In this document: positions 1 through 64,000 of the stretch, in pieces | How the letters are laid out: each line of letters starts with the position of its first letter | Position numbering within the stretch: position 1 is the first letter of the stretch | Assembly: GCF_041146345.1 (NCBI RefSeq) | Contig: NW_027191415.1 | Span: 806,001-870,000, forward strand | DNA length: 64,000 nucleotides | DNA from: Neodothiora populina | Lineage: Eukaryota | Reading direction: 5' to 3' | The notes under the pieces: model-generated | What the model was told of the DNA's origin: nothing | The model's database searches: none | What the model saw: the letters and a program-made list of their open reading frames with translations, nothing else | Made by a program: the position numbers and the translations under genes

Positions 1-3000
1 GCGGGAATGAGCGCGCGTCGTGTTACTGCGGAGTAGCGGAGGTGAGAAGATTGTCCTGCCAGACCATTGGTGATTCGAAGAAAAGCTGCTGAGCGAATGG
101 GGGAGGACTTTTTGTGCTCCTGGGTTACTGCTGCTGGAGACAAGTCACGACAGGTGACAAGATGTAGGGGAGTGGCAGCGGTCAGCGTGGGCGTGGAAAC
201 ACTGCGTAGCTGATTCATGGGAGGCGCCGGCTTTCATATGTACTCTAATGCGAATACCCTTTCTCCTTACGGGGATCTAACGGGACGCTTTAGTTCGAAA
301 ATGACAAAAAAGCTTCTGAGGTTCGTCTGAGGTCCCACCTCGGCGGTAAGGAACAAAGCGTAGCGTGCCAAGAGGGCCACCCCCATCCGCCGCTCAGGGA
401 CTCTGTTTCCAGATCGGAGTTTCTCCAGTTCGGAGCAATAGCGCATCTCGCGAAGGAAAACCCTGAAATAATTGCCTCTTGAATGCGAGTCCATCGAGTA
501 TTAGATACAGATGCGGAGGTACAGGTACGTTACATCTGCTTGCGTCTTTATTGGATGGATCTCTGTTCCGTGCAGTTCTATGCTTCTTCTACAACTATAC
601 AAGTGTACGGTCGAGCCCGTTCGTCCATTCTAAATCGCCGAGAAACGAGAAATGTGACAGATTTTCGGCCATCGGTCCGCTGCAAAGCACGCAGTGTCGC
701 ACTTGTTGATTGCATACTCCGCCCGCCCTTCCTACACAGGCTGTTGTGTCACGCCTCTCGACTCACCCAGACTTGCAATCCTCCTGTTCGGCATTCTTGT
801 CAGTCTGCGCTGTGGAAGCGTCTCGGCTAACGATGGAACGGTGCTACTGTACCTGGACTAAACTGTTTGCGCAAGCATCATGTGCCAGGCGGCTTTGGAC
901 GGCGGATGTTCAGGAAGGGCCCACGTGCATCTCCACCCTGACTCGCATGTCTATCATGTCTGGATGAAGTGCAACGCTAGACGTGGTAGATAAAGTAAGA
1001 CTTTGAGGTAAGGTCTTGCGGGTGGTGAACACCGACCCGACGTTTAGCCAGGTGTGCGGCAATAGGGCTCGGTATCTTCACGGATAATGGTTAAAACTCC
1101 AGCGGATTTGAAGGGAAAAAGAAAAAGAATTAGCAGCGCCACGCCTACAGTATCTTGGTAACCGTCAGGACATGTGCGTTTCCATACACTAAGCTTCTTC
1201 CGTTGGCTTTCCGAGGTGTTCGGAAGAATGTGCTTGTCCCCTGCTGTAAGAAGCAAAATGGCCGAGAAGCTCTGCACCCGGTAATTCGCCTCATTAGCCA
1301 TCAAACCCCCGAATCATCCATGCCAACGACTCGATTGGGTGTGCAACGTGACCCAGACTTATGTTAACGGTCAATGAGAACAACGCATCCCCTGGCGAAA
1401 ATGGACTCTTCGGCTCCTCTGTCTCACTGTCTACCGGGAAGCTGTGTATCACATAGGCATACGTTTTTATTTTATTTGCTTTCTCAATCGAGCCTGACTG
1501 GAGGTTGTGTTAAAATCATGCAGCCTACCCTGTAGACCGCGAAGATTACCCCCTGGGGAGAGTGCATAGGCATACAAATGCATATAGCCGTCCGTGGTCT
1601 TCGTGTGATAGACGTGGGGAGACAAGCCTGGTGACCTTAGTTCTAGAAGCCTGTCAGGGCTCTAGGCCTGTGTTGATCGGTGAATCGGATCAACGACGAA
1701 AAGAGACGGAGAGATCAGCGCTTTCCCCCACATGATCAGATCTAAGTTACAAAAGGGCCGTACGCATCATGCCTCCATGCTTCCATGCTCCCAGCATCAC
1801 ATGACGTTCCAAGCTCGAGCTGACGCGGACCGGCATCGTATAGCCTTAGCCAAAGTAAGGTAATTAGGTAATACGGAGTGAAGAAGTCATTCGTATACAC
1901 GTTTTGCTATTGCATGAGCAATGGAACAGCGAGGCTTGGCTGTAACAACGTGCTATAGCTAAGAAGTCCATACGCCCAGACACGCACTATTTGTTGCACA
2001 AGTGGAGATGACCTGGATTGTGGATCAGGTAACAGTCACGGGATTGCAGGGCCGCGCCACGTCAAGACTTGCATCAGCCCGACCCAGAGTGACGGCACCA
2101 CTGGAGACGGTCGAGGCTGTTGTAGGGTGAATGATCCACGCCACGAACAGTACGGTCTAAAGCACGTCGGCTAGAGTGATTACAGCACAGTGATTGGCTG
2201 TATCCAGTACCATTAACAAACAGGAATACTCGTTCTAACAACAAAAGCCACCAATGCTTAAATTCTAGGGCTACTGTATGTTGCGCCTTCATGCAAACAG
2301 CCTGCACACTGGCGTCCACGGACCTGTCCAGTCGAACTGCAACTCAATCAGGGAGTGCACTTTCTATAACAGGAAGCAATTCCTCCAATGTCCTAAGTTG
2401 CCCTCTCTGTGCAATCGTGAATGTGCGCAGTCACTGTGGAAGACGGATATCTGGCTTATAGCGCAGCAGAGCTTGGAAAAGCACATGTCCTTGGCGCGTC
2501 TACGGAAGCAATCTAAAGGAACTAGTGATGGTGATCAACACGATGTCATGGTGGTGCTGTGTTTGCGTTGTATGCCTAGGTCTAGTGTCGACCCGATGCT
2601 ATCAGAAGGTCACGCAGCGGCGCACTTATCTGCTCCCACGAGAAGCGTGCGAGACCTGATCAGAGGGCATCGACACAATGACACTTAGGATATATCCATC
2701 CTAGGCAATACCGCCGGATGTCTCATCTTGGGTAGACAATGCGACACGATCGTGGTGAAGCGTGTCCGTGTCTGTGCGTCAACGACGATATTTGGTAGGA
2801 AGGAGTCTCCGCAGGTTCCGCAATAGGATTCAACAGGATCGCCATGGAGTCTCCATTCATGAGATGGGAGATGGTCATCTCGCTAACATGCATGATATGC
2901 GAAAAGGATCGGATATTCATGAGGCACTTGCGAGCAAGGTTGCTATCAGGTGGGTTCTTGACATGTGTCGGTGCATCTGGTGGTGGTAACGAAGATCGAG

Positions 3001-3694
3001 CTTCCTCGAACGTCTACACTTTCGCAAATTTACAAGCCCAGGGTAGCCATGCCAATTACATGCTCATTCGAGATGGACATCTGGTCGGCCCTCTGTATTC
3101 CGCTGCCATCAAGGTGTATCTTGATGACCGGAGTGTAAGTCGCAATGGGACCGTGTGGCTATACGAGAGACCGGTTGATCCTAATGTGTGTAGGGTCAAA
3201 TACCCAGGCAAGCCAGGCTTGAGAGAGATATAATGGGCGGAAGTGAAGCAGCCCGCCCTTCGCGGCTCATCTAGTTGACACAGTCCGCTGCTTGGTTTGT
3301 CTGATAGCGGGGACGATATAAGTAAGCCGAAAGCACGACTGAAGCGAGCAGATTTGAAAGTAATCGGAGTGGATGCTGCAAATACACAGAGTAGCCAAAG
3401 GGTACTGATGGTCACTATAGGGTGTGCGTTTTGTCAGAGAGTATTCAGGGCAGATTAAAGTAATGTACGGTCAGTCAAGGCACCCTTGAAGGTAAGCTGC
3501 CTCACCAAGGTACGGTGAGACGGTAAGCTACAGATACCTTATGGAGGTCGATGGCGTAGGCTTCGGCACGGACCAGATCAAATACTTTGCGGTGCACTGC
3601 ATTTCTCCCGCCAACAGAGTATAGCAAGCTTGCCGTCTGCCAAAGGTGCTTGCTGCACAGATTACAGCACATAGCCTTTCGATCAGGCAGCCGT

Positions 3695-6280
3695 ATGTCG
3701 TTAACAAATGGAGTCGCCATTGGTGCTCACCAAGGTGGGAGGAGTCGGTCTTCCAACGTCATGGGCGCTCGTGCGGGCACGGTAACGCCTGCAGCGCTGT
3801 CGGTATTGAAGCTGCTCGTTGTTGGACTTGTCCACACTCCTCTGTCTTATGCTGCACCTATCCTGACTGGAGGCTTTAATGTCGAGAAACACAATGATGG
3901 ACCTGAGGGAAAGACGCCCGAAGACCCCAGCCTCTACGCCTACCTGGGCGTCGCTGCAGCATTGGTGTTGCTGGGCGGAGCTTTCGCTGGATTAACTATT
4001 GCATTGATGGGACAAGATGAGGTTTACCTGCAGGTCATAGCAACATCTGGTGATGGATCTGAGAAGAAGAGTGCTGGAAAGGTTCTTAGATTGCTTCAGA
4101 GAGGAAAGCACTGGGTCCTCGTCACACTATTGCTGAGCAACGTCATCACCAATGAAACACTGCCTATCGTACTTGACAGATCTCTTGGAGGTGGTTGGCC
4201 TGCTGTGCTGGGCAGTACTGTATTGATCGGTATGCGACAATCTCTGATCTTGCTGAGTTATGATGTTTCTTGTTACTGACCTCATCCCAGTCATTTTCGG
4301 TGAAATTGTGCCCCAGTCGATCTGTGTCCGCTATGGTCTACCTATCGGCGCGTTCATGGCTCCGTTCGTCCTTGGGTTGATGTGGATCATGGCGCCCGTG
4401 GCATGGCCTACCGCGAAATTGCTCGACTGGCTGCTCGGAGAAGATCACGGAACCACGTACAAGAAAGCGGGCTTGAAGACCTTGGTGACACTGCACAAGA
4501 CACTCGGGACCGTTCCTGGTGAACGTCTCAACGAAGACGAGGTGACGATCATCACTGCTGTTTTGGACCTCAAAGACAAGCCGGTTGGCGCCATCATGAC
4601 TCCCATGCAGGATGTATTCACAATGTCTGCAGATACTGTCTTGGACGAAAAGATGATGGATACTATTCTGTCTCAGGGTTACTCGCGCATTCCTATCTAT
4701 GCCCCCGAGAATCCAAAGAACTTCATAGGCATGCTGCTGGTCAAGATACTGATTACTTACGATCCAGAAGATGCTCTGCGTGTCAGAGACTTCTCGCTTG
4801 CGACTTTGCCCGAGACCGCACCTGACACTAGCTGTCTCGACATTGTGAACTTCTTCCAGGAGGGCAAGTCTCACATGGTGTTGGTGTCCGACTTCCCAGG
4901 ACAGGACAAGGGTGCGCTTGGAGTCGTCACTCTCGAGGACGTCATCGAGGAGCTCATTGGCGAGTGAGTCTACATGCTTGCATTATGCTTGAATAACAGA
5001 GCCACAGCTGACACAATCGCTTCAGGGAAATCATTGATGAATCAGATGTCTTTGTCGATGTGCACAAGGCTATTCGTCGAATGGCGCCTGCTCCTCGCAC
5101 CAGGTACATCAAGGCACGCAGCTTTGTGGGTAGCCCTGAGGATCATCCCACCAACAATGACGAAAATGCCCCTACCGAGACCACACGTCTGCTAGGAAGT
5201 AACAATGATCGGAACGGTCCCATCAATGGACCTCGGGAGACCACTGTTTTGGTACGACGACGTAGCAGCGCTGCGAGCACCAAAGATGCCATGAAACCAA
5301 TGCCTATCCGTTCTAACACCGCTGACCTGAGGCAACACCTCAAACATCTTGGCCCCAGCAATGTAGCCAGCCGGCCAAAAGCAACAAAATACACGTCTGT
5401 CAAGATCAAGCCCGGTGTCAGTACGATTCCCGAACGTCAAGTGTCAAAGCCTCAATCTGTTGCCGAGACGGATCGTGATCAGAGCACATACAGTGCGACC
5501 GCCAACAACACCGCCCCCACAGACGAAGCCGCAACTGGCAGCGGTGCTGGCCTCGGACAAGTAGAAGATTCTGGTCTCAACGCCAGTGATGGAGCGCATG
5601 TCGTTGCAAATGGGTACGGCACGATGCGTCCGTGGTCCCAGGGTGTTAATGATACAAATAGAGATACTCCTGAGGATGTCCCTGCAGAGGACTCGTCTTC
5701 GTCCCCTCCAAAGCCTATGACCGCAGGCGAGGCTGCTGCGTTCGCTGATCAACACACATCGCCGAATCCTCCCGCCGAAGGCCAAGATCGTCAGGACCGC
5801 CAGGACCGCGAGGATCAGGCTAAAGAGGGTCGAGAAGAGCCAGAGTTTCCAGAGAAGATTGTTGTAGAAGGTAGCACTTCACGTCCAGTTTCGGGTGAAG
5901 GTGAATCCCGTTCTGGTTCCGCTCACTCATCTACTGTGGGAGACTTGGAGCCGGTTTTACCAAGGTCGCGCACTTCCAGATCTGCACGTTCGGGCAGCAT
6001 AACGGAGAATATTATAAATGTCGGTGGTATGAAGAAGGTCGTCCTGGAGACCAACAACTCATCGGACGCGGATGAGATAATTCGTGAATTGGCCCAAAGT
6101 GACGGAGCCAACGATGACGACAGGGAGCCTGCACAGAATGGCGAAGGAGAGGCAGGCTCCAAGGGGGCGTCCAAGAAAAAGAAGAAGAAGAAGAGAGCGG
6201 GGAAGAAATTCCGCAACAAGGATAGCAAGAGTGGTAGCGGTGACAGCACGCCACTCCTGAACCACTCGGGAGATGATTGA
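3695..6280 (+). CDS. MAM3: CNNM/Mam3-family metal homeostasis protein (DUF21 TM domain + CBS pair), 3 exons
   Basis: Motifs [58 protein letters not shown] and [22 protein letters not shown]. Introns 4230-4290 and 4964-5025 restore the frame. First ATG at 3695 (alternative 3761). Disordered tail with poly-Lys and DSTPLL. Confidence 0.92.
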
Positions 6281-6891
6281 AGATGAACGGATTGAGTTTG
6301 AGCAGAGGAAAAGCGAGCACTGATTGATGGTTTCCTATTCTCTTTTCCCTTTCTCTCCTATGTGTTATCATGAGCGAGACTGTATATCTAGTGCAAGAGC
6401 GTATCTGGACCCACTTCGACATATTGTACTATGACTGACATAAATAAAACAGCTTCCATATTCTATACATGCATTATCGAGATATTTCTTTCCTCAGTCA
6501 ACAGCTCCGACTCAGAGACCCGGTCTCGCCGATATAGTGCACGTGAGGAGACAAGGATCTTTCGTGTTCATTTGGGACTCGAGGTACTATGGTACCTGCT
6601 ACATGCATAGATTATTGCACCCAAAAGAATGGTCGAGTCGCTGTAAACAAGCGACTGCGGATATAGGGGGTATCGAAGGCGAGTAAAGTACTTGTACAAG
6701 TGCGTTAACCAAACTCCAACTTTCAATCCACAACTGCCCCGGACCCGAGACTTTTCCCCGCCCGCCTGCCATTGTTGCCGACGATAAGCGTGCGGGCTAA
6801 GGTACAATACAGGAAGGTACCTTATTGTCCCGGTCAATAAATAGATGAGTGAGGCAGGAGCCCACATAGCATCATCCTTTCTGATCCGACT

Positions 6892-8280
6892 ATGCTACTC
6901 TCTGTCGACATAGCAAGTATGAGAAGAACAGTGTGGAATGCGAGGCCTTTAAAGACTCTGGCAACGAAAAAGAAGCGACGCCATTACTCATCATTACACA
7001 GCAAGACATCAACAGCACGCCTGAACATACCCATGGACTTTTCCACAACACCCATCTTGAACCACACATCACGAACCGCACTTGCCAATCCAGAACTGTC
7101 CAATGACAGCAGCGTCAAGAACGGAACCACGGTGCGACAGAATCTGTTCCAAGCCATCAACTCAGCCCTCTCGCATGCTCTAAGGACCGACGCCCGAGTG
7201 CTTCTCTTCGGCGAAGACGTAGCCTTCGGGGGCGTCTTCCGCTGCTCGATGAACCTCGCCAATGACTTCGGCGACGACAGAGTGTTCAACACGCCTTTGT
7301 CGGAGCAAGGCATCGTCGGGTTCGCCATCGGCGCGGCGTTCGAGGGCATGAAGCCAGTTGCGGAGATCCAGTTCGCGGACTATGTGTATCCCGCTTTCGA
7401 CCAGCTCGTCAACGAGGCTGCAAAGGCGAGGTTCAGAGCCGGCATCAACGCAGCCGAGCAGAGTTGCGGTGGACTGGTCGTCAGGATGCCCTGTGGGGGC
7501 GTGGGCCATGGTGCGTTATACCACTCTCAGTCCCCCGAGTCGCTCTTCACCCACATCCCCGGCCTACGCGTCGTGATGCCCCGCAGCCCAACGCAAGCCA
7601 AAGGCCTGCTGCTGGCCAGCATCGCGAGTCCGGACCCCGTGATCTTCATGGAGCCGAAGATTCTCTACCGCGCGGCCGTCGAACACGTCCCGTCAGAAGC
7701 CTACACTCTCCCTCTCAGCGCAGCCGAGATTCTAAAGCCCGGCGAGGATCTCACCGTCATCAGCTACGGCACGCCGCTGTACACGTGCTCTGCAGCCATC
7801 GAGGCCGCCGAGCGAGATCTCGGATGTAGTGTTGAGCTGATAGACCTCAGGACAGTGTATCCCTGGGACCGGCCCGCGATCATCGCCAGTGTGAATCGGA
7901 CGGGCAGGGCGGTTGTTGTGCATGAGAGTATGGTCAACGCGGGCGTCGGCGCCGAGGTCGCGGCGACGGTGCAGGATAAGTGCTTTTTGAGACTCGAGGC
8001 GCCGGTTGCGAGGGTTGGGGGATGGAGTACGCATGTTGGGTTGGCTTATGAGGTGAGTCGTTCGCTTCTTGTCTTTGGCCCCCTCTATTGGGGGTTCGTC
8101 GAGGGAGAATATTGCTAATGTTTCGTTGTTGCGTCTTGCAGCGGTTCAATATTCCGGATGTCGTCAGTAAGTCTATCACGTCAATTCTTCTACCTGTGAC
8201 TCGTGTGTCGTGCGTGTACATTCTGACTCGTCGTTGACATAGGGGTGTACGATGCGATCAAAAAGACGCTAGAGTACTGA
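6892..8280 (+). CDS. BCKDHB: Branched-chain 2-oxoacid dehydrogenase E1 beta subunit, mitochondrial
   Basis: Motifs FGEDVAFGGVFRC, VFNTPLSEQGIVGFAIG, AEIQFADY and GHGALYHSQSPE. Introns 8053-8141 and 8167-8242 give the C-terminus RFNIPDVVRVYDAIKKTLEY*. Basic N-terminal presequence (start 6892 or 6919). Confidence 0.95.
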
Positions 8281-8487
8281 ATGCAGCGCATTAGACATGC
8301 CATTATCACATGGGTAACTATAGATCATAATGCATGACTCACAAAGAGACTGCGCGAGGCAGGAGCGATAAGGAAGAGATATGAGCATGACACAATATGG
8401 ATGACTTGCGTCCTGTATACCTTCTGTAGGGCAACCCTGTCCTTGGTGGTCCCGCCCAGGCGCAAGTGGTGAAAAGCAACACGACAT

Positions 8488-10610
8488 CTAATTCCCGCGA
8501 ACCTTGTCCTCGTCCTCTTCACCTTCAAGCCATATCTCATGGCCATCACCCTCACGGACCCAGCCGCTAGCTAAAGCACCCATGACCGCCCAGCCAGCCA
8601 TGCACCACCAGGCCAACCCAACATACCCATGAGACAAACCCAAGCCGTAGAGCCACGAGAGAACCACAGGACCAATTGTCCGCATAGCCGAACTCACTGA
8701 CTGGCCCACACCATGTATGGTACCCAACACACTAGGATGAGGCGAAGCATTATTGACGAGGATAGCCGTGGCGGGCAGGGCGAAAGTGCGAGCGAGGACT
8801 TGCACGAAGAGGACGACTGTCAGAGCCAACCACAGCCACGGACCCGCAGCCGGGTCAGGTGGAGACGTAGAGCTAGGCACCAAGGCCAGGAAGGGGACGA
8901 GCGTGTATGCTAGAGGGAAGAGACAGAGCGCCAGACGAAAGGAGAGGACGGTGCCTAGACGGAATGAAAGACGCGGGTACAGCATGAGCTGAAGAGAGAT
9001 GCCAATGACACCCAGTATCGCGAGTGCACTACCGATCTTGGGAGGCGGCAGAGCCAGACCTCCCGTGAAAGTGAATGGAAGATGCGGCGTGTACCCCGGT
9101 GGCAAATGCAGACTCTCGTTGGGGTCCGTCTCGCTGCGCATCGACATTCGCTGCTGCTGCTGCTGCTTTGTTTTCGGCGTGTACCGCGTCGTACTCATAA
9201 ACATGAAGAACAACGAAGTAAAAGTCCCTACGTGACAAGCAAGCAGACCATGAGCCATCAGAGTGAAAAGGACGTTCGGTGTCCAGATCCTTCGAAAGGG
9301 CAACTTCTGTCTGACGAGCGGCGTGGACGAGGAAGATGTCTGAGGCGTCTGCGGCGTAGGAGGACAAGCCATCTCCACATTACCCCCCTGTTCATCAACC
9401 GTAGAAACAGCGGCATAACCGCGTACATCGCGTTTGTGAAACACAGCTCTCGCGACCCACCGACTGAACCGAATGCCCCAGTCCGGCCTATCCCTGAGCG
9501 CCACGAGAGACTCCTCAAGACCGAGGAACAGCGCGGTCGCAGAACAGACGAGAAACACGGCACTGACGAGATTAGGCAGCGCATAAGGCCACTGCCGCAT
9601 CCACCACACGCCGTCTTGGCCGCCGAAGCTAGAATGAGGTCCGAAAAGCCCGGGGTAGGAACTTATGGGATCTGCGAGCAAACCGCCTAGGATCGGACCG
9701 ATGATGACGCCGATGTTGAAGGTCATTGGGAGCAAGAGGAAGGCGCGGGACTGGAACTTCTTTTCGCGTATGATTTCGGATATCATGGTTCTCATTACTC
9801 CGATGTTGCCGTTCAAGGCTTCGAAGAGGTTAGCTTTCGGATGGTTACACAACGCTATTGGGGCATAGATTTTCACGGGACAAGGGAGACAAGAAGTGAA
9901 GAGCGAGAAATAGTGGATTCAAACTCACCTCCTCCTAAACACCGCCAACACAGCGCGGCGGCGAAGCTCCTGCTGAAGCCAAACCCCACCGCACCAATAG
10001 CGGTCCCGAGCAGACCTATAAGAATGACACGTTTCCTGCCCATGCGCTCCGAGTCAGCCATTCTGCCCCAGAGGATCGCAGTGCAGAATTGAGCGCCGGT
10101 GAAAGCAGCCTGCAGCAGACCGGCCTGATTCGAGATTTTGCTATCGGAAGCGTCGGGCGAGAGGGAGCGGAGTTGGTAGAACATGTACGACTGCAGAGAG
10201 GTCTGGGTCAAGGGCTCCGAGAGACGTGCTAGGGTCAGGATGGCCAATTGGTCCTTTCGCGGTAGGGACATCCATGATACTGGACCGCCTGGGTCCAGCT
10301 GTGATGTTGAGATGGGATGTAGTGCTGTGCCGGCACGTCTGACTTGCTCGTCTTCGTCGATAGGCAGGACGTTGTTCGTGGGTTGTGATGTGGGGTTTGC
10401 TGTGTTACTATCGTATAGTTTTGTTCTTTCTTCGTCGTCGTCGTCGTCGTCATCGTTGTATTTCTTGCTTTCATTCGTCACATAAGAAGACTCCACAAGG
10501 CGAGATGAGTTGCTCGACGATGGAGTCGTCACATCGCTTTGTGCTGTCGAGGAAGGTACCCCATCGGATGGCAGTGGCGTTGCCGACGGGTTATGTGGGG
10601 AGATTGTCAT
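8488..10610 (-). CDS. Major facilitator superfamily transporter (DHA1/ZIFL-like), 2 exons
   Basis: Motifs LPRKDQLAILTLARLSEP, WGRMADSERMGRKRV (MFS motif A), ALNGNIGVMRTMISE and LGTIHGVGQSVSSAMRTIGP. Intron 9819-9928 (GTGAGT..GCTAAC..AAG). Confidence 0.9.
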
Positions 10611-11056
10611 GAAAGATAAAGCATCAAATGCAAATGACACCCACAGACAGAGTGACAATTATGAGCCGCAAGAGGGAGAACTTGTACAGTAGTCGAGATG
10701 CGATTTCACAATAAAGTGATAAGATAGGATTGTACGAGTGTCAAGGACACAAATGGTATCTTTTCTTGCTGGCGGCTCGAGTACCTTACCAAAACAGTAT
10801 CGCTAATGCAGGTCGGTGGCAGAGTGCCGAATTGCCGAACAGCCTGAGCTGGTCGCATTAAGCTGTTGGTACTTTGCCCTTTCCCCATGCGATAAGTACA
10901 ATAGCAGACAGAAGATGGTAGCATCAAATCTCGGTGACGCATGATGCAAGCGCGTCTCAGCTGTCGATGTAAAAAAGGGAACCTGAATCTCGCAACGGAC
11001 CCATAACCCACCAATGAAGCAGACAACGTGTTTCGCCTCGCTAGAATGGCATGAAG

Positions 11057-11076
11057 AAGCAAGCAAGCAAGCAAGC
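11057..11076. repeat. (AAGC)5 microsatellite
   Basis: Read directly: aagcaagcaagcaagcaagc, just downstream of the HP1 gene. Confidence 0.85.
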
Positions 11077-11144
11077 AGTAGAAAAGTAACAGTGGATCAA
11101 AATCGAGCTGACTCCGAATGAACATTTCAAGTAGATGTCGCACT

Positions 11145-12272
11145 TCATCCATCTACCGGGTTGTATTTGGGATCGGAATAGTCTGTCGGCTTGAAAACGC
11201 TGTGTTACAGTCAGAACTGTCGTTGTCGATTTGCAAGAATGTGGATGGAAGACACGTACAGTTTACCCATCAAATAGTCCAGTAGCTAGAGACAAATGGT
11301 CAGCCGGTTTCCCATGTGGAGCAGAGTAGGTGGCAACAATGCAGAGGCCAACTTACCTTTTGCGGGCATTTCTGGCGAAGTGTGACGACGGAGTGGGCAA
11401 TCTGCTTGCCAGACTTCCATGTGGTAAAAGCGATATATTCCATCTGCTCCTTGCCATTCTTGATGACAGGCTTCTGCTCAAGCACGTTTACGCATTCGAT
11501 CTCGTCTTCCCATGAGCCGACAGGCAGCGGGGGCTCGTGTGCAGCACCATTGGACTTTCTTTTCTTGTTACTCTTTGCGGCGGACACGGGGTCGGGCGTG
11601 TCCTCTGCGCCTTGCGACTTGCGCTTTCGACCCCTACCTTTGGCGGCAGGAGTGGCAGGCTTGAAGACCGGTCTGCCTCCGACCTTCTTGAAGTATTCTT
11701 CGAGGACTTCCGAGGCACCAGAACTGTGCATGTCAGCTTGTGTGTTGCAAGTGGGTCTGAGCCAGAGGGAAATGCGTACAGGTGCTCTTCCGGCTCCCAG
11801 GTGCGATCTGCTTTTGATTCGTAGCCGGCCCACTTGACTTCGTACTTTACAACACCCTGATAGCCGCGTCAGAGCAATGTGTGCAAGGTATGGATGTTCA
11901 GACAAACGAACGTCTGTCTCGAATGCGTGGCTCATGATCTCCTCGACAACATATTCTTCCTCTTCCTCATCGTCCTCGCTCCCTTGTTCACCGTCGTCTT
12001 CGTCGGGAGCATCGGACACGTCTTGCACTTGGGCGGCGCGTGGTGTGGATCTGGACGCTGCGGTGGTTTTGGCATTCTTGGTGGACTTTGCGGCCGACTT
12101 GGAGGCTTTTGTGGCTCTGGCGGGAATCACATCATCGGCACCATCAGAGACGTCGGAATCATCAGAGACATTTTGGTCAATGATCATAGCTGAGAACGTC
12201 AGATGGTATGTCAGAAGGAATAGTGGAAGATTGACACGCGCGTCAGGTCAGTGTGCTTCACTCACGAGGCAT
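11145..12272 (-). CDS. HP1: Heterochromatin protein 1 (HP1/Swi6-like), chromo + chromoshadow domains, 6 exons
   Basis: Spliced product MPPMIIDQ...EEEYVVEEIMSH..GVVKYEVKWAGYESKADRTWEPEEHL (chromodomain), a basic hinge, then LPVGSWEDEI...WKSGK...KCPQKLLDYLMGKLVF (chromoshadow). ATG at 12272 is followed by intron 12190-12265; stop at 11145. Confidence 0.88.
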
Positions 12273-12961
12273 GATTGCGACTGTGACGAGAGGAAGATGG
12301 AGACAAGGTCAGGGTGGGATGGCGATCAGCGCGATTGACGCGTCTTGATAGAAAAGGCAGGCACGTAGCTCGGGATCTTGTATGCTAGAGTGAGCAGGGC
12401 AGGTGTGTGAATGGGCGACATAACACTTTCACTAATTATTGGTTAGACGAACGGCAGGGTGACGCGCCCGCCTGGCGTTTGCTTCTAGTTCGGCTTGGAA
12501 TTGGAATGCGGAGAATGCTGATGCACAGACCATCAGCCCTCAAACGCCAAGGAAATGTCCATAATTCCCGCGTGACTTCAGTAAAAAACACAGAAACAGC
12601 AAGAACAGATGGCCCAGAAGCAGCCACACATGAATGAAAAGCTGAGCTCGACAGGCAAATACTCAATGGCAAGACGATGTCATCTCAAACCGTAGTTGCG
12701 TATCTGCAAGGTTAGCTAAGGTAGGTTATTCCTATGTATGTGTGTGATTCAAAGAAAGATCTATTGCTCAATATCTTATCTAATCAATCCACCCCCGTCC
12801 TGCCTGTCCGCCCGCCGCAATTGTGCCAAGTGCGACTTTGATACACGACACCTTCGAAGCTGCTGGACAGCAAGGTAGCCTTAGCCTTTGAAAGAGTTCA
12901 CAACACAAATAGTCGACTGAATCCCCTCTGGTCGCTATCTCTCGGGTTTGCAAGTTCCAGA

Positions 12962-15007
12962 ATGGCCATGAGTATGTGCATCTCCATGTCTTGTTTCCTT
13001 CGTCTCCCTTTCTCCTGAGAAATTTCACTGACTTTCTCTCACAGATCTGGACATGTCCAATGGTAAGAATGAAATTAAATCCGTCGACGCCAGCAGCATC
13101 ACCACAACCACAATGACAGAGCTGACATTCACCCTCTAGCCCAAGTGGCAAAGGACGAGAACGGTCGTCCCTTCATCATCGTGAGAGAGTAGGTTGCGCC
13201 CTTCTGAGTGAGGCGCTGTCTGGACACTGGCGCTGACAAAAGGCAATAGTCAAGGAAAGAAGAAGAGACAACATGGCAACGAAGCCGTCAAATCCCACAT
13301 TCTCGCCGCGAGGACGGTGTCAGACATCGTCAGGACTTCTTTGGGTCCCAGAGGTCTCGACAAGATCCTCATCTCCCCCGACGGGGATATCGTCGTCACC
13401 AACGACGGCGCAACCATCCTCGGTCAGGTATTTAACCCTGACTCGACGCCACTGCGCCCGTGCTGTATGGCTGACCCTCTCATCATCTAGATGGAAGTCT
13501 CGAACCAAGTCGCCAAACTCCTTGTCTCCCTTTCACAATCCCAGGATGCGGAAATCGGTGACGGCACTACTGGTGTCGTTGTCCTGGCCGGTGCTCTCCT
13601 CGCTCAAGCCGCAGATCTCATTGACAAGGGTATTCACCCTATTCGTATCGCCGACGGTTACGACGCTGCCTGCGAGGTCGCCGTCGAGACCCTTGATCGA
13701 ATCTCAGACACGATCGATTTCTCAAAGGAACACACCGAGAACCTGTTCAAGGTCGCCAAAACAAGTCTGGGAAGCAAGATTGTCAGCAAAGCACACGACC
13801 AATTCGCTCAAATCGCCGTCGACGCCATCCTCAGTGTCGCCGACCTCGAGCGAAAAGACGTCGACTTTGAGCTGATCAAGGTCGATGGCAAAGTCGGAGG
13901 GGCCCTGGAGGATACGCTGCTCGTCAAGGGTGTCATAGTCGACAAGGATTTCTCGCACCCGCAGATGCCCAGCGAGGTCAAGGACGCCAAACTCGCAATT
14001 CTCACCTGTGCCTTCGAGCCCCCGAAGCCCAAGACCAAGCACAAGCTCGACATCACCACCGTCGAGGAGTTCAAGCGTCTGCAAACCTACGAGAGCGAAA
14101 AGTTCGAGGAGATGATCAACCAGATCAAGGCCACCGGTGCAAACGTCGTCATCTGCCAGTGGGGTTTCGACGACGAGGCCAACCACTTGCTACTGACCAA
14201 CAAGCTTCCTGCCGTGAGATGGGTCGGTGGTCCCGAGATTGAGCTCATTGCCATCGCCACAAACGGAAGGATCGTGCCGAGATTCGAAGACTTGAGCGCA
14301 GAGAAGCTGGGACACGCTGGCATCGTCAGAGAGATGAGCTTCGGTACCACGAGAGAAAAGATGCTGGTCATTGAGGATTGCGCCAACAGCAGAGCCGTCA
14401 CTGTCTTTGTCCGTGGCAGCAACAAAATGGTATGTCCTTGCTGTACGAGTTCCAGTCTCACACAGACTAACACAAATCAAATAGATCATCGACGAGGCCA
14501 AGCGCTCTCTACACGACGCCCTCTGCGTCGTGCGTAACCTCGTCAAAGACAATCGCATCGTCTACGGAGGTGGTGCCGCCGAGATCGCCTGTTCTCTAGC
14601 GGTCGAGGAGGCCGCCATCAAGTCCCCGGGACTCGAGCAATACTCGATGCGCGCCTTCTGCGACGCCCTCGACTCGGTGCCCATGGCCCTGGCCGAGAAC
14701 TCTGGTCTCAGCCCCATCGAGACGCTCGCACAGATCAAGAGTCGCCAGGCCAAGGAGGGCAACACGAGATTAGGAGTCGACTGCATGCAGACAGGAAGCA
14801 ACGGTAAGCATCTCTCTCATCACCAACATCTTTTTGATGTCTCATCACTAATGATAAACCAAAAAAAAAACAGACATGAGAGACCACTTCGTCATCGACC
14901 CTCTGATCTCCAAGAAGTCCCAACTACGTCTCGCCACGCAGCTCTGCCGCATGATCTTGAAGATCAACAATGTCATCATCGCCGGCTCGGATGAAAACGA
15001 CTTTTAA
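12962..15007 (+). CDS. CCT5: T-complex protein 1 epsilon subunit (chaperonin CCT5)
   Basis: Motifs [52 protein letters not shown] and [14 protein letters not shown]. Short first exons 12962-12971, 13045-13062 and 13140-13188. Ends GSDENDF*. Confidence 0.96.
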
Positions 15008-15268
15008 GTCTTTCTTTCTATGTACAGACGTAGAGGGAGAGGACATATAGAAGAATGAAAAAAGAAAAGTATCGTTGCACGGGCACCGAAAACAGACAAG
15101 ACAGACAGACGGAATAGACTAGTGTAAAACTTATCCAAAAGAGTCATTGGGCTGATACTACTGCCCACTGCTACTGCCATGATCCTTGATTTGTTTTTTG
15201 ACCATACACCAAGGATAGATGAAAAAGAATTGTGACAACCGCCAATCTTGTCTCTTTTGACTCCTATG

Positions 15269-15288
15269 CACACACACACACACACACA
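15269..15288. repeat. (CA)10 microsatellite
   Basis: Read directly in the convergent CCT5/KCH1 intergenic region. Confidence 0.9.
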
Positions 15289-15772
15289 CCAATTGTAGAG
15301 AACAAGAATCGTGAGACCATGGAACCTTCTCTACTTCCAACACTGCTGTGAACTGGACCAACACTCAATGAGGCTGGTATACATACAGTAGCACCTCTCA
15401 CCTCACCTTAAGCTACCTTATATGACCTTGCCTCGTGCGCATCGGTGAAGTGCTTCTAGATAAAAAGTCAAGTCCATACACAACATCTCACAAGAGGCAC
15501 AAAGAGAGTAGCAACCGAGAAGAAATTCGATTCATGAAAAAGAGAAATTTCCGGGATTTTTTATTTCCTGTAGAAAGAAAAGACCTAAAATAGTAGTGAA
15601 AAGGAAAAAAGGGTATCAATTGGATGAGAAAAAAGAAAAAAGAAAAAACATGTAAAAAGGGCAGCTCATTCATTCCGCCATTCCGTCTTCGTCTTCATCA
15701 TCTTTTCGTCTTCGTCTGCGTCAATGGTTTCTTCTTCTTCTTCTTCTTTCGTTGCGGATGGCTAGTCTACTA

Positions 15773-18083
15773 CTACCATCTATTATCGTACACGCTCGGT
15801 CCAGCCGTCGCGCTGCGAGTGAATTGCGGTGGTGGCGCATCGTCGCGATTGTTGTTGTTGTTGTAGTAGTGGTTGTTGTTGTTGTATCGCTGCTGATACT
15901 GCTGCTGCTGCGCATGCGAGGGAGTATGAAGTTGATACTCGTCAATAAGCCCGTTGTAAGCCCCCACCTCGCGAGGTGGAGCAGTCACGCTTCTTTGCGG
16001 CGGATAGTGACCTCGCGCTTCTTGACCGAAGCGGTCCATGTTTGAGGCTGCATTGTTGGACGGGTCTGTGAGGTTGCGTCTTGACGTGTTCTGATGGCCT
16101 AGAGGCTCCGGGAGGAAAGGGTTCAGGGCCACGTAGCCGCCGGTCTGCGAGTTGGCGGACGGTGGTGGCGTTGGTCGAGGCAATAATGCTGGTGGTGGCC
16201 TTGCTGTCATCTCGAAGGATTGACCAGATGAATGATGCCGCGAGTCTTCGTGTCCGCTGAAAGGTAGTGCTGTTGCTGCGTGTGGTGGAGGCGCTACTTG
16301 GCCGTGAAAGTTGTTTGTAGCTTGCCACCTTGAGGCTGGTGCACTTGCCACCGAAAAGACAGTGTCTTGTGTGCCTTGTCGTCTTATTCCCTGTGGAGGG
16401 TAGAGTCCTTCATGTTGGTCTTGGGCACATCCTTTGTATCCGTCTCTTGCCCTCGATGAGGACATATCGGGACCAAGTGAAGACACTTCAGTAAGCGGTG
16501 TCATGGCTCGAATAGGTGGTAGTCGAGATGTATATGAGTCGGTAGACGTCTGTCTGTCAAACACGGGCATTGGACCATGCCCGCTAAAGGGGTCAGATCC
16601 TGGTCCCTCAGCCATTTGCCGCATGCGAGAAGCTGGCGATTGTTGTCTTACTTGCGCTCCACTTGACTGGAAAGTGGAAGCCGATGCCTGTCTATCCATG
16701 GGTGGTCTAGAGTCGAGCGACGAAGCAGAATATTGACGTTCTAGTGTCTGTGGCGGATATGTGAGGTCCTGATGATCTTCGACATGTCCCATTCCCATTT
16801 GGTTCTTCAACAAAGGCGCATCTGATTCATAACTGACAGCTGAATAGGCCGATGTCTCGGTTATAGAGCGAATAGGCAAATCCGGGCGAGCGTTGATGTT
16901 TGGAAGAGTGGGCGGCAGAGGAAGCGTCGGCTGGCGAAGAAGATGGCTATTCTCGTAATCCCGCGACGATTGAGATGCGAATGATGACATGGTGGCCTGA
17001 GAGTCCTCTCTGGCAAGCTTGAAGTCAGGCAGCTTGTCGTCGTTGAATCGCGGCGTCGTTGCTCCAATGACTGGTAGTGTAGGTTTTCTCGAAGTGACAG
17101 GTTTGGTGCGCATATCTCTGTTGCCTTTCGCAGCTTTTGCTTCCTCCCTTTCTCGCTTCTTCTCCTGGTCTTCGAGCGCTTGTTTTACTTTGGCACCGAC
17201 AATCTTGGATAGACGACGATCAACCTTGCGGCGGCAGTAGATACTAAGTCTTCCGTCTTGCTTTGGTACGTGGTGCCAGAGGAAGAACACATAGAGGACG
17301 ACAGCAGCGATCAAGGACAAGGCGGAGACGACCCAAATGACGAAGGTGAAGAGCATGGTGAAGAGCACGATTGCTTGCTCGCGGTTCGTTTCGGCCAGTG
17401 TTCCGATGTTGATGAAGAACTGCTCGATCGACGAGTGACCTCGGGGAGCCGCGTGTTCGCCAGTAGCGACCAAGTCGGCCTGCAGGACAGAGTACAAGGT
17501 CACGCCATTGACTACTTGACGGGGCGCTTCGGCAACGAGGATACGAACAGCACCCTTCAACTGAAAGTAGACAAACAACGCAAGGTAGTCGAGGCCCTTC
17601 TTGCTCTTTGTCAATTCAGCAAAGACCAGAAATCGCTTCCAGCCTCGAGGTCGCATGCTTTGGAAAGTGACGGCGAGGGGATCCATATAGCTCTCGGCAA
17701 CAGAGTCTCGACGAATCACCCTTATTGCGCGAATCCATTCAAAGCCACATAGGACCCAAGAAATGAGAATACACACGGTAAAGATCCATTTTGAATACTC
17801 CAAGGGAATGGCAGGTTCTATTTGGGATGACCACTTGTCGTAGGCCAGCAAGTTGACGGCGGTGAAGGTATCAGAAGCGTAAACGGCAACTCCTATCAGC
17901 GCAAGGAACCATAGCCAGCCGTATGAGAAGTATGTTAGTGCGCCAGAGGCCTTGAAATCAGATAGTGTCTGTCAATGGTTAGTGACTGTTAAACTCCGCA
18001 TACTTGAGCAGTGAACATACAAGATAAGTCCATTTATGCGACTCGTCGACATCGCCTCTTTCCCTTTCGCCGAAGCACCCCAT
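15773..18083 (-). CDS. KCH1: Kch1/Prm6-like low-affinity K+ transporter / vacuolar membrane protein
   Basis: MGCFGERE..KWTYL, intron 17969-18020, then TLSDFK..DTFTAVNLL..WSSQIEPAIP..SKWIF, RFLVFAELTKSKK, AEAPRQVVN and YCRRKVDRRL. Long disordered C-terminal tail. Confidence 0.82.
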
Positions 18084-19196
18084 AGTATGTTTCTCGGAAG
18101 GAACTGTTGCTCAGACCGGCTGAGGGACAGATTCCACCGTGAATAGAGGGGTAAGCTTGACGCAGTACGTGATAGTGTAATGTTAATGATATGCGCGCGG
18201 GTGCGACAGAATCGTAGAGTGATGTGTTGTAGGAAAGCAATTGTCTGCCAGCAGAGTCGAACACACAGAATGAGTGTTGATGCAAGAGAGAGATAAGGAG
18301 TGTATTGTCTTGAGAAAAGGGCGTCTCTCGTGGTCGTCAGAAGGGATAGAAAAGAGCTTTAGAAGGGATGGCTGGATGCCAGCAGCTAGCCAGAGTAATG
18401 TAACGGCAAAACGTTGACCTTTGTTTCCAGCCCACAAAACGGCGCCTGGCCTTTCAGTTGGTCAAAGGAAACAAAGACGCATCAATATCAATAGACAGCA
18501 GATGCCAAATAGGTGAAAGTGAGTTAGATGACTGGATTGCGAATGACCGCTTTGTTCTGCAGCAACTTGCGACGATAGAATGAGGGACAGTGCTTTTGAG
18601 CTGCGTGCTGATCAATGTATAAGGAACGACTAAGGTTGAGTCTCGAACAAGACTGCAAGCACGTAAGGAATGGTCTCCTATTGTTGGTGTTGCACAACGA
18701 GTCGCCGAGGTCTCCAGCCTGGTTGTGGATAGGGTGCAAGGTCGCGTCCACATCCAACGTTACGTCGCAACAAGCGCTCGTGAGGAACGAAGATTTTGGT
18801 TGGTCGCATTCGACGTTTGACGATAGCCACCCACGCTAGCCCCAGATCGTGTTGATCTCCAGGGGGTAAGGTTTAAGGTACGGCACCTGTGCCCTCTTCT
18901 TATGCGGCTATCAGCAAGTAGTGTAGATAGAGACACGGCACCCCATACTGATAGAAGAACAGACAGTGCAGATAGTGTTAAGCACGGCGGTTTCGCTTCT
19001 GAACGCTCAAGATGAAACCAATCGCGTGCTCGCACTTCTGGGTAGCCTTAGGCATGGCACGATTCGATGGTTCACGAGAGATCTGGTCCCACATTCGATA
19101 GATTGAGCAACTTGTTCCATGCATAGCTCTACTAAATGTCATGTTTTGAGATATCTATCAAACGCCAAAAATTCCCAATGTACAACTTTCTTAAGC

Positions 19197-21560
19197 TTAC
19201 AACTCGTCGTGGCTGGGCTCGTCGTCATCGTCGTAATCGGGCATGCCACCGGCACCGCCGCTGCCGTACAGCTTGCTGGTGATGGGGTATGCGACGTTGC
19301 TGAGCTTCTCCTTCTGCTCGTTGAAGTCCTCGGCCTCGGCCGAAGCGGCGTTCTCTTCGAGCCAGTCCTGTGCTTCCTTGATTGCCTCGAGAAGCTGTGA
19401 TATTTATTAGCGTCTGGTCCAAACCATATCTCACGATTATGCGATTGACTTACAGTCTCCTTGTCATCCTCGTCAATCTTGCCACCAAGACCCTCGTCGT
19501 CGTTGACCTGGTTCTTGAGGGAGAAAGCGTAGTTCTCAAGGCCGTTGCGAGACTCGATGCGCTCGCGTGTTGCCTTGTCTTCGTCGGCGTACTTCTCTGC
19601 CTCAGCGACCATGCGCTCGATCTCCTCGGTGCTAAGACGGCCCTTGTCGTTGGTAATGGTGATGCTCTCGCTCTTGCCAGTTCCCTTGTCGCCGGCGCTG
19701 ACGCGGAGGATACCGTTTGCGTCGAGCTCGAAGGAGACCTCAATCTGGGGCACACCACGAGGGGCAGCAGGGATACCGGTCAACTCAAACTTTCCGAGGA
19801 GGTTGTTGTCCTTAGTCATGGAACGCTCACCCTCGAAGACCTGGATCAGAACCACGGGCTGGTTATCAGCGGCGGTGCTGAAGATCTGGGACTTCTTGGT
19901 GGGGATGGTGGTTCCGCGCTTAATGAGGTGAGTCATGACACCACCAGTGGTCTCAATACCGAGAGTAAGGGGGTTCACATCCATGAGGACGACGTTCTTA
20001 GCCTGATCGAAGTTTGTCAGTAAGGTCTGTTGATACCAGCACATCAGATAATCTGCTTACCTCTTCTTCGCCAGACAGGATACCACCCTGAACGGCGGCA
20101 CCGTAAGCGACAGCCTCATCAGGGTTGATGCCCTTGCTGGCCTTCTTTCCGAAGAACTCCTCGAGCATAGCCTGAACCTTGGGGATACGAGTAGAACCAC
20201 CGACGAGGACAATGTCGTCAATGTCGCTCTTCTTCATCTTGGCGTCCTTGAGAACCTGCTCAACAGGCTTAAGGGTCTTCTTGAAGAGGTCGTTGTTGAG
20301 CTCCTCGAACTTGGCTCTGGTGAGAGTCTCGGAGAAGTCCTGGCCGTCGTGGAAAGCCTCGATTTCGATTCTGGTGCTCATTTGCGAAGAGAGAGTGCGC
20401 TTGGCCTTCTCAACCTCACGCTTGAGCTTACCCATGGTCTTGGGGTTCTTGGTGATGTCGGTGTCGTACTTCTTGTTGTACATCTTGGTGAAGTAATCCA
20501 TGACTCTTTGATCGAAATCCTCGCCACCGAGATGGGTGTCACCAGCGGTAGCCTGGACCTCGAAGACGCCCTCGTCGACGGTAAGAATGGAGACATCGAA
20601 AGTACCACCACCAAGATCGTAGACGATGATCTGGCGTTCCTGATCAGTCTTGTCGAGACCGTATGCGAGAGCTGCGGCGGTGGGTTCGTTGACGACACGG
20701 AGAACGTTAAGACCGGCGATGGTGCCAGCGTCCTTGGTCGCGGCACGCTGGGCGTCGTTGAAGTAAGCGGGGACAGTGACAACTGCGTTGGTGACCTTCT
20801 CACCGAGGTATGACTCGGCGACCTCCTTCATCTTACCCAGAATCATGGAGCTGACCTCCTCGGGGGTGAAAGTCTTGGAATCCCTATTGTTTTGTCAGAT
20901 TGTGTTCAGACCCCTCCAGCGTGGCTAGCAGTAAACATACTTTTGGACATCGACTTGAACACGGGGCTGGCCGTCCTTGTTGACGACCTTGAAGGGGAAG
21001 TGCTTGATATCGCGCTGAACGTCTCTGTCGTTGAACTTGCGTCCAATAAGACGCTTGACGTCGTAGACAGTTCGGAGAGGGTTGGATGCAAACTGGTTCT
21101 TGGCTGCAAAATAGTCTTAGTTTTGTGCACGACATGATGCGCGTACGGCAGCAAAACTCACCAGAGTCACCGACAAGGCGCTCCTCATCATTCCATGCGA
21201 CGTAAGAAGGAGTGATACGGTTACCCTGGTCGTTGACGAGAATTTCGACCTTGCCACCCTTCATAATACCAACACAAGAGTAGGTGGTTCCAAGATCGAT
21301 ACCGATGACTGCAAAAGCATTGTCAGCATCGTGAACAGCGCGCAGCATGCAGTGAGATGCTAGATAAAGATCCCAAATGATCTTCACCTTGGATCGCGCA
21401 GATACATACCTGGTCCAGTAATCTGGCTATCCTTGGAAGCTCCAGAATCTTGGGCCTTAACGGGTGTACCGAGGAAAACCATGGGGGCGAACAGAACGAA
21501 GAGGAGATAGAAGGCGGTAGACCACGCAAAGCGTGACTCGCCTCTAACGTTGCGCGCCAT
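19197..21560 (-). CDS. KAR2: ER Hsp70 chaperone BiP
   Basis: Signal peptide; motifs [34 protein letters not shown] and [14 protein letters not shown]-terminal HDEL* (stop 19197-19199). Several introns. Confidence 0.98.
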
Positions 21561-21815
21561 CTCGATAGAGTGGTGACGGAACGAAAGAAGGGATGTGGTG
21601 GAATCAACAAATTCAAGCGGCAAGCACAAGAATAGTTATAGACTCAATTACAATTGAGGCGGACGGAAGCCGGCTTCCTGTAGTGTTATAGAGGCTTTGT
21701 GAAGAGAAAGAGATACTTCCTCGAGCCAAATGGAACACAAGAGTTGAAAGAAAAAGGATGAATGGATGAGAATAGGGGAGCAGAAGAAAGGTCTCAAATA
21801 ATTAGCTATGCGAAC

Positions 21816-21828
21816 GGCAGCGTGTCCT
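21816..21828. promoter_or_regulatory. Putative unfolded-protein-response element (Hac1/HacA site) of BiP
   Basis: GGCAGCGTGTCCT ~260 bp upstream of the BiP ATG. It contains the CAGCGTG core of the yeast KAR2 UPRE. Confidence 0.7.
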
Positions 21829-22226
21829 TTTGGAGAAAGGCCAGGTGTTCAGCCTCAAACCCGTCCAATCGCCGACTGTGCCAAGACCCCTCCCCACGCC
21901 TGTGTCCGCCTCGTCGTCCGGAATGTTTCCACATACATCTAAGGTACACCTTGTCGAGGCATTTGAATGTGCTGGAAGCATCCATCTATTCGTAGACAAG
22001 AGGCAAATTCAGACACTTGGTCCTTCACATGGTTCTGGTGCACAGGTGCAAGGCTATACCATTCCCTGGTTGCCAATGACTCACCTGCGCCTGATGCATG
22101 TCGATGAGATCGATATCTCCGTGACTTTCCTGCTACTTGTCCATTGTGAGTTGGTAATCTCAGAGAGCTGCGTACGCCAGTATGCAACCTGTCCTTTTCA
22201 TGATTTCATACAATCATAGAGCAGCT

Positions 22227-22239
22227 GGGGGGGGGGGGG
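22227..22239. repeat. G13 homopolymer
   Basis: Read directly between the F-box gene 3' end and the BiP promoter. Confidence 0.85.
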
Positions 22240-22293
22240 ACGTGGAACGCCATGCAGCTCCTCCACCGTGGGAGAAACGTATATCCTCCATCT

Positions 22294-23040
22294 TCAGTGA
22301 ATCGGTTGAGGCGCGCCCACATTCTCCCAGAAACGACGCAAGCCTCTGACTTTGCCACTCTCTGCCATCTCGCATAGGCCCGGGTTGCTTTGACGTTGCT
22401 TACTGCTGGTGTCTTGCGCGCCGGTCCTTGCCCGCTTGGAGAATCGCCACACGAGGATTCCCACACCGGCATCCTTTCTGCGCCCAATCGCTCCAGCTTT
22501 TCTCTCCAGCCATACACGCAGCCCTTCCTTTACCTTCTCCCTCTCTATCTTCCGTTTCCTCTCGACGATAGTCCCGGACGAGATGAGCATCTCTCCGCTT
22601 CGACGGTCATGACGACAGCAGTCTCTGGGCACGATGTTTGCGTTCACTAGACTAGACAGGGGTGGTCGCCGGGCGAGGAATCGATTCAACGAGACAAGCG
22701 CTAGCGAGAAGCAGAGTTTACGAGCAGCCAGCGTTGTACGGGTAAGGTAGATGTATGAAGCAGGCGGCTGGAGTGCCTGTAGGCGAGGACGATGAGGCAG
22801 AAAAGAGGCTAAGTTGTAGGATGAAGTACGAAGACGATGTGAATGAAGAATGGGGTCAAGTGCAACACAGCGCAGATGGTGAGATACCTGGGCGCGAAAC
22901 TCAGCTCACTGCCATACTCAGTACACGACTTTGTCATAGCTCACGCGAGATATCGCTAATAGCTCCGGGATGTCTAGAAATGAGAGTACACGCAGAACCA
23001 GCTCATCGGGAAGATTCGCCAGGCTAGGCTTGGACATCAT
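22294..23040 (-). CDS. F-box protein with RPEL-like repeats, 2 exons
   Basis: MMSKPSLANLPDELVLRVLSFLDIPELLAISR, intron 22888-22944, then VSHHLRCVALDP (F-box). Followed by LASFLPHRPRLQAL and LNRFLARRPPLSSLVNANIVP. The ORF track shows only the 3' part. Confidence 0.85.
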
Positions 23041-24996
23041 CGGTCTAACCACCAGTTTCGACATGATCGGGGTTCGCATCATCTATGCGGCGGGTTTTCT
23101 GAGTTGCCTGTCGCCTATCTTTGACTGCGCGCTGGGACCTCAACCGGCCCAAACTCACGCTGGCAATACGCGACGCTGTAATGCGATTACGGACTGCTAA
23201 GCACTGAAACAAAACGACGCTGCGCAAGAATGAAAATGCAGAGAGGTACAGTAGTTCCAGTAATGATTGCCGACAGCTGCTGGCCCAAGGTACATGGACG
23301 GACAGCTTAACTCTAAGACGGTGAAGGCGGGGATTGGGGAACGGAGACGACGGACCATCCCGTTCGTATGAATGCATGACGTCGCGCCATGTGCTGAAAT
23401 CGGACTTCTCTTGAACGGGGCTTTATTTTATCGTTTTATCAACCACGGCCACGGGATCAGTGTTTCTAGTGGTCCGAGCGCCATAACTCACTGTCACTCT
23501 CACTTTTGCTCTGTATCGGTGTACAGTACGTTGTCATCATTGTCATCAGACACACTTAGCTCACATCCAGGTATGCTTAGTGAAGCACTAACCTACACTG
23601 GTATGCATAGAACATTCTCAGTTACATAAAAGAAAGATCTGTCTGGCGGCATCATCGCTCATTGCTGATTGGCTTTTTTGTGCTGCTAATCAATACGACC
23701 ATCTAATCAATTACACTCACCTTAGCATTGGTCCCACCTTTGCTTGTTGCATTTTTTTTTCCTGCCCACATTTTATCCTTTTTCACTTGTCTGCGCTGGC
23801 GTTGTTACGCATGCCCCCCTTTCAAGTATATCACCGAGAAGTAGAAAAAAGTCAAAAGGGGTGGTATCGGTAACCCGAGCTGCACCGAGACAGAGATACA
23901 CCTCCAATCTGGACGTGCATCAGGAGCTTGGAGTGGATCCCTAGGCGAGAGTTGCATACGCAGGGCTTGACTTTAAGAAGAAGCGGTCGAGGAGAGAGAA
24001 AGAGGCGATGCCGGACTGCCTTTGCATGGTTGCTTCATATCACGAGCTCGTTGGCACGGGCAACTCTTAGCCAGCCCGGGTCAGCGCCAAACCCCCTGTT
24101 TCATTGGCGGTTGCCAGCAGACGAACTGTACAGTACTGTACACACACATACGACACTGGATCCGACCAATCTCTCCAGCGAGCGTGCATGCGAGCCCTGC
24201 TCGGCGGAGCTTGGGCAAACGTGACTGCCATTCGCTGCATAGCGGGCCGTCCATTCATATGGGTATGCCAGCGTCGCTCCGAATCGATGCACGCATTGGC
24301 AGCGGGTCTCTCCTCTCCTCTGGAGCTGCAGTACATGTAAGCAAGAAGCCGCCGCAGTAGCAGCAGCAGCTTCTGAGCGTCGTGTGAGCAACCACTGCGC
24401 TCCTTGGTATCGCCCTTATGGCACCGACAGCGAGTGAAAATGTGAGTTTCTATGTCAGCTACAAGGGGCATTTCCGTTGCAACATTGCTACTTTGCCTTC
24501 TCATCACCATTTGACAGGACTTGGCTTCGAGCGAGACATGCAAGAAGTCAGGCAGCGACTTCTCGCGGGCCACCGGGCATGCCTCGCTTGGACGACGCTG
24601 ACTGGGCCAGGCCCATCTAGCAGTTAGGCTGGCTGGCTTGGTGGACGGATGGCGCAGGCCGCCAGTAGCACGTCCTATAGAATCTTCCATGCGCATTCCG
24701 AGTATGGCCCCGTCGAGTCTGACTGGCGTTCACGCTACATCTTGTAGTTCCGTGCTTTGTGCTGTGATACTCCCGTGTACAGTTACCTGTTTTTCACTTA
24801 TCAAAGCAGTGAAAAGAGATCAGAGAAAATTGCTGTCTCCTCTTTCACTGCAATGGCTACTTATGCACCTTGTCCCTATAACTACTATACCCGTTTTCCT
24901 CAAGTAACGTGTCTCCATGGGGACCATGCTCGGATCTGCTTGCGTATGCGCATATGTGTACATGTGGCCGGTGGAGAGGCGTGCGAAGAAGGCGCA

Positions 24997-25812
24997 TATA
25001 AGTACGTCTTACAAAACAAATCGTCATTGCTGCGGCTTCTCTCTCCATTTACCAATTTCTGCCTCACGCGTGAGTACGTATTCATCACACATAGACTTTT
25101 TTTGTTTACCCTTACTCACTCTCCGATCACCCACTACCCCTTTTTCACTTTTACCACGAAAAGTCTCACCAAGTATATATTTTATTGCATCTCTTCCTCT
25201 TTTTACCTTGTGTAATGGAACACTGCGTAATGTGATGACAACCTCACCACTCTTTGCGCCCCTTCTGTTGATAGATCCTCGTATACATCTACTCCCCGTA
25301 TGGACAAGTTGCAGATTCGATCATGCATGTGCCGCTTCTCCTTTCACCTTCTAAGACCAGGAAGATGAAAGGAAGCAGCGGTAGATCCTTCTCAAACCAT
25401 CACTTCTAGGTTCTCGCTAGCCGGACAAAGTTGAGCAAGGAAAAGGAAGAAAAAATGACAGGAAGAGATTGATAGTCCTTCTTCGCCTGCCTGGTTCCAC
25501 CAAGGCCAATTCGCCACGTCACAAAAAGGCGTAGATGATGAACATATTTCACGAACCCTTAGCGTCTGCCTCCTTTGTCTGTGATTGATCCAATTGTAAC
25601 CCGTCTCGTTCCAGACGTGGAAATAGGCTCTGTCAGCCCACCATGTCTCATGTTTTCCCTCTCTCGAGTAAGATTCTCCGGAGCCGAAATTCTTTTTCTG
25701 CAATAAAAGCTCGCTTTCGATAGTTCGCTGCGCTCTTTGAGGCAGATTGGCGATCATGTGGACGGTCATGCTGAGTGGGATGCCTCATATATGGTATGTA
25801 TGTGTTGTGTAT
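24997..25812 (+). ncRNA. Putative structured non-coding transcript (lncRNA / hairpin precursor) or distal alternative 5' exon
   Basis: TATA-like element at 24997, CT-rich leader, GTGAGT donor at 25070, long hairpins at 25330-25383 and 25518-25585, AATAAA at 25702 and a TATG-rich 3' tract. No credible ORF. Boundaries inferred. Confidence 0.3.
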
Positions 25813-27025
25813 GTTGACTAGTCGATAGGTACCCTGATCCTGGTGTCCATGGTAACATTCACAATGTCTTTCCTCACTAGCCGGGTCCACGCATTGCCTA
25901 CAGATAAGCTGACTGGATGTCAATGCCTACCAGAGTCATAGACATGCTGCCAAGGCAATCAAGCATGCATGTGGGCCATAGACTTCGTCCCGGAGCGTGT
26001 ACGAAGTAGTGCCATCATGCGGACGATCGCGAGCATGTACAACCATTTTCCGTTCCAATCCATATGAAGGACACAGCAGAGCTTCTCGGCATCGAGTGTG
26101 AGAATCGACATGTCATGCAGTCAAGTTCGCCTAGGTATTGATGCAGCTAGAAATGATCAACGGAGCGGACACTGGTGCCCAAAGATTGTGTCTCAAGCGA
26201 TTGGGAGGCACAAGTCCTAGAGACTGATGGGAGAAAGGAGTAAAGAGATGAAAAGCGTTGGAAGGATGCGTAGATATTGGAGCAAGGTGTCCAGCGGCCA
26301 CTAGCCTGCCTAGGCACGTGGTGAAGTTCATTTTGGGCTTTGAGGACGGAGACATGGTCTCCAGTACTGGGACACCAGGAGAGTGATCAATGAGACCGTT
26401 GAAACACCGATTCGAGACAAATAGAGTACAAGAGGAGGAACAGGCGGAAGTGAGAAAGCCACTTCGGCGGTGATCCCACCTTCGAGTGTTACCTCACTTC
26501 ACATCTGAGCAAGCGAACTTGTGTCCGGCAGCCATTCGATAGGCCATGCTGGTCCGGGATGGGGGGTCTGAGCCGTCTCCACAGTGTTCATCCTTTGGCC
26601 CAGACGGAAAGGTGGGTATCAGTATGCAGACACACAAGAGCTGTTGCAGCGTCAGCACGATGATACCTCGAGTGGTGTGGTAGCTCCTCCGAGTTGTACC
26701 ATGAAAGCTCCAGCTTAAATAGTTGCTCCAATTGCTCCATTATGGGATGTTGTGTCTTCTATTCAATATCAGTTTTGTCGTTGCCTGTCAAGACTCACCC
26801 CATCCCACATTACCTGATCAGATCCGCACTCAACTAGCAAGTAGTATCATGTAGTATTGGTCACGGCGTTGGTGCTAACCAGGCAGGCAGTCAAAGCCTC
26901 TTGCCCAATCCATATAGGGCCGAAGATTGTTTCAGCAGCTCGAACACCTGAAGTAAGTGCTGATCCAAGATCGTCGAAAAGGTCAAGCGCTGATGATGCG
27001 AGGACCAGTTCTTTTATCGTCAAAC

Positions 27026-27373
27026 ATGTGCTTCTTCGACCAAGTCGTTTATAACTGCGGGGACTGGAAATGGGACCGCTTTCGGGGTCACTGTAACCGC
27101 GAATACAGAATTGGTGAAACATGTGGAATGAAATTAGTCCAAGAGATCATCCGAAACAACGACAACTGCAGGATCTGTCAAAAGATTGAAACCAAGAGTC
27201 GACGCAGGGCCGAACAAGTGGCCAAAATCGAGCGATGGAGGGCAGACCGTAGGAAGCTCAACGCTTCCATTGAGAAGGCTATTGAGATAATCCGTGAACT
27301 TGACGGCGAGATTCACGAGCTTCAGATTGAAAAGCAGAGACGGTCTCAAGCCTTCGGCAAAGGCCGCTGTTAG
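27026..27373 (+). CDS. Small conserved fungal Cys-rich/coiled-coil protein (115 aa; tentatively UrdA-like developmental regulator)
   Basis: MCFFDQVVYNCGDWKW..HCNREYRIGETCGMKLV..CRICQKIETKSRR..IERW matches a conserved Pezizomycotina family as I recall it. Good start context (caaacATG) and a probable 5'UTR intron at 26953-27008. The UrdA identity is from memory only. Confidence 0.8.
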   Translation: MCFFDQVVYNCGDWKWDRFRGHCNREYRIGETCGMKLVQEIIRNNDNCRICQKIETKSRRRAEQVAKIERWRADRRKLNASIEKAIEIIRELDGEIHELQIEKQRRSQAFGKGRC

Positions 27374-28060
27374 AAGCGCCAGGGCCCCAGCGATGGCTAG
27401 GTGATCTCCTTCTTCCGAGGTGATGAAGTTGATTGCGTCTCTGGCTTTGAGTACTTGACGTGGAATCTTGCGAGGAGGAAAGAGGCTGATCAAGACGATG
27501 TGGTCGAAATAACGAATTTTACGAGGTTTATAGTCTTTCCTTCCAGTACCAAGATAATGATCATCGTTACTTTTCTTGATGATGTCGGACACCTACACAC
27601 AGAGAGGAGACCCACAGGACTTGTGCTTACTTCGTCACGCGGTCTGTGACTTCTCTATGTGGCTAGCAATATCGCACGCGCCGGGCGGCCAGCGAACCGC
27701 CCAGTGCAGCCACGCCGAAATGTAAGTCGGCTTTTGTGTATTGCGAAGGTGTACTAGATTAGCGCAAGGAAGAAGGAAGTTCTGTATCATGTCAGAAGAA
27801 CGTTGGGCTCCTACTCTCTTGAATCACGTGAGGCGTCTTTTGTGTTTGAAGCGAATCCCTCGCCAGGCGTCCACCAAGGCACGAATACTTCTAGGCGCGA
27901 CAATTAAAGACGATTGAACAACTAGTGCACTTGACTTAGTTAGTGTACTCTACTAAATTGATTTCCTATCTCGACCGAAAAGAAAAATCAGCAAATCCCG
28001 AACGACCATGATTGTGGAGTTGTGAACACATTGTTCTAAAAGAGCGCTTGAGTTTTCTAC

Positions 28061-31000
28061 TCAAGCAGGGGGCCCCGTTGGATGTGGTGGTCCCGATAGG
28101 CCACCATAACCACCGTAACCCGCGCCCCCGATGACAGGACAAGAAGAATAGCACCCATAGATGACAGTAGTGCTCCAGATTGTGGTTGTTGCCATAGTAG
28201 ACATGGAGCAGGTCTCGTTTTGATAGCCAGTGTTGGTGACTTCAGCCGGTACCGAGGATGTTGCTGTAGAATATGTCCCACTGCGCAGTCCACCTGTGCT
28301 CGATCGAGGTGAACCTATTGTCCCAATAAATGTTGGATTGGTGACCGGCGTCCACACGCCGCTTGGGCCTGTCCCGGTCGCACTTGGTACGGCATATGCC
28401 CCCGAGGAGCTGTTGAACATAGGAATGGAAGGACTCGACAATGTCGTTGTAGGCCATGGAGGGGATGTAAAGTTTACGGATGGGGTAAAAAGCGAACCAG
28501 TTGTGCCAGAACGTGGTTGTCCAATGAAAGATGGCGAGGAAGACTTAGGGACACTGGTGAGCAGTGATTCACTCGGTGAAAGTATCCCTGACCCTGTAGG
28601 GAAGACAGGTGTCGAACCATTGGCGATCGATGTAGTGCTCGCATTTCCAGATAGTGGTAGGGTGCTACTGGGGGATGTTATCGGGCTAGGCTGCTCAGTT
28701 CCAGACTTTGGCGCTCCGGTAAAGGTCGCCGAGAACGACGAGGTATTTCCAGGTACCACTTCAGTACTACTTGGAGTCAGAGTATCCACACCTAGATACG
28801 AGGATGTATTCATAGCTGTGATTGCCGAGGAAGTATATGTGCCTGAACGGGGAAGACCGGTGCCAGTATAAGTGGTCTGCCCCGTCACGTTCAGGGATGA
28901 AGACGGTGAGGTATCGATAAACCCGGAAACTACGAAGCCACTAGCACCTGAACTGTAGGATGTACTGACAACAGTATGGTTGGTGAGTAAAGTGAGAGTC
29001 TCCGAGGAGGTGTAGGATGTACCGGTACTGAGGGGCGTCGACGTGTTGGGAAACAATGTAGAAGCACTGACAAAAGTGGTGCCATTGTGTAATGTTGATA
29101 GTGCAATCTCGCTTGAGCCAGAGGAAAGGGCAGTCGTCGCCAAGTTAGTGAAAGGCGCAATTGAAGTCGCAACTTCCGTACCTGATCGCGGCAGACCAGT
29201 AAATGTTGGCGTGATTGTGTTTGATGCTAGCTGACCGGAAGCTTGTGTTGCAGATCCACCAGCAGCGCCTGATGACTCGGAACCGCCGCCCCCACCACTA
29301 CCGCCACTACTGTAGATGACGGTAGAATATGCAGTGGAGTAGGCGGTGGAAAATACACTCTCCGTCACTAACGCTGATGAATTTTGTGCAGGAGTCGATG
29401 CGTTGACTGGAGACATTGTCGGAGTTGTGGATGTCGTGATTGAGCCACCATTGGCTCCGCCTCCCATACCACTACTGCCACCGGCATTGCTATAAGTACT
29501 CGCGTATTGGGTGGTGTATTGACTTGAGTAAACAAGGGTTGAGGAGGTACTATTGTTGCCTGAGCCACTACCACCTGCGCCGCCTGAGCCGCCTGAACCG
29601 GTAGAATTATGATATGGAGTGTCATAGACGGTAGTTGTATTGTACTCTGTCACAGTTGTAGTTGTAGTTGTTGATGTGGAATCCTGCCCCGAAATGGTAC
29701 TTTCACTACTTCCACCAGCACCGCTGCCACCCTCGCTCCCAACCTGTTCGATGTCGCTCGTAGTTGTCTGTGTGCTCTGGCCATTGGGATAGATGGTGTC
29801 AACAATGATGGTCTGGTTCCTGTATTGGATGCCGCCTAGACTGTAGGTAGATGTAATGTTCTTGGTCGTGATGGAACCTGTGCCGTACTGCGATGTCGTT
29901 GAATTTTGTGAGGAACCACCAGTACCACCACTACCACTAGAACCATTCTCACCGCCACTGCTCTCTGATGAGACACTCGTAGTAGCCACTGAGCCTACTA
30001 TCGTTGTGGTAGCGACCCAAGCGACGGTGTATGAGGTATAGTAGGAATAGTACCAGACACCGTCGGATGAGTAGTATGTTGAGTAGACTGTCCCACTTGA
30101 AATGGTACTGCCGTCCGAGACGAATGTGGAATAGCTTGTGACAGCTGCATTGCTCGGGATCCGGCCACTAGTCATAGGCGCGGGGGTAATTAGAGGCATA
30201 CTGTTGCTGCTGTTCGCAAAGACCGAAGACATGATAGAAGGCGTGTTCACGGTTTCACTTGCTGAGGAGGCAAATGTGGAACTGGAGGAACTAGTCCCGG
30301 TAGTGTTCGTCACAGCGATCCGTATCCTCTGGAGTATCACTGCGTTGGCTCCAGGTGAAACAGTGCTATCATTTCCGGAGGTCTTGAGGATACAATTGGG
30401 GACTCCAGAGCCATCGGTGGTGTCGTATACTGCTGCTTGGCAAATGGCGAATCCAAAGAAGTTGTCTGCACGAGCACATGCTGCGGCACATTCATCGATG
30501 GTGGAGTAAGTATAAGTAGCAAGATCTTCGTCGGAAAGACCAGTTGAGCAACGAAGAAGGAAGTCGTAAAGCTGATCATCAACCAATTGACTAATGGTCA
30601 TGTTGTGCTCGTCGGGACAAGTGAAGGTAGGTGAGATAGGTGTAGGAGCGGGTGACAACGCCTCGGTCGAGCTGGAACCTGTGCTGGTGTAGTTTGATGA
30701 AGATACTGCTGAACCAGGCGATGATGTTGGACTTGCAACGGCATAGACTTCTGTAACTGTCGTTTTCGCAGCACGCGCATACAGCGTAGTGTTGACTGTC
30801 TGGAATACGTTGAGACGTGCCAATTGGGTCACATGCTGAATAGGAAGTCAGTTGAGGTTGGCATATATGTTTATCTCATCTTGTTCTTACGGTCGGATCT
30901 GCGGTGTACGTCACAGTCGTTGTGCTCGGTTGGACGGCTGGTAAGCAAGAACAAGCGCTAGACAATTGCTGGCTGTATGCTGGATCGTCGGTCGCTGTTA

Positions 31001-31515
31001 GGTTGTCGGAACCCCCCTGACGCATATAATGAGTTACATCGGCAGCATTGGCACCTCTTCTGAACCTGTGTCCAGCAGCGGCACCCGACGTCGTCAATGT
31101 AGTAGTAACAGTAGTGACGGGTGTAGTGCGAATAATATGCGTGACTGTATTAGTAGATGTGGTATATGTACTCCGGTCGATTCTATAATAATCAGCTTAT
31201 GTATCTTGTTGGAAGTACTGGCACCTACACTGTCGGAATATATTCAACCACAGCTGTTGCTGGTTCAAGTTCAAGATAGCGGCTGCAGAAAGCCTGAGCA
31301 TCGGAGTAATTCTTGACTGCCCTATAGATGTCGTCTTCAACGCAAACTTCTTGCCTAGCTTGGAGTCGAAAGAAGTCCTTCGCGACCTCGATCAACCCTC
31401 GACGAGCTTTCGCAGCGGCAGCACCATTCTCCGGATTGTCTGGGCCAGCAACGAGTGCTGCTGCGAGGCGAAAGGATGTCAAGGCCAAGGCCAACAGGGA
31501 AACAAAAGAGCGCAT
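28061..31515 (-). CDS. Large secreted Ser/Thr/Gly-rich (mucin-like) protein with PAN/apple-like Cys domain, 3 exons (~1100 aa)
   Basis: Signal peptide MRSFVSLLALALTSFRLAAA, dibasic sites, AFCSRYL and SSACSC motifs, and FTCP..C..IDECAAAC..CQAAVY..CILK. Introns ~31183-31228 and 30836-30890. Many N-x-S/T sequons. Confidence 0.85.
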
Positions 31516-32304
31516 GCTTAGTGATGCTACTGATGATATCGATCTTGGATCGGATAGAGGCTTGTGAGTGTTACCATTTCACGACTTGGATGCATAGAGC
31601 ACTATATATACATATATCCAAGAGCACTGAGTTTCCGCATCCCTCGTAAGGACTGGAGTCCCTCGAGACCAGCCACTGGATGCAATGTATTGAAGGTCAC
31701 GTCAAAAAAGGTATGAGGCGGCGCGTGTCCCGCAGTATGAGGTAGGACTTACCTTGCGTGTATTCAGAGATCGGAAAGGCACCCATTACATGAAATGCAG
31801 GTCTCAATCTTGATACATTCTGTAGATATGCAGACTTACTGGTATGTCTCCAGCCCTTGCTCACCGGGAGACGAGGCTCGCGAGTAATCTTAGCCATTCT
31901 CAGGAATGTAGGTCGCACTCTACGGGCGTCGGAGATGCGCCGCCACTGGCAGCATCTTTCAAGAATGGCAAGATCTCAATAGATTCACTGTGTGAGCAAA
32001 GGAGCCGAGCAAGAACTGATGTGATGGGAAATAGGTCAAGGAGGTCGCGCTTTCACGTGACTGCACCATCGAGGATACATATCTGCACCGTTTGCCTTGT
32101 TTGCATGAACATCTGACGTTCGTCCCTTGCCAGGCTTTACCCAGAAAGGCACAGTGTATATACACTATTACAGTAAGACAATAATACTGTACAAAAGCCA
32201 CTGTACTTTTCCTACATTGCTCAAACCTCACGTCGCGTCTTCGACCTGTCTCCTCATTCTGCGCATTCCACGGGAAGCAGTGCGCCACTCGTCAGCTTCT
32301 TCCT

Positions 32305-32891
32305 ATGGGTGTCTGCGCATCTTGTCTTGGGCTCAACCGACGATCGTCGCAGGAGGCAAGTGGTGAAGTGATTTCCAGTCTTGGAATCCCTTGCTGACTT
32401 TATTGAAGCCCGCCGAGACAGAAGGCCTTTTGTACGAGGACTCCCAGCCGCAGTATGGGGCCATTGGGTCCGGTTCGGTAGCCCCAGGCCCAGATCCTGA
32501 AGAGCTGCGAAGGGAGCGTGAAGCGTTGGAACAGATTTGCGCCCAAACGTCAAAGTGAGAAGGCACTTTTGCACTTGTGCGCCTGCGATGAATTGATGCT
32601 GATCATTCTGACTTGTGTAGTGAACTAATCGACGTCTTGCATCACGACGCTGCCATACCTGGTTCGAAGATGGCTAGCGACTACTCACTTCTTCTCAACA
32701 AACACTTTCCGAACCGCAGTGGAGCGTCGTCCCCCACGACCACTACCGACGACGAAGCCGCTTGGCTCAACAACACCCAGGGCGCCGAACGAGAGCTCTG
32801 GGACGAGGTCAAGGGCTTCAGTCAGGGGCACTTGGTCCTCACTCTGCATACAAGCTCTCCTGGAGCAACACCTACATTGAGTGCACAGTGA
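32305..32891 (+). CDS. Ego1/Meh1/LAMTOR1-like vacuolar scaffold of the TORC1-activating EGO/Ragulator complex, 3 exons
   Basis: Spliced product MGVCASCLGLNRRSSQE|PAETEGLLYED..PQYGA..DPEELRREREALEQICAQTSN|ELIDV... Gly2 plus Cys acylation motif, acidic dileucine, and the helix-LIDV LAMTOR signature. Introns 32356-32408 (GC-AG) and 32555-32620. Confidence 0.8.
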
Positions 32892-33160
32892 AAGACGCTC
32901 TTTCTTTTCAGCCTCCACCTCATCATTAGGCTTTCCCTATGTTCGCTTCGTTTATTCTTATGATGCAATATACCCCAGCGCAGCGATTTTTCCTCTTCTT
33001 CCCCATAATTCGCTTAGGCAGGACCCTTTGTCCAACTAATTCAACTAGTCATCCCCTACTTCCAGGTTATGTTTGCTCAAAGGTTGTTGCTAGATCGACT
33101 GAATCAATATGTCATTATTTCCGTGTATATACACCTCTATGTTCATTTATGCTTCATAAT

Positions 33161-34723
<1,563 letters not shown>

Positions 34724-35606
34724 TGTGATATGGAAGACAAATAATTGACAATTCTGATATGGCTAAGTCGTCCAGGGCACGATGCTTTATGTACTATCAG
34801 CGACTTGTGATTATTCTAGCAACTACTACTTCGAGATTAATAATCATCACCGTAGAGCCTGCACAGTCGTTCGCCATGGCGTCACGAATTGACTAATGAA
34901 ACCCGAGATAAGCCGGCCAAATGACGGCTTGCACCTGTGAGACAGTGCAGAAAAAAAACACAGTGTTGAAAAAGGTACCCCTCCGGCAATAAGCTACTGT
35001 GCACGTTCTTGTGCAATCGTATTCTCCATACAACCGAAATATATGATTCGACTTTCCAATGTTCATTTGGCGATGGAACACTGGTATACAAGCACCTCAG
35101 TACGATGACCAACAAGCGTGCAGATGAATCTGATCTCTATCTTAGTTTCCATGCATGAGCTGCCTTTTGACACACGAAATCACAATTGACGTTTGCAGCA
35201 CGAAATACAAGGGTACACTGCGTTGTCACCTCACTTTATCATATTTCCTGACGTTAGACATCACGCTATGCAGTGTTCCAGAGTTTTCTTCGCATGTCAG
35301 GCACACACAGACCGGCTAAGTGCAGTGGGGGTGCAGTACTCCGTATGAAGGTACGTACCCCTTCCGACGAAAAGTCGCCGAGTTCGCGGCGAATCATCCG
35401 GCGTGGTCCAGAATTGATGGGGTAACTGACGTGGGGGATCACGCTTCCAAGACATCCATACTCGCCTCCATTGATAAACTAATATTGACCACCACGTCTG
35501 CTTAGGAATCTTGGCTTGCAAAGCGTGGCAATCTCAAGGGTAGGGAATTTGTAAACGCAAATCTCTCGCCAATTGTTACCCATCACATCTGCAGCATACC
35601 GACCAG

Positions 35607-37235
35607 ATGGCCCCTACACTGTGGATACTAGGGGTTTCCTTAGGCGCCGCTGTTGTATCCGAGCGTGTCATACCTGCTTCGAATGGTCAATCCCATTACG
35701 CTAGGACAGCTGTTGTACTGGCAATCGTACAAGTTTTGGCTTGGATTGCATGGCGTGTCGTCATCTGGCCGAAGCTATTCAGTCCTTTGAGAAGACTTCC
35801 GACACCACCAGGTGCTCATTATTTCCTCGGACATGGACGTATCATCCTGCAGAAAGCATCTGGTGAGCCTATGCGAGAATGGATAGACACTGTTCCCAAC
35901 GATGGACTCATCTATTACTTGAATTGGTTGAACATGGAGCGTGTGCTCTTGACAAATCCAAATACACTCGCTGAAGTCCTCACTCTCAAAAATTACGAGT
36001 TCATCAAACCAGCACATTTCCGTACTGTATTAGGACGTATATTGGGTGTCGGCGTCCTTCTTGCGGAAGGCGATGAACACAAAAGGCAGCGGAAGAACCT
36101 GATGCCAGCCTTTGCATTTCGCCACATCCGTGACTTGTGTCCTCTGTTCTGGACGAAGTCTGTGGAAATGATTGAAGGGATTTCCGAAGCTATCACACAG
36201 CCAGCGATAGACGCAGAGAAATCTTCGAACATCATCGAAGCTGGTGATTGGAGTAGTCGAGCTACTCTGGACATCATTGGATTGGCAGGCATGGGCCAGG
36301 ACTTTGGTGCGATCAAAGACCCTTCAAACAAGCTCAGCCGGACATACAAAGCAGTGTTCACTCCACCACGATCAGCTCGTATTCTGGGGATTATAGGTTT
36401 GTTTGTACCGATCTGGCTCCTCCAGAGGCTGCCAATCAAGCGCAATCAAGAGCTCTCAGAAGCATCTGAAGTCATTAAACAAACATGTCGCGATTCAATA
36501 ACCACTAAAAAGGCCAAAATGGAGAGTGGAGAGAAGAGCGAGCTGGACATTCTCAGCGTTGCACTCGAGAGTGGTGGATTCACCGACGAAGACCTAGTGA
36601 GCCAGATGATGACGTTCCTCGCGGCAGGTCATGAAACGACCTCGTCTGCTTTCACCTGGACACTGTACTATCTCTGCAAGTACCCTGAAGTCCAGAAGAA
36701 GATGAGAGAAGAGATTCGTCAAGTCCTGCCTTCGCCACGTGCGTCCAGAGACCAAGTCACCGCGAAGGACCTGGACAATTGTCGTTACATTAACGCTGTC
36801 TGCAACGAGGTGCTTCGAGTCATGCCGCCAGTATCCTTAACGATGAGGGTTGCTGCAAACGACGCAACAATCAATGGGCAACTCATTCCCAAAGACACCA
36901 CTGTCGTAGTGGCCCCTTACGCTGTGAACACCAGCGCACCACTGTGGGGCCATGACTCGAAGGAGTTCAAGCCCGAGCGGTGGTTGGCACCAGGACAGGC
37001 TGGCAAAGGCGGTGCGGAGAGCAATTACAGCTTTCTGACCTTTTTGCACGGCCCGCGAAGTTGCATCGGGCAAGCCTTCTCAAAGCTGGAGCTCGTTGCG
37101 CTGCTGGGCGCTTTCGTTGGCCGTTTCGAGGCCGAGTTTCGGGACGAAGGGTTCGAGGCTGAGATCCAGGGTGGCATTACCTCCAGGCCAAAGGGTGGAT
37201 TGTGGCTAAAGGTCAAGGACACGGGTGACTGGTAA
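35607..37235 (+). CDS. Cytochrome P450 monooxygenase (probably CYP617/FUM15-like), intronless
   Basis: N-terminal TM segment, AGHETT (I-helix), EVLR (K-helix), PERW, and heme motif FLHGPRSCIG. Confidence 0.95.
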   Translation: MAPTLWILGVSLGAAVVSERVIPASNGQSHYARTAVVLAIVQVLAWIAWRVVIWPKLFSPLRRLPTPPGAHYFLGHGRIILQKASGEPMREWIDTVPNDGLIYYLNWLNMERVLLTNPNTLAEVLTLKNYEFIKPAHFRTVLGRILGVGVLLAEGDEHKRQRKNLMPAFAFRHIRDLCPLFWTKSVEMIEGISEAITQPAIDAEKSSNIIEAGDWSSRATLDIIGLAGMGQDFGAIKDPSNKLSRTYKAVFTPPRSARILGIIGLFVPIWLLQRLPIKRNQELSEASEVIKQTCRDSITTKKAKMESGEKSELDILSVALESGGFTDEDLVSQMMTFLAAGHETTSSAFTWTLYYLCKYPEVQKKMREEIRQVLPSPRASRDQVTAKDLDNCRYINAVCNEVLRVMPPVSLTMRVAANDATINGQLIPKDTTVVVAPYAVNTSAPLWGHDSKEFKPERWLAPGQAGKGGAESNYSFLTFLHGPRSCIGQAFSKLELVALLGAFVGRFEAEFRDEGFEAEIQGGITSRPKGGLWLKVKDTGDW

Positions 37236-37434
37236 ATTTGGGCACAATATTCTTGCTTGCTGCAATTGCAGTGACCTTGTCCTAATGTATGGATCACCAA
37301 CAACGGTCTTGGATTGTCGCAAAGATCGTGTCTGCTGCCAGGGGTGCTAACTTGCGAGATTGTGAATAATTTTAATCTAGGGTTCATACTATGTACAGAC
37401 TGACACGCTTGCTTGTTCATAATGAAAACGATGA

Positions 37435-39587
37435 CTACGCTCCTGTATCTGGTGGAACCCTTGGATCAGCGATATGCGTGAGCCATGATTCGACAGCTGC
37501 ACCTCCTTCTTCCGCGGTCTTGATGAACTCATCCCGTAGCCACACTGCTTGCTCCACAATTTCTGAAACATTGTATCTGTTCAACGTGCCACCAGCGATA
37601 CAGTGCTTCCAGAACAACTTCCGGTAGACATTGGGACCTACGGGGATTAGTGTGAGCATGATTATCATTACTTTTCCAACTTGTCCAACTTACCTGCATA
37701 TTCCTTCAAAGCTTTCAGCAGCACATATGAATGTTCCTCTGGCCATACTTGGGTGTTTCCCATGATCCCGTTTATAGGGAGCTTAGTATGCCTAGGCAGG
37801 AAAGCTTCCACTCTCTCGAAAGGCACACCGTTGCTGTCCAGCTCTATATTTGTGTCCAGTACATCAAGAGGGATCAATCTCAAGTGTGAGAGCTTCGAAG
37901 GGTGTAAGAACCTGGCAGTCTGCTCGACCCTCAGACGCTCGAAATGGAGCGATGCCCAGTACTCTTTCCATTCCTCAAGCTTCTTCCGGATCTCATCTGA
38001 TCGCGTTCTTGTTTCTTCCTCTTGCCGTGTTCTCTCTGCATTGATCCTCGCCCACTTCCTTGCATTCTCGATTCGCTCGACAGCTAAGATTTCACTATCG
38101 AGGAGTTTCAGATCTTGCTGCATTTTACTTGCAACATCTTTGATGATGCCCTTGTATGGAAACTGTAGCTTGACTGTAGATGCTGCTTTCGAGACCCCCG
38201 AAGCGACCTCGATTGTGGCACGTACGAGCTCATGACACAGCTGCAATTGCTTGCTAGTGAGACCAGAAATGGTGTTATCCGGGTAGCTCTTGACCAGAGT
38301 TCGCAAGAGCCTGACAAGACGAGGAACCACATGCAGGGCCAGATCTCTGACAAGAGGAATTGAATCCCACCCAGCGGCACCAAATACAGTCGTCACGCTA
38401 TCTGAAACTGCCATGACGTATTCTTCAAGCCCTGCAACTTGTCCAGAGGCGTTAACAGAAAGTTCTCTGTCCTTGTGTGAAAGCTTTAGTTCGACGTCCT
38501 CGCATGCTTCCAAGATCATCCGTGCCTTATCAGAGTCCACTTTGGGCAGTGGACATCTAATATTCTGACGATTCTCACGCTTCAGTCCAAGATTCCCGAT
38601 AGACTTAACGGCCTCTGATAGGCCTGGTAGATGCGTGCCTCGCTGCCTTGATTGGGTAGGTGGAGGTTGGGCTGAAGATGGATTCACACGGCTTCTAGCC
38701 GTCTGTGATGGTCCGTCTGATATGAATAGTTCTGATGTCGAGCTGCGCGGAGTGCTGCTAACATATGCATCGTGGCTACTGTCGTTAGATACTTCTCCAG
38801 ATTTGTCTGGTCCTTCGTTTTGTTCCATCTCGGGTCGTGGTGAGCGACGGCTAGTATGTATGGCATTGCTAGGTTTTCGTTTGCGAATTACCGATTGGGG
38901 GGACTTTGGATTGCGTGAAGTGGCGTTCGAAATCTCCTGTCCCTCTGTCTCTCCGTTCACCCCTGTCTTTCCACGGACGGCATCGCCTGAGTTGATATAG
39001 ACCACAGGGTGTTGATTTGACACAGTTATCAGCGCTTCGTTTATCTTATTCTTACGGGGTCTCCCTCTCCCTCGTTTCGAAAAAATGAGCGCAGGCACTT
39101 GGTTGGTCGGTGAATCCGTGTGCTGGGGTGCCTCAAGCATGCGCTCTGGTGGTGCATCTGTCCGATCCTTGCGTGGTCTGCGAGGGATTGGTTTACCTGG
39201 AGTTTCCCCGCCTTCAGGTATTCGCGACTTCAATTTTCGTTTCTTCGAGTTTTGCGTAGTATCTTGCACTTGCCAATTCAGAAGCGCAGGATCTACGGAT
39301 GGGGCCCTCACGTTGCGAGCTGGGTCTGGTGGCCGCTCGAAGTCGTCGTCAACCTCGAACTGATCCAGACGACTAGATACTAAGCGTCTTTGGGCTCCGC
39401 CGATTCCTCGATAGAGGGGCCCGCTGTTATGACTTAGGCGCTTAAGCTTACTGGCTTTCTTGGGCTTCAAGCGTCTAATGGGCGGTGCTGAATCAATCAG
39501 ATTTCGATCTATGGCTGTGAACTGGTTCAAGAGAGCTGCAGACTCATCTCCAGCGCCAGGCACCGGGGCTTTGTTAGAAGACACCAT
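37435..39587 (-). CDS. Uncharacterised nuclear protein with AT-hook, helical/coiled-coil region and C-terminal Myb/SANT-like segment
   Basis: KRGRGRPRK AT-hook, basic NLS-like patches, and WPEEHSYVLLKALKEYA|GPNVYRKLF across intron 37638-37693. ATG at 39587. Confidence 0.75.
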
Positions 39588-40390
39588 GGGGTTGATGATT
39601 GTGGCGCGTCTTGCTGGTAACAACCAGAACGGGCAAGTGACTGGGAGATGCGCGATTGCGTCGCAGGAAAGGCGCGGCCAGATTAATTATCATCGGTGTA
39701 AAAATGAATTACGGGCTACTATGATGTTATGATTTGCGATAATTGGTGTTAACGAAAGTGTAACGCGCTACGTCGAATATTCAATTGCGGTTGAAGCGGA
39801 CTCGAAATACAACTGATTGTCAGTCTGTTAATTCCATTACGCAGCCTAGACCTTGGTTGACATTGAGTTTGAGAATGTAGGGATATTGTGAGTTGTCGGT
39901 ATTGTGAGATGCCAGAACGAGTCTTCGTTCGCGGATGCTGCTGGGACGGATGTTGGCATGAAGGTTCAAGTCGATGGGGCAAATGCTGCAGAGTAATACA
40001 TTGATTGGACTTATAACAATATGAACGCTCTTTCTAAGGTAAGCGTCTGTACTCGCTGTGTTGGACCGGCTTGTCGCAGGACGATGACAGTCCCACGATC
40101 TTCCTTGTATCAAGATATCATTCAGGCACATAAGGTATAGGATATATGGCCAACCAGTGCACAAGTTCAATATCAATGTTTGTACAAAATAAATTATTCG
40201 TCTAGTAGTAGTACAACGATAGCCATTTACGCAAAGTACAGTATGCGTTGTTGGTGGAGCCCCAGTCTCTTGGCGGCGGTACTTACACTAGGTACTACGC
40301 TTGTGACGTTGCGAGGTCTAAAACAATTGACGAGAAGGTATCTACCGAAACATCTGATGACTTTATAGATCCTGTCATACCACATCAAGC

Positions 40391-41899
40391 ATGTCAGATG
40401 ACATCCGAAATGCAAATCTTTCTGGTCTTACGCTAGAAAAGCTTCCGCCAGGCGCGGCAATAACACCAACCGCACCTGTGAAGCGCATACACGATGGAGA
40501 AGATCTCTCGCATTTCCTTCGTTCCAAAGGCTATGTTGACATCATTGCGTTCCTCCTTCAGTTGAACCGGGCCATGATGCCGGAGATAGATTTCGAGAAC
40601 CATGATTGTAGTCACAGCTGGCCTGTAGATAGTCGAGAGATCAAGCTGTCGCCAAACGTCGAAGGAATAGCCAGCATAGTGGAAGCTTTGGATTCGATAG
40701 TAGACAGAACTCCTCCTCAGACAGGCCCTCGAAGATTCGGCAATGCTGCTTTCCGGACATGGTATTCAGCTGCTCAGGACTCTCTACCCGGACTCATGAA
40801 AGAAGCCCTTGCTAACGCAGTATGGGAGCATGCGTCAAGCGAAGCGTATAGAGAAACTCTGGTGCAGGAACTGCTATCATACCTTCTCGGTAGCTTTGGC
40901 AGTTCCGAGCGACTTGACTATGGCACTGGACACGAGTTGAGCTTCCTCGCTTTTCTGGGATGCATATGGCAACTGGGGGGCTTCGCTGAAGCTCCTTTTG
41001 GAGTTGAGGAGAGGGGAATCGCTATTGGCATCATTAATCCGTTCGTCCCCTGCTACTTTGTTTTATACTTGTCTTATACTGACAATCCTGACAGCTATCT
41101 AAAGCTTGTCAGAAAGCTGATATTGACATACACTTTGGAGCCGGCAGGATCACACGGTGTCTGGGGCTTAGACGACCATTCCTTTCTGCCTTACGTGCTA
41201 GGTTCTGCTCAGTACAGTCCGCCCATTCCTCCGGGATCGTCTCCTTTGCCTAATGTAGGCTCTCTGAATGGTGCACCTACTCCTGATCTTGTTGCCAAAA
41301 TAGATGCAGTCGAGCGTTATCGTTCGAGCAATTTCTATTTCTCCGCGATTGGATTCATATTCGACGTTAAGAACGGCCCATTCTGGGAACATAGTCCTAC
41401 TCTCTATGATATCTCCGGCATCAAAGACGGCTGGGCGAAGATCAACAAGGTATCTAGCTGGCACATGTAATCCGACTACGTTCTGCAACTGACACTATGA
41501 TAGGGTATGGTCAAGATGTACAACGCCGAGGTTCTTTCCAAATTTCCAGTTGTGCAGCATTTCCCCTTCGGCACCCTATTTAGCTGGGACTTACATCCCG
41601 CGGCTCCGTCGTCCGCGGCATCTCCTCATATGAGTGCGCAGCCTTCGAGTAATACTGTGAGAGCCGATAATCCGGTCCACGCTTCTGTGAGGGCAGGGAC
41701 AGGACGTGGAGATGCCGGACAGAGGCAGGGGATTTCAAGCACAGCTGCTCCCTGGCACAACGTCACAACAATGCCTGGTCCAGGTGCATCTTCAAGCAGG
41801 TTCGGAACAGCGCCAAATCGGCTACCACCACCGACATCTAGGAACATGTCTGCTCGTGGTCAATCTATGCAGCCTCCTACGCGCCAAGTTCCGAAGTAG
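40391..41899 (+). CDS. RRD1: Serine/threonine-protein phosphatase 2A activator (PTPA-1/Rrd1)
   Basis: Motifs [55 protein letters not shown] and [23 protein letters not shown]. Introns 41041-41094 and 41450-41503. Confidence 0.95.
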
Positions 41900-43207
41900 G
41901 AGGATCAAGCCACATTGATGTCAAGGTCAGGCCAGGGAAAGTGATACTTATAGTATTCATACCGCGGGCTATAAGGCACAGGCCAAGGATTCCTGCCTTC
42001 AAGTATGATGTTTACGACTATGATACCCTCGAACAAGCACAGTGTCGTTGTTCAATCTACTGTACAACATGAGTCTTCTCCCTACTTGTACGCCACATGA
42101 CTTTACATGCATTTCATTTATGCGCACAGGATGTCAAGGGTGTCTCGGATAAGGTTTCCGGGATTGTTCTGGAAAGGGACAGTGCCCCACGAGGATTATT
42201 GGCTTCAACCTCAGTCTCGGCTTTTGGATCGAACCATTATGCCGTGGCGGTGGGACTACTGTGTTTGCACAATAATGCCGTACTCGTACCCTGGTGCAAG
42301 GGCGCTATGTATCGCCTAGGACGCCTGTAAAGCTACTTTTCTGCCCGGTGTCGATCTTGGAAAAGTATTTTGAGTAGTTCGATCATACAGTGCTGCAATC
42401 GTCTACGTCAACAGCTTTGGTCAAGTCGTGAGGCTGTTAGAGGATACGGTACGAAGCAGGGTTTGCAGGGCGACACTCATACTCACTCGACTCGCACTGC
42501 ACTGCACCACACGGTAATCGCCTTACTGCACAGCTACACAGCTGCAGAGCAAATACTGCGGGACGGGGAATTTGCAAATGGACGGGACGAAGATGCTCAG
42601 GTACTATTGCCATTATAGTACTAGTCGAGAGGATTAGGCTGCGAACGTGGAAAGGGTTTTAAGCATCGGGCTTTGGTTATTCTTGTACAAGTACTTCCGT
42701 GTCTCCGTCCCTTGATTTGCTTTTAGTATATCCTGTCTTTGTTTCCTTTTGAGCCATGCGATCAGTCTCGAGTCGCGGTGGAATGACTCCATCACATGTA
42801 TAAAATAGATCAGGGAGAGTGGCGGGCTTGTCGATAAGCGCGTGCCTCCCCTCCACACGTCACAAGTTTGACTGACAATTCTCGAATCATAAATACTTGT
42901 TGTACTCGTACCTACTCGTGCTGTATACTGAGGTGTACAGTGTTGGGTTGGTGCTTACTTTGCCACTGCACTCTGTGACTGCGCCTTAGCATCGCCAGCG
43001 ACAGTGGAACTGTGTATCGTCATCCACTGCTCCATACACCATCTGGACGCTTTCTTTTTTCTTTGCAACACTAAACTCATAAGACTTGCGCTTGTCGCTA
43101 CTACTACTGCAGGCTTTTTACACCTTGCTGTTCGCTCCGGCAGAACTGCCTCGGGCGTAACGGCTGCCACCAACGCTCGTGCAGATTGCCGTAGAGCGAC
43201 CAACACG

Positions 43208-44388
43208 ATGCCCGGAGTTCGTGAGTATCAGCCACGTCGTTCCACATTCAGCTATCCTGGACGATTATCGTGACTACCTCTTCTTCTGCTGACACCCGAG
43301 CAGCACCAGATGCCTTCGACCAGGTCAAGAAAGCTCTGAGGGGCATGTTCAGACGGAAGAAGAAGCCCCTCACGGAGAACATTCAACCAGTCAACAAAAC
43401 TACTGCTGCTGCTGCTCCCTCGCCGTCACAACCGGCTCCACCGCCGTCAGCTCCTTCACAGAAATCCTCTCCGATTCATGAACATACCTCGAAACGGCCC
43501 CATACCTCCCACACTTCGCAAACCTCCAACAAGATCCTCTCCGACTCGGAGCCTCTGCCAGAGCTTTTGCCGGAGCTGCGTCCAGAATCTGCATCAGGGC
43601 CAATTGCAATCAATGTACAGACATATGGCGAGCCAGGCAATTCGCATAGACGCCCGCCGACTCCTTCATCTTACAATGCCCCTCGAGAGCTGTCATCTAG
43701 CCCAAGATCACCACATCTTATGTCGCCGCAGTATCTGGCTACTCCCCCGCCGTCGGACTTGTCAGTGTCATCGGCGACTGAGATCGAGAATCACGAGAGC
43801 GAGTCGCACGAATCAGATGCCGAAGCCCCTTCAGAAAAGACTGCGGATAAAGCATCCGAGACTTTACAAGTACCCACAACAGTGGCAGCACAAAGCTTGA
43901 CCACGGCCGAAGCCGCTGTACCACCCAGTCTTGGATCAAATGCTGAGGAGGAAGAGGCAGTAAAGCGTGTCTCCGCAAACGCGAAGGATGGCGCAATACC
44001 GCATGAGGAGGACGTGCACCAGTCCGGTCTTGCGGACTCACGGGAACCTCAATCCGTCGAAGAGCCTTCAAGTGATGGACCGGCCGAGCAAGAAGAACCT
44101 GAACAGCAAGAGCAGAGTGACCACTTGCCGACATCTTCCCGGGATCTTCCCGCTGCAGACTCGCAACCCAAAGACGAAACGGACACTGCAGACATCGATG
44201 CCCAGGCAGCCAGTCTGGCACAGCATGAAGAGCCTCACCACGCCAACGAGGCTGCCCGAAGAGCACCCGCTGTTTTTCACGACGAGAAGATTCCCGTCAT
44301 GGCAGAACCGCCTCAAGTCCGACAAATCTCCATTGCGCCCGGCATGGTGGCCACCTCTGGTCCGCTCGAGGACTTTCCCTTTCGTTAA
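43208..44388 (+). CDS. Hypothetical intrinsically disordered protein
   Basis: ATG CCC GGA GTT C|GTGAGT..GCTGAC..CAG gives MPGVPPDAFDQVKKALRGMFRRKKK. A long Pro/Ser/Glu-rich ORF ends APGMVATSGPLEDFPFR. Confidence 0.75.
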
Positions 44389-45100
44389 ACAACATGTTTC
44401 CTATTGTACATATCATAATTTTCTTGGAACGGCGTAATTCATTGAGAAAAAGATACCACTTATCCGCAGAGGACACGGGTTTTACTGGATGGTTTGGCGT
44501 TTACCGAAAGAAAGAGCCTGTTTCTTTTCTTTTTGTTGTTTTCTTTTATCATTTTCTTCTATTATCTTCCTTTCCTGAATACAGTGCAGCAGCAGCATAT
44601 CCTTGAAGTGCGTCTGGGAGAACCGGTACCAAAACATTACAGTGGTTCCAGCTCTAGCTTGTGGAAACAGAATATCTCAAGTAGTCTTTACAATCGATTC
44701 CCCATTTATAGCTTGTCGATAAGCTCTTCGCTACAATATATTGCAACGAGTCTTTTCCTTCAGTAGAGCAAGAGATTATCGTAAGGCAAGTGATCTATGT
44801 TTATTACGAAAGCGAGCTAAGCGATGTTTGGCGACAAGCGCAGTGAGTTTCACGCTTATACTCCGATACCAAGCTTTCTATAACGATGCATAGAGAGAGT
44901 CGACCAGGGTCCGCCTTCCCGTGCCTGTATAAGATATATTACTACTTTCCATTATCGCGGATTAAGCACAATCTCATGTTATATATAAACCAGGCGCAAG
45001 GTACTCTTTTTCAATTTGTTCATATATATTTATCTAGAAAAACAGTCGCAAGGAAACCCATAGGCTGTATAACGGACAAGAAACCACAAGTGAAACGAGA

Positions 45101-46231
45101 ATGGCATCGCCACCGGGGGACGCATCTCCTCTACTCCCCCTATCCCAAGGTCCTAGAGTAGTGGTATACCACCAAACGCACCATCGAGACGGCAAACCCG
45201 TCTCCATCCTACCACTCATAACCCAGCGAACAGGCGTGACGCACGTCATCATCGCCGCGATCCACCTGAACGAAGGACCAGGCAACATAACGCTCAACGA
45301 CGACCCGCCGCACGCCTCCAAGTTCGGCTCTCTATGGGGCGAAGTGGCCTGGCTGCAGGCGTCCGGCGTCAAAGTGCTAGGCATGCTAGGCGGGGCAGCG
45401 AAGGGGAGTTTCGCGCGTCTTGACACGAGTAATCCAGCAACCAGCGGCGGTGACAATTTCGAAGCCTACTACGCGCCTCTGGCAGCTCTGATTCGCCAAC
45501 GACGTCTCGACGGGCTGGATCTAGACGTCGAAGAGGAGACGTCGTTGCCGGGCATCGTGCGTCTCATCGACAGACTAAAGCGCGACTTCGGGCCTGCCTT
45601 TCTCGTCACGCTCGCCCCTGTCGCCACCGCCCTCTTGCCTGGCCAGCCCCATCTCTCCGGCTTCGACTACGGCGTGCTGGAGCGTATGCGTGGCCCTGAT
45701 ATCGCGTGGTATAACACGCAGTTCTACTGCGGCTGGGGCGACATGCGGACGACGGCGTGGTACGACGCGATTATTTCCTCCGGCGGGTGGCGGCCGTCCA
45801 AGGTCGTTGTCGGGTTGATCACGAATCCGGCGCTCGGGGCCGGGTTCGTGGATCATGGGAATGTGTTTGATGTGCTGAGGGTGCTGAGGGCCAAATACCC
45901 TGATTTCGGAGGCGTCATGGGCTGGGAGTATTTCAACTCGCTGCCGGGTGATGAGGGGAGGCCGTGGGAGTGGGCGGCGGGCATGGCGCGCACCATCAGG
46001 TCTGCGATGCCGCCGGTGGGGCTGGTGGAGGGGGGTAGGGGTGTCGAGGCTCCCGGTGTGGTTGCGGGAGGGGGATTGCTCTCCGGCGGGCATTTGCCGC
46101 AGCAGCCGTTTCCTGCGCAGCATGTTCAGACGTTGCAGGAGTTGGGCTTCTCGCGGCAGCAAGCTGTCGCTGCACTGAACATGACTGGTGGTGATGTGGA
46201 ACAAGCTGCCGGCTTGTTGTTCCCTGAGTGA
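45101..46231 (+). CDS. Cytosolic GH18 endo-beta-N-acetylglucosaminidase (Eng18B/Endo T-like) with C-terminal UBA domain
   Basis: Motifs PRVVVYHQTHH, THVIIAAIHLN, ITLNDDPP, KVLGMLGGAAKGS, catalytic LDGLDLDVEE, WYNTQFYCGWG and GGVMGWEYFN. No signal peptide. UBA: FPAQHVQTLQELGFSRQQAVAALNMTGGDVEQAAGLLF. Confidence 0.88.
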   Translation: MASPPGDASPLLPLSQGPRVVVYHQTHHRDGKPVSILPLITQRTGVTHVIIAAIHLNEGPGNITLNDDPPHASKFGSLWGEVAWLQASGVKVLGMLGGAAKGSFARLDTSNPATSGGDNFEAYYAPLAALIRQRRLDGLDLDVEEETSLPGIVRLIDRLKRDFGPAFLVTLAPVATALLPGQPHLSGFDYGVLERMRGPDIAWYNTQFYCGWGDMRTTAWYDAIISSGGWRPSKVVVGLITNPALGAGFVDHGNVFDVLRVLRAKYPDFGGVMGWEYFNSLPGDEGRPWEWAAGMARTIRSAMPPVGLVEGGRGVEAPGVVAGGGLLSGGHLPQQPFPAQHVQTLQELGFSRQQAVAALNMTGGDVEQAAGLLFPE

Positions 46232-46977
46232 AGGGAAAGTGGTGCAATGGTTATGAGCAAGGGCGGAGTATCGTCACACCTGGACGTCTCTATGATGACA
46301 ACTCACGCATGTGGACGATCTGAAGGCATAGGGAAAGCAGACACGATGGTCTCACATGAAGGGAAGATCAAGCTTGGAGACATTAAGCGTCGGTTGCCTT
46401 GGCCACATGCCTGTCTACAAGAAAACAACTGTCCGAGTCGAGTCCCACTCAATCCCCACCACTGCAAACGACTAATCTCGCTGAGCGTGGACTCGACGCA
46501 CTCTTTGCGAGCAGGAGGAATATTTACAGCAAGGACAAGAGAGAAAAAGCTGCTGAAGTACTTGATTATCCGAGCCAGCCATTTTGTGAGAACAAACAGC
46601 CACGGTGGCCGTGAGAAGAAAAAAATGCTTTCGCAGACGCCCTTACTCCTGGTGTAGCTCCTGCCCTATGCCATGATGCTCCACCTGTACCCTAAAAGGT
46701 GAGAGACGAAGAGAAAAAAAAAAGGAAAAAAAGCTAAGAAATAAAGCTAAGAAAAGGAGTCATGACAACGAGCACCCGCATGGGAGCGTACCTCGATCAT
46801 CTCTCAGACTTTCTCCAATGCCCTGCATCCGCGAGCAGCCATAAGCATAATTTCCGAGTCTTCGTAAGCACGACTCGCGTCGCAGCTGTCGATAGCCGGC
46901 GTCATGATCCTGATTTGTTTTTTTGTTTTTCGTCGCGCGTAGCTTGTGTCGAGCAGCAGCTCAATATAGACACATGT

Positions 46978-48073
46978 TTAGTGGTAGCCGTTTCGGGCGG
47001 TCCTTGTGTTCTCAAAGAAGTAGGGGTGCGCACAAGCCTGCTTGGCACTGATTCTCCCTGCGGGATCATAGACAAGCAGAGCCTCGAGGAGATCGAGACC
47101 TTCGTCGCCGAGTGCTCTAGCGCCCTCGCCAGAAATGATGTCCTCGTCCGTGGCACGAGTCCACTTGGGGAAACTGGGCTTGAAGTCGGGGAAGCTGGTG
47201 ACACCGGGCCAGTCTTGCTCGCTCGGGGTTCCAAGAACACGGAAGATTTTGAAGATCTCGTCGATCTCAGAGTCGCCGGGGAACAGAGGTTTGCGGGTGG
47301 CCATTTCGGCGAAAATGCAGCCGATGGACCACATGTCGACGCCGGTGCTGTATTGACGACCACCAAGGAGAATCTCGGGCGAGCGGTACCACAGAGTCAC
47401 GACCTGCAGGAGGATGAGCGAGTTTTAGGCAAATGAAGAGAGGGCTTGAGCTTACCTCGTGAGTATATGTACGCAGTGGGACACCAAATGCTCTGGCAAG
47501 ACCGAAATCTGCTAGCTTGAGATTACCCTCCTTGTCGATGAGAAGATTCTGAGGCTTGAGATCACGATGAAGGATCCTGTGAGCGTGGCAGTAGCGAATG
47601 CCTTGACACAACTGCATCATGAACCTCTTGACCATGGCCTCGCCCAAGCCGAGATGGCCACCTCTTCCGTCCATGCAACCTTCAGGCAAGGGCTTGCCAC
47701 GTCCACCCTGCGAGACCGGGAGAGCCTCCATGTATTTCTTCAGGTCCAGATCGAGGTACTCAAAGACAAGGTACAGCTTGTGACCGTCGGCGTGGACGAT
47801 GTTGAAGAGGCGCACAATGTTAGGGTCGTTCATTTCCTTGAGCAGGGAGATTTCACGGATGGCGGTCGAGGGAACACCCTCATCTTCGGCTTCCAATCTG
47901 ATCTTTTTTAGGGCAACGATGCGATTGTCGGGTGTGCTGAGGTCTCTGGCTTTGTAGACGACACCGTAGGTACCTATGAGAGCACACTCGAATTAGCGCC
48001 GGTGCGAAAGTGCAATGTTTACTGCAAGGCACCCACCCTCGCCGATCTTCTCCATCTTCTGGTAGTTCTCCAT
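46978..48073 (-). CDS. CDK1: Cyclin-dependent kinase 1 (Cdc28/Cdc2/NimX), 3 exons
   Basis: Motifs [70 protein letters not shown] and [13 protein letters not shown]. Confidence 0.98.
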
Positions 48074-48991
48074 TTTGGTAAACGGTAAAAGGGACTATGG
48101 CTTGAGCAGGTCGTGAGTCAGGCGCTGTGCAGGCAAGGTGGATTGCAGAGCAGAGGCAGCTAGAGCGCCTTGAATGTTATGTGTTGACGTGACCAGGTCA
48201 GGGGAGAGAAAAGACAATGTCGAGAGCCAGAGGATAGGATCGGTCGTGTAAAGTGTTTGATGACGATGACTCTCGTTTGGAGACAAGAAGCGAACAGGTA
48301 AATGAAGGCGCAAGCAAGAGTGGAATGAACGGTGTTACCGGTAGCTTGGGTAAGAGTGTTAGATGCCGGTGGGGGGAGAGTAGTTGTGGTGATGATGTGG
48401 CTGCACAGCTGCTGCGTCAAGTCAAGATTAAGACTTGTATTCTAATTGTTATTGTTCCTTCCGTCTGTGTCGCTGGGCGTAGATAGACTGATAGACAAAG
48501 TCGTGTCAAGGAGACTTTCTGCTGCTGTTTGTTTCTGTCGGAGAAAGTCAGGTAAATAACGGGGGGGTCATAAGAGGTACAAAGACAACATAATAATAAT
48601 AAAGAAGCGCGTACAAGAACAAGACGGAGCGGAAATCCAAACACAAACCCGCACGGACTTGGCTTTCTGTTGTGGACAGTGAGATACACAGATACACACG
48701 AGACAGATACACAACACACACAGGTACAAGCCTTCCGGGCGGGCTGCGATTTGTTTCCGTCCGCTTGGGTCATTCTGCCGCCATTGCCCCTCTCTATCGC
48801 CCTCCCTTGTGCTTGTGCTTCTACGCTGGACCCTTGAACATGTGATTGAGAGACCTCTGGATTCTTCACCTTGTGTTTTTCTTGACTGATATTATTTGTC
48901 CCCATCAACACATCTCGACAGCATGCTGCTCATCTATGCAATCGAGTCGTGATGAATTAGACAGACATCTATCTACGTCGATATAACAATA

Positions 48992-50115
48992 ATGGCAGAA
49001 CTCGACGCACATGCGCGCCCTCCAGAGGCGATTCGCCTTCGCTACAAGAACTATCAGAAAATGCCCCGCCATGCCATCGATGTCAGTACAGACATTTTCG
49101 ATGCCGAGCAGCAGTCCTGGGCAGGCTGTGGCATCTCTCGTACGCCTCTGCCGCAATCGATTCACCAAGTATTCGAGCGATTCTCACAAGACCCCCTCCC
49201 CCACTATGACGAGAAAAAGTCACCGTTGGCTTATGAGCATCCAAAAGTGCCAGGTAACATATGTCGTCTACATCTCCCCGTTGTCACTTCCATCTCGCGA
49301 CAACGTAGTCACAAGAATGCTTTCTGAGACGCTAGGTAGGTCTCATAATCATACCGTCTCTCCTGCCCCCATCCACCCAGCTTTCTCTTCTTCACAAGCT
49401 ACTTCACCGCGATCTTTCAACCCCATCCCATAAGACAAATCTGCATCTGCACTACAATGTAGCCTACCCGTCTTCTGGCCAAGAAGGTCAATCGCCTTCA
49501 TTCTTCACGGACAGTGCTTTGTCTCTCGTGCACACGCCCAAGGACCCGACTTTACATAAGCCATTATCCATGAAGTCCTGCCTGAACCGGAAACTGCGCT
49601 GGGTGACTCTCGGCGGACAATACGATTGGACAGAGAAAGTATATCCCTCGTCACCACCGCCAGCGTTTCCCGAAGACGTCGGCAATCTCATCGAAGGTCT
49701 GTTCCCGTCCATGAAAGCCCAGGCCGCCATCGTGAATCTCTACACGCCGGGGGATACCCTTAGTTTGCATCGCGATGTGAGCGAAATGTGCGACAGGGAC
49801 CTTGTCAGTATATCTCTTGGCTGCGACGGCTTGTTCGTTGCTGGGCTCGGAAGCGACGAGCATGGCGATGAGACCAATAGTCTCGTCATGCGATTGAGAT
49901 CGGGCGATGCCGTTGTTATGTCGGGTCTCGCGCGCTATGCATGGCATGGTGTGCCGCAGATCTTGGGGGATACATGTCCAGAGTGGATGAAGGAGTGGCC
50001 AGCCAGGTCAGAGACTGACAAGGAGGGAGGCGAGGAGGGGGCGACATATGAGCTTTGGAAAGGTTGGATGGCGCGGAAAAGGATCAATCTGAATGTACGG
50101 CAGATGTGGGATTGA
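48992..50115 (+). CDS. AlkB/ALKBH1-like 2OG-Fe(II) dioxygenase, 2 exons
   Basis: Motifs LDAHARPP, HRDLS..HKTNLHLHY, KLRWVTLGGQYDW, AAIVNLY..LSLHRD, RYAWHGVP and KRINLNVRQM. Intron 49254-49339. Confidence 0.92.
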
Positions 50116-50274
50116 TGCACATATGCATGTGTTTTGTAATGAAGATATATGCGTAGAGTCTGTTTTGTTCCTCATGTTCCATTGGCGAGAACAGAATGAC
50201 TGATTTCGTTTCTCACTTATCGACTTTCACTGTATCGAAGCATCCCATCGACTCGATAAGCCTTCCTCGTCCCT

Positions 50275-51155
50275 TCATTTCGGTGCATCGTCGTCCTTAC
50301 GAAGCATCCACCTCAACTCATCAGCCTGTGTTTCACTTCTCATTAGCACCTCCTCATCCCAAAGCCCACATTCAAAGCAAGCGCCTCAACCTCATCTCGT
50401 CATGAGATGCTGTTAGACAAACATACCTGCTCCTTGGTAACAAGCGCATCCAGTCTATCCTCCCGCATGAAGTCATGATCACCATATTCGAACCCGGGCA
50501 CGACCGTCTCACTGATGAGCAACCCGCCACTACTTCCCCCCTCTCCACCTCCTTGACCCTTATTACCATCATCATCAAGATCCTCAAGTAAATAACTAGC
50601 CTTATACTTGCCCCCCTCGACAATCCACTGGATTCTCTCTCCACGCTCCACAGCAAGTCCAACAACAAACGTCTCGACCCTAGCCTTCTCCACTCCGCCT
50701 CCCTGCCCTTGTTGGCATTCATGGGCGTCGTAGAACGGCATGACCTCATCAGCATGAACAACCACATACCGGCCCCGCCCCCGATGAAGCGTATGGATCG
50801 TGCGGCCTTTATTGCGATGGAATGCGCCCAAGGGCGAGGTCGGCGTGAGCAGGTAGTGGATTGATGTGCATGCGTTGCGCGTCTTGTCGCTTGCCTCTGC
50901 ATCTAGGTCTGCAGCTTTGCTCGATGGGCGTTGGTGGCGTTGGTGGGGGCCAGGGGATGAAGATGAGAGGAATGGGTTGGGAACTCGTGTGGGATCTCGG
51001 TCGGTTTCGAGAAAGTAGCCGCCTTCGATGTGTGCGGTTAGGTTCAGAGTCGATATCAGCGACTTTGCGGCGGGCGCTTCGTCTGCTTTTAGGGTGTTGT
51101 TGGTGGTGTAGTGTGGGGTTAGTGGGGAGGAGAGGGTGGGGTCTATGCTTGACAT
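50275..51155 (-). CDS. DUF985 / Cupin_5 (YML079W/Cff1-like) cupin protein, 2 exons
   Basis: Motifs LNLTAHIEGGYFLETDR, TSIHYLLT, GAFHRN, QWIVEGGKYKAS and LISETVVPGFEYGDHDF. Last exon ADELRWMLRKDDDAPK*. Confidence 0.9.
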
Positions 51156-51634
51156 TGCTGCTGTTTCTATTTATCTTTTGTGCTTGAGGCTTGAAGGCTT
51201 GACTATGTGGTTTCGGAAAGTGTTCGGGTTGGAATGGAATGGGTCTTGTGGTCCTGATGAGATGGGCGGGGATAAGTAAGCTGGATTGGTGTCCTGGTGC
51301 GGCTTACGCTTTCTGTACAGTAGTGATCGCTAAGTAGGTAGATAAGCAAGGGGTCGATTCGCAGAGTCATATAATCACATGGCTTTAGTTGAGGTGGCGT
51401 GCGGTTCATGAACTGCAATAGTCGTGCAGAACAGAACCATATAAGACAACTACATACGCTGTATGAACGCAAGAAGAAATAGAAACGAAAGAAATAGCGG
51501 ACTGCTTGAAGAAGAAAAACATAGTAATTATTTGTATAACGCAAGCAATCATTATCGCGAGCTTCATCCTCAATATATCCCGGCGTTACTCGTCAAGTGA
51601 TTTCCCGCGCTGCCTCATAGGCACCTCGGTAGTT

Positions 51635-53183
51635 CTAATAGGCCTTGTCTGCAGTGTGCACACCCTGGCTTGCCTGCGCCGCCTCTCGCTCAGCTGAAGT
51701 CATAGGCGCGCCGCCCTCACCACCTACATCAGGAGAGCCCATGTTGCCATAGGTTCGCTGCTGGCTTTCTGCTGGCGGGTTCATGGTGCCGCTGGCCTGT
51801 CTGCTCGAGATGGGGCTGATGTTGGCGCTTCCGGGCTGCTCGCCGGTGCTCTGTCCTGCTACAGACCTGATCGTGTCGGCCCATCTCTGAGCATCCTGTG
51901 CGGTATGGGCCTTGAAGGCATACTCGTGGGTCATGGAGAACTTGTTCCCGATGGAAGACTTGGAACTGTCCTTGCCCTTGACCATGAACTTCTGGCCGTC
52001 GACCGCGCCGACGATGCAGTCAGGCAGGTATAGCGAGGTCTCTGGGGTGGGGTCTTTGGCGAAGTCATCGTCGGTCTTGAAGCTGTGCAAGTACTTGGCC
52101 GGGGTCACGACGTAAAAGGCAGAGTCGTACTTCTTAAGCATCTTGCCCTTACGCTCCAGGGAACCCGCAATCAGCGGCTGGGTGGCTCTGTGGTTCTGGT
52201 TCGCGAAAGCGGTGTTCTCGACACTACGTGGAGGAGCCGACGGGTCGATCAAGATGTTTGCGTTGCGCGAGACGAAGCCACGCCATTCGAAGTCAGGGGT
52301 GATCTTCTGAGCGTTGAGGGCGACATCAGAGTACAAGTTGCGGACCTGCTCGCACTGCTGACCGATGATCTGGTTGAATTGATCAATGGCGGTCTGGAAG
52401 GTCTGGACAACGTGTGCCTCGAACTGCGAAAAGTTGTTCTGCACCGCAATCAGATCTTGGCGGTTGTTGTTCTCCTCGATGATCTGGTTGTTCAGACGGT
52501 GGTAAACACCACGCTGGATGATGTAGGGGTCCTCATGAGCAGCGAGTCTGCCGCCGTGGCTCTCGAAGCCGGCAGTGTGCTGACCCAGGAGCTCGATGTG
52601 CTTCTGGGTTGTCTTCTGGGCTTTGTCGACAGCCTTGCTACCCTTACCGGCACCCTTTGCGATTTCCTTGTTCTTGTTCTTGATCTCGGTGTGCAGGCGG
52701 TCGAGAATGGGCAAGATGGAGCCCTTGAGGGTCTTGGCAGTCTCGGTGTGGATGTTTGAGATGGCTTGCGTGTTGGATCTGATGTTGTCGAACATGGCGG
52801 CGATGCCTCCGAGATTCTGGTCAAATTGGTGGCCTTCCTTCAGAGGTTGGTTGACCGTCTAGTGCGTGGAATCAGAACTGTGCTGTCGTCACGCTGCAAG
52901 AAAAACGACAACAAGATACCTTGAGCACTTTCTCATACTCTTTGGCGTGCGCAAGCTGCACTTTCTCCGTCGCGCCAATGTAGTCTTCCAGATAGCCACA
53001 GGCGTGTTTCCAGGCCTGCAACCTCTCGAGGAACAGCTTCGTGACCTAGCAGCCATTAGCATGAGATCGACCGTGACGATAACATGTAGGCCAGACAAAA
53101 CATACCTCGCTGGTGTCCTCGTCAGGGATGGCATCGTCAGTCGAGTTGGTCGCCGTGCGACTCGGCATGTTCATAGAAGCCAT
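51635..53183 (-). CDS. Slm1-like BAR-PH domain protein, 3 exons
   Basis: MASMNMPSR..DTSE|VTKLFLERLQAWKHACGYLEDY, helical region with DPY, and PH domain PLIAGSLERK..YVVTPAKYLHSFK..PETSLYLPDC..YAFKAHT..W. Confidence 0.85.
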
Positions 53184-54238
53184 CTTTGTAGATTTTGCTC
53201 AGAGTCGTCTGAAGGTGATGGGTGGGTCTACGAAAAAGCAGCAGAGGGTCAGTAATGCGCGCTATATATATACTTATATCTCACTACAGAGTCCCGCCCG
53301 CGCAAGCCTGGAAAGACGAATTGAATCTATTTTTTTCTTCAACGATTCTCACGCTTGTAGATCATGCTTGGGCTGGCGGGGTGGGACCGCGTGACTGGAC
53401 TTGGTGGCTCACTTACAGTACAGAAGCTGGTCAAGTGGCGGAGATAAGTGTTGTTGTTTCGTGTAATTTGTTTGAGAGAAGCAGCTTCGTGCAGTCCAGT
53501 ATACAAATATCTACAAAAGCCAAGTCGGCCACATATATATAGGGTTTGGGTTTGTTACGAGACCGTACATAAAGGGGAAGGGCGCGTATATGAGCTATGA
53601 ACCCTTCAGTTTTCTATACTTTCTCTGTTTCAACGATACCTTACAATTAGCGGCGTGGGCGGACAATGATCAATGATGTGATGTGGGGGTTCCAGGTGCA
53701 GCTTCCAGGTTGTTTTGGCGGGTTGAGATGAGCCCATTCGCATCTGGCCCGCTTCGGCCCCTACGTCATTCGCTAAACCCGCAACGCGCGACTACAGGTA
53801 TCTCTGTATCTTGCCGAGCTTGCTTGTGCAGGTGACATACAGCATCTATCTGAACGAGTATCAGGATGTACAGCTACATTCAGATCAGAGCAAGCACAGT
53901 CCCTACCTTATCTCGGGTAGTGATCTTGAGTAGCATGTTGATATCCTATCTCAAGTTCAACTCCGGGCTTATCAGCTCGTCCTTGATATCTGTCACTTGA
54001 CCATAACCAAAGTATTATGTAGAGGACGAGTAAGCAGAGTCCATGCCATTGGCTTGTGTCGCCGAATCGGCAGTCAATGTGAGCATCAAAAGAACAGCAT
54101 GCTCTCAATGGCCGCCTGCGCTGCCTCGGATGTCCGTATCATATCAAAAAGAAAGTGCTCGAATTGTAACCCGTCACAGCCAATCGGCATAAATACACAG
54201 AGAACAAGTCGTAAAAGCTACCTCCTCATGCCCATCTC

Positions 54239-54568
54239 TCACGCCTTTCCCTCAGGGTGCTCCTTCTCAGCCTTTCCTGCCGTCTGCTTCTGCAAGTCGT
54301 CCATGTGAGCGTCGTGATCGTGCACCTTCTCCTTATCCGCCGCGATACCAGCCTCTCCGGCGCTGGCGAGCTCCTCGTGCCAGTGTCCCTTGCCCTGCTT
54401 CTGCTTGTCCAATTGCTCTTGCTTCAGCTTCTCTAGCTGCTCGGGGGTGCGGTTGGCGTCTTCTTTGACGCGCAGACAGCGCTGCACCGAAAAGGTCCGT
54501 GGTGCGATGGTTGTTCGCGGCGCTGCGACCCGGGATGCGCTGATGGCGGTCTTTGCTAGGCGGAACAT
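54239..54568 (-). CDS. Small conserved mitochondrial-targeted hydrophilic protein (109 aa)
   Basis: Arg/Ser/Thr-rich presequence MFRLAKTAISASRVAAPR, then KQEQLDKQKQGKGHWHEELASAGEAGIAADK, a motif I recognise from a conserved fungal family. Codon usage looks coding. Confidence 0.82.
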   Translation of the reverse strand: MFRLAKTAISASRVAAPRTTIAPRTFSVQRCLRVKEDANRTPEQLEKLKQEQLDKQKQGKGHWHEELASAGEAGIAADKEKVHDHDAHMDDLQKQTAGKAEKEHPEGKA

Positions 54569-55268
54569 ATTCGTTTTTGTTGTGCTAAGTTGTGGTTAGT
54601 ATAATGCAGTAAGGGTGGTACGCGACAGGTAAACTGACTGGAGACTGAGATAAAGGTGGGTGGTAATAAGGAGAAGTAGAGCGTGAATGTGAAACTCGAA
54701 TGTGTACCTTAGGCTTGCTTTCAAAGAGGCGATTGGATCAGAAAAGAGAGGTTATGCGGCCGACTTCTGCTGCAAGATATCCCCGAGGATGATTACCCGC
54801 AGTGCCTTCCCCAGCATAGAGCTGCTGTATGCTGACCTCGAGGCAGGTAGGTACGTAGTGCGACTTTCACTCCTTGCTTGTTCAGTGACGTCAGGCTGTG
54901 ACAATTCTCCACCACAATATCGGGAGCACGGTGGGGTTTTACCTTACGAATACGATGAATCCCAGCTAACGTAGATCTTTACGTTGTGGTGCTGTAGGTC
55001 CCTCACATCATACAGTACAAGTACCTTATCAACCGATTGGAAGATCCTGGGATGCATCGAACTCGATCGTATAGTCTTGTGCTTAGCGAGTGTTCACGAC
55101 GTCCAATAATCGAGACGGCTATGCAAATACCACTTTTGTAGATCCATTTAATGGGAAGCGCTGCATTTCGTGACTTCATATATATATGTATACGACAGGG
55201 CGAGGCAGCGTAGGACGATGATAGCTTACAGTCTCTCGCTCGAGAGAGGCATCGTGATACTACTACAT

Positions 55269-55567
55269 TTACCAGAGGTCTTCTTCCTTGGAGTCATCGT
55301 CTTCCCAGAGACTCTTCTGCTCGAACGGCTGTTCGTGTTTCCCATACCCGAGATAGTCGTGCTGGCCGCCAGCACCGGCCGCTTGTCTCTCCCGCTGACC
55401 GTGGTCGTGGTTCTCTTCTGAGCCATCGCTTGCGCCGTCGTGGTCGGAGCCCATATTGTGATCACCATGTGCATGATGCTGCTGCTGCTGCTGGTGATGG
55501 TGTTGATGATGGTGCTGCTGTTGCTGCTGCTGTTGCTGCTGCTGTTGCTGCTGCTGTTGCTGCTGCT

Positions 55568-55600
<33 letters not shown>

Positions 55601-56690
55601 AAAACGCAATGTTAGTACTGCGGCTTCATCTTTGTTTTTGGAACAAGCTATAAACTCACCTCCTGCCAACGCAAATACTGCGATTGTTGCTCGCTCTGTC
55701 GCTCCCGATTGTTTGGTGCCGCTTGCTGCTGTTGCTGTTGCTGTTGTTGTTGTTGTTGTTGTTGTTGCTGCTGCTTCGCTTGTGCTGCTTTCTGTGCAGC
55801 GGGTATCTGCATCTGGGGATGCATCATCTGCACCTTGGCGAGGTAGCTGTACATGAAATTCGACAGCAGCACTTGACTGTGCAGAGCGCGTTTGGGATTT
55901 GCGAGCTTGATGTGCGCCATACGGTATATGGCGCGCTCCTCCAGAATACTAAACCGGGTCCAGTTGTAGTCGATGTCTGGTCTGAGCATGCGTGGCGGAG
56001 GCTCGGGCGACAACGCCCGGTTCGAGTAGCGTTTCTTCTGTGCAGTTTCTTCGGAGGCTTTGGCCCGTTTGCCTCCTCCAAAGATCGCAGATAGAATACC
56101 AGTATCCTTCTCCTTCCGTGAGGATGTGTCTGAAGTCTTACGTGAGCTCTGCTTCTTCCTCTCCTCCTCAAGCTGAATGCTCTCGCGGTCCAGAACAAGT
56201 GACTCTCTGCTTCTCGATGTCGGACTGCCGTCTATGGATGATTGAAGAACGTCCAGCCTGGTCTTGTCGGATGTTTTGCTTCGAGACGAAGATGACTTGG
56301 CTTTGCGCGACGTCTTCTCTTCCTTCTCGCGTTCCTCCTTTTCTCGATTCTTTTCTTTCTCCTTTTCTTCTCCACCCAGAAGCCAGTTCCAGCTAGTCTT
56401 TCGATCGCTGCCCTTTTTCTTTTCAGACTTCTTCTCGTCGTCGAACGTAGGCACCATAGTCAGCGCATCCGTCCTCGTGTTGCCGCTGCCAGGAAGAGGT
56501 GACGGATTGGAGGAGATGTCGTCCAATGTTGAGTTGGTGCTGTGTTGTGTGCGTGATGAGACTAGTGCTGGCCTGGTATGGGCACCACGTGCAGGGCTGT
56601 TGATACGAGGGGGTGGACTGGCACTCTTGCTAGGCGGTGTCGGTGGCGGAACGTGAGAAGACGTCCGTTCCGGTATGGCGTAATCGTTCT

Positions 56691-56725
<35 letters not shown>

Positions 56726-58413
56726 TGCCTGTCGGCAGGGGGTGGTGTCTCGACAATGTGTGGCACTCCGGGTATCTGTGCAGTAGTTCTACCATTGCTA
56801 GCAATCCTGGAGTGAAAAGGCTTGGTGCGATGCTGCTCTGGAGTAGTGGGAGCCTCTTCGGAGGACTTTGCGGGTGCATTCTTTGCATGCTCGATCAGAC
56901 TCTCCGTCGAAGACGAGAAGGCTAATGAGGATGTGATTGGATGGGTCGGTTCGGCCACTGGCAGTTCGGGAGCAGCAGACGGCTCCGTCTGGGCACGAGC
57001 GATTCCTGGAGTCGGTTCCTCTCCATGCACCAGAGGTGAAGATGGTGCGTGTGCCTCGGCAGCCTCGTGTTCACCACGCCGGCCTAGCCCTCGTCTCGTG
57101 AATTCACCCTTGCGTAGACTGCCCCTTCGATAGGTCGTCCTAGTGGATCGCTTGAGCGACATGCCTGTTGGAGGGAGGATGGGCATGTCTTCTTCTCGAG
57201 GCACTTCACTGCCAGAATCCAAGGAAGTCCTGCTCGAGTCCAGGCTGATTTTCCGGATCGCCGTCTCTGGGTCGCCGACCAGTGTCTCCAGCTCAGCCAG
57301 ATTTTCAGCGCCAGACTCCTGCTGCTCTTTTGGTCGATGCTGGAGCCCCTCGGACCTCTTTCTTTCCAGCCGGACCGCACCGTCTTCGTATCCTTTGGGG
57401 TTGTTGATCTGCCGCGACAGCATACTCTTCCTTCGTCTCAGACTTCCAGAGTCGGACCGTTCTAACGAAGTGGGCGAGAGCGAATCACCAGAGCCCGAGC
57501 GTTGTCTGATTCTGTCGACCCGGTCCTCCACAAAGGTCTTGAATTCTTTGGGCGCAAGTTCGGGATGCAGACGGGCGGGGACCCAAAACAGGCGTGAAGC
57601 ATCGTCTTCGTCGTCTGAAGGTGAAGGTGAAATGGAGGAAGTGAAAGAGGGCAGGTCGGGATCTGCTGTGTCGACGTTCATTGACATGCGTCGAATAGCC
57701 TGAAGATTACTCAGCTCCTGAGCAACTGCCGCAGGACTCGACTCATAATCAATGTCGTTCAGCGGGAATTGCTGCACCGCAGTCTCGGACGATGATGATT
57801 TGCGAGACAAGCCGGGCGACACTGGGCTGTTCTCGCTGCCTAAGCTGCTCTTCCTGGCCATCGTGGCAGCACTCCCGTCGCTACCGCCTGGTGGTATCCT
57901 CTCGTTTGACGCGGTATGTGCGAGTGGTGTCCGCGGGGGCGATGTCTTTTTGGATGGTACATTGACCACGTCGAACGTCTCCGCCGGCGTACGGATGAAA
58001 CTGAGAGGCCGCAAGTTCTGGTTTCGCCCACTCAGGTAGTCTTCATCATCACTGCCGTACATTCCACCGATCGCTTCGGTAACATGATGATTGTCGTCGC
58101 TGATCGAAATCTGAGGCGCATGTCCACGTCGAGAATGGTAGGATCGGTCCCCGTACTCGGACAATGAGCCCGCGGGAGACTGTGGTTTTGTTAGCTGACC
58201 GAGACCACTGTCGTCTACCCCCTTCGCTGGCCACGCTGACAGTAGGCATGAGAAAACAATGTATATGTAAGATTCTGGGCAAAAGGCTGGAGTGGCTCCG
58301 GTAGGGTAAGGGAAGAACAGGTCTCAGGAATTCGAAACAGCGAGGATGATTAGATATGTGATATGTACACCCAGCAGGCTTGTTGATATGCTGTATCAGA
58401 TACGCACCTGCAT
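55269..58413 (-). CDS. ZDS1: Zds1-like PP2A(Cdc55) regulator / telomere silencing protein, 3 exons
   Basis: Motifs QELSNLQAIRRMSM and LFWVPARLHPELAPKEF; Zds_C domain RFSILEERAIYRMAHIKLANPKRALHSQVLLSNFMYSYL. First exon ATG CAG|GTGCGT (intron 58180-58407); last intron ~55599-55659; ends KEEDLW*. Confidence 0.9.
55515..55598 (-). repeat. Coding (CAG)3CAA 12-bp tandem x6 plus flanking CAGs, encoding a 28-Gln tract in ZDS1
   Basis: (TTGCTGCTGCTG)6 at 55521-55592 on the + strand. Confidence 0.9.
56692..56724 (-). repeat. (ACG)11 coding microsatellite (poly-Thr) in ZDS1
   Basis: Read directly as (cgt)11 on the + strand. Confidence 0.9.
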
Positions 58414-59262
58414 TGTAATTCTTCCGCAGACGACAACGATTACACCGACACGCTATCTTCTGGATGAAAGAATGATAGCTGATGTTTTTTGTCCCGTCAC
58501 GTTCAGGCCCCTGGTTCAATGGCGGCCGTGGGAGAGGGAGCAGTGATGGCTCTGATTCAACGAGCCCGCCAGACAACGTGGGCGGTCAAGGGTCATCGAG
58601 TAACAGACTGCATGTACGACAGGGTCAACACATTCCACGTCGAATCAGAGTAGCATATTTGCCGTGTTTCATAATGTGCACGAGTGTCTGTGGAATACCT
58701 AATAATCACACCTCGCCCAATACAGTAGAGCCCAGCACTGCCAGTGCGGATGCTTGGCACCCGTCCGTCCGCGTCGTTTTGTGTATAAGAGGTAAGGCAC
58801 CATCGCCTCGCCTCGATCACCTCACCCTATGTCCACTCCTAACTTATCTTACCATACAACCAAGTAGATCACTCTTCCATGATGAGAGCGGCATTCTTGT
58901 TCTCAGTCATCTTTACGGATTTACGGATCTGAAGATGATAATGAAATCCATATTGACTGTCCCGCTGCGTCTGAGTTGACTGTTGGGCTCGAGTGAAGAT
59001 AAATTAGGTAGTATGCACAGATGGTCCATGTCTGTGACCCATGGCCGAATGCGCCCAATTATGACCGGATGCCGGCATGTCAGCAGCCGAGCACGTTGCT
59101 CGAGTCTGAGCTGTGCACTATTGGCATCCACATGATAGCTCCATGGACAATGACATTTCAAATATGAATTGAGTTGGGTATCTAGTGCATGAGTCCTATA
59201 GCTTCTCTGAACGCCCCCTGGCTTTCGCTACCGTATGCCCCCTGACCGGCCCACACCACAAC

Positions 59263-61240
59263 CTAAGCATGGCCCGAGGTGCTCTTCTTCCACACGGCAA
59301 GTGCTGCTGCTGCACACACGGCCGCAGCACCCAGCGCGATATACAAACTCGTCCGGTCAGCTGCATCTTCCTCCGCCTTGGGAAATGCCGTTGCTGGAAA
59401 GGTTGCACTTTCTGCCAGATGCACAAAAAACTCGGAGATGCTGCCCCATCTCACACTGACATGCAACGGCTTGGGCATGCGCAGTCTTTCGGTATACTCG
59501 TCAGGTTGTACCTCAGTCCTCTGGACCGCTCGGTCTTGGTCGGCCTTGAGTGCTGTATACACGGCGGGAAGGCCGTCCAGATGCGGAAAGCGGTTTCGCA
59601 GGTCTACAATGTGACTGAAGCTGTCAGGATCGCTCGAGTCATACGTGTAACAGAGCAGATCGCATGCGTCCAATTTCGCCTGGTTTTCGATTATCGCAGG
59701 CTCCAACTCGCCGAGCTCCTCCATGATCAGATAGCACTGCCTGCCTCCCTGGAGCTCTACACTATTCACTGCTGTCCGAGGTTTGATGGTGGGATGATAG
59801 GTTGAGCTGAAAGGCCGGTTCAGGAATGCAGAGAGCAGGCTTGATTTCCCGCTGCCGCCGGCGCCGATGACATAACACAAGAAGACGCTCCTTTCGACTC
59901 GCGCGGGCCTGTTACGCCTTTTGCGAGCCTTGGTGACTTTCAGTGCAGCGGTAGTGCCGACCCGCTGTGGACCTTCAAAGCCTAGATATGCGAGGTACTC
60001 CAATGTGGTTTTCGGCTCTTCGAACGTGGTCATGCTCCACTGCGCAAGCCAACCTTGCAAGGTGATGTAGCCAGCTTCATTACGGACGGTACAGGAAGGA
60101 AAGTCGGAATCTATCCACGAAGAGGGGAATCCGGGAGTGGGCGCGAAAAGGGTAGCCAGCTCTGCGTCGTTCAGACCGCCGTCGTTGTCTTTGTCGTGGA
60201 GGAGGAATAGGTCGACGAAGAAGCGGTAGCCCGCCGGACTGAGCTCGGCTGATGAATACGGAGGGAGATCAAATTTGGGGTGCAGAAAGGTGTCCTTGAG
60301 GCTCAGACTATCCGTGTAATGGAACTTTCGTAGGATGATCCATATGGTCTCGTGACGGCCTTTCTCTGCGAACATCTTGTTCAGAAGCAGAAAGCCCGCA
60401 GCGTCGATGCCCTTCTCGGCAGTCGCCTTGTCTCCCGACCACCGCTGTATGGAGCGCTTGACGATGTCGAGGTCTGCGTCGGAGAGAGGTTTGTCGAAAC
60501 ACTTGAGCTGGAAATCGTGGATCTCGGCATCGTTCAGCAAGCCGTCCTGATCTTTGTCGCAAAGGTAGAATATCCTCTGGAGGGCGGCGACAGCTGCTGG
60601 CTTCAGATTTGATTCTTTCGAATCATATATAGGAGCTATGGGATGGGTGACGGCTTTTTGACAGAGGAAGAAGACCTCGTTGATGTTGTGGTGCTCTCTC
60701 GCGCTTGTGCGTATGCAAGAATCTATCTCCTTGAACTCGGCCATGACCGGGAGCATTTCTTCCTCGACGACTTGAGCAGTGGTGGTGTTGGCAGACAGGT
60801 CAGCTTTGCTTGCGCAAAGCACTACCGGGACATTGACCCCGAGCGACCTGAAATAAGGCAACCAGAACAAGGCAACACGTTCATAGCTATAGTGGTCGGA
60901 GTAGACCAGAAGGATGACATTGCACTTGCGAAGCTCTTTGCGGAGATTCTCTCGTTCTTTTGGTAATGCAGAAGTATCTACAATGGTGGTGGTGACGCTT
61001 TCCGGTGTACCCAGAGTTGGTGGGAGTGAGATTGAAGGCAAGACAGATTGGATTTTGGTGGTGACAAAAATGTCTTTGACAAGGGATGTCTGGACCGTGC
61101 AACAGAGATCAGCCTTCGACTTCTTGATGCTATAGCCATGACGGGATTGAGATATGATTGAATTCGACAAGGAGACTGACAATTAGACTGGACTTGCCTG
61201 TGCCCTCGTCGCCGCAGACACAGACACGGACAGCTGCCAT
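59263..61240 (-). CDS. GEM1: Mitochondrial Rho GTPase Miro/Gem1, 2 exons
   Basis: [20 protein letters not shown], intron 61090-61180, then TSLVKD. EF-hands [11 protein letters not shown] and [11 protein letters not shown], second P-loop GAGGSGKS, and a C-terminal tail anchor. Confidence 0.97.
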
Positions 61241-62306
61241 GCGGACTCGATCACGAACAGAGAGCTAGGGGCGGGTTATTATCTCGCCATGCAGAAGTAT
61301 GGAGCTTGGACTATGAGCAGGACAGTCGAGGAATGTTGTGTTTGTCAAGAAGATGTCTTGTACTGCAGCCTAAGGTAAGGTACTGTAGCTGTTTACTTTG
61401 TATAGGGTAAGGTAACTTTACCGTAATTAGCTGCTCTGTGATTCTAGAAGTTTAGCGCGGGGATGCCGGACAGCTTGGCATGAGATCGGCAGCCCTATGG
61501 TGCAAGTAAATGCGCATCACAACGCATTGTCGTGCATCTGTTCACGAAATGAAAACAAGTCAGCTATGAGGACCTGCGGAAGAGCATAGATCTGCGTAAT
61601 CGTATAATGAGATCAGTGTACTTGTATGGTGAAAGTGTTATGCCTAGCGGGAAGTGAACAGAGCCCTGCGTGCTGATGCGGTCACAATAAGTGAAATCCC
61701 CACATTGTGGTTCGAATCCAGAAACAAGCCACACGATAAAGGATAGCGATACGAACCAACCCGATCGACCTGGGACTATGTTTGAGGAAGACAGGGGACA
61801 AAGCTGGCAGGTCTTCGCTAGTCTTCGTCGCTGTCTTCGGGGATGTAAGGTACAGTGTCTAATTTGCTAGAATAGGGTGAGCGAGAGATATATATATCAG
61901 GACTGTCAGTACCAAGGTCCCCGCTTGTCTGAGTTAGTCGCACGTGTAGTGGGGAAAGTGGCTTGGAAGCGGTTCAGTTGGAGTTTGGATGCACGGTAGC
62001 TAAGGTAAGGAAGGTACAGTATGTCAGGGTACAATCCCCAATCCCCGTTCCTGACCTGACCATTGTCATCCTAGATTGTCTAGATTGTCTCAATGTACAA
62101 ATATAATACACGCTTGAGGTAACCATCTCTGCATCTGGTCTGACGACTCTCTTGCCTGTGCATCGACAACCGCCCACAATTCACATACTCTGCCCAGTTC
62201 ACCCACTGTTCCTGCAGCGCCCCGTCAGTCCGTCGCTCGGCTTGGGTTGCGATTAGCGGAGCGTGTGCCTCCAGATTGACATTGACCAAGACGACACCCC
62301 GGCAAT

Positions 62307-64000
62307 ATGTTGTAAGCGACATCTTCTCCCAGACACTGCATACATACTTGTAGCGCATTCGCTGACCAGGCCATCAACAGCGTTCTACCACCGCCGCCGA
62401 GATACCCCAATGGCAACCTGTACTCGGGCTACCCGGGCGGCGCCATCATCGAGACGAACAACACCCTGGGCCACCATGAAGGACCCGAATACCAACTTGT
62501 CGTCGGAGAAGGTATTTTCTCCACTCCCTTCGGCTTTCCGACCTTGTCTCTTCCACGAGCCTCACACACTGACTTGCGAGAGGCACCTATATTCTGCGCG
62601 ATGAGCTGCACCTAGCCACCCCTCCTCCCCATCCTTCAGACAACACAATACCGAACACCAACCCCCTCGACACCACCATTGGCCCGCCGACTGCTGGCAC
62701 AAAGCTGTCCTTGACATCCTTTGCTCCGCGGAAGCCATCCACTTACCCTCTCACCCCGAGTCTCACCGGAAACAGCACTCGCTCTCCCGTACCGCCCAGT
62801 ATACAAGAGGAGGGTCTGCACAGCGAGAATGGCTCGCTACCCAGGCACAACGGCGCCATCAATTCCCAGTCATCCTTCACTCCCGCCTTTGGTGAAGGCA
62901 ATCCCGCTTTGTTGCCCAGTGCGAAAGACGCCAAGGACCCTACCAAGAAACGCAAGCCGAAGAACAATATTGTCAAGAGCAATTCATCTTTCGTGTCCAG
63001 AGTGATCCCCCACGAAGCTGTCCAGCGGCGCCTCACCGAACACAGCCCCGAGGGCACATTTGCATTCGCCAACATCAACAGAGCCTTACAGTGGCTGGAT
63101 CTATCCTCGGAGACCAAGGTAGGATCCGCCTCCATCTACACACACTGGCGCAATTTTCATTATCCTAACGCTTTTGCACGATAGACGGAGAATTTGACCA
63201 AGATCCTCTTCACCAAAGCACACGCCTTGTGTCACGACGTCAACCAGACAACCCGAAGTAGCACGCATATCGATGTCATCTTAGGCTTCTCTTCCTCTGA
63301 TATCATCTGGTACGAGCCGATATCACAGAAGTATGCTCGACTGAACAAAAACGTATGCTCATGGTTATCACCTACGATGGATCCGCCAGTATTGACTGCT
63401 TTCTGAACAGGGCGTGATAAATCCTTCTGCTGTGTCATCTATCTCGTGGTTACCTAATAATGAAAACATGTTCGTGGCTGCCCATGTCGACGGCACGCTG
63501 GTCGTGTACGACAAGGAAAAGGAGGATGCGCCATTCGTAGCAGAAGAGAGCGCCGCCGATGATTCTTCTTCGAACAGACATGACCCCGCCATCTTCTCCG
63601 TCTTGAAGTCGGTTCAATCACGAAACCAGAAGACCAACCCTGTCGCGGTGTGGAGGATCAGCAATCTAAAAGTCAACTGCATCTCCTTCTCACCTGATGG
63701 TCGGCATCTCGCCATTGTTTCAGAGGACGGATCCTTGCAAATCATGGATTACCTTCGGGAACAAGTCCTCGATGCATTCACCTCTTACTACGGAGGTCTC
63801 ACCACCGTCACATGGTCTCCAGACGGCAGATACATATTGACAGGCGGACAAGACGACCTTGTGAGCATATGGTCATTCGCAGATGCAGCTCTGGTCGCGC
63901 GGTGTCAGGGACACAACAGCTGGGTCACAGACGTCAAGTTTGATGCCTGGAGATGCGATGATCGCAACTATCGCTTTGGAAGTGTTGGGGAGGACTGCAG
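62307..64000 (+). CDS. creC: Catabolite repression WD40 protein CreC (WDR20-like); 3' end beyond the window
   Basis: [45 protein letters not shown], then [59 protein letters not shown] and [11 protein letters not shown]. Confidence 0.93.

Follow-up and report, generated by a model that had tools for sequence, protein, structure and literature searches.

ERAD deglycosylation in filamentous fungi is unsettled, and a cytosolic endo-beta-N-acetylglucosaminidase (ENGase) of family GH18 has been proposed as a substitute for PNG-1. How would such an enzyme find its substrates? A gene of Neodothiora populina raises this question directly. It occupies positions 45101 to 46231 on the forward strand of the window, the 64,000-nt stretch of DNA analyzed here, and appears to encode a cytosolic GH18 ENGase that ends in a ubiquitin-associated (UBA) domain. 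The initial annotation of this locus had proposed that the enzyme carries its own ubiquitin receptor, a replacement for the Png1-Rad23 pair of yeast.

The background that this proposal drew on agrees with the literature, as far as the accessible parts of the sources go. N. crassa PNG-1 is described there as enzymatically inactive, and inactivating substitutions are described in several other fungal PNG-1 orthologues (PMC3346758). The implication of cytosolic ENGases in ERAD deglycosylation is borne out by the accessible text of a preprint on N. crassa gh18-10: expressed in yeast, this enzyme is not N-glycosylated, removes glycans from RNase B and, in png1-delta cells, rescues the degradation of the RTL ERAD reporter (bioRxiv 10.64898/2026.03.25.714127). 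The link between yeast Png1 and Rad23 is likewise on record, the two proteins being reported to form a complex in a source available in part.

Gene structure and domain organization

By ORF translation, an uninterrupted reading frame of 376 aa runs from ATG to TGA and fills exactly 45101..46231 (+). The frame is open from 45038, that is 21 codons 5' of 45101, and its first ATG is the one at 45101. Because the ORF is collinear from end to end with 33 named orthologous gene models, it can be taken as intronless, in agreement with the single continuous frame described in the initial annotation. The ORF, catalytic motif, linker and UBA that had been placed in this region were all recovered at their positions, and the features of the locus are as follows.

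45101..46231, + strand: complete single-exon CDS, 376 codons plus TGA, collinear with 33 orthologous gene models
45152..45994, + strand: GH18 (beta/alpha)8 catalytic barrel, residues 18-298, from PDB sequence matches, AF2 model and Foldseek
45509..45532, + strand: DxxDxDxE motif, D137-G-L-D140-L-D142-V-E144, from alignment with Endo T
45725..45727, + strand: codon of Y209, aligned with Endo T Y195, a substrate-contacting residue according to the accessible part of PMC3408457
45995..46105, + strand: disordered Gly/Pro-rich linker, residues 299-335, from composition and pLDDT (47-58)
46106..46225, + strand: C-terminal UBA domain, residues 336-375, from the Pfam UBA model, the Ddi1 UBA match and three predicted helices
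46142-46150, + strand: L348-G349-F350 loop of the UBA, from sequence

Two other readings of the locus were rejected. An artefact of gene modeling is countered by the continuous ORF and by the same layout in 119 of the best 120 homologues, and an antisense ORF at 45575-46123 lies wholly within the conserved CDS, with no support seen for it as a gene. A single sequencing run, the kind of which we guessed, yielded one identical 159-base contig covering 45750-45908, which has no bearing on expression or transcript structure.

Taking the comparisons below together, the gene product is best explained as a cytosolic GH18 endo-beta-N-acetylglucosaminidase in its Dothideomycete form, an enzyme type called Eng18B in Trichoderma and gh18-10 in Neurospora.

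The N-terminus and predicted location

The protein had been described as lacking a signal peptide. A hydropathy scan, used in place of a dedicated predictor, points the same way, detecting no N-terminal hydrophobic segment, signal peptide or transmembrane segment. The top 9-residue Kyte-Doolittle mean within the first 25 start positions is 0.62, the highest 19-residue window in the whole protein (1.55) is located in the barrel, and the first barrel strand of the AF2 model already begins at residue 19. Among 121 proteins with the canonical tail, none had an N-terminal hydropathy above 2.2 within the first 30 residues. From these profiles we infer a cytosolic location for the protein.

The catalytic barrel and its closest relatives

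The homology of the barrel to solved GH18 structures is unambiguous by sequence and fold comparison. The full-length model, built on a 33-sequence alignment, has a pLDDT of 85.6, with values mostly above 90 in the barrel. Searched against PDB sequences, the barrel matched 2y8v from A. fumigatus (E 9.4e-100) and 4ac1, the Endo T of Trichoderma (E 1.7e-78), followed in third place by a bacterial chitinase at E 2.2e-8; no solved structure other than the first two is a close relative. Foldseek placed 2y8v and 4ac1 at E 1e-32 to 1e-33 with TM scores of 0.90-0.93 normalized to target; for 4ac1 the superposition has a TM score of 0.93, an rmsd of 1.7 and 47% identity. The best chitinase by Foldseek reached E 1e-12, so that about 20 orders of magnitude separate the ENGase-type structures from the first chitinase, and none of the chitinase rows exceeds 22% identity to the query. 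Endo T is a proven ENGase according to the accessible part of its description (PMC3408457). By these comparisons the closest characterized relatives of the barrel are ENGases, as the initial annotation had held in assigning the protein to the ENGase subgroup and not to the chitinases.

The catalytic residues are those expected from this relationship. In GH18, the catalytic Asp and Glu of the DxxDxDxE motif sit where strand 4 ends. The stretch LDGLDLDVEE covers residues 136-145 (45506-45535) and contains an intact DxxDxDxE motif, as previously claimed. D142 and E144 align with the catalytic D129 and E131 of Endo T, as numbered in the accessible part of PMC3408457, while the pairing of Y209 with Y195 was counted with the shift of 4 positions from chain index to paper numbering implied by this D/E pair. 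D140, D142, E144 and Y209 are each invariant in 33/33 sequences. From the relatives and these residues we infer an ENGase activity for the protein.

Of 172 candidate GH18 domains, 110 entered a tree (IQ-TREE quick search, LG+G4, SH-aLRT support only), after 62 had been dropped because their match to query residues 15-300 did not span 25-265. The query falls within a 31-row clade (SH-aLRT 91) that is sister (support 80) to a 12-row clade (support 89) of Trichoderma, Metarhizium, Fusarium, Colletotrichum and Chaetomium proteins without a signal peptide. Secreted-looking rows, including P0140, which is named as an Endo-T-type precursor, are placed elsewhere in the tree, and P0138, a Venturia protein with the canonical tail, lies outside the main clade. 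With supports of 80-91, the query is sister to the clade of the Eng18B type and groups with characterized ENGases rather than with chitinases. A near-identical counterpart of the A. fumigatus protein 2y8v, a 290-residue crystal chain, was not found among the representatives P0127, P0123, P0145 and P0150.

The C-terminal tail belongs to the UBA family

The barrel is followed by a linker that had been described as rich in glycine and proline, which its composition confirms (Gly 10/38 and Pro 5/38 in residues 299-336) and which is disordered in the model. Beyond it, Pfam PF00627 matches residues 339-370 with 31.0 bits (E 2.2e-7), above its gathering score of 22.4, and 32/33 orthologues have a PF00627-type match at E <= 0.001. 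The initial annotation had suggested an HMM scan for GH18 plus UBA. The scan recovered the UBA above its cut-off, while the GH18 half stayed below threshold, PF00704 scoring 26.5 bits on the query against a gathering score of 29.6; the same model matches 32/33 orthologues at E <= 0.001. At E <= 1, the only Pfam models better than E 0.01 were of GH18 and UBA type, the others being weak overlaps in the same regions.

The predicted model contains three helices in the tail, at residues 339-347, 352-361 and 366-373. Their pLDDT, as means of 10-residue blocks, is 81-90 in the full-length model and 83-92 in a model of the tail only, which again yields three helices and has an overall pLDDT of 84.6. 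Among solved structures, the top sequence relative of the 47-residue tail is the UBA of yeast Ddi1 (2mr9, E 5.6e-6), to which it is 48% identical over 40 columns in the Foldseek alignment. Lower-ranked matches are the UBAs of USP13, USP5, plant USP14, ubiquilins, HUWE1 and UBE2K. The top Foldseek neighbors are likewise all of UBA type (USP5, Ddi1, USP13, Mud1, EDD), with TM scores of 0.72-0.78. As expected at a length of about 40 residues, 0/175 Foldseek matches reach E <= 0.001, and the ranking and TM scores are decisive here. Taken together, these sequence and model comparisons place the tail in the UBA family, and the earlier description of a clear UBA stands.

The UBA consensus consists of a hydrophobic-x-G-F/Y loop after helix 1 and a hydrophobic helix 3. 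In canonical UBAs, the LGF loop and the helix-3 hydrophobics form the ubiquitin-contacting surface. The query has the L348-G349-F350 loop as well as the hydrophobic residues L373 and F374, and G349, F350, L373 and F374 are invariant in 33/33 sequences. Some UBAs do not bind ubiquitin; judged by family membership only, ubiquitin binding by this tail is plausible. A UBL domain was not detected in the protein (Pfam, E <= 1, seven families). With no UBL beside its UBA, the protein is not a full Rad23-like proteasome shuttle and could not dock to the proteasome in the Rad23 manner. As to the donor protein of the tail, a protein-atlas look-up returned generic UBA clusters only, with scores of 0.83-0.90, and gave no lead.

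Distribution of C-terminal tails across fungi

A survey of the fusion, which had been suggested as a check, showed that 119 of the 120 best homologues in the full-length protein search have a strong tail, scoring 30 bits or more on a profile built from the alignment. The lone tail-less row is a model that ends within the linker. The loop reads [LIMV]-G-F in 115 of these 119 tails. Apart from two rows labeled Quercus suber, the named best homologues are fungi. Only part of the named matches were placed by class; the nine genera placed are all Dothideomycetes. They represent Dothideales, Mycosphaerellales, Pleosporales, Venturiales, Trypetheliales and Botryosphaeriales, six orders in all, with one of the genera being of uncertain order. 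A taxonomy look-up placed eight of the nine, and the ninth, Aureobasidium, we take to belong to Dothideales. By this sampling the fusion is a class-wide Dothideomycete trait and no peculiarity of the N. populina gene. One member is already named 'UBA domain-containing protein' in UniRef, and the architecture is thus recognized automatically by databases.

In a broader sample, the tail is found in 20 of the 150 best 50%-identity cluster representatives. Pfam was scanned over 81 of these 150 and detected PF00627 in 11, with UBA_7 alone in one more. Other classes have other C-termini. A UBA was detected in 0/120 Sordariomycete orthologues, by precomputed Pfam matches and by our own profile, and 110/120 carry an acidic C-terminal tail with the motif F-[DE]-Y-x-[ST]-[DE], in front of which a D-P-D patch and (V/L)-P usually stand. 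The same acidic motif occurs in 10/10 named Leotiomycete orthologues from a third homologue search. In that search, 64 of 84 new rows end at most 25 residues past the barrel, i.e. have no tail, and these include Lecanoromycetes, Coniocybomycetes, Tuber, Arthrobotrys and two Onygenales. Class was looked up for Scytalidium, Xylogone, Claussenomyces, Polytolypa, Oidiodendron, Drechslerella and Atractiella; the remaining non-Dothideomycete rows carry their customary class labels.

Conservation of the tail and the paralogue contrast

Conservation was measured over 33 named Dothideomycete orthologues, with the following values for the three parts of the protein.

GH18 barrel: mean pairwise identity 65.4%, 51/281 columns invariant
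Linker: mean pairwise identity 25.9%, 0/37 columns invariant
UBA tail: mean pairwise identity 70.1%, 12/40 columns invariant

The constraint on the tail is thus as strong as that on the catalytic domain. The linker, which ranges from 22 to 42 residues in the 33 species, is a tether that is free to vary.

Within the tail-bearing clade there is a group of ten paralogue rows (SH-aLRT 98). Five of these, representing four protein clusters (Cercospora, Atractiella, an Oidiodendron cluster and one unnamed cluster), have complete, signal-peptide-like N-termini with a 10-residue hydropathy of 2.06-2.31. Their tails weakly keep the three-helix pattern and have lost the loop phenylalanine (LGV, KGA, AGA, EGH). 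In the other five rows the tail is undetectable, or the models are partial or fused. The loop phenylalanine is lost in these secreted-like paralogues, whereas 0/121 canonical-tail proteins exceed an N-terminal hydropathy of 2.2; the ubiquitin-type signature therefore appears to be retained in proteins with a predicted cytosolic location. The pattern, seen in four clusters with a crude measure of hydropathy, fits a ubiquitin-type surface maintained only where ubiquitin is available.

Comparison with characterized systems

The nearest characterized relatives are Eng18B of Trichoderma atroviride and gh18-10 of N. crassa (GH18 subgroup B5), which share with the query a single-exon barrel, the DGLDLDVE motif and the lack of a signal peptide. 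In the accessible part of its description, Eng18B is a 337-aa, intronless protein without a signal peptide, for which SMART shows a GH18 module only, plus a 'putative linker' (PMC3346758). Identity to the query is 60% for P0124, a Sordariomycete representative, and the two clades are sisters. The presumed activity of the query and its link to ERAD are taken by analogy from this type, from which it differs at the C-terminus, where the Sordariomycete orthologues have the acidic tail in place of a UBA. Endo T, or Eng18A, of Trichoderma reesei (4ac1) has the same fold and the same catalytic residues as the query; unlike the query it is secreted, N-glycosylated and without a C-terminal domain, according to the accessible parts of PMC3408457 and PMC3346758.

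For the tail, the closest counterpart is the yeast Ddi1 UBA (2mr9; 2mro has the same sequence), which shares the FP-x-Q lead-in, the LGF loop, the AA-x-LLF end and the C-terminal position. However, the Ddi1 UBA shares its protein with a UBL and a retroviral-protease-like domain instead of a glycosidase. At the level of the system, possible analogues are Png1-Rad23 and NGLY1-p97, in both of which an enzyme that deglycosylates proteins in the cytosol is physically tied to the ubiquitin/Cdc48/proteasome pathway; in metazoan NGLY1 the link to p97 is made by the PUB domain. In contrast to both, the coupling of the query would be covalent and by a UBA alone, with neither UBL nor PUB. The chemistry also differs, as the query type is a glycosidase, after whose cut GlcNAc stays attached to Asn, whereas Png1 and NGLY1 are amidases that convert Asn to Asp. 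With these differences, the idea that the fusion replaces Png1-Rad23 is a reasonable analogy.

Our literature search, which did not take in subscription-journal papers on these enzymes, found no paper on a GH18 ENGase-UBA fusion, returning only unrelated papers and papers on NGLY1/RAD23 or on ENGases without a UBA. This agrees with the initial annotation, which knew of no characterization of the fusion. Likewise, the words 'UBA' and 'ubiquitin' are absent from the accessible parts of the fungal cytosolic ENGase papers examined.

A proposed role for the UBA and its alternatives

We propose that the gene encodes a cytosolic ENGase whose UBA binds ubiquitin and thereby concentrates the glycosidase on ERAD substrates, a reading suggested by the sequence comparisons and to which we give about even chances. 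In this mechanism, a flexible linker of 22-42 residues would carry a canonical, Ddi1-like UBA, which would bind ubiquitin on retrotranslocated, ubiquitinated glycoproteins of the ER or, as an alternative target, in the ubiquitin-rich Cdc48/proteasome hand-over machinery. The tether would thus concentrate the glycosidase on ERAD substrates ahead of their proteasomal degradation. An ERAD role of the protein is plausible by analogy with gh18-10. At the same time, the clade of the ERAD-active orthologues has no UBA in any of 120 proteins, and the UBA is therefore no general requirement of the family. Since UBA-less orthologues work in ERAD assays and several classes have tail-less orthologues, the enzyme is evidently functional without a ubiquitin receptor.

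The same UBA could instead serve a partner other than ubiquitin. It may dock to a UBL shuttle (Rad23, Dsk2 or Ddi1) or to Cdc48 cofactors, or it may stabilize the enzyme in cis, protecting a proteasome-proximal enzyme from its own degradation. UBAs bind UBLs, and the Dsk2 UBA-UBL complex 2bwe is among the structural neighbors of the tail, whose nearest solved relative is itself the UBA of a shuttle factor, Ddi1. The cis form has a precedent in Rad23 UBA2, an intrinsic stabilization signal, and the strong conservation of the tail is compatible with any specific partner, not only with ubiquitin. Sequence alone cannot separate UBL binding from ubiquitin binding; however, the invariant L-G-F loop and the helix-3 hydrophobics make up the canonical ubiquitin surface, and we consider this reading unlikely. 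In other eukaryotes, the substrates of cytosolic ENGases are free glycans that PNGase has released, which raises the further option that the enzyme mainly trims cytosolic free oligosaccharides and that the UBA fold has another job, such as dimerization, autoinhibition of the barrel or the binding of another partner. Orthologues lacking the tail in several fungal classes would suit this option, as would the UBA-like three-helix remnant of the secreted-like paralogues, which indicates that the fold can persist where ubiquitin is unavailable. Yet the signature is lost exactly in those paralogues and kept in 115/119 tails of the cytosolic type. In addition, PNG-1 of N. crassa is reported inactive in the accessible part of its source; if this also holds in Dothideomycetes, PNGase would supply no free glycans for trimming. 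We regard this option as quite unlikely.

There is also the question of whether the barrel is a class III type chitinase engaged in the intracellular turnover of chitin or chitooligosaccharides. Most homologues are named 'chitinase' in databases, and 2y8v itself is deposited as 'chitinase, ChiC', although a check of a listing turned up no activity data for it. However, database names are automatic, the solved chitinases are those at no more than 22% identity, and the only biochemically defined close relatives (Endo T, Eng18B and gh18-10) are ENGases, which leaves a chitinase highly improbable.

Beyond the single gene, filamentous ascomycetes may wire their cytosolic ENGase to quality control via interchangeable, lineage-specific C-terminal tags, with the Dothideomycete enzyme reading ubiquitin directly. 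The distribution of tails is compatible with this reading, which we hold tentatively and with more doubt than confidence. Under it, the tag would be the UBA in Dothideomycetes and an acidic aromatic short linear motif, F-[DE]-Y-x-[ST]-D, in Sordariomycetes and Leotiomycetes, while Lecanoromycetes, Onygenales and others carry no tag; the alternative tails of the sister classes would then be natural comparison groups. We know of no glycosidase that reads the ubiquitin mark directly. If the proposal is true, one more enzyme, a glycosidase, would join those that carry their own ubiquitin receptor, and glycan removal in ERAD would be ubiquitin-dependent without a PNGase or a Rad23 adaptor. The class-wide UBA is a concrete and easily tested candidate answer to how the ENGase finds its substrates in Dothideomycetes, a class that includes many plant pathogens and extremotolerant yeasts.

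Genomic neighborhood

The scanned ORFs of the 64,000-nt window contained no gene of an ERAD or ubiquitin family, ubiquitin itself included. The surrounding ORFs that were scanned are ordinary housekeeping genes, among them a CNNM-type transporter, a transketolase-fold E1-beta-like protein, CCT and KCH. Further neighbors encode an Hsp70, a P450, PTPA, an AlkB-like oxygenase, a cupin, a BAR-PH protein, Zds, a Miro GTPase and a WD40 protein. Directly downstream of the ENGase-UBA gene, on the minus strand, lies a CDK gene.

Acidic C-terminal tail of Sordariomycete and Leotiomycete ENGases

A conserved acidic C-terminal tail was found in 110 of the 120 Sordariomycete cytosolic ENGases (P0124 and P0306-P0424, all database homologues of the query), and the same tail is present in all 10 of the named Leotiomycete cytosolic ENGases recovered by homologue search. 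Its elements, in order, are usually a D-P-D patch followed by (V/L)-P, then F-[DE]-Y-[YFH]-[ST]-D-G, and finally by further acidic residues. The tail looks like a short linear motif that would bind a partner protein, and we found no mention of it in the papers that we consulted on fungal cytosolic ENGases. As an idea only, it might be an aromatic residue in an acidic tract (FFAT-like, ER-tethering) or a CK2-phosphorylated motif. ENGases of this acidic-tailed type have already been studied experimentally.

UBA variants and other partners of the ENGase-type barrel

The UBA of the query contains an N-x-T sequon, N360-M-T362 (window 46178-46186), of which N360 and T362 are both invariant in the Dothideomycete orthologues (33/33 sequences). 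In the cytosol, where the protein is predicted to reside, this site would stay unglycosylated, and the invariant sequon is probably structural. It is a curious feature to find on a glycan-removing enzyme.

Within a clade of ENGase-like paralogues, P0190 and P0271 (Cercospora), P0176 (Atractiella), P0293 (Oidiodendron cluster) and P0194 possess signal-peptide-like N-termini together with a degenerate UBA-like C-terminal tail from which the loop Phe is gone. A UBA remnant on apparently secreted proteins is an odd combination. In the Pfam scan, single representatives (P0123, P0136, P0143, P0177 and P0187) carried other N- or C-terminal partners on an ENGase-type barrel, namely ankyrin repeats (400 and 1515 aa), a peptidase A4, a lysine methyltransferase and a Zn-cluster/ADH chimera. 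Genuine fusions may be among these combinations, as may neighbouring genes that were run together in one model.

Neighboring genes and record names

Two genes or ORFs flank the GH18-UBA gene:

43345-44388, (+) strand, upstream: 347-aa Ser/Pro/Glu-rich low-complexity ORF, with 0 Pfam matches
46905-47992, (-) strand, directly downstream and on the opposite strand: CDK gene (Cdc28-type kinase)

Two GH18-UBA proteins from lichen-fungus MAG records, P0088 and P0101, are named ‘Cyclin-dependent kinase catalytic subunit’. The name seems to have been carried over in error from the adjoining gene, which hints that the adjacency of GH18-UBA and CDK is conserved.

Other labels also look misplaced. P0079 and P0082, GH18-UBA proteins with 61-63% identity to the query, are listed under Quercus suber as ‘acidic endochitinase’ and ‘chitinase 1’, and are probably fungal sequence within a plant assembly. 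‘Alkaline phosphatase (D)’ is the record name of many Sordariomycete and Onygenales ENGase orthologues, and GH18 is fused with a PhoD domain in a single model of 868 aa (P0135 and several other rows are concerned here); an adjacent PhoD gene that gene callers merged or mislabeled is the likely source of both.
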